Notes: generated by a model from the sequence alone, not told the origin. 63,910 nucleotides of DNA, filler included, from Octopus bimaculoides (GCF_001194135.2; 5 parts of 4 records of this genome joined end to end with filler, not necessarily neighbours in it); one strand, 5' to 3'. Counted from the whole stretch's first letter, positions 1 to 63,910 are shown. Program-made: numbers and translations.

Positions 1-243
1 GGCGAACCCTGCTGTACTCTTTCACCACAGCTTTCTCTCACTCTTACCTCTTGTTTCTGTTGTGCCTGTAATTCAAAGGGTCAGCTTTGTCACACTGTGT
101 CACGCTGAATATCCCCGAGAACTACGTTAAGGGTACACGTGTCTGTGGAGTGCTCAGCCACTTGCACGTTAATTTCACGAGCAGGCTGTTCTGTTGATCG
201 GATTAACTGGAACCCTCGACTTCGTAACTGACGGAGTGCCAAC
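1..243 (+). mobile_element. 3' portion of a probable SINE-like interspersed repeat, cut by the window edge
   Basis: Relatively GC-rich segment ending GGAGTGCCAAC and followed directly by a (TA)n tail. Family assignment is from pattern recognition only. Confidence 0.5.
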
Positions 244-667
244 ATATATATATAAATATATATATATATATAAATATATATACATGTGTGCGTGTGTGGT
301 GGGGGTGTTTGTATTTTTATGCGTGTGTACATGTATTGAATTAATTTTTCCTTCATCATATAAATATTATCAATTAATCAGATGTTTTCCTCACTAACAG
401 AATGTGAAAACATTAACTTAGCTAGAAATAGATATGTGGTCAGAAAAGGTGATACCACTCAATGAGGATTGTTATTTTTACTTTCCTAGGATGTTTAATG
501 CCTTATACATTAAGTAGATTACGTCAATAAGTTCTTTAATTTTTAAACAATTATATTTCCCAACACTTAGTTCATTTACTTAGTGATTCTTTCATTTTTG
601 TGCCAATAATGACAATGAAGGAATGTTTTGCTGATAAGATTTGTATTTGCTGGAACAATAAAAATAT

Positions 668-827
668 TTGTATACTGTCAACTTAACGTGACAATCCCAA
701 TAAGGGAATATACTACTGCTATTTAGCCCTAGGAAGCTGGACCTAGGAAGCGGTCCAGCTTCCTAGGGCTAAATAGCAGTAGTATATTCCCTTATTGGGA
801 CTGTCATGTTAAGTTGACAGTATACAA
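668..827. repeat. 160-bp palindrome (foldback/MITE-like)
   Basis: 76-bp arms at 668-743 and 752-827 with 2 mismatches and an 8-bp loop. Confidence 0.9.
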
Positions 828-1838
828 CTACTTTATCGCATCACTACTGCTTAAGTCTCTCTGAGAGATTTAGAAATGTATTATTTCTAATAAAAATATT
901 ACTTATTAGCTAATACTACTTATCCCACATTTTATATTTCCAGTTAACATTTTAAATTTCCATACATTAGTTATGCTAACACTAACATACTTATGTTGGT
1001 TACATTTCTGTCTTTGATATTTGTTTTAATCACTTTCTCTGACTGTATGACATAATTGTTTCTGAACTATCTTCTGGATCACATTGGGAATTCTTATATA
1101 TTTAGAAGTCTAAGATTTCAAAACTCCTTATAAATCTAACCAGCAAGAATTTGACAGTCCTGATCCACTAGCCTAATGAAGGAATATCTAAGAATAGTAA
1201 GATACCTGGATTAAGTATAGTTTTGTTTGTGTTATAATGAAATTGAATAATCACATATAAGAGTGAATTTCATCAAGAATGGAAACTTCTTCCTATCACT
1301 ATGTTGCTTTGTATATCTCAAGGTCTTTTGTATCTTCAGGTATACCTTTGGCAACTTTTTTAAAGTATGCCTGCCTGCCATAAACCATCACTGTTAGTGA
1401 CAAAATATAACCCTTTTTTAATGTGGTAATAAATAAAATATATTTTCAATCAAAGTATTTAATTACTGTTCTTCCAATTGAAAACTGGAGCTATATTTAT
1501 ATCTCTATTTCAATTGTAACAGATCACTTTCCATATTTGATTTCACACCATTTTTGTCTAAATCTGATTTCATGCTTTGTTAACATTGCCACATTCAGTC
1601 ATGTTTGGCATTGCTAGCAATAGAATACTCATGCAGTTGACCAACTTGCCTGCTGACATATATTGCTGACATGAAAAGATGTTAGCAGACATCAGAAGAA
1701 TTGTTTTAGTTTCCATGCAAAAATAGAAAGAGAAAATTCTAAAACAATACTGTGAAATCATATAAGCCTTGGATCTTTAACTTTGATCAGAGTTCACTGT
1801 AGTTGTGGTGTGACACTATGCCAATCTGGTCCTCATTG

Positions 1839-1872
1839 TACAGGGTGCCCATAACGTCTGGATACATAGGAA
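1839..1872 (+). mobile_element. Solo Tc1/mariner-like TIR fragment
   Basis: TA followed by CAGGGTGCCCATAACGTCTGGATACA, a typical TA|CAGGGTG terminus. No partner TIR found. Confidence 0.35.
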
Positions 1873-3446
1873 ATATTGTTTTTGTTTTTTAATGATCTGC
1901 AGATTGAATATGTGAATCTCACATAGCACATCAAACTGCATCACTAATAGCAGAAACTATGTTTAAAATGTTATTCATTAATGTAGTTGAATAAAATTAT
2001 TGAAAATATGCATTTTGGTGTATGTACCCCAAACTGTCCAGTCACCCTGTCCAGTCACAAATCTCAAATTTCTTTCTCCCACAAAGATGAATGCGTTTCT
2101 AATGCTTTGTGCTGAATAAAACAATGTGAAATAAGCTTTCACAACTTTCTTCTCTCTCAAACGATGCATATGCCTTGTTACACTTAAGATCTTTCAATAG
2201 CATTAAATAAGATCTCTCAACTTCATTCTCTCTTATAGACATGAATGTGTCTTCTAATGCCTTGTCATTCTTAACAGACAGTATTTTACATAAGGACCAG
2301 TGTTAATGACCTTCTCTTCAACTCAAAGGAAATAAGGTTTTCCTACTGTACCATCACCACCAGCTTCAATGTAACAACTACAGCTACATCAAATAAAATA
2401 CACTTATTGCTTGTCATATCCCCATCCCTTTCTCTCTTTCTCTCTCTCTCTCCCTCTCTCCACCACTCTCCCTTCCCATCTCTCTTCCACTCTCTCCCGT
2501 TTAAGAAAGAACATTCAATCTTTTGCTCTGTAAGTCTATCAAGCTGTTGTGTTTGACAATCATTCTTTGTAACAAGGAAAAAGAATAAATTGCTAAGTAA
2601 TACTACAATGATTCTTCTCAACCATCCCACTCACAACCTGAAATGAATTTCTTCATTTTTCACAAACAACAGGTATTTCAGCATTGAGAAAGGGTTATTT
2701 TTCTTTATTCATTTATGTTTATATATAAGTGTCATTAGACAAGTTTTCTTGTTAACCGTAATTTATATTTTGCTATGACCTTGTCTCTTTTTATTTCTGC
2801 AGATCACATACACTATAGAAATAGGATTTAGTCAGTAGACAAAGACCTTCAAATCTGTCACTGTAGAATATCAACAGTCTACTCTTACTTACATTTCTTT
2901 CAAAGGCAGTAAAAAATGTAATAAAGAATAGAAATGACTTGTTATAGAAAGCAATGCAAACTACTGAGATTTGAGTTGAAGTATTTTATTATATCCCTAT
3001 ATGTACTTTATCAACAGAAAAACACAGTTCCACATCAGTTATCAAGTATTAGAAAGTACCTTCTCAAGCTGTTATTTCAGTTAATTTTGGTTAAGTTGCT
3101 GAGTAAAATATTAGAATGAATAATGAAGTTAGTATGAAACATAGAATAAGAGAACCTTGTTTATGATCTTAGTCATAATAGTTATATATTGTATAACTAT
3201 TGTGATTGTTTATCACAATAGTAATAGAATAACAACATACAAACGAATGAGAATATGTGTCAATAGTAATAAACGGTAACATAAAACTAGAGAGTGACAG
3301 TGTCAATAGTCCATCACTATTGCATTTCTGTGTCAATAGTTATACAGCAGAAGCATAAAAACTAGTGATCAATTGTGACAAAAGTAAAAAAATACTGATA
3401 TAAAAGTTAGTTATGCCCTTCATAAATATTTATACGATAGTAAAGA

Positions 3447-3620
3447 TGTTGAGCTAGTAGAATCATTAGCATGCTGGGCAAAATGCTTAGCAGCACTTCA
3501 TCCATTTTTATGTTATGAGTTCAAATTCCACCAAGATCAACTTTGCCTTTTATCCTTTTAGGTTTGAGCACTGGGGTCAATGTAATCGACTCACTCTCTC
3601 CCACAAAATTGCTGACCTTG
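3447..3620 (+). mobile_element. tRNA-derived SINE, family A (degenerate)
   Basis: Box A-like TAGTAGAATCA, box B-like GAGTTCAAATTCC, and body matching copies at 20150-20765 and 37768-37978. Confidence 0.8.
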
Positions 3621-3708
3621 AACCACTATTAATACAATAGTATAGAAACTAGTGATGGACTGTGTCAAAAGTAATACCTTGCTGTTGACTGTGTCAATGG
3701 TAATAGAA

Positions 3709-4113
3709 CATCATCAACATCACTTAACATCCGCTTTCCATGCTGGCATGGGTTAGACGGTTTGACTGGAACTGGTAAGCCAGAGAGCTGTTACAGGTTC
3801 CACTCTGATTTGGCATGATTTCTATGGCTGGATGCTCTTCTCAGCACCAACCACTCCAAGAATGTTTCTTACATACCACCAGCATGGGTGCCATTTACAT
3901 GATACTGGCAACAACCATGACTATGATTTCACAGGTATCATTTGCATGACTAGCAATGGCCAAAACTTGGCTTGATGAGTTTTCTCAAGCACAGCATATC
4001 ACCAAAGTTCTTGGTCACTTGTCATCTACTCTGTGAGGCCCAACATTCGAAGATCATGCTTCACCACCTCATCTCTCACCTCCATGAGACTGAACATCCA
4101 AAGATCATGCTAC
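3709..4113 (-). mobile_element. RTE LINE 3' end (5'-truncated)
   Basis: Matches the tail of the RTE at 11233 (CATCATC...CGCTTTCCATGCTGGCATGGGTT), which is linked there to RT coding sequence. Confidence 0.8.
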
Positions 4114-5024
4114 CAAAAATAGTATGGATAGGCTGAATAGTAATGCAATACTAATACAAATACTACAGACTGTATGTGCCAATAGGAATAAATACCAACA
4201 TAAAAACAAGTGGACTGTGACAATACTAAAAAATAGGTGACAAAAAATAGTAATGGGCTGAGTCAGCAGTGATATAGCAGTGATGAAAAACAATTGGTAG
4301 ACTGTTTTAATAGTAATAGTAACAGTAGCTAGCCATGGGCTTTGTCAATAGTAAGAGACATAAAAACTAGGGATAGATTGTGCCAACGGTAATGGAATAG
4401 TGATGTAGGACTGCATCAGCAGTAACACAATAGTAACACAAAAAATAGTGATGGACAGTGTCAACTGTGATATCATAGTGATATCATAGTGATATAACTA
4501 ATTTTGGTGGATTGTGTCAATAGACATACAATACATGTAAGAATACACTGAGACAATAGCAATAAAACTGTGATATTAAAATTGATGATGGACGGTGTCC
4601 ATAGTAATACAATACTAACATAAAAATGTGTAACAGACTGTGACAATATTAATACAATAATAATATAAAAACTATTGACAGACTGTGTCAATAATAATAA
4701 AATAGTGAAATCAAAAACTTGTAATGGACTGTGTCAATAATGATTCAACAGTTATATTAAAACTAGTGATGAACTTTGTCAATAGTAACACAAACAGTAA
4801 TATAAAAACTAGTGATAAGTTGTGTTAACTGTGAAACTGAAGTGACCTGTGTCAGTGAGTCATCTAGGTTACTTGGATGAGAGATCAAGGTAAAAGCAAT
4901 GGTAGATAGATAGATAGTTGTTATAGGTGGTATTTTTTATTGTGAAGAAAACTTATTAAAATTTATCAGAGAAAAATATCTATTCATAAGAGAAATTGAG
5001 ATGGAGATTCATCATTCATCATTT

Positions 5025-5280
5025 TATATCACTCTTGTCTTATTACTGAAAAAGTCCATCATCAGTTTCTATGTTACTTTTGTATTATTATTGACACAGT
5101 CCATCACCAATGTTTACATCATTATTTTGTTTCTGTTATCACAGTCCATCATTAGTTTTTACATCACTATTGTATTTCTGGATTACTATTAATGCATTTT
5201 CTCACTAACTTTTGATATCACAATTGTATTAATATTTACACAGTCCACCAAAGTTTTCCTTTTATCATTATTGTACTAGC
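5025..5280 (-). repeat. Inverted block of the same ~45-bp minisatellite
   Basis: ATTATTGACACAGTCCATCA units are the reverse complement of the 3250-4835 core. Confidence 0.75.
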
Positions 5281-5460
5281 TGGCCTCGTGCCATCAAAAA
5301 TGATGGCTAATTGTAGTTTTTGATATATAAACATGGATGGTAAATCAAATTAATACACTTGTCAATGTTATCTAGTGGTTGTCTTTTGAGATGTGACATC
5401 GATCATTGTTTGTTACTGAAAGAACGCTGGTTCACACATACAAGCATTCACATACTTCCC

Positions 5461-5477
5461 TGGCACACACACACACA

Positions 5478-5546
<69 letters not shown>

Positions 5547-5550
5547 TCAC
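5461..5550. repeat. (CA)n microsatellite
   Basis: Seen directly. One example of many (CA)n, (TA)n, (AAT)n, (GATA)n, (GA)n and (AGT)n tracts in the window. Confidence 0.95.
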
Positions 5551-6203
5551 ACAGAGTTGAAATGCTGTTTGATTTTTCTTTTCAACGTTGAATTTTCACC
5601 ATCCCACTTCCATTGCACACACACACACACACACATACATACATTCATATACCTCTCTTTTACATACACACACATATACTTACGCAGAGTTGAAATACTC
5701 CCACTACCAGTTTGCCATTATCCCTTCCTTCTTTAGTCATCTATCACCCATTCCTTTCTCATTCATATGGTGTGATGGAGAAAAACACAAGAGTATTATT
5801 ATAGTAGATTATTATACAGTAAGTTTCTCTAATTTTTTAATATCAATATTGTAGTACTGTTAACACATAAGTAATTATGTGATGGACCAGCATCCAATCC
5901 AGGAGTGGGTGAATTTCTATGCCAAAGAATCCAAGAACCAGCTTTTTGAACCTATGGTTTGGGAAGGATCTTTGAGCTTTTTTTTAACTTACGAATATTA
6001 TGATGAAACTTTTTGAAGTAGATCGTTCGTGTCCAACTTGTTTTTATTGTAGCAAATTGAGACATTGTTTTTTGAAAATTTTCAAAATGTCTGACACTCC
6101 AACTGGAATGTCAATATGCAAAAATACAATTATACATAGACATCATAGTTGGGTTTCTCTTTCCAATAGTAAAAGAAAATAAAAATCAAGTAAACAGGTA
6201 TCC

Positions 6204-6239
<36 letters not shown>

Positions 6240-6246
6240 ACACGTA

Positions 6247-6337
6247 TATATATATAGGGAGAATTCACAAAAAACAACACACGAAGGTAGGTGGTGTAGA
6301 AAACAAATAGATGTATTAGTATAACGCTCGGGAATTG
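6247..6337 (-). mobile_element. 3' tail of a short repeat of the same family as 26560-26950
   Basis: Reverse complement TTCCCGAGCGTTATACTAATACATC...AATTCTCCC aligns with 26869-26949. Confidence 0.75.
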
Positions 6338-6537
6338 NNNNNNNNNNNNNNNNNNNNNNNNNNNNNNNNNNNNNNNNNNNNNNNNNNNNNNNNNNNNNNN
6401 NNNNNNNNNNNNNNNNNNNNNNNNNNNNNNNNNNNNNGGTAATACTTGATAATTGTAAGCACCTGTATATGCCAGATAGTGGCGGAGCTGAAAGGATATA
6501 TTAAAACGTAAAATTAAAACAAAATACAAAGGATTCC

Positions 6538-6636
6538 GCGGTACACGTGTTTCAAGCTTTATACACAAACAGTCGTTCCATCATTATATGAGTATATAAT
6601 TGATATACAGGATGGTTTAAAGCTATCTTCAGCCGC
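6538..6636 (-). ncRNA. Type I hammerhead ribozyme in the PLE pLTR
   Basis: GCGG-CUGAAGA-U-AGCUUUA..(long loop)..UAAAGCU-U-GAAA-CACGUG-UA-CCGC: intact core, stems I and II, and palindromic stem III ACACGUGU. Confidence 0.75.
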
Positions 6637-7645
6637 AAATATATTCTGTCCCAAGATTACATCACAAAGAAGAAATCACAAAGAAAAAAGAAAAAGACAT
6701 AGCAACAAGAGAGAGAAAAATGGAAAGTCCACTTGGTATAATCCATAGCAATATGCTTATCCATTAAATTGTTATATTTACAAAAAAGTTCATCGGTATT
6801 CAGAAATCTGTCCATATTGTGCCACAATTCAGGGTAGAGTGAATGATAAATAAATATAACTAGCGTATATGAGATAGAAGGAGAGGATCAAAAAAGAAAG
6901 AAGTTGGAGGTTAAAACAATATAAAATACGAAAAAAACAATATAAAATAAGAGATAAAATCCATCAATAATAATACAAAAATGATAGATGTCAAATCGAG
7001 GGTAATATAAGAAAAAATACGGATAATAAAGTAAGATGCATATAAAAGAATAAGGTAATAAGGAAGTAAAGGAAATTGGGTAAAGAAATAGAAGGAATAA
7101 AATGAAATAGCAGAGGTGAAGAGAAAAAAACCTAAAAATAGAAAAAGATAAAGAGAAATAAAGAGAAATAAAGATAGATAAAGAGATAAAGAGATCTAAA
7201 GGGATGAGTTCCTAAATGACAGACATACATGATGCTGTCTTGGTCAGGAATAGTGGGGGGGGGTCATAAATAATGACTTAACTAGAGTAAGGATGAAATA
7301 TGATATCCTTGTGATGAGTGGTCAGTTTAGCCAAAGCCCACCACTACAACTTAAGAATACGAGCTTATCTATTATATTGGTACATACACTTATTTAGAAG
7401 ATAAATAAATAAATGATGGAAGTGGTAAATAGTAATTGGAAAATATAAACACTAAACGAACAAAAATTCGAAAATGTAAAAAAAGGTTAGAAAATATAAA
7501 GAGGAAAACTAGGGTTGAAGTTGAAAATTCAAAATACAAAGTATGGGGAACAATCATAATAGTAGCATAATGTAATAGTATTAAAAAAATAACAACACTA
7601 ATAACAACAGCAACAACAACAATAATAATAATAATAATAATAATG

Positions 7646-7696
<51 letters not shown>

Positions 7697-8212
7697 TAGT
7701 GGTTTGAACAGGTACATTGATTAGAAAAATATTGTGATTGGGGAAGTTTCGGCTTATCTATTTGTGTAAATTATATGACATAGTGCAACTACTAATATAA
7801 TCGTGTTTTAATTGTTTGGGTATTGTTATATGAAGTTAAAGGAGTCTGGGTTTGTATCTCCTAATGAATACTAGTATAATATTATAATAAAAACTTTGGA
7901 GTGATGAGTGTTATTTAATGTTACCTTTGTGTATTGTAGTGTTATTCGAAATCTTAGAGTCAGTGACTAAATTGTTTAGTAATTTTCCTGTAAAAGTGGG
8001 ATTATGGATCTCGGGTTATTACATATGTGTGTATATTATGGGGTCAGAATCTAGCTATGTGAGGGTAAAGTGAATAATTAAAGTAAATATTTAAATTGGG
8101 GGTAGAGTACGGGCTTCGTTAATTCAATGCCTGAATGGTGGTAGGATGGATCTTACGAGGGAGTTACCAATGAGAGAAGATTTTGAAGTGATTATAACTT
8201 AAAAGAGGGGAC

Positions 8213-10872
8213 TTAGGGATTATAGTACTTAAATGTTTTAATCAGTTTATGTATACAAGATGGTTTGAATTCTGATCTCTTATTAATTAGCTTGTTCTTC
8301 TCAGGGAATCTAATGATTTTCAATAGTTCTAAGGAACATAACTGGCAACCAGTTCTATTATTCTTATAAGTTGCAAGTTGCGGCCGATCCAACTATGGAC
8401 CATCTAAGGTTAAAGTTAATGTTTTCGTCTTTAAGTTCCCATATTCTACGTGATAATGAGGTGCTATTAGCCTTATGCCTGAGTCTAAATGATGACCTGT
8501 GGTTATAGAACCTAGATTTCCAGGAGGAAGAGCACCCAAGGTAGGTGAGGGTGCTCGTTTCAGTAATTATTTCGCAAGAATATACTATGTTTTTTGCTAG
8601 GCAGTTTCCACGTAAAGGACATGTTGATTTTGTTACACAATTGCACCCGATTTTATACTTGCTAGGCCGTCTTATGCTTGAGGTGGAATTGGATATTCTA
8701 TTATTAGTTGCAGTATCATTATTTAACGCGGAAGTACTATAAGGTGTGCCACTATCCTGCGTTGGGTCTAGGTTTAGTGATTCATCTATTGTACTGTGAT
8801 TTGATATTTGGGTATGGTTATAGGGCCTAATAGTTTTGTTGTCATTATAATTATTACTATTACTAGCATTATCAACAATGTTATAATTCTCAGGATTATT
8901 AGTTTGTATACTATCAACAGTAGCTCTTGGATTATCGGGGTTAGATTGATAATTATTAATTATTCTTAATCTCGCTTTTTTTATTTTGGTTTTATTATGT
9001 TTAGATATAAGGCATTTCATATTAGGGAGGGTTGAATATGAGATTCTAATAGTTTTAGTGGAAAGAATACTGTTACATTTATGAGTGGGTGGAAAGTTAT
9101 TGGATATAATTGAAAATATTTTCTTGCATAATCTACCTGTAACCGCTACATTGTATGGTATGGTATACCATATGTAGTTGCGTAATTTATTGTTACTATG
9201 TTTAGTAATTCTTCTATTGCTATTATTATTTCTATCGTTAGGGTTTTCTCTAACTGAACTATTATCTGTACGATTTTTTTCTTTATGCTTTTTGATCTTA
9301 GGCCTATTTGTATTAGTACTGGTTGTATCTGTGCTTTCATTTTTGTTTTTATTCGACTTATTTTCCATACCTCCATTTAGGGAATTAACCCTAGATTTAC
9401 TAATTTGATTATATGATGGGTTTATACTCATGGTTGATGTTTTAGGCGGTTTACAATTTAACTTTTTAACAAACGATATTTTCTGGGAGTACCCAGCGCT
9501 AGAGAGTACTTGATTGTAGTGATGAGCATGATCTTTAAAAATGTCTTCATTCGATGATAATTTAGTTAGTCTATCAGTGGACAGTGGTGTTAATTATAGA
9601 TGGGGGTGACTGGATAGTGTGCTAATGTAACTAGTAGTTTCTTCTGGTATTCTGTAAGGGTAGTCCTTTATCTAAGTCTAGTGTAGCATCTAAAAAATTA
9701 ACGATCTTGGGGTTAGTCATAAATTCAAGTTTTAGATTAAAAGATTAAAAAAAAGCCTAATCTTTTTCGTAATTCTTTCTAGGGTACTTTTGCTATTGGT
9801 GGGGTATATGAATAGTGCGTCGTCTCTGTATAGACCCTCCTGAAGGTCTGGTACCTCCGAGAATAGCCTCTTAAGTAGAAAGGCTCCGACTAAGTCAGTT
9901 ACCTGAGCTGAGTCGCTCGAGCCCATAGCCACATTGAAGTTATCAGGGGTGTCCGACCTAGTCCAAAGTTTACCCTCGAATTCAATTATTGTTTTCCTAG
10001 CTAAGAGTATGATATCAATTTTTTCTCTATCTATAAGAGAGAGGTTACGTGCATAAATTAGGTACTTATTCAATAGGATAAGAGAGACGCTTGCATAGTA
10101 ATTCGATATGTCGAATTGTATGAATGAAAAGTTTTTCTTACAGTTGATAGAGTTGAACCATTTTAGAACGTCCTCAGTATTAACTCATATGTTGAGTGAG
10201 ATGTGAGGTTTAATTCGGGGAATTACTCCGTCTAGAATTGTCTTACTCAGTCTGCCTATATCTGACTTAGTTGGGCATATTAGCCTCACTTCTATGTTCT
10301 CTGGGAATCCTTTTTTATGGTCCTTAATGCTAATCCATGGTCCTTTCTAGTAGATCTAGCTTGGTCATAATTTCTTTAATTTTGCAGTTGGTTTGTATCA
10401 CGTTACCTGTTGATGTATTTTTATATTTTCTATGGAGTTCGTTAATTATTAGTGATCTATAAGTATTATAGTCTAATCTATACCAGTTACCGGTTTTGTC
10501 GGCAGGTATGATTAGACTGTCTTCATTTTTTAATGAGTTTTAAAATTGTTTTAGTTTCTTCAAGTGGTTGTTACTAGTGGTTCTATGTTTTCTAAGTTTA
10601 ATTCTTTCGATAAATTCGAGGATATCTTTTTCGAAGTTCTCTAATGCAAAATTCGGTGGCGAGTTTCTTCTGCTTTTGAATACTTTACTGTTTACGATAT
10701 CTTCCTGGCTCCTGTTTGAGTTATGTTTATTTCTATTGTCAAAGTGATAAGCGACCCATCTAATTCTTCTAAGGAAATCTGTAGTCCTATGGATAAGAGC
10801 CGTCATGTAAGTATCATCTGTGTGCAGTGGTATGTCCTTGGGAGAGAAATTGGTGTGAATCCTTTGTATCAT
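8213..10872 (-). pseudogene. Disrupted PLE reverse transcriptase / GIY-YIG endonuclease ORF
   Basis: Motifs PADKT, WISIKDHK, FIQFDISNYY, FNVAMGSSD, GLYRDD, IWYTIPY, CNC..CPLRGNCL..IVY, YLG, WKSRFYNH, CQLC..LINKRSE..CIH. Several frameshifts and an in-frame TGA at 10185-10187. Confidence 0.9.
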
Positions 10873-11045
10873 TATTCATTCATCAAGTATTAAAAGTTGT
10901 CGTGGGTTTGTAAAATCCAATTCAAAAGACAACGTGAATCACATAGGTATTGCAAATTTTAGAGGTAATACTTGATAATTGTAAGCACCTGTATAAACCA
11001 GATAGTGGCGGAGGTGATATATATATATATATATATACTTATATA

Positions 11046-11196
11046 TATGTGATACTTATTCGGTAGCCATGATAAAACTCCGAGTTTCGGATGCCGGGGT
11101 GGGAGCCCACGCCAACATCTCTGCAGTTGTCCGGCCATTGAAAATTCCTGTGAAAAATAGAGTCAATTTTCATGGCTACCGAATAAGCGTCACATA
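11046..11196. mobile_element. ~150-bp MITE with ~25-bp TIRs and TA target-site duplication
   Basis: TA|TGTGATACTTATTCGGTAGCCATGA ... TCATGGCTACCGAATAAGCGTCACA|TA, 2 mismatches. Confidence 0.75.
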
Positions 11197-11232
11197 TTTT
11201 TACAGATAAATTCCTATACGTATATATATATA

Positions 11233-23173: not shown

Positions 23174-24335
23174 GGATCTTCACGATGGATTCGGCTGGTA
23201 ACCGAATCCGTCCTACACACGTCGACAGCTGTTCGAAAATGCTCCACAAGTCAGCAATGCCCGGAGATTTGACGAATGCATACAGAACGGCTTTATCGCC
23301 CTACGACACTGTCGGTCGGCAAGGACCTGCTCTCTCTAGATACCGAGCAGCAGGCCCACCGACTTCTTGTTAATCTTTACTCTTGTCACCGCTTCGTACT
23401 CCCTGACGGCAATGCCGATCACCTCGATTTCGGATATATACAATACTATTACGGTGACGTCGTCCGCATAAGCCGACACGAACCTTCCGCATCCTAGTTC
23501 CCGCGGGATATCCCTCGAAACATCCAGTTTCGCAGAAACGGCTCGAAAGCCAACTCGTACTGAAGTGGGGTGAGAGTGAGTTTCCTTGACGGACCGAACG
23601 TGTGATGCTAAACGATTCCGATAGGTGGCCATTTGCTTTGGCCACCGAACATGTCGCTCTGCACTGTAGCGATCCAGCCTCTGAAAACGCAATCGAAACC
23701 GATTGCCGTGATGACAGCATTGGTGGTTCACCCCATCAAAAGATTTCGATTGATCCAAATTGATCAGGGCGCACGCATGCCATGTTCCTAAACCAGCCTC
23801 TCTATAACGTAATGCTTGAGGTAGAGGTTGTCGTAGATAGTTGTTTGAGATAGTGCGTGTCTGTGCGTCACCGACCAGCTTATAGACGACAAACACCAAC
23901 GTCTTGGCTAATATCTTGACCAAGATCTTATAATCTCTGAGCAGCAGAGTTATGGAGTAGGTAATGGCCGTGCTCGTCGTCTTACTGTTGACGCTGTTGA
24001 TGTCTTTGGTGTTGTCTTGCATATTTCGGGGAATTCTACTTCGTAATTGGAATTAAATCCTCTTGCTTTGTTGTTTTTGTTGTACTGTTCATTGTCATAG
24101 TGGCAATGTGGTCCACTGTACTTTGAACCAGTTGAACTTTGCTTTGAACCTGTTTCCTCCCCTTCCGTCTGAGGGTTGAAGGGGGAGGACTCTGAGGTAT
24201 CTTGCAATTCACAACCAAAGCTACCTCTTCCTCTTCTATGTCTCTTAGCAAGGCCATCATCGCCGTGTCTGCTTATAAAATCAGTTTTTTCAAAGTAAAA
24301 TGAAAAGCTTCTTTTCGAAATTGCGCACAAACAAA
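23174..24335 (-). mobile_element. L1/Tx1-like LINE relic: 5' end and ORF1 start joined to RT
   Basis: ITLLLRDYKILVKILA, LINLDQSKSFDGVNH, SVRQGNSLSP, SAYADDVTV. The basic/Thr-rich ORF1-like N-terminus lies at 23965-24260. Confidence 0.8.
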
Positions 24336-25217
24336 CAAACAAACAAACAAACCTATACAATCGTAATGGTTTTAACAAGTGCTTTGTAAAAAAATAAACA
24401 ATTAACAACTTTTGGAGACACGGAGTTTTAAAGAAATTAGACATCAACATGATTTATTCACAATACATTCTGGCAGATTCAAACGTGAAAATCTTATAAG
24501 AGCTTTTTTTTTCCATCGGAGAACACTTCCTTCTTTTCGACTATACGTGCTCATAAAGTATGTGATGCACCGGTGAAAAGGGATTTTGAGACACCACGAT
24601 GTTTAGACCTTGTTGTGTGTTTCCTCAGTCAAAGCTAGAAAAATTATTTGTGATGCGTACTGATGTCTGCTACGAATCTGTTAGAATGTTTAAGAATGCA
24701 TACGTTATTTCATGGATTCTCTTAGTTCTGCGCGTACCCTATGAATATACATACTAAATTCTACAGAAACAAGAAGTCTACAGCAAAAATTTATATATTT
24801 ATTGGTTTGCGTAGCGGCAGGATATTTTCTGAGTCTTAAAGTTTTAGTTTACTCTAGGGATTAAGGCGTATGTCCATAGTATAGTTATTCTAACGATGTT
24901 TGTTGATTAAATAATGATTAAACCTTTTATCAGTTTCAAAATTTTGGTTGTGTTTCAGTGAGTACATTTCTATATAAAACTGAAATCAAAGCAGTGAGTG
25001 AAGTTGTCTCACTGTCGGTAGTTTTGCACCGAGATCGAGATAAACGACTTAATTTGCAGTAAATCTGTTTCTTGACTATTTTTCTCCGTTATCTGCATGT
25101 TACTTAATATTTACATCAATTAGATTTTGATTTGTTTGCAACTTGATAATGCACATAAACATTATTATAGAATACATAACACATATATTCTGAACCAACT
25201 TTGCCGGATCCTCTTAC

Positions 25218-25490
25218 CTGCCACTCTTCATATTTAAAGGTTCTGAAAGCAGAATACTTCCATACAAATCTGACACATTGGTTACTACCACATTCCTGTT
25301 TACTTCAAATTTCAGTCTCCACGGACGCATATTAAAATCAGTCCCAAATTCCCTTGTTGTCACTGCCAGTTTAATTTCATGTATTAACACACGTGGGATT
25401 ATTTCAGCTCAACAAGAATATCTGTCCTGTCCGTAATGTTGCTGTTACTCTCAAACTGTATCAGCGAGAGGTTTGTTTTAATGGTTTGGT
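25218..25490 (-). other. Candidate (pseudo)exon
   Basis: Acceptor TTCCTTCCTTCCAG at 25491 and donor CAG|GTAAG at 25217. Open for 30 plus 66 codons, with one frameshift between the two parts. Confidence 0.25.
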
Positions 25491-25514
25491 CTGGAAGGAA
25501 GGAATGTTGCCGTG

Positions 25515-25785
25515 ATCCTCCTTCAGATCATTGTGGCTGATGTTCTTGAACAGTTAGAGTTGGAAATAGATGAGGAGTTAAATACAAACAACATACATTC
25601 AGGAGAGGACATTTGATACCAGGTTATTACTGGTCTGGAATGAGGCGACAGATAATATTATGAATGAAGGGAGAAGAGAAGAGATGAGTGGTTTGAATGG
25701 ACTTGAATAGACGTGGGACTAGATGAAGCAGACCTGAAGAATAGAGGCCACTGTAGTAGCAATAAAAAAGTAAGAAACTTGGTTT
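25515..25785 (-). mobile_element. Degenerate CR1-like LINE 3' end
   Basis: Minus translation SFLLFYCYYSGLYSSGLLHLVP ... LFKNISHNDL resembles CR1 (Zenon-type) ORF2 C-termini. Confidence 0.5.
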
Positions 25786-26560
25786 CTATCCTACCTGAAA
25801 TTGCCTAATTTCATTAAAACTACCAAAATGGATCCCCGTTGGTCAACAAAGAAGATTCAGTTGATTGATTACCTACTCCTGAATTAGCATATAACTAGCT
25901 GAGCATTCCATAGATACATGTAACCTAAGCATAATTCTGATGCAGAATCAGTGTGACAAAGTGAGCACGTCTATGGCCAAGGGTTGAAGGTATTAGAAAG
26001 TGTCCTCGTGACAACGATTCGCATGACCTATTTTTTTATGCTGTTTAAGATGTTTATATGTGCAAAAATATGTACAAAAGAAAAGGAAGACGGAGGAAAA
26101 AATCATCAACAATCCACATGTAGTTACATTTTGGAATGACTGGAAGTGAATGGACATAGAAAATGTGCTTTCTAAGACAGGAGAGTGTAAGAGAAAATGA
26201 TATCTGTGTGTATATGTGGGTATGTTCGTGCGCGCGTGTGATAGCATGTGTGTGTTGCAGTAACTGAGTGTGTGTGTGTGTCTGTGGTAGTAACTGAGTG
26301 TGTGTGTATGCATAGTGGGGTGGTAACTGTGTGTGTGTTCGAGTGTGTATTGTTTGTGGTATTAGCTGTTTATGTGCGTGTGTGTTGTGTGTGGTATTAG
26401 GTGCTATTATGTGTATGTGTGTGTGTCTGTGATGGTTGTAGGAAGAATTCAGCCGCTATGGTAACAGAAGTGGTGGTCTTTTGTGTAACTGTGTGTTTTT
26501 GCACACGTACGTAGATGGGATGGTCAGAGGTAGGGTGTTTGAGAGGCAATATATATATTA

Positions 26561-26950
26561 TCTTCGAAACGTCAGGTTATAATAGAGACAGCTGATGAAG
26601 GAATATTCCAAGTGGCTTTCTGTTTTCCTATGTGTTCGTTCCGTTGTCTGTAGTTCATTGTTCTAACGTCCTGTACCCTGATATGCATATATATACACAT
26701 GTAGATGTAAGTATGTACATATATGTGTGTATACATGTATATATATTCTTTGTATTATATATATATATATATATATATTTATATTTTTTTCTCCTTGTTT
26801 CTCTCCTTATTTCTTTCTGTGTTCCTTTCAGTTGAAGAGCGTAGCTCGAAACGTCAAAGACTTTCTCTATTCCCGAGCGTTAAACTAACACATCCATTTG
26901 TTGTTTATACCACCTGTCTTCGTCTGTTGTTTTTTTCGTAAATTCTCCCA
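26561..26950 (+). mobile_element. Short non-autonomous element carrying hammerhead-core motifs (probably PLE-derived)
   Basis: GAAACGTC at 26566, CTGATGA at 26592, TTGAAGA-GCGTAGCTC-GAAACGTC at 26832-26855. Tail shared with 6247-6337. Confidence 0.6.
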
Positions 26951-26974
26951 TCTATATATATATGTATGTATGTA

Positions 26975-27180
26975 TGTGTGTGTGTTTCTTTGTGTCTGTG
27001 TTTGTCCCGCTTGACAACCGGTGTTGTTGTGTTTACGTCCTCGAACCCTTAGCGGTTCGGGATAAGAGTCCGATAGAATAAGTACCGGGCTTGAAAAGAA
27101 ATTTAGTTGATTAGTTCAACTAAAATTCTTCAAGGCAGTGCTCCTGCATAACCGCAGTCTAATGACTGAAACATGATAAG
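26975..27180 (+). mobile_element. SINE family B, 3' half
   Basis: Matches the 3' half of the full copies at 43265-44085. Confidence 0.8.
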
Positions 27181-27769
27181 AGACAAAAGATAAATGATAA
27201 TAGTAAGGTCGGTGTGAATTGTAATCTTAAGGCCAAAGGAGCTAAGGGTGTGAGTTAGGTCCTTGCTAAGCCTATCTAAGGTTTCTCATTAACGCCTTCT
27301 AGAGATGGCTAAAGCATCACCTCTGTATAGACTAAAAAGCAATCCTTGTTAAGGTGTCTTGCAAATGTATGCCTATGAGGTCGCAGATATATGTGTAGTC
27401 GAATACCCCAATCACCACATCGGAGGAGCCTACGGGGTCAGTTTGTTTGACCCGGGCCGAAACTTTACTGAACAGCAGTGTTTTTCTAGTGCACGTAATT
27501 ACGTCACTATTACTAATGTCAGTCAAATTTCTAGCGAGCATAAGCACCATAACTTGTAACCCTTTCCATATAAACTGATAAAAAAATCTATCTACTCGTG
27601 TATCAAATGGGGTTAAGCTTGCCCTCTCTCTACTGTGGTTAGTTTAAAACCATGAAATAATTTCATTGGTATTACGCCATAAGGAGAGATTGAGCTTTCG
27701 TTGATCTTTCTCAGTATATGTGTGTGTGTATGTATGTATGTATGTATGTATGTATGTATGTATATGACA

Positions 27770-27910
27770 TGATGTTTCAGTTTTTGACTACCAAATCCAA
27801 TTACAAGGGTTTGTTTGACCTGGGACTTCCCAAGGTTCCTCGCAATGTGACTGAATCGAGAATCATGTGGTTGAGAACCAATGTTCTTATCACACAGCCA
27901 CGCCTGCTTT
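27770..27910 (-). mobile_element. SINE family B, tRNA-like head
   Basis: Reverse complement GCAGGCGTGGCTGTGTGATAAG...GATTCAGTC...CTTGGG, with degenerate box A and box B. Confidence 0.7.
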
Positions 27911-28198
27911 TACACACACACATACACACACGCACACACAAACACACGCATATATATATATATACATTCATTCATACATACATACATACATACATACATA
28001 CATACATACATAATATGTATATAGAAATAAATTCACATTATTTAAATTTTTTTTTATCATATTTTAAATATGCAATGAACACAAACGGTTGGATAACAAC
28101 AATGTGTATTGTATAGGCTCATTATTAAGTGCAGATTTTCAGGAATTTCTCGAAATCTGTCATTCACACAATCCTGTTTAACTGTTCTTACCCAAACA

Positions 28199-28234
28199 AT
28201 GGCGTTTGAGGATTTTAGCTATCAGCAGCCAACA
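28199..28234 (+). CDS. Candidate start-codon exon (MAFEDFSYQQPT)
   Basis: Acceptor-like TTTTCAG at 28142, Kozak-like ACAATGG and phase-0 donor ACA|GTAAGT at 28235, in apparently non-repetitive sequence. Confidence 0.3.
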
Positions 28235-28521
28235 GTAAGTAATCTAAGCTTTCAACATAAACAGAGCACCAAGCCCGACTGTTTCTCATTTCGTTTTAAT
28301 GTTTGAGATGACTCTGCTGTATGGCGAATAACAAAATACAACGGGATCGAGGTGGCACTGTGAACAAGCGATTATCTCGTCGTCGTCTTACTCGCTAGAA
28401 ATAGTAGCCAAATATCCGTCAAACTTGTCACTAGCGTGTTAAAGACAGTGTGTTACACTGGATGAAGTAGAACTAGATATACTATCGCGGAGTAGGGGGA
28501 TAACAAAAAAATTAAAGCGCA

Positions 28522-28657
28522 CGCGTGGCTGTGTAGTAAGAAGCTGGCTTCTTAACCACGTGGTTATGGCACCTTTGGCAAATGTTTTCTATTATAACCT
28601 CCGGACGACCCAAGCCTTGTCAGTGAATTTGGTAGTCGGAAGCTGAAAGAAGCCCGT

Positions 28658-28660
<3 letters not shown>
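28522..28660 (+). mobile_element. SINE family B head with internal deletion
   Basis: GTGGCTGTGTAGTAAGAAGC...CTTTGGCAAATG...GCTGAAAGAAGCCCGT. Confidence 0.75.
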
Positions 28661-28699
<39 letters not shown>

Positions 28700-28702
<3 letters not shown>

Positions 28703-30370
28703 TATATTCTCGACTTAAATTCAAGCCAACATCTCACAATCCTACCTATGCGACAACAAATACTGGCTCCGATACCATCACCAGTCCAATACAAATACAA
28801 ATTACACTTTAGGCTCTGCCCCACTAACTACAAACCAACCAAACTCTAACTCACTAGTAGTAAATCCCAACCTCGGAGCAGGTAGAAACACTTACAACTG
28901 TTGAGCATCTAAATTATGCTCTCTTGCAGGCTCCTATCTACGAAAAAGTCTGATCTACAAGTGCCGTGTTATAATATTCCGCTCCCACCAAGCAAGGGTA
29001 TGTATTGGCAGCACTGTAGATTTCAAGTGCCGCTACCGTGCACCTTCTTTCAAGCGCCGCTACTGTGTACACTCATTCAAGCGCTGCTAGCGTGCACACT
29101 ATTTCACTAATCCAAACTCTAAAGCATCTACCTCCTTAGCAACGTACATACACAACCTGCAAAATACATAAACCACACAAATTGCAAAATATTCCATACA
29201 CCATTTCCTGGTCTATAGTAAGTGAAGCTCCCCCATACAATGCAAATATCGGTAAATGTAAGTTATGTGTAAAAGAACCATTAACCACTCTTCGCCTTCA
29301 CAACTCCTCATTACTCAATAGATTCTCTGATGTTATTTATTCTTGTAATGACAGATGCTACTCAACTTTCAAGTACTTCGCTAAATCTATATAATCCTAT
29401 AATAAGCTTCCATACTCCAAAAAGCCTTAATCTAAAACAAAGTCAGCCTTGCAGCCTACTACTTAATAAATACTAATTCCCCCATCTTATTCCTTCCCAT
29501 ACACACATCTCAAATTTCTTCCTAATCTCCAAATCAACCACTTCCCACTTTCCCCTTAGCCTCTCCACCCTCCCCAATCTCAAACAGTACTTAACAAAAC
29601 CTCACTTTTTTTAACCAATCTATCTCTACCCCTCCTTACGTACCCCTTTATTCATCTTCATACTCCTCCATTTACCACAACTCCCCTTCAATACCAACCC
29701 AATTTCTTTGTCCCAATAACAACTACTTTTGACCACCTTCTAATCCCCCTTAGCTACTGAATTCCCCCAAAAGTAATAACAAGCCCTTTTCACCATATCA
29801 ACCTTTAACTCTATAGCCTTCATACAAACTATCATAAAGGTCATCATTCACATACTACCTAAACCACTTTTCCCTTTCCTCCCACCTTCCACCTCTACTA
29901 CTCTTAGTAACCTCATTATAAACCCTAACTCTGAAATTTATTATTTCTTCCCACTACTCTCTTCTAAACACCCCAACTCCCCTTCCTAACACATTTAGTT
30001 CTCCACAGAATCATTCCATCTTTAAACTCATCTTGTCAATACCTCAAATGTAAGATTCTTCAATGTAAAATTCTCTCCTGAAGACGGAGGTGGTGTTACC
30101 CGATAATGGATCCAAGTAACTATTATTATTCCAAACTAACAAGCTCGCAGAAACAACTGTTGGACTCGTAAAACTTTACCCATTTAACTCCTGATATCAT
30201 TTATATTCTATAAGTCGGACTATTTTATATCCATGTATTTAATATTCTGTGTAAATCGGCCTGCCCAACTTGCTTGTCATTACATTTACTCATCCACCGG
30301 CCCAAGTTCAAATCTCTTCAGTACTTCGAAGTATATTCTATATAGAGAACACCTACCGCTAACCTGTATA
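28700..30370 (+). mobile_element. Second Naiad-type PLE, 3' fragment (linker, GIY-YIG, 3' UTR, degenerate HHR)
   Basis: YNC*ASKLCSLAG..LIYKCRV, CIGST..FKRRY, TSLATYIHNL, WSIVSEAPPYN..CKLC..LLNRFSD. G-poor UTR and CTGAAGA...GAAACAACTGT. Confidence 0.85.
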
Positions 30371-30825
30371 TATNNNNNNNNNNNNNNNNNNNNNNNNNNN
30401 NNNNNNNNNNNNNNNNNNNTATATATATATTCATTTAGTTATGTACGGTTGCTTTTAATATTATTTTTATCATCTTATTTCTGTGCGTGTGCGTGTTAAT
30501 ATATTTGAAAAAAAATTAACCGTTAGATTTACATAAACAGTACTTACTGATAAAATAAACTGTAAATATACCAATTTATTCCTAAATTCTTCTTATTATT
30601 TTTGAGAGTGTGATATGCTAGTAAATTTTACTAGTTAATTAAGAATTATTATCCAAGTTACTCAGTCATAACTGCTGTTTTTAATAACTAAACACTTCTT
30701 TTTATTTACCAATTAAACAAAGTTATTGATTACTGCGTATCACGTGACTATGACGGATTCAATCCACTTAGCATGATACTATAGCTGCATTTTACGTCAT
30801 CAAGATTTGTGTTCAATACATCTTT

Positions 30826-30862
<37 letters not shown>

Positions 30863-31139
30863 GAATGCAAAAAGATAATATTTCAGGAATACATTGATAT
30901 TTACGAAATTATATCTATTATTCAATTAGTATATATTTAATTTGGCATTAATATTATTGTTCATTTTAATTATAATGAAGTTTTTCATAAAAACATATCA
31001 AATTATCTATTTGATAATCAATTTATAATTTTAGTAACTTTTAATTTAACTGTAGTTTTTGAATACATATTTGTAGGCATTCACTCAAGACCCCCCCCCC
31101 CCCATCTTACCGATAAGAAGTCTAGAAGCTAAAATTTGA

Positions 31140-31690
31140 AAAATTTCATCCACACTGGTCGCAATGAATGTTTCCAATTTTATTGGAGTTAGCATGGCTT
31201 ATGTTTTCCCACTTTAGGTCATAATTTTTTTAATTCTCCTTTAAGTTCCAACTAAATTTGCTTAGACTGGTATAAGATGATTTATTTCTGTTTCTAAAAG
31301 TGCATTTATGGTAGGCAATTCGTATTTTCATATAATTCTCCGTAGATCCAATGTAAAAATAGTTTTTACCCTCGGATTCCACTTTACATCGATATACCAC
31401 ATTTTTTTGCTTGCAACAATTTTTAAACAAACATTTATCTTTAAATTTGCAATCACAATATATATCTTTATTTTCACTACTATTTTTACTTTATTTGTCT
31501 TTTATAGAATTGCATTCAATATTATTATTGTTACTTACCCATTATTAATATTCAATTAACTGTATTCAAATGTATCTTAGTTTAATTTTGTTATTTGAAT
31601 TAATTGAGTATGGAAACAATTGTAGGTTGTAAGGAATTGAGGTTATTTATAATTGGAGTTCTATTAATAAATCGATGTCTATCTGTGGAT
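31140..31690 (-). mobile_element. Third Naiad-type PLE fragment (GIY-YIG)
   Basis: YCDCKFKDKCLFKNCCKQKNVVYRCKV..YIGSTEN.MKIRIAYH..TSLSKFSWNLK. Confidence 0.85.
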
Positions 31691-31724
31691 TTCACCATTT
31701 TCTTTTCTCACACACACACATGAA

Positions 31725-32060
31725 GGCACATGTCTCAGTGGTTAGAACGTCAGGCTCGCAGTCGTGGAGTAGTGAGTTCGATTCCCCGACCGGGCTGTGT
31801 GTCGTGTTCTTGAGCATGACACTTTATTTCTCGTTGCCCTAGTTCACTCAGCTGTAGAAATGAGTTGCGACATCACTGGTGCCAAGCTATATTGGCCTTT
31901 GCCTTTCCCTTGGCCAACATCGGTAGCGTGGAGAGGGGAAACTGGTATGCATGGACGATTGCTGATCTTCCGTTAACAGTATTACCTGCGCTTGTGCCTC
32001 GGAGGGGAACTTTCTCGGTGCAACCCCATGGTAATTAATGACCGAAGGGGTCTTTACCTT

Positions 32061-32063
<3 letters not shown>
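31725..32063 (+). mobile_element. tRNA-derived SINE, family C (Meta-domain-like)
   Basis: Box A-like TCTCAGTGGTTAG, box B GAGTTCGATTCCC, central TTCTTGAGCATGACACTTT...CACTCAGCTGTAGAAATGAGT and a (TA)n tail. Confidence 0.8.
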
Positions 32064-32107
<44 letters not shown>

Positions 32108-32211
32108 TTTTATACGTTTTAGCCCTGAGGTTGTAGCCATGCTGAAGCACCGCTAGTATAGATTACTTTTTGAAATTATCCCTTATGATTTTCCAAAGAA
32201 ATTATAGCCAA

Positions 32212-32348
32212 CACTGATTTGTTACGACGTTTCGTCTACGTAAATAATGCGATTGAAGATAGGAAGCTATTTTAGCTATATTTGTATCTTCGATTGCACT
32301 GCTTAATATAAAACATATTTGTATATGAAACGTCGTAATAAAGCAGTG
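32212..32348. repeat. Small hairpin element with 22-bp inverted ends
   Basis: CACTGATTTGTTACGACGTTTC / GAAACGTCGTAATAAAGCAGTG (2 mismatches) plus an inner 13-bp inverted repeat. The left end recurs near 44464-44515. Confidence 0.6.
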
Positions 32349-32479
32349 CTGTTTAATTTCTATACAAAATCTGTAGACATGACTTCAAAATTGATTTAAT
32401 AATACTAACACAAATCAGGCACAGTATTGACTTATAAACACATGCACACACACATACACACACATACACACACTTACAT

Positions 32480-33145
32480 ACATGTTGTTCGGGTTAAGTT
32501 TGAAAACTTTTTAATGTTTCCTTTCTTTTTAGGAACAGCTTGATGTATTGGTGAACAGTTAACAGTGTTGCAGAGCATATAGACTATATCTGAATTATGG
32601 AAAATTATTACATGTATCATGAGAATTCTCGCCGGAAATCAAAATGCCATCATAACTGCTTCTCAATGCTTTCTGAACAGTGTAAAGGCTATAAGCCATG
32701 ATATGGACATCATAAAAGCCGAGTTTGTCCAAACTGTGATGGCTTTGGGTGTGTCTCCAGTGAGGGTGATATGCAACCCCACATCTTTGAACAAGGCCTT
32801 AGGCTCAGTTCAGAAGGCTACGTGAAACTGCTGGAGACAAAAGTAAAACCCTGGCTGGAAAAGGTTGCTGCTGGATGGCCATATGTGGCAGCAAAATTCG
32901 GCTCCTTGCCATACCTTCGGAAAGCGACAAAAACGTTTGTCAAAGAATTTCAGCCCCAGTTTCAGCCCGGTTGAAATCCCATGGATTACTGCACGTGGGG
33001 CGCTATTGAGAAAGACACCAACCGTTCTGTCTGTAACATGAAGGAGGTTTTCAAAGATTTTCTCAGGGACACAGTGATGAATGCCAGCGTCTGGTTCCGG
33101 AGCTGTCTTGGTAGAAACTGAGGGCGGCTTCTCTAAGCAAACCGA
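32480..33145 (+). mobile_element. Tc1/mariner-superfamily (maT-like) transposase relic
   Basis: VMALG.VSSEGD..PHIFEQGLRL...YVKLLETKVKPWLEKVAAG.PYV.QQNSAPCHT...NPMDY..WG.IE, frameshifted. Confidence 0.8.
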
Positions 33146-33575
33146 NNNNNNNNNNNNNNNNNNNNNNNNNNNNNNNNNNNNNNNNNNNNNNNNNNNNNNN
33201 NNNNNNNNNNNNNNNNNNNNNNNNNNNNNNNNNNNNNNNNNNNNNNNNNNNNNNNNNNNNNNNNNNNNNNNNNNNNNNNNNNNNNNNNNNNNNNNNNNNN
33301 NNNNNNNNNNNNNNNNNNNNNNNNNNNNNNNNNNNNNNNNNNNNNNNNNNNNNNNNNNNNNNNNNNNNNNNNNNNNNNNNNNNNNNNNNNNNNNNNNNNN
33401 NNNNNNNNNNNNNNNNNNNNNNNNNNNNNNNNNNNNNNNNNNNNNNNNNNNNNNNNNNNNNNNNNNNNNNNNNNNNNNNNNNNNNNNNNNNNNNNNNNNN
33501 NNNNNNNNNNNNNNNNNNNNNNNNNNNNNNNNNNNNNNNNNNNNNNNNNNNNNNNNNNNNNNNNNNNNNNNNNNN

Positions 33576-33626
<51 letters not shown>

Positions 33627-34269
33627 GTGTGTGTGTATGTGTGTGTGTGTAGCTATCAATATGTATCTATATATTTATATACACCCTTGAGTCACTCTGT
33701 CACTACTGCTGAATATTCATAAAAATATACTTATACTTATTGTTTTGAGTTCTATTCCTGTTTGTATCACCATACCAATATTTATATCCGTATATATCTA
33801 TATCCATATGTATGTATGAATGTACGTATGTATATATGAATGTAAGTATGTGTGCATGTATGTATGGACGACGGTGTGTGTGTGTGAGTGTGGAGGAGTT
33901 GTATGTGTGCAATATTTGACGCAACATATCTCACCCAAATATCTCATTACACCCATATATATATACATGTGTTTATATCAGCAGAAGTTATGAAACAAAG
34001 TTAGTCATAACAATATTAAGTATAATATAATATAATATATTTCATTCATTTCAGATAGTAAAACAATGACTCGTTCCTTTAAGAATGTGTAACTATTGGT
34101 GATACCTTCCTCTACTTGTTTCAGTCATTAGAGTACTGTCATGCTGGGGCATCGCAATGAATGGTTTTAGTCGAACAAATCGACCTCAAAATTTGTTTTT
34201 TAAAGTCTGTTACTCTGTCGGTCCTTTCTCCGAAATGCTAAGTTACAGGAACGTAAGAAAGCGGTGGCA

Positions 34270-35130
34270 TCCCTGAGTTATATTGTTTGTACCTTTTATG
34301 CCCTGTTGATGGTATAGAGAATGGTGGTATTCGTTTGCCAAGTGTGTCGTGCCAGTGAAGTCGACCTATCCACGTAACTTCAACAATTGTCCATTCAGAC
34401 TGGGGTTCATCCACCAAAGAACTGATTGAATTCCTCACTGGTCGTCAGAGCCTCAGAAGTTTGAATAACATTTTCGGGTGGAACATAGGCTAGATATGAA
34501 AAATAAATAGATAAAAGCACTGCCATAATGAAAATTTTCCATCTCCTTCCTATTAAAATATGTGTAAACAAGTTTGTAGTTTTTCCGACAGAGACATTGG
34601 CTGAGATGAACAAAAGCAGGCAGGCATAAATTCACTTGCGAAGTCAGTCCAAAATCGTACCGCACATAATCGTTTATAGATCGAAACTTAGCCGTAATTT
34701 TTTTTTTTAAATAGCAAATTTGCTTGGTAAGTTGTCACAATTCTAACTGACAGTAATGCATAAATGACTGACAATGTTTGGTTAAAGAAGGCATGGGAGA
34801 CCATTTTCGAGAAGCGGACCTCATGAGAGATGGCTCAACATCAGGCAGGCCGCACTACTATATAAATTCAAGATAATTTCTCATTAAGTGTGATATGGTG
34901 AAGGTTTTTTTTTTTGCCCATGACTGGATCAAAGGAAATGTTGAGCAGTTGCGCGGTCAAATATTCCTTTCCAGCTCCAGTCTGTAAGACGGTCTCTCTG
35001 CTGAGCTTCAGAACCCATTGTGTACCAGGTTCAGAATCTTGTTTTAGAAAATTCCTGTCTCCTGTATCCAAATGGACAAATGTATTTGGAATTATCAGGT
35101 TGTCTAACGATTCTAGCTGTCTCACGATCT
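34270..35130 (-). mobile_element. MULE (Mutator-like) transposase relic
   Basis: Across frames, in the expected order: LIIPNTF..FLKQDSEPG, VIYALLS, FVHLSQCL.RK, LAYVPPENVIQ, TWIGR..RIPPFSI. Confidence 0.72.
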
Positions 35131-35151
35131 ACTTTTTAAAAATTACGAACC

Positions 35152-35395
35152 GGTAGATTCGTTAGCATGCCGGGCAAAATGCTTGGCGGCACTTCATCTG
35201 CCTTTGCCCTCTGAGTTCAAATTTCGCCGGGGTCAACTTTGCCTTTCATCATTTCGAGGTCGATCAAATAAGTACCATTTGTGCACTGGGTCGAATGCTC
35301 GTTGTCTTGGTCCCGCTCCTGCACGTGCCCGTCCACCTCCGTCGTGTCTCCGACCCACAAAATTTCAGGACATGTGCTTGTAGAAGGAAGAATTA
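35152..35395 (+). mobile_element. SINE family A
   Basis: GGTAGATTCGTTAGCATGCCGGGCAAAATG...GAGTTCAAATTTC. Confidence 0.8.
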
Positions 35396-35421
35396 TTACT
35401 GGAACAGAGGCCTGTATAGTA

Positions 35422-35974
35422 CGAGGGTGAGTCAAAAAGTAATACTATTTTGTTTAGGACAGGTATAATTACCAACACAGGAACATGTATCATAGATCAA
35501 AATGAAGCTGGTCCTCTGTGAATCACATCCCTACTTCTCAACATAGTCACCGTTTCTCTCAATAGCAATGTTCCTCCTTCGAATGAAAGCATGTATCCCT
35601 GCCCTGTAAAATTCTGTTGACTGTTCTTTGAGCCACTTCACAACGGTTTTCACTTCCTCGTCACTGGAATAATGTTTGCCTCTCAAAACCTCTTTCGTGG
35701 CACCAAAAATATGATAGTCCGAAGGCGCTAAATCTGGTGAGTGTGGAGGTAGTGAAGAAGTGGCTCAAAGAACAGTCAACAGAATTTTATGGGGCAGGGA
35801 TACATGCTCTCATTCGAAGGAGGAACATTGCTATTGAAAGAAACGGTGACTATGTCGAGAAGTAAGGATCTGATCCACAGAGGATCAGCTTCATTTTGAT
35901 GTATGATATATGTTCCTGTGTTGGTAATTATACCTGTCCCAAACAAAATGGCATCACTTTTTGACTCACCCTCG
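35422..35974. mobile_element. Mariner-derived 553-bp foldback made of two 3' ends, TA TSD
   Basis: TA|CGAGGGTGAGTCAAAAAGT ... ACTTTTTGACTCACCCTCG|TA. Arms of ~225 bp both encode the transposase C-terminus (KWLKEQSTEFY...ERNGDYVEK*), and the centre encodes PPHSPDLAPSDY on the minus strand. Confidence 0.92.
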
Positions 35975-37281
35975 TAGTTTTTTTTTTGTTTGATATGAGT
36001 GTCATGTGGGTTTTGCAGCCGTAACTCTATAATATTTGACATTGAGAGTCGTTTTTGAAGGTCCTTTTCTTTGGCCTATACGGGGCTTCATTACTGTGTA
36101 TATTTAATTCCTTTAAAATTGCTAAACAGTGTTTGGTTAAGGTCTCACAGTTTTAGCTGATAACAATGGGTAAATCAATGGTAATGCTTGTTTATATCGA
36201 ATAACGAGGAGAGGCATGATAAAATATTCCGTTCCAATCCCTGTCTGGAGTGAAATCGAAGTAAGCAGAAATGTGTGCAAGTTTATGTGTGTGAGTGTGT
36301 GTGTCTGTGTGTGTGCTTTTTTCCTGACATCACATAATGCTCGTAAAACACCGTCATACAAAAGATGTCGCTTGCTTCCAGTCTTCCTCGAAAAACATGT
36401 CTAGTTACGGAAAAATATTATCATGTTTGGAGGCAATCTGTACTGAATATTTGAACCCCATGACAGAAATAATGTTTTAGAACTCACCTCTCCGGCACCC
36501 AAACGTGCAAAATTATTTTGAATGATTAGTTTCAGTAGTGATTCTGACTGTCTCAGAGTATCCTGATACTATTCTTATATGTCGGATCATCCTTTTTAAA
36601 ATTACGTGCAGGTGATATTTATGGTCCAACATGGGATGGTACATCAGGCATTTTTTTATGGCTGTCGTTATAGCTTTTACGGTTGCAGCTGTATGATATT
36701 TGACTTTGGAACCAGTTTTCAAGGTCTTTTTCCTTGGCCCATGTGGTGATAGTTCCATTATGTTAATACATGTGCTGAATGTTAATGCATGTGCTATTTT
36801 ATACGTTTTCTTGTATACTGCTGAATTCAGTATACCGCACATCGTTCAAAGAAGTACTGATCTCCTTTCTGTATTATTTTTTAGAACATAAATAAAGCTA
36901 CTATTGTCAGTCATTTGATTGTGTCTGAAGATTGTAATGCATGAAATAGTATTCATATAACATAATTTTCCCCCCTTTCTTTTAAACCATCGAAACGTGT
37001 AAAATAACAAATATTAAAATATTTCTTGAGAAATTGAAAGAAAATTTTATAAAAAAAAGCATTTTGTGAGTTTGGTAAGATCACCAAATTTTAGAGTCTT
37101 TTATAGTATAGTTTATAGCTTACACTCTGACACACAGACACAGAGAGAGAGACAAACGCAATAAGCTACTCTTCACCACAAAACGATTTTCTATTTCAAT
37201 AGTAGTTTATTATATCGAACTAAACATCAAAAGAAAAGTATCATCTGTGACATTATACAGACCATAAAGTGTGCGTCTCTC

Positions 37282-37316
<35 letters not shown>

Positions 37317-37537
37317 GTATATTATATATATATANNNNNNNNNNNNNNNNNNNNNNNNNNNNNNNNNNNNNNNNNNNNNNNNNNNNNNNNNNNNNNNNNN
37401 NNNNNNNNNNNNNNNNNNNNNNNNNNNNNNNNNNNNNNNNNNNNNNNNNNNNNNNNNNNNNNNNNNNNNNNNNNNNNNNNNNNNNNNNNNNNNNNNNNNN
37501 NNNNNNNNNNNNNNNNNNNNNNNNNNNNNNNNNNNNN

Positions 37538-37716
37538 TCGTCTATCACTACGTTCTGAGTTCAAATTCCGTCGAGGTCGACTTTGCCGTTCATCCTTCCG
37601 GGGTCGACTAAATAAGTACCAGTTACGCACTGAGGTCGATGTAATCGGCTTAATCTCTTCCTCCAGATTTGAGGCTTTGTGCTCCCAGTAGAAAGAATTA
37701 TAAATTATTATTATTA

Positions 37717-37767
<51 letters not shown>

Positions 37768-37978
37768 GGTTGCGAGTTGGCAGAAACGTTAGCACACCGG
37801 GCCAAATGCTTAGCGGCATTTCGCCCGTCGCTATGTTCTGAGTTCAAATCCGCCGAGGTTGGCTTTACCCTTCATCCTTTCGGAGTCGATAAATTAATAG
37901 CAATGAAACACTGTGGTCTGTGTAATCGACTAGTCCCCTGTCCCCAAATTTCAGTCCTTGTGCCTTTAGTAGAAATGA
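37538..37978 (+). mobile_element. Two tandem SINE family A copies joined by (ATT)n
   Basis: Copies at 37538-37695 and 37768-37978, with box B GAGTTCAAAT in both. Confidence 0.88.
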
Positions 37979-38415
37979 TTATTATTATTATTATTATTAT
38001 CATTATTGTTAGTTGTAGGAACAGGAGGTGTATTGAAGTATGTCACAGGGGAGAAAGACCTTAAGCCCGTCCAAAATCAAGCAGAAAGCTTGCTTTGGTA
38101 GTTTAGAACTTCGCACTCCATCACTCTCCTTCACCCCCATCTCTCTCTCAGCCAGACCCCCACTCCACTCCAATTCTTCCCCGCGTCTCGTAGTTAGTTT
38201 CTCTGAGACAAACAGTAACGAAACTATAATATACAGCATAGCGGAGAGAATCTCTAAGCAAACATTAACTCGAAGCGCCATTTCAGTTAATTGCCTGAGC
38301 ATGAGTTCCTTCAGACCAACATAAACACATTTTGGTAAAATGAGAATTTTACTTCGCTGAAATCTTTCATTCTCTCTTTTTCTTTCTTTCTCCATTTTTG
38401 CCTTCTTTGTTCTGT

Positions 38416-38477
<62 letters not shown>

Positions 38478-39384
38478 CTGTCTCGATCTATCTATCTGTC
38501 TATCTACACTTTCTACCTGTCCCTTTATACTTCCCCTTCTCCCTCTTTTATGCTGTTTTCTTTCTATCTTTCTTTCTCTTTTCTGTATATTCGCTTTTCA
38601 TTTATATATTTTCTTTACATTTATTGCTGTTTATTTTTTTTTATTTTTATCTCCACCAATTCTACGGGCTATCTTCCCCCACTCTCTCTGTGGTAATACG
38701 CTAAAATTGAAAAACACTGTAAAAACAGTTTTGGACGATTTAACTTGAAATTTCCCTCAACTCGGGACAGTAATTATAGCAATACNNNNNNNNNNNNNNN
38801 NNNNNNNNNNNNNNNNNNNNNNNNNNNNNNNNNNNNNNNNNNNNNNNNNNNNNNNNNNNNNNNNNNNNNNNNNNNNNNNNNNNNNNNNNNNNNNNNNNNN
38901 NNNNNNNNNNNNNNNNNNNNNNNNNNNNNNNNNNNNNNNNNNNNNNNNNNNNNNNNNNNNNNNNNNNNNNNNNNNNNNNNNNNNNNNNNNNNNNNNNNNN
39001 NNNNNNNATATGGGACCTATATATTATATATAATACATACACACATATATATGTGTATGTGTATGAATATTTTTACACACACACATACACACATATATAC
39101 GAGTATGCAAACAAAGACAAACACAAATATGAGTGTGACCTATCAAATCCCAAACCAAGAACACACGTTCATTTGTTCAGTTTTGAATGCCCCTTTCCGT
39201 CACCTGGCCTCTTCTATCGTATTCTTGTTCCATTTTTGACTCACTCTATTCATAAAATCACTGTCACCCCGCTTCCTCTTGTGAATAAACGCTGTTGTGG
39301 AATTCGTTCAAAGTTTCAAAGTTTGGACACTATAAGTCTACTAACTGTACAAAAATGCAAAATACAATTCCCACCATTATCCTT

Positions 39385-39875
39385 GCTCATGTTCAGTCCA
39401 CTGCTTGGCGAATGTCTCAGTATGCTCTTTCCACTAAATCCGGTCTAGTGTTTTCGTCATCCATATTTGGATGCCAAAGAATTTGACAAAGTCTTCATTA
39501 AAACTTCGACACAGTCTTAACCTCCATTTTTTTTCTGGACGTTGTGGCTGTTCTGTTAATTTGGTATTCCGTCTATTGTCTTTTTTTCTAAACATACATG
39601 CTGCGAAAGACCATTGCAGAGTCTTATTTTCCAGATAATATCCGTTAAACTTGTTGCCAATGTTGTTTTTCTATTTATCCATTTTGAAAATCATCAGCGT
39701 TCTCCAGTCCATAAATCTTTTGTGTTCTCTTAATTAATTTTCAATGCTCTTGTTGGTAGTCTATGATTCCGATGCATAAATAACGATAGGCAGCACACAC
39801 TCGTTCGAAAGTTTTCGTTTTAGACGCATGGACAAATTACTCGAAACTAATTCGAATCGCTGGCCAGAAGTATAT
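39385..39875 (-). mobile_element. Old RTE-type LINE 3' coding relic
   Basis: NLSMRLKRKLSNECVLPIVIYASES...LQWSFAACMFRKKDNR..KLTE..W.E..E.FAKQW. Confidence 0.65.
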
Positions 39876-40172
39876 ACAGACAGAGCAAAATTCATCCGTC
39901 GATGGCACCGATGAATAGAAATAAGCGCAAAATATCGGTATCTGTTTTTCTCTTTCACATCTGGAGCGTATCCTTTCACCTGGTTTTAAAGTATACTGTG
40001 GATTTTAACATACTATGTCTTTAAAAGGAATTTTCAGGACGAAATACCGCAACCCAAACGCGTTTATCAACATACTGCGCTAAGGATGTGACATATATAT
40101 ATACACGAGTGACTAGACATACGAAACAAAAAGGCACTCATACATTTAGTAGGTATTACATGTATTATTTAC

Positions 40173-40332
40173 AACAGTTTGATTTGGTTTTATGCAACTT
40201 ATCGATTCGCGGGCCGGTAACAGAAGCCTGTCTCATGCAAGCTTATATTACCGGTAATCTAAGCCCAAACGAGACGGGTCTCTGTTGGAGGCCCACGAAA
40301 TTCTAAGTCGCATAGAACCCAATCAAACTGTT
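40173..40332. repeat. 160-bp imperfect hairpin (MITE-like)
   Basis: 62-bp arms AACAGTTTGATTTGGTTTTATGC...GTCTC / GAGAC...GCATAGAACCCAATCAAACTGTT with a 36-bp spacer. Confidence 0.7.
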
Positions 40333-40339
40333 TTTATTA

Positions 40340-40464
<125 letters not shown>

Positions 40465-40524
40465 GAAGAAGAAGAAGAAGAGAAGAAGAAGAAGAAGAAG
40501 AAGAAGAAGAGGAAGAAAACGAAA

Positions 40525-42216
40525 TTGTACTCAAGTAATGTACTCCTCGGAGAAGTTAATATTAAAAGGGGAATCTTCCAAGGTGACTTGGTTTCTCCGT
40601 TACTATTTGTGATTGCACTAATACCCGTAACAGCGACACTTAAGAAAGTGAAGATGGGTCACCCACGTGAGAAGAAAGGCCCATCATTTAACCATCTTCT
40701 ATTTATAGATGACCTGATATTGTTTGGGAAATCTGAAAAACAGATAGATTCCTTAACCAAAACAGTCCAAAAGTGTGGTAAGGACATCGGTATGGAATTT
40801 GGGATTGATTACCAAATGCTCCGTACTTAATATGAAAAGAGGGAAGAAAGCAGCCTGCAGAGGATTGCGGTTACTGTCAGGAGAGACCATGGGTGAACCC
40901 AACGGTAGTGGGTATAGATATTTAGGGATTTTGGAGCTAGATGACATTCTACACAGAGAAATGAAAGTCAAGATCAGCGAGGCATATCAAAAAAGGGTGA
41001 AGATGGTGTTGAAATCCAACCTGAATGCCAAGAATTTGATTACCGCAGAGAATATCTGGGCAGTTGCGGTGGTCAGATATAGTGCGTCCATCCTCAAATA
41101 GACTAAGGAGGAAATATCAACACTGGATAGAAGGAAGAAAATGTTGATGACGCTGCATGGGGCGCAACACCCTAGAGCAAACGTAAACAGACTGTATATG
41201 AAAAGAAAGAAAGTTGGCAGAGGACTAATTATTATAGATCACTATATAAGAAGTGAAATGAGAACGCTTGCCGAGTATTTGATAAATAGTGATGAAGACC
41301 TGCTGCAATATGCCGCGAAAGATATGGGTGTAATGATGGGCAAGGAAGAGTTTAACCACAGAGCTGAGGAGAAGAGAAAAGAAGACCTTCTTGAATTGAG
41401 AGTGTATGGACAGTTTGAAAGGAATAAACAAGACGTTAAGGATAATACAGCATTGTGGGCATGGCTTGAGTGAAGCGTACCACCTAAAGCCTGATCATTG
41501 CTGCATAAGACCTTGCTCTTGCTACCAATTCAGTGAAGTATAACATCTATAAAATTTCTGACACCCAGAAATGCAGACTCTGTGAAAAGAGTGTGGAAAA
41601 TGTGACCCACTTGGTAAGTGGATGTGAGAGATTTGAACAAAAAGAATACAAGCGTTGCCACGATAAAGTGTGTGTGTATCTTCATTAGCTCTTATGCTGT
41701 AAATACCACCATGAAGTAACAGAGAACTGGTATGAGCATGTGCCAAGTAAAGTTATGCAGGAGGATGGAAAAGTAACGATACTCTGGGACTATGATTTTC
41801 AGACGGATCGTATAATCGCACACCATCGACTGGATATTGTTATATTGAGTAAGAGAGACAAATACTGCCAGATCATTGATGTAACCATACCAAATGACAT
41901 GAATGCTATGAGTAAAGAGGTTGAAAAGGTCACCAAGTACTCCGAATTGAAGGTGGAAATGGCAAGACTATGGAATGCGAGAGGGTAATGTAAAAGTGAT
42001 ACCAGTGGTGATCGGAGCGCTGGGCTCAATCCCATTGAAACTTCAAAACTTCTTAAGGCAACTGGAAATCCCATGCAAGATCGATGTCGTGCAAAAAGCA
42101 GCCTTATTGGGCACAGCGCACATCTTAAGGAAAGTATTATCTGTTTGAGGTCCTTGTTATGACTTGACAGATGATTAAAGACTCCGGTGCATTTTTACCG
42201 ACACTGCGTTACGAGG

Positions 42217-42217
<1 letters not shown>
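40525..42217 (+). mobile_element. Dong/R4-type LINE, 5'-truncated (RT C-half, zinc knuckle, RLE)
   Basis: IKRGIFQGDLVSPLLF, NHLLFIDDL, YRYLG, GRGL, CRLC..ENVTHLVSGC..HD, ILWDYDFQTDR..DIV..D..IP.D..KVTKY, QKAALLGTAHILRKVL. Flanked by (AAT)n(AAG)n and (AAT)n. Confidence 0.93.
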
Positions 42218-42250
<33 letters not shown>

Positions 42251-42854
42251 TTCTGAATCCAATTGTGTTGTTGCTTTAAAAGTTACGTTTACATATTTGG
42301 GTAGTCAGGGATAAATTTCATATAAAATTTATATTAAAGTTTTTGTTTCCTTGAGATGGTGGTTTGTCTATCCAGTTAGAGAATACAGTAGTACTTTTGC
42401 AATGAAAGGGATGTTTACATTTTCGAATACTCAAGGGGAAAGGAAAAGGTAGGTATTCACAGAAGATGTAGATATTAGAGTTTTTTTTTAAACTGATCGT
42501 TTTTGAGGGAGATTTAAAATATTCACAGGAAATTGTAGATATTCCAGTCTTTGGGAATAGTAGGAAGAAGAGATGTTCACATTGTTGAATTTTTGAATTT
42601 CTGAAGTTCATTCTCTTATGGAATTTCTCTTTTCTTTTTAAACGTTTTGCTGTGGTTTACACTTTTTGTAGTTGTGTAGTATGGATATGTTGGCAGGTGC
42701 TTACCTCCTTAATTCTTTTTTCGTGCATTTAATTTTGTTTTTACAATAAAAGGTATGTTTACATACAAAATTCAACAACGTGAATATCAGTAATTATATA
42801 TACATATTATAGGAAGCCAGACATAGTGTTAATTGGGAAAGAAAGCAAACGATG

Positions 42855-43005
42855 ATGGATCATAGATATAGCATGCCCAGCTGACAACAAGATATGCGAT
42901 TAGGAAGAAAGAAAAGTCAATTGATATGACAGGTTAGCTTGGGAGGTTAAGCAGTTGTGTTTGATAAAAAAAGGTGGTAGTAGTACCAATAATTGTCAGA
43001 GCCCT
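42855..43005 (+). mobile_element. Dong/R4-type RLE fragment
   Basis: WIIDIACPADNKIC..YDRLAWEVKQ..VVVPIIV.AL followed by (AAT)n. Homologous to 49110-49352. Confidence 0.75.
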
Positions 43006-43008
43006 GAC

Positions 43009-43051
<43 letters not shown>

Positions 43052-43053
<2 letters not shown>

Positions 43054-43222
43054 GTTTCAAATGTTGCAAAAAGGGTAGCAATTTTTGCGGGGAGGGGATA
43101 AGTCGATTCCATTGACCCTGTACTCAAGTGGTACTTAATTTATCGACTTCGAAAGGATGAAAGGCAAATTCGACCTCGGCGGAATTTGAACTCAGAAAGT
43201 AGAAATAGACGAAATGTCGCTA
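43052..43222 (-). mobile_element. SINE family A
   Basis: Reverse-complement body between (AAT)n tracts. Confidence 0.8.
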
Positions 43223-43264
43223 ATAATAATGATAACAACAACAGTAATAATAATAATATACATA

Positions 43265-44085
43265 TATTCTTTAATTCGTTTCAGTTATTTAACTGACGCC
43301 ATGCTCGAGGACCGCCTTTAGTCGAACATATCGACCTCAGGACTTATTCTTTGTAAGCCTAGTATTTATTCTATCGGTCTCTTAGGCTGAACCGCTAAGT
43401 TACGGTGACATAAATACACCAGCATCGGTTGTCAAGCGATGTTGGGGGGGGGGCAAACACAGACACACAAACACATACCTACATACACACACACGCACAC
43501 ACACATATACGACGAGCTTCTTTCAGTTTCCGTCTACCAAATCCACTCACAAGGCTTTGGTCGGCCCGAGGCTATAGTAGAAGACACTTGTCCACGGTGC
43601 CACGCAGTGGGACTGAACCCGGGACCATGTGGTCGGTAAGCAAGCTACTTACCACACAGCCACTCCTGCGCCTATATATGTTCTTTTATTCTTTTATTTG
43701 CTTTAGTCATTTGAATTCGGCCATGCTGGAGCAGCGCTTTTACTCGAACAAATCAACCCCAGGACTTATCTTTGTAAGCTTAGTACTTAATCCATCTTCT
43801 CTTTTGTCGAACCGCTAAGTTACGGGGACGTAAACACATTAACATCAGTTGTCAAGCGATGGTGGTGGTGGTGGGGGGAGAAACACAAACACACACATAC
43901 ATATATATATATATGCATATATACGACAGGCTTCTTTTAGTTTCCGTCTACCATATCCACTCACAAGGCTTTGGTCAGCCCGATGCTATAGTAGGAGACA
44001 CCTGCCCAAGGTGCCACGCAGTAGGACTGAACACGAAACCATACGTTTGGGAAGCAAGCTTCTTACCACACAGCTACACATTCAC
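43265..44085 (-). mobile_element. Two tandem near-full-length SINE family B copies
   Basis: Copies at 43265-43675 and 43685-44085. Head GGAGTGGCTGTGTGGTAAG (box A) and GGTTCAGTCCC (box B), internal (TG)n and a conserved tail. Confidence 0.9.
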
Positions 44086-44641
44086 CTATATATATATATA
44101 AATGAATGAATCAAATTTGTTATATGCATAAATATTTTTTGAGTAATTAAAATACGTTTTACTTCTTAGCATAAGGGGGAAAATAGTTTTGTTCTATATA
44201 TTCAGTTGTATGAACATCAAAATAGAAAAACATCTTTTCACTGAATGCTTTCGGATTAAAGGTTAGCTGAAAATATATTGGAGTACGTATTCATAAGATA
44301 AGTTTCATGGCAGATGGTACGTAATTATTAAATGCTAACAAGTATAGTGTTTCGCTGCGTAACCATATTATACTACCAATTATATTAAAGATTTACAAGT
44401 CAATGCTGTTCCTTACTTACGAGTTAGCAGTGCGATGTTCTCATTTTTAAGTTTATCTCTACAGATTTTCCATAGAATTCAGAGCCAACACTGAAAGTTA
44501 CGACGTTTCGTATACAAATACGTTTATACACTAATGCGAGCGACGATATAAAATAAACGTAATGGATGTATATGCATATTTCAAGAGTTATTGTTCTTTC
44601 ATCAACACCCGTATACGATATATATGTATAGAAGAAACCCG

Positions 44642-44724
<83 letters not shown>

Positions 44725-44727
<3 letters not shown>

Positions 44728-45180
44728 TTGTGTGTATGTGTGTGTGTGTTTGTTCTCGCCATCGCTTGACAATCGATGCTGGTGTGTTTATGTCCCCGTA
44801 GTCTAGCAGTTCAGCAAAAGTGGCTGATAGTATAAGTACTAGGCTAACAAGGAATAAGTCCTGGGGTCGATTCCTTCGACTATAATCCTTTAAGGCGGTG
44901 CTCCAGCATGGCCGCAATCAAATGGCTGAAACAAGTAAAAGAATCGAATAATAAAAGAATATCTATGTGTGTGTCTTTGTTTCTGTGCTTTCCCCCTTCG
45001 ACCGCTTGACAAGCGGTGTCGGTGTGTCATTACATTCCCGTAAAGTAGCAGTTCGGCCAAATGTGAACGATAGAATAAGCACCAGGCTTCAACGATTAGT
45101 TCGACTAAAACCCTTCAATGCAGTGCCCCAGCATGGCCGCAATCAAATGACTGATGCAAGTAATTGATAAAAGATAAAGA
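44725..45180 (+). mobile_element. Two SINE family B 3' halves in tandem
   Basis: CGCTTGACAA...AATAAGT...CAGCATGGCCGCAATCAAATG occurs twice. Confidence 0.8.
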
Positions 45181-45525
45181 TACCCGTTCAATTCTATGTT
45201 CTATAATTAGTTCTCATTTCACTTAGATTGAATCATCTACGTTCACCAACCGTTGGATTTATCCAAATGCTACATCTCAATATATACGTGTCTATGGATG
45301 TCTATTTCGCTTTTTTTAGTGTTCTTGCTTAAATTACCAGATATATCTCTCTATCTTTTACTTGTCTCAGTCATGAGACTGTGGCCATGCTTGTGTGCCG
45401 TCCTGAAGGGTTTAATCGCACGGATCGCCCCCCCCCCCTACATATACACATCTACACGCGTATATATATGTATATAAATGCGTGTATATATATATTGATG
45501 CATATATATATATATATATATATAT

Positions 45526-45562
<37 letters not shown>

Positions 45563-45583
45563 AAATAGATAGATAGATGCTTA

Positions 45584-45614
<31 letters not shown>

Positions 45615-45892
45615 TCGCATATATATATATATATATATATNNNNNNNNNNNNNNNNNNNNNNNNNNNNNNNNNNNNNNNNNNNNNNNNNNNNNNNNNNNN
45701 NNNNNNNNNNNNNNNNNNNNNNNNNNNNNNNNNNNNNNNNNNNNNNNNNNNNNNNNNNNNNNNNNNNNNNNNNNNNNNNNNNNNNNNNNNNTATATATAA
45801 GGTTGAGGAGGGTATTGGATCTAACTAAATCCAAAAGATACAGGTAATACCGAGTAAGTGCTGTATACCGACTAGTTTTGCCCCAGTCGTTG

Positions 45893-46244
45893 TTCAAATT
45901 CAAATACATTCCGTGTCTCAAGGAATTTCAATCGCTAAGAAGGTAACATACCTACACACATACACACACACACACTTACACACACACACATACACACACG
46001 CACACATATAGATGCATACGACTGAGATCCCCGTTGACAGGATCTTGGTATCAAATAAAGTGTTAACTCTGTCTGTCTGTCGGTCGGTCGCTCTATATAC
46101 ACACATATATACTGTAAGACTCTATCCATAAAATATATTTCCAACTTTACCATTGCTCTCTTTATCCTTTTATATATTTATGCATATATATNNNNNNNNN
46201 NNNNNNNNNNNNNNNNNNNNNNNNNNNNNNNNNNNNNNNNNNNN

Positions 46245-46280
<36 letters not shown>

Positions 46281-46772
46281 ATACATACATTGCAAGAGCA
46301 ATTGTATAATCATGCCACATGCGGTTTTACAGAACATCAGAGGAATGGAAAAAAACATTCTTGTCGCCAAGAATATAAATAATTAGAGACTGGAATCAGT
46401 TCAGAACAGAAACATCGCCAAAATGTTTGCAATTGATGTTGTTACGTGGAATTCAATCTGACCGTGCGCTGGAATTCATGTTGGATAGTAGATACGTAAA
46501 GAAATCTACATTTTACTCTCAACTATTTGGATTCTGCATAAAACCTGATAAAGACATTGAATGGTATTTAGTCAACTAGAAAGGATTTATACACTGCATG
46601 GACAAACCTAATGAAAGTATATAGCTAAATTTTCAAATTAATTCCCTTTGTCATCCCACGACCTGCTACATTGGTTTTCCTCAAACTTTACATTTGCGGA
46701 ATCATCCTTGATACTTCAAATTCAAATACATTCCATGTCTCAAGGAATTTCAATTGCTAAGAAGGTAACATA

Positions 46773-46836
<64 letters not shown>

Positions 46837-46940
46837 AATGCATACGACTGAGATCCCCGTTGATAGGATCTTGGTATCAAATAAAGTGTTAACTCTGTCT
46901 GTTTGTCTGTCTGTCGGTCGCTCTATATACACACATATAT
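45893..46940 (+). repeat. Local ~220-bp direct duplication
   Basis: 45893-46110 ~ 46715-46940, with an internal (CA)n of different length. Confidence 0.9.
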
Positions 46941-47616
46941 AAATATACGTGTGTGTGTGTGAGTATGTGTGTGTGTGAGTATGTGTGTGTGTGTCTGTTT
47001 GTGTAGGTATGTGCTGCGTCGGTGTTTATTCTCCACCACCGTTTGACAACTGGTGTTGGTTTGTTTACGTACTCGTAACTTAGACGTTAAGCAAAAGGAA
47101 CTGGGAGAATATGTAGCAGGATTAAGCACTAAGTATTGATGGGATGCGGGGTGATCAAGGCTTTGGTCGGTTCGAGGCTATAATAGAAAACATTTACCTA
47201 AGGTACCATCCTGTGACTGAACCCAGAACCATGGGGTTGGGCAGCAAGTTTCTTAGCACACAACCACGCCCGCGATTATATAGAAATGTAAACAGAAAAT
47301 ATATTGTGATAAGAATGGAAAGAAAGTAAAGATAAAATATAAGACAAATGAAGAACGAAATGTTGTTTGTATCTGTTATGTTTTACTAGTTTCAATCATT
47401 GGACTGTGGCCGTGCTGGAGTACCACATTGAGGAATGAATCAATTCAAGTTCTTAATTCTAAAGCGTTGTACTTATTCTATCGACATCTTGTGCCGAACT
47501 AAGTTACGGAACGTAAACAGTCCAGCACCGTCTGTCAAGCGGTAGTTGTGAGCCAACCGCAAATAAAAAGTCACACATGGATATATACTTACACACAAGC
47601 ACACAAACATATTATG

Positions 47617-47659
<43 letters not shown>

Positions 47660-48234
47660 NNNNNNNNNNNNNNNNNNNNNNNNNNNNNNNNNNNNNNNNN
47701 NNNTTAATTAATTAANNNNNNNNNNNNNNNNNNNNNNNNNNNNNNNNNNNNNNNNNNNNATATACGGGGGCACGCACACATCTATCGAGCTATACTCGCT
47801 CGCGAGTGACGGTTAAATATAATTGTGCGGGTGTTTATTCATACAAAAACAGAGACAGACAGACAGACAGAAATACAGATAAATAGATAGCTAGGTTGTG
47901 TATTTGTACAGTTGACAGAACTATATGGTTCAGATGCAACACAATGCAAATCCTTATAATAAACGTATCCTGCATCATCCCAATTTAGGTCGTAACCCAC
48001 CGCACCAACTCAGACCACCACAAAGACCCGCTGTCGATCCCATTGTATTAATGCATAGCATTTAAACTGTCCTAATCTTATGGAGTGCAAGATTATGCAA
48101 GGAAAGTATGTAATATGTCATTTATAATGACCAATGAGCGGAAATTGTGTGTGCGGATGAGTGTTTGCGTGGGGTGGGGGTTGTGTGTGTATGTGTGTGC
48201 GTGTGTATGTGTGTGTGTGTGAGTTTGCGTGTGT

Positions 48235-48287
<53 letters not shown>

Positions 48288-48345
48288 CACACAAACAGAC
48301 AGACTCGGACAGATAGATAGGCAGACAGACTGAGATAGATATTTT

Positions 48346-48391
<46 letters not shown>

Positions 48392-48474
48392 TTGATATAT
48401 AGATAGACAGATAGACAGACAGTCGGACAGGCAGACAGGTATTCGGACAGATAGAAAGACAGACAGACTGACGC

Positions 48475-48545
<71 letters not shown>

Positions 48546-48865
48546 TGATAGAACTTTTAATTATAGAATGTTAAATGCTCGTTTCTTTTGCTTTCTCTGC
48601 GTATTATAATATCTTCTTACGTTAGCTTTGCCAATATTCAACATAATTGTACAGTTATTGAATAGGTGAGAAAATGCTCATCAGTTAACAGACAATCATG
48701 CAATTACATATGTAATCACTTAATAGATCCGATAGCAGCGCATGAAATCCCAAACTCACAGTAATATTAAATATAGTATTAAATATCTATTTCTTTTATT
48801 AATATCCTAAATAGTAATTATCAACTTTATCTCCATTATTATTATTAGTAGTAGTAGTAGTAGTG

Positions 48866-48919
<54 letters not shown>

Positions 48920-49109
48920 TGGTCATCATCGTCGTCGTCGTCATTGTCGTCGTCGTCGTCATCGTCATCATCAGCTTCATTATTAAGGCGGCGAACCGGC
49001 AGAAACGTTATAGCAGGCCCGGGCGAAATGGCGAAAGAGGCTGAAAGGAATGAGGACAGAGACATTCGTCTTTAGTAAAACTCTGGTGAATCTTGAAATT
49101 TGAAAAGGA

Positions 49110-62847: not shown

Positions 62848-63910
62848 TCATCGATATACAACGCAGCAGCAATAAACACATCATACGACATAGACTCATC
62901 GACTTACGGCACACCTGAATATGAAATATCAAGATATGAAACTTCAACGTATGATATATCAACTTACGAATCATCAATATACGACATCACCCCGTACAAA
63001 ACGTCGACTGACTCTTTACTGTATGACATACTGACACATACAACGACGTACGAAGCACCAACATATGACATTGCAACATACGAAACATCAATATACAACC
63101 TATCAACGTACAACATAACGTACAACGTATCAACATACAATACATCAACAACATATGATGAGTCAACATATGACCACAAATGGATATATGGTATATCAAC
63201 ATATGATATCCCAATATATGATACAAGATATGACACATCAACGTACGACACGTCAACATATTACACATCAACAGATGCAATAATACAGTCCTCAACATAC
63301 AACACATCCATATACGATATATCAGCAGCATATAACATAACAACAAACACCTCAAAGTACGACTCCTCAATATATGATACTTCAACGTATGGCACATCAA
63401 AATATGACACATACCCTTACGATTCATCAACATACCACTCATCAACTTACGACACATCAACGAAANNNNNNNNNNTTACGATTCATCAACATACCACTCA
63501 TCAACTTACGACACATCAACGAAAGATCTATTTTATTACGTAGTGTCAGAATATGGCACCTCAACAGAGACATCAACATACGATCCATTGATAGAATCGT
63601 CAACATACAACANNNNNNNNNNACAGAGACATCAACATACGATCCATTGATAGAATCGTCAACATACAACACCTCAACAACATACAACATAACAACAAAC
63701 ACGTCAACATACGATTACTCAACATACGCAACATCAACTTACGGCACATCAGCATACGATACACTCCCTTACGATACATCAACACACCATGTAGCAACCT
63801 ATGGCACACCAGCGTACAACATATTCGCCGACGATGTATCACCGTATTACACATCAGCAGAGACATCAACATACGAAACGTTGCCACAATCATCTACATA
63901 CAACTCGTCA
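62848..63910 (+). CDS. Partial exon encoding a Tyr/Thr/Ser/Asp-rich (YDTST)n pentapeptide-repeat protein, open at both ends
   Basis: Frame starting at 62848 gives 206 stop-free codons (SSIYNAAAINTSYDIDSSTYGTPEYEISRYETSTYDISTYESS...). After removing two 49-nt gap-flanking overlaps it is 945 nt (315 codons) with no stop. Tyr, Thr and Ser codons vary at synonymous positions and unit-length changes are multiples of 3. Confidence 0.8.

What the first reader, a model, noticed from the sequence alone, without database searches (positions are those of the whole stretch)
62848..63910. Hidden 315-codon exon encoding a tyrosine-periodic (YDTST)n protein
Seen: a plus-strand frame with no Met (hence absent from the ORF track), no Cys and no stop. 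It has 55 Tyr in 315 aa, mostly at 5-residue spacing (consensus Y-[DNEG]-[TIS]-S-T). TAY and TCA codons are one change from a stop, yet none is a stop despite heavy unit divergence. Synonymous codons vary and unit-length changes preserve frame, which argues for purifying selection. I do not recognise the family: it is not reflectin-like (no Met/Arg motifs) or suckerin-like (no Gly/Ala/His blocks). Inference: a lineage-specific structural, adhesive or matrix protein, possibly forming a beta-solenoid or amyloid-like Tyr ladder or a substrate for Tyr modification and cross-linking.
Basis: partly seen in the sequence, partly recalled or inferred. Interest (0 to 1): 0.9.

Follow-up and report, generated by a model that had tools for sequence, protein, structure and literature searches.

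The report
Tyrosine-periodic acidic repeat protein fragment
This 1-kb piece is wholly a diverged 15-base tandem repeat that looks like part of a real gene for a very acidic, serine/threonine-rich protein with a tyrosine every fifth residue. It has no known relatives, and its organism, gene ends and expression could not be established.

Summary
Each N gap is flanked by an exact 49-nt duplicate, as left by unmerged assembler overlaps. Collapsing both gives 945 nt: 315 codons, no stop, 55 Tyr, with 27 of 54 Tyr spacings exactly 5.

The open frame is more than a by-product of the repeat:
- The 15-nt register shifts at least 9 times, always by a multiple of 3.
- Neutral simulation expects about 10 stops in this frame; 0 are seen. 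The other two plus-strand frames carry 11 and 16.
- TAN codons never end in a purine (0/55, against 19/65 at other NAN codons).
- Between copies of an ~80-codon higher-order repeat, dN/dS is 0.42 (p=0.005) in this frame only.

So it is most likely a coding minisatellite. The product is acidic (pI ~4, net charge −32) and 39% Ser+Thr, with only 7 Lys/Arg and 12 N-glycosylation sequons. It is predicted disordered (AF2 pLDDT 31).

Nothing matched in Pfam, NCBIfam, PDB, Rfam, the two very large protein collections, or the viral, metagenome, prokaryote, phage and plasmid DNA sets.

Not shown: organism (the cephalopod idea is untested), exon borders, signal peptide, transcription and copy number. The beta-solenoid idea got no support.

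A secreted mucin-like or matrix protein with Tyr as cross-linking residues is my best inference. Moderate interest.

The parts
62848..63465 (+). Segment 1 of the open frame: 206 codons, with the first codon at 62848. It holds higher-order copies H1 (62848-63099), H2 (63100-63288) and the start of H3 (from 63289).
63417..63524 (.). Gap 1 (N at 63466-63475) flanked by an exact 49-nt duplicate (63417-63465 = 63476-63524). This is most likely an unmerged assembler overlap; collapsing it keeps the frame.
63476..63612 (+). Segment 2 of the open frame: 45 codons, read from 63477. The new sequence is 63525-63612, which holds the end of H3 (to 63596) and the start of H4 (63597-63612).
63564..63671 (.). 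Gap 2 (N at 63613-63622) flanked by an exact 49-nt duplicate (63564-63612 = 63623-63671). Collapsing it keeps the frame.
   Evidence: family D3
63623..63910 (+). Segment 3 of the open frame: 96 codons, read from 63623. The new sequence is 63672-63910, which holds the rest of H4 (63672-63889) and the start of a fifth higher-order copy (63890-63910). It is cut by the piece's edge.
62848..63910 (+). Diverged 15-nt tandem repeat, consensus TAC GAC ACA TCA ACA (Y-D-T-S-T). Units are about 25% diverged from the consensus. They are nested in an ~80-codon (~246-nt) higher-order repeat. The array fills the whole piece and runs off both ends.
62987..63893 (-). Decoy antisense frame (Leu/Met/Cys/Arg-rich). 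It has only 2 stops in the merged sequence and a 262-codon ATG-started ORF. The N gaps break it into the ORFs that the ORF listing reports. Its dN/dS is 0.97, so it is not the coding frame.

Best explanation
The piece is an internal fragment of a protein-coding tandem-repeat domain, a 'coding minisatellite'. A 15-nt unit encoding Y-[D/N/E/G]-[T/I/S]-S-T is nested in an ~80-residue higher-order repeat. It has been kept open and in frame by purifying selection on the plus strand. The product is a low-complexity, probably disordered, strongly acidic polypeptide (pI ~4, net charge about -32 per 315 aa). It is 39% Ser+Thr and 17.5% Tyr, with no Cys or Met and almost no Lys/Arg. Twelve of its 14 Asn lie in N-x-S/T sequons.

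The steps from here on are inferred, not shown. It is the repeat domain of a secreted, heavily glycosylated and/or phosphorylated mucin-like or matrix protein. The hydrated acidic Ser/Thr spacers keep the chain extended. The evenly spaced Tyr residues, nearly all followed by D/N/E/G, act as the interaction or cross-linking points, through pi-stacking, dityrosine/DOPA chemistry, or possibly sulfation.

What is shown: the frame, the periodicity, indels only in multiples of 3, stop avoidance, and dN/dS < 1. What is inferred: secretion, modification, cross-linking, and the organism.
For: Frame preservation:
- The frame-agnostic anchor TCAAC occurs 24 times, always in the same phase mod 3, while its mod-15 register changes 9 times (6>0>12>0>3>0>9>6>3>0). 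TAYGA occurs 27/27 times in phase.
- Autocorrelation peaks at 15/30/45 and at 12/27/42, with minima at 14 and 16.
- The consensus unit has no special self-similarity at offset 3 that would favour 3-nt slippage.

Stop avoidance:
- Neutral mutation of a consensus array to the observed ~24% divergence expects 10, 9, 7, 37, 11 and 6 stops in the six frames. Observed: 0, 11, 16, 46, 12, 2.
- Adding only 13% divergence to the real sequence gives a mean of 6.4 stops, with P(0) = 7e-4.
- TAN codons end in a purine 0/55 times, against 19/65 for [GAC]AN (p = 4e-6). TNA has a purine at position 2 in 0/44 cases, against 16/106 (p = 0.003).

Selection:
- Higher-order copies H3 and H4 align with a single 15-nt gap even under codon-blind DNA alignment.
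- For that pair pS = 0.40, pN = 0.21 and dN/dS = 0.42 (Fisher p = 0.005) in frame +0. The other five frames give 0.60-0.97, none significant.
- All six higher-order pairs give pN/pS of 0.41-0.60 in frame +0.

Contrast case: a similar 15-nt array in a snail genome, upstream of a real gene, shifts register by -2, -1 and -1, which are not multiples of 3.

Protein properties. Disorder: AF2 pLDDT 31.
Against: - The piece has no start, stop, splice site, signal peptide or non-repeat flank; it is 100% repeat.
- No related protein turned up. That covers the piece's own ORF and any near-identical transcript-derived one, in the 5.8-billion-cluster and 1.84-billion-representative collections. The best hit was 52 bits, and all hits were low-complexity look-alikes.
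- Substitutions between H3 and H4 are only mildly skewed by codon position (21/13/26).
- NG86 does not correct for transition bias or CpG effects.
- The alignments for five of the six higher-order pairs were made at protein level in frame 0, which biases pN downward.
- An antisense frame is also nearly open (2 stops), which shows that this composition tolerates open frames.
- A similar 15-nt array in Bulinus is non-coding but was annotated as protein.
- Selection signatures would persist for a while in a recently dead gene.
- The function rests on composition alone.
Confidence: 0.6

Rival explanations
1. It is a non-coding 15-bp minisatellite or satellite. The open Tyr-periodic frame is only a by-product of a stop-free repeat unit, and no protein is made.
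For: The whole piece is repeat and both ends are cut inside it. The assembler broke twice on 49-nt repeats. Five of the six frames of the consensus unit are stop-free, and an antisense frame has only 2 stops. No homologue or self-hit appeared in the huge protein collections. A closely similar unit (ACATACRACACCATG) forms a clearly non-coding array in Bulinus truncatus, which a gene predictor read as a Y-N-T-M-T 'protein'. That array even has one completely stop-free frame over 240 codons.
Against: This array is old: units are ~25% diverged from the consensus. Yet all 9 or more register shifts are multiples of 3, which is at most about 5e-5 if indel sizes were unconstrained. It has 0 stops where about 10 are expected. 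Purines are absent only where they would create a stop. dN/dS is significantly below 1 in one frame only. The Bulinus array is young and homogeneous, and it still shows three indels that are not multiples of 3.
Confidence: 0.2
2. It is a relic of a formerly coding repeat domain, either a recent pseudogene or an unexpressed duplicated fragment. It still carries past selection signatures but is no longer under selection.
For: Selection tests on paralogous repeat copies integrate over the past. They cannot show present function. The piece is an isolated 1-kb contig with no gene context. No annotated or predicted protein like it exists in the collections searched.
Against: The frame has not one stop or frameshift in 945 nt, although 128 of 315 codons are one step from a stop. 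Even 13% extra neutral divergence is expected to add about 6 stops. Any loss of function would therefore have to be very recent.
Confidence: 0.12
3. One reading: the pentapeptide period builds a regular beta-solenoid or amyloid-like stack with a Tyr ladder. This would resemble pentapeptide-repeat proteins or ice-binding / ice-nucleation solenoids.
For: The period is a strict 5 residues. It is rich in beta-formers (Thr, Ile, Tyr, Val). A D/N position follows Tyr, which recalls the A(D/N)LXX register.
Against: No match to any pentapeptide-repeat or other Pfam model even at E <= 10, and no PDB sequence relative. AlphaFold2 gave pLDDT 31, pTM 0.13 and no secondary structure, though it often recognises solenoid repeats even from a single sequence. 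The net charge of -32 and the frequent unit-length changes (4-, 6- and 9-residue spacings in half the intervals) would break a regular solenoid register.
Confidence: 0.06
4. The gene is on the minus strand: the Leu/Met/Cys/Arg-rich frame with a 262-codon ATG-started ORF.
For: It has only 2 stops in 315 codons and many ATG codons. It is the kind of ORF that ORF finders list.
Against: dN/dS is 0.97 in that frame. It contains stops. No protein like it was found in the 5.8-billion-cluster collection. Its low stop count is only mildly below the neutral expectation (2 against 6, p ~0.05), and constraint on the plus frame would explain that.
Confidence: 0.02

Closest known systems
Mucin-type Ser/Thr-rich tandem-repeat (PTS/VNTR) domains and other coding minisatellites, such as yeast and Candida cell-wall adhesin repeats (PMC2566889)
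   Same: A long array of short repeat units whose length is a multiple of 3. About 40% Ser+Thr. No Cys inside the array. Nested higher-order repeats. Fast divergence with the frame preserved. Predicted disorder. Difficult for short-read assemblers.
   Different: Pro is only 3%, whereas PTS domains are Pro-rich. Tyr is 17.5% and strictly periodic. The chain is strongly acidic. No flanking domains or signal peptide are available to confirm secretion.
Tyr-periodic cross-linkable or 'sticker-spacer' low-complexity proteins: resilin, mussel and sandcastle-worm adhesive proteins (Ser/Tyr-rich Pc3), and the FUS-type [G/S]Y[G/S] domain (from my own knowledge)
   Same: Regularly spaced Tyr sit in a hydrophilic, disordered Ser/Thr-rich background. 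In those proteins Tyr supplies dityrosine/DOPA cross-links or pi-stacking contacts.
   Different: Those proteins are Gly/Pro/Gln- or Lys-rich. This one has almost no Gly, Pro, Gln or Lys and is Asp/Thr-rich instead. No sequence similarity was detected.
Pentapeptide-repeat proteins (A(D/N)LXX, Pfam PF00805 clan)
   Same: Five-residue period with D/N at a fixed position next to a hydrophobic or aromatic residue.
   Different: No HMM match. No beta-helix was predicted. A bulky Tyr sits where a small residue is required. The register is broken in half of the units.
Acidic Ser-rich biomineral matrix proteins, such as dentin phosphophoryn (DSS)n and molluscan acidic shell-matrix proteins (from my own knowledge)
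   Same: A highly acidic, Ser/Thr-rich, repetitive, disordered chain. It has many [ST]-x-x-[DE] sites (26) that resemble acidophilic kinase sites.
   Different: The period is 5, not 3. Tyr-rich. Asp is only 8.6%. No sequence relation.
The 15-bp minisatellite upstream of the Bulinus truncatus 'Gigasin-3a' gene (KAH9502412.1; L003 2925-3645)
   Same: The unit ACATACRACACCATG shares 10 of 15 positions with this unit at the best rotation. It reads as Y-[DN]-T-M-T in one frame. It was retrieved as a protein-level hit.
   Different: The snail array is young and homogeneous, lies directly before the real first exon, and has indels that are not multiples of 3 (-2, -1, -1). It was found because it was searched for, so the resemblance is not evidence of common origin.

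Membership tests
Coding minisatellite (protein-coding tandem repeat) | Unit length is a multiple of 3 and one frame is open through the whole array | tested here: met
   15-nt unit. 315 codons with 0 stops after the overlaps are collapsed, and each segment is open on its own.
Coding minisatellite (protein-coding tandem repeat) | Length variants between units keep the frame (indels only in multiples of 3) | tested here: met
   At least 9 register shifts, all multiples of 3. Anchors are 24/24 and 27/27 in phase. Autocorrelation peaks at 12 and 15 with minima at 14 and 16.
Coding minisatellite (protein-coding tandem repeat) | Purifying selection in that frame (dN/dS < 1, stop avoidance) | tested here: met
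   dN/dS 0.42, p = 0.005, in frame +0 only. 0 stops against about 10 expected. 0/55 purines at the third position of TAN codons.
Coding minisatellite (protein-coding tandem repeat) | Transcribed and translated as part of a gene with a start, a stop and flanking exons | not testable with these tools
   The piece is cut inside the repeat at both ends. No transcriptome or eukaryotic genome collection was available.
Mucin-type PTS domain | Ser+Thr around 40% or more, with abundant Pro | tested here: not met
   Ser+Thr is 39%, but Pro is only 10 of 315 residues.
Mucin-type PTS domain | Signal peptide and flanking globular (VWD/CK/SEA) domains; O-glycosylation | not testable with these tools
   No flanks are present in the piece.
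Pentapeptide-repeat family (PF00805 clan) | Match to the A(D/N)LXX profile | tested here: not met
   Pfam hmmscan returned no family at E <= 10.
Pentapeptide-repeat family (PF00805 clan) | Right-handed quadrilateral beta-helix fold | tested here: inconclusive
   The AF2 single-sequence model had pLDDT 31 and no secondary structure. A model without an alignment is weak evidence.
   0 Met, 2 Arg, 6 Gly, 5 His in 315 aa. No Pfam match.
Dispersed non-coding satellite | High genomic copy number at many loci | not testable with these tools
   The source genome and reads are unavailable. There were no DNA matches in the viral, metagenome, prokaryote, phage or plasmid collections.

The most novel reading that the evidence does not exclude
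This is the first glimpse of an undescribed family of secreted, extremely acidic proteins with tyrosine at every fifth residue, (Y-[D/N]-T-S-T)n nested in ~80-residue super-repeats. They would form an extracellular material such as a cross-linked gel, coacervate, adhesive or mineral-associated matrix through evenly spaced, modifiable Tyr. That design has no counterpart among known Gly/Pro/Lys-based Tyr-rich biomaterial proteins.
Probability: 0.2. Interest if true: 0.65.

Novelty: new variant of a known kind. Interest (0 to 1): 0.4.

Why it matters
If it is expressed, this is an orphan repeat protein with an unusual design: periodic Tyr in an acidic Thr/Ser background, without Gly, Pro, Lys or Cys. 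That could be a new biomaterial or matrix motif.

It would also be invisible to standard pipelines, for four reasons:
- There is no ATG in the fragment.
- A decoy antisense ORF exists.
- Short-read assembly broke on it.
- With only 7 Lys/Arg in 315 residues, tryptic proteomics would miss it.

It is also a worked example of how to tell a coding minisatellite from a look-alike non-coding one. The useful tests were indels in multiples of 3, stop avoidance, and frame-specific dN/dS between higher-order copies. If it is not expressed, it is an ordinary minisatellite.

Tried and rejected
1. Family and structure look-ups on the 315-aa product all returned nothing: Pfam, NCBIfam and PDB sequence search. 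Rfam on both strands also returned nothing.

2. The search for homologous proteins on the product: 6925 word-sharing candidates, none at E <= 1e-3.

3. Exhaustive phmmer of the first 206 aa against 1.84 billion representatives: 6 hits, best 52 bits. All are unrelated low-complexity pentapeptide arrays. They include a bacterial GY[DN]xN repeat, a fungal FDTST repeat, a snail YNTMT array and an SRH[DG]x insert in a dCMP deaminase. I rejected them as homologues.

4. Searching the antisense 262-aa ORF, on the idea that gene callers would have called that frame on related DNA: nothing.

5. A degenerate DNA pattern for YDTSTYDTST in viral, metagenome and prokaryotic genome contigs. This gave 0, 1 and 1 hits. 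I read the metagenome hit (L001): it is a PPTT repeat in another frame. I did not examine the Streptomyces hit (L002), but a single match in a high-GC genome is most likely chance.

6. blastn against phages and plasmids: no match.

7. Literature searches for the motif strings and for Tyr-rich / Thr-rich pentapeptide repeats, including in cephalopods: nothing relevant.

8. AlphaFold2 single sequence: no confident structure, so no fold search was run.

9. I considered whether 3-nt slippage is intrinsically favoured by the unit. Its self-similarity at offset 3 is no higher than at offsets 5, 7, 8 or 10.

10. I considered CpG decay as the source of the 'synonymous' variation. CpG o/e is 1.59, so there is no depletion.

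11. The expected gain was low.

Full report
**1. The gaps**

The piece (62848-63910) has three sequenced segments: 62848-63465, 63476-63612 and 63623-63910. They are separated by two runs of 10 N.
- In both cases the last 49 nt before the gap are identical to the first 49 nt after it: 63417-63465 = 63476-63524, and 63564-63612 = 63623-63671 (seen independently, families D1 and D3).
- Two exact 49-nt end overlaps look like neighbouring de Bruijn-graph contigs that a scaffolder linked but did not merge (inference). The real gap would then be negative.
- Read literally through the 10 N, the open frame sits in window phases 0, 2 and 1 in the three segments. The sequence as written is therefore not in frame.
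- With both overlaps collapsed, the sequence is 945 nt and a single frame runs through all of it.
- Each segment is also stop-free on its own in the frame that reads the same motif (206, 45 and 96 codons), so the finding does not depend on the merge.
- Caveat: a branch at a 49-mer means the repeat graph has other paths. The number of units at the two joins is not known.

**2. The observation**

The merged frame has 315 codons, with no stop, no Met and no Cys.
- Composition: 55 Tyr, 70 Thr, 53 Ser, 27 Asp, 24 Ile.
- Tyr-to-Tyr spacing is exactly 5 in 27 of 54 intervals. Residue shuffles give a mean of 4.4 and a maximum of 13.
- At DNA level it is a 15-nt tandem repeat with consensus TAC GAC ACA TCA ACA. 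Full-length units differ from that consensus by 25% on average.
- In 2000 dinucleotide-preserving shuffles, no frame on either strand had fewer than 4 stops.

**3. Is the open frame only a by-product of the repeat?**

This is the real question. Five of the six frames of the consensus unit lack stops, and an antisense frame has only 2 stops. Four tests separate frame +0 from the rest.

(a) Indels.
- The anchor TCAAC was searched without regard to frame. It occurs 24 times, always in the same phase mod 3, while its register mod 15 changes nine times (6>0>12>0>3>0>9>6>3>0). TAYGA is 27/27 in phase.
- Autocorrelation peaks at 15, 30 and 45 and at 12, 27 and 42. It has minima at 14 and 16.
- The unit has no extra self-similarity at offset 3 that would favour 3-nt slippage.
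- Nine shifts that are all multiples of 3 have a probability of about 5e-5, even on the generous assumption that one third of neutral indels are multiples of 3.

(b) Stops.
- I mutated a perfect consensus array to 24% divergence, using the substitution spectrum observed between repeat copies. This gives on average 10, 9, 7, 37, 11 and 6 stops in the six frames. Observed: 0, 11, 16, 46, 12 and 2.
- Adding only 13% divergence to the real sequence creates a mean of 6.4 stops in frame +0. Zero stops occurred in 7e-4 of runs.

(c) Where purines are missing.
- TAN codons end in a purine 0 of 55 times. GAN, AAN and CAN codons do so 19 of 65 times (p = 4e-6).
- TNA codons have A or G in the middle 0 of 44 times, against 16 of 106 for other NNA codons (p = 0.003).
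- 128 of the 315 codons are one change from a stop.

(d) Frame-specific dN/dS.
- The array has a higher-order period of about 246 nt. There are four higher-order copies, each beginning [S/L]S[T/I]YN: aa 1-84, 85-147, 148-230 and 231-308. A fifth starts at aa 309.
- The two best-preserved copies, H3 and H4, align with a single 15-nt gap even under codon-blind DNA alignment.
- For that pair Nei-Gojobori gives pS = 0.40, pN = 0.21 and dN/dS = 0.42 (Fisher p = 0.005) in frame +0.
- The same aligned DNA read in the other five frames gives 0.60-0.97, none significant. The nearly open antisense frame gives 0.97.
- All six higher-order pairs give pN/pS of 0.41-0.60 in frame +0. Five of those alignments were made on the frame-0 protein, so they lean that way.

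Weak points: codon-position skew is modest (21/13/26 differences), NG86 ignores transition and CpG bias, and selection inferred from paralogous copies describes the past.

**4. A contrast case found along the way**

One of the six weak protein hits was 'Gigasin-3a' of the snail Bulinus truncatus, KAH9502412.1.
- Its first ~165 residues (Y-[DN]-T-M-T repeats) come from a 15-nt minisatellite, ACATACRACACCATG. This lies directly upstream of the first non-repeat exon (L003 2925-3645).
- That array is young and homogeneous. It has one completely stop-free frame. Even so, its three register shifts are -2, -1 and -1, none a multiple of 3.
- It shows what a non-coding array of almost the same unit looks like, and that predictors can mis-read one as protein.
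- The present array behaves differently: it is much older and has only indels in multiples of 3.
- The 10/15 unit similarity is a consequence of having searched for it. It is not evidence of relatedness.

**5. What the product would be**

- pI 4.05; net charge about -32.
- GRAVY -0.73.
- Ser+Thr 39%, Tyr 17.5%, Pro 3%.
- Only 7 Lys+Arg.
- 12 of 14 Asn lie in N-x-S/T sequons.
- Tyr is followed by D/N/E/G in 44 of 55 cases and preceded by Thr in 28.
- There are 26 [ST]-x-x-[DE] sites.
- AlphaFold2 without an alignment gives pLDDT 31, pTM 0.13 and no secondary structure.

The most economical reading is a disordered, extended, heavily modified acidic repeat domain of an extracellular protein. Periodic Tyr would act as the interaction or cross-linking residue. 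This is an inference from composition, by analogy with mucin PTS domains, resilin, and Ser/Tyr-rich cement proteins. No tool result here shows it. The beta-solenoid / Tyr-ladder proposal received no support, and the unit length departs from 5 in half of the intervals.

**6. Relatives**

None were found.
- Pfam, NCBIfam, PDB and Rfam returned nothing.
- The word-indexed 5.8-billion-cluster search returned nothing.
- The exhaustive 1.84-billion-representative phmmer search returned only low-complexity look-alikes of at most 52 bits.
- The antisense ORF search returned nothing.
- The degenerate DNA pattern gave no hit in viral contigs and one each in metagenome and prokaryote genome contigs. The metagenome hit, read in full, is a PPTT repeat in another frame. 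The Streptomyces hit was not examined and is most likely chance too.
- Phage and plasmid blastn gave no match.
- Literature searches for the motif found nothing.

The piece itself gives no clue to the organism. The cephalopod assignment cannot be checked, and no eukaryotic genome or transcriptome collection was available. The lack of any near-identical predicted protein is mild evidence against annotation or expression. It is not decisive, because the fragment has no ATG and such repeats assemble badly.

**7. Verdict**

It is most likely a fragment of a coding minisatellite under purifying selection. I put that at about 0.6, or about 0.7 if a recently inactivated copy is included. It encodes a new Tyr-periodic, acidic, Ser/Thr-rich low-complexity repeat with no known family.

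It belongs to a known kind of thing, the tandem-repeat, mucin-like or structural low-complexity domain, with an unusual composition. The specific functional ideas remain untested. Interest is moderate, because everything that would make it important still has to be shown: expression, secretion, material role and lineage.

Noticed in passing
window 63417-63524 and 63564-63671: Both 10-N gaps are flanked by exact 49-nt duplicates, so they look like unmerged assembler overlaps (negative gaps) rather than missing sequence. The source assembly probably has many such pseudo-gaps in repeats.
   Followed up: yes
window 62848-63910 (higher-order copies start at 62848, 63100, 63289, 63597 and 63890): The 15-nt units are nested in a higher-order repeat of about 246 nt (62-85 codons). 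Each copy starts [S/L]S[T/I]YN. Three of the four copies (H2, H3, H4) end in a less repetitive stretch such as ...TSTDAIIQ or ...ETSTY[DE]xLx.
   Followed up: yes
L003 2925-3645 (Bulinus truncatus JAGDYQ010000081.1, gene for KAH9502412.1 'Gigasin-3a'): The N-terminal ~165 residues of this annotated snail protein come from a homogeneous 15-nt minisatellite (ACATACRACACCATG) just upstream of the first non-repeat exon. Its register shifts are -2, -1 and -1. This is probably a gene-model artefact in which the start codon was picked inside a non-coding repeat.
   Followed up: partly
window 62987-63893, minus strand: An antisense Leu/Met/Cys/Arg-rich frame has only 2 stops, and a 262-codon ATG-started ORF in the merged sequence. 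ORF finders list its pieces instead of the plus-strand frame. Its dN/dS is 0.97, so it is a decoy.
   Followed up: yes
window 62848-63910: Strand composition is strongly skewed (A 41%, C 27%, T 22%, G 11%) and CpG o/e is 1.59. CpG is not depleted, despite frequent TAC-GAC and ACG-TAC junctions.
   Followed up: partly
proteins P0004, P0005 and P0002: Other unrelated 5-residue-period arrays turned up. One is (VYDVS)n in a short ORF on an ENA metagenome contig. One is an (SRH[DG]x)n insert inside a JGI metagenome deoxycytidylate deaminase. One is (FDTST)n at the N-terminus of a Saccharata proteae hypothetical protein. Fifteen-nt coding or pseudo-coding minisatellites are evidently widespread.
   Followed up: no
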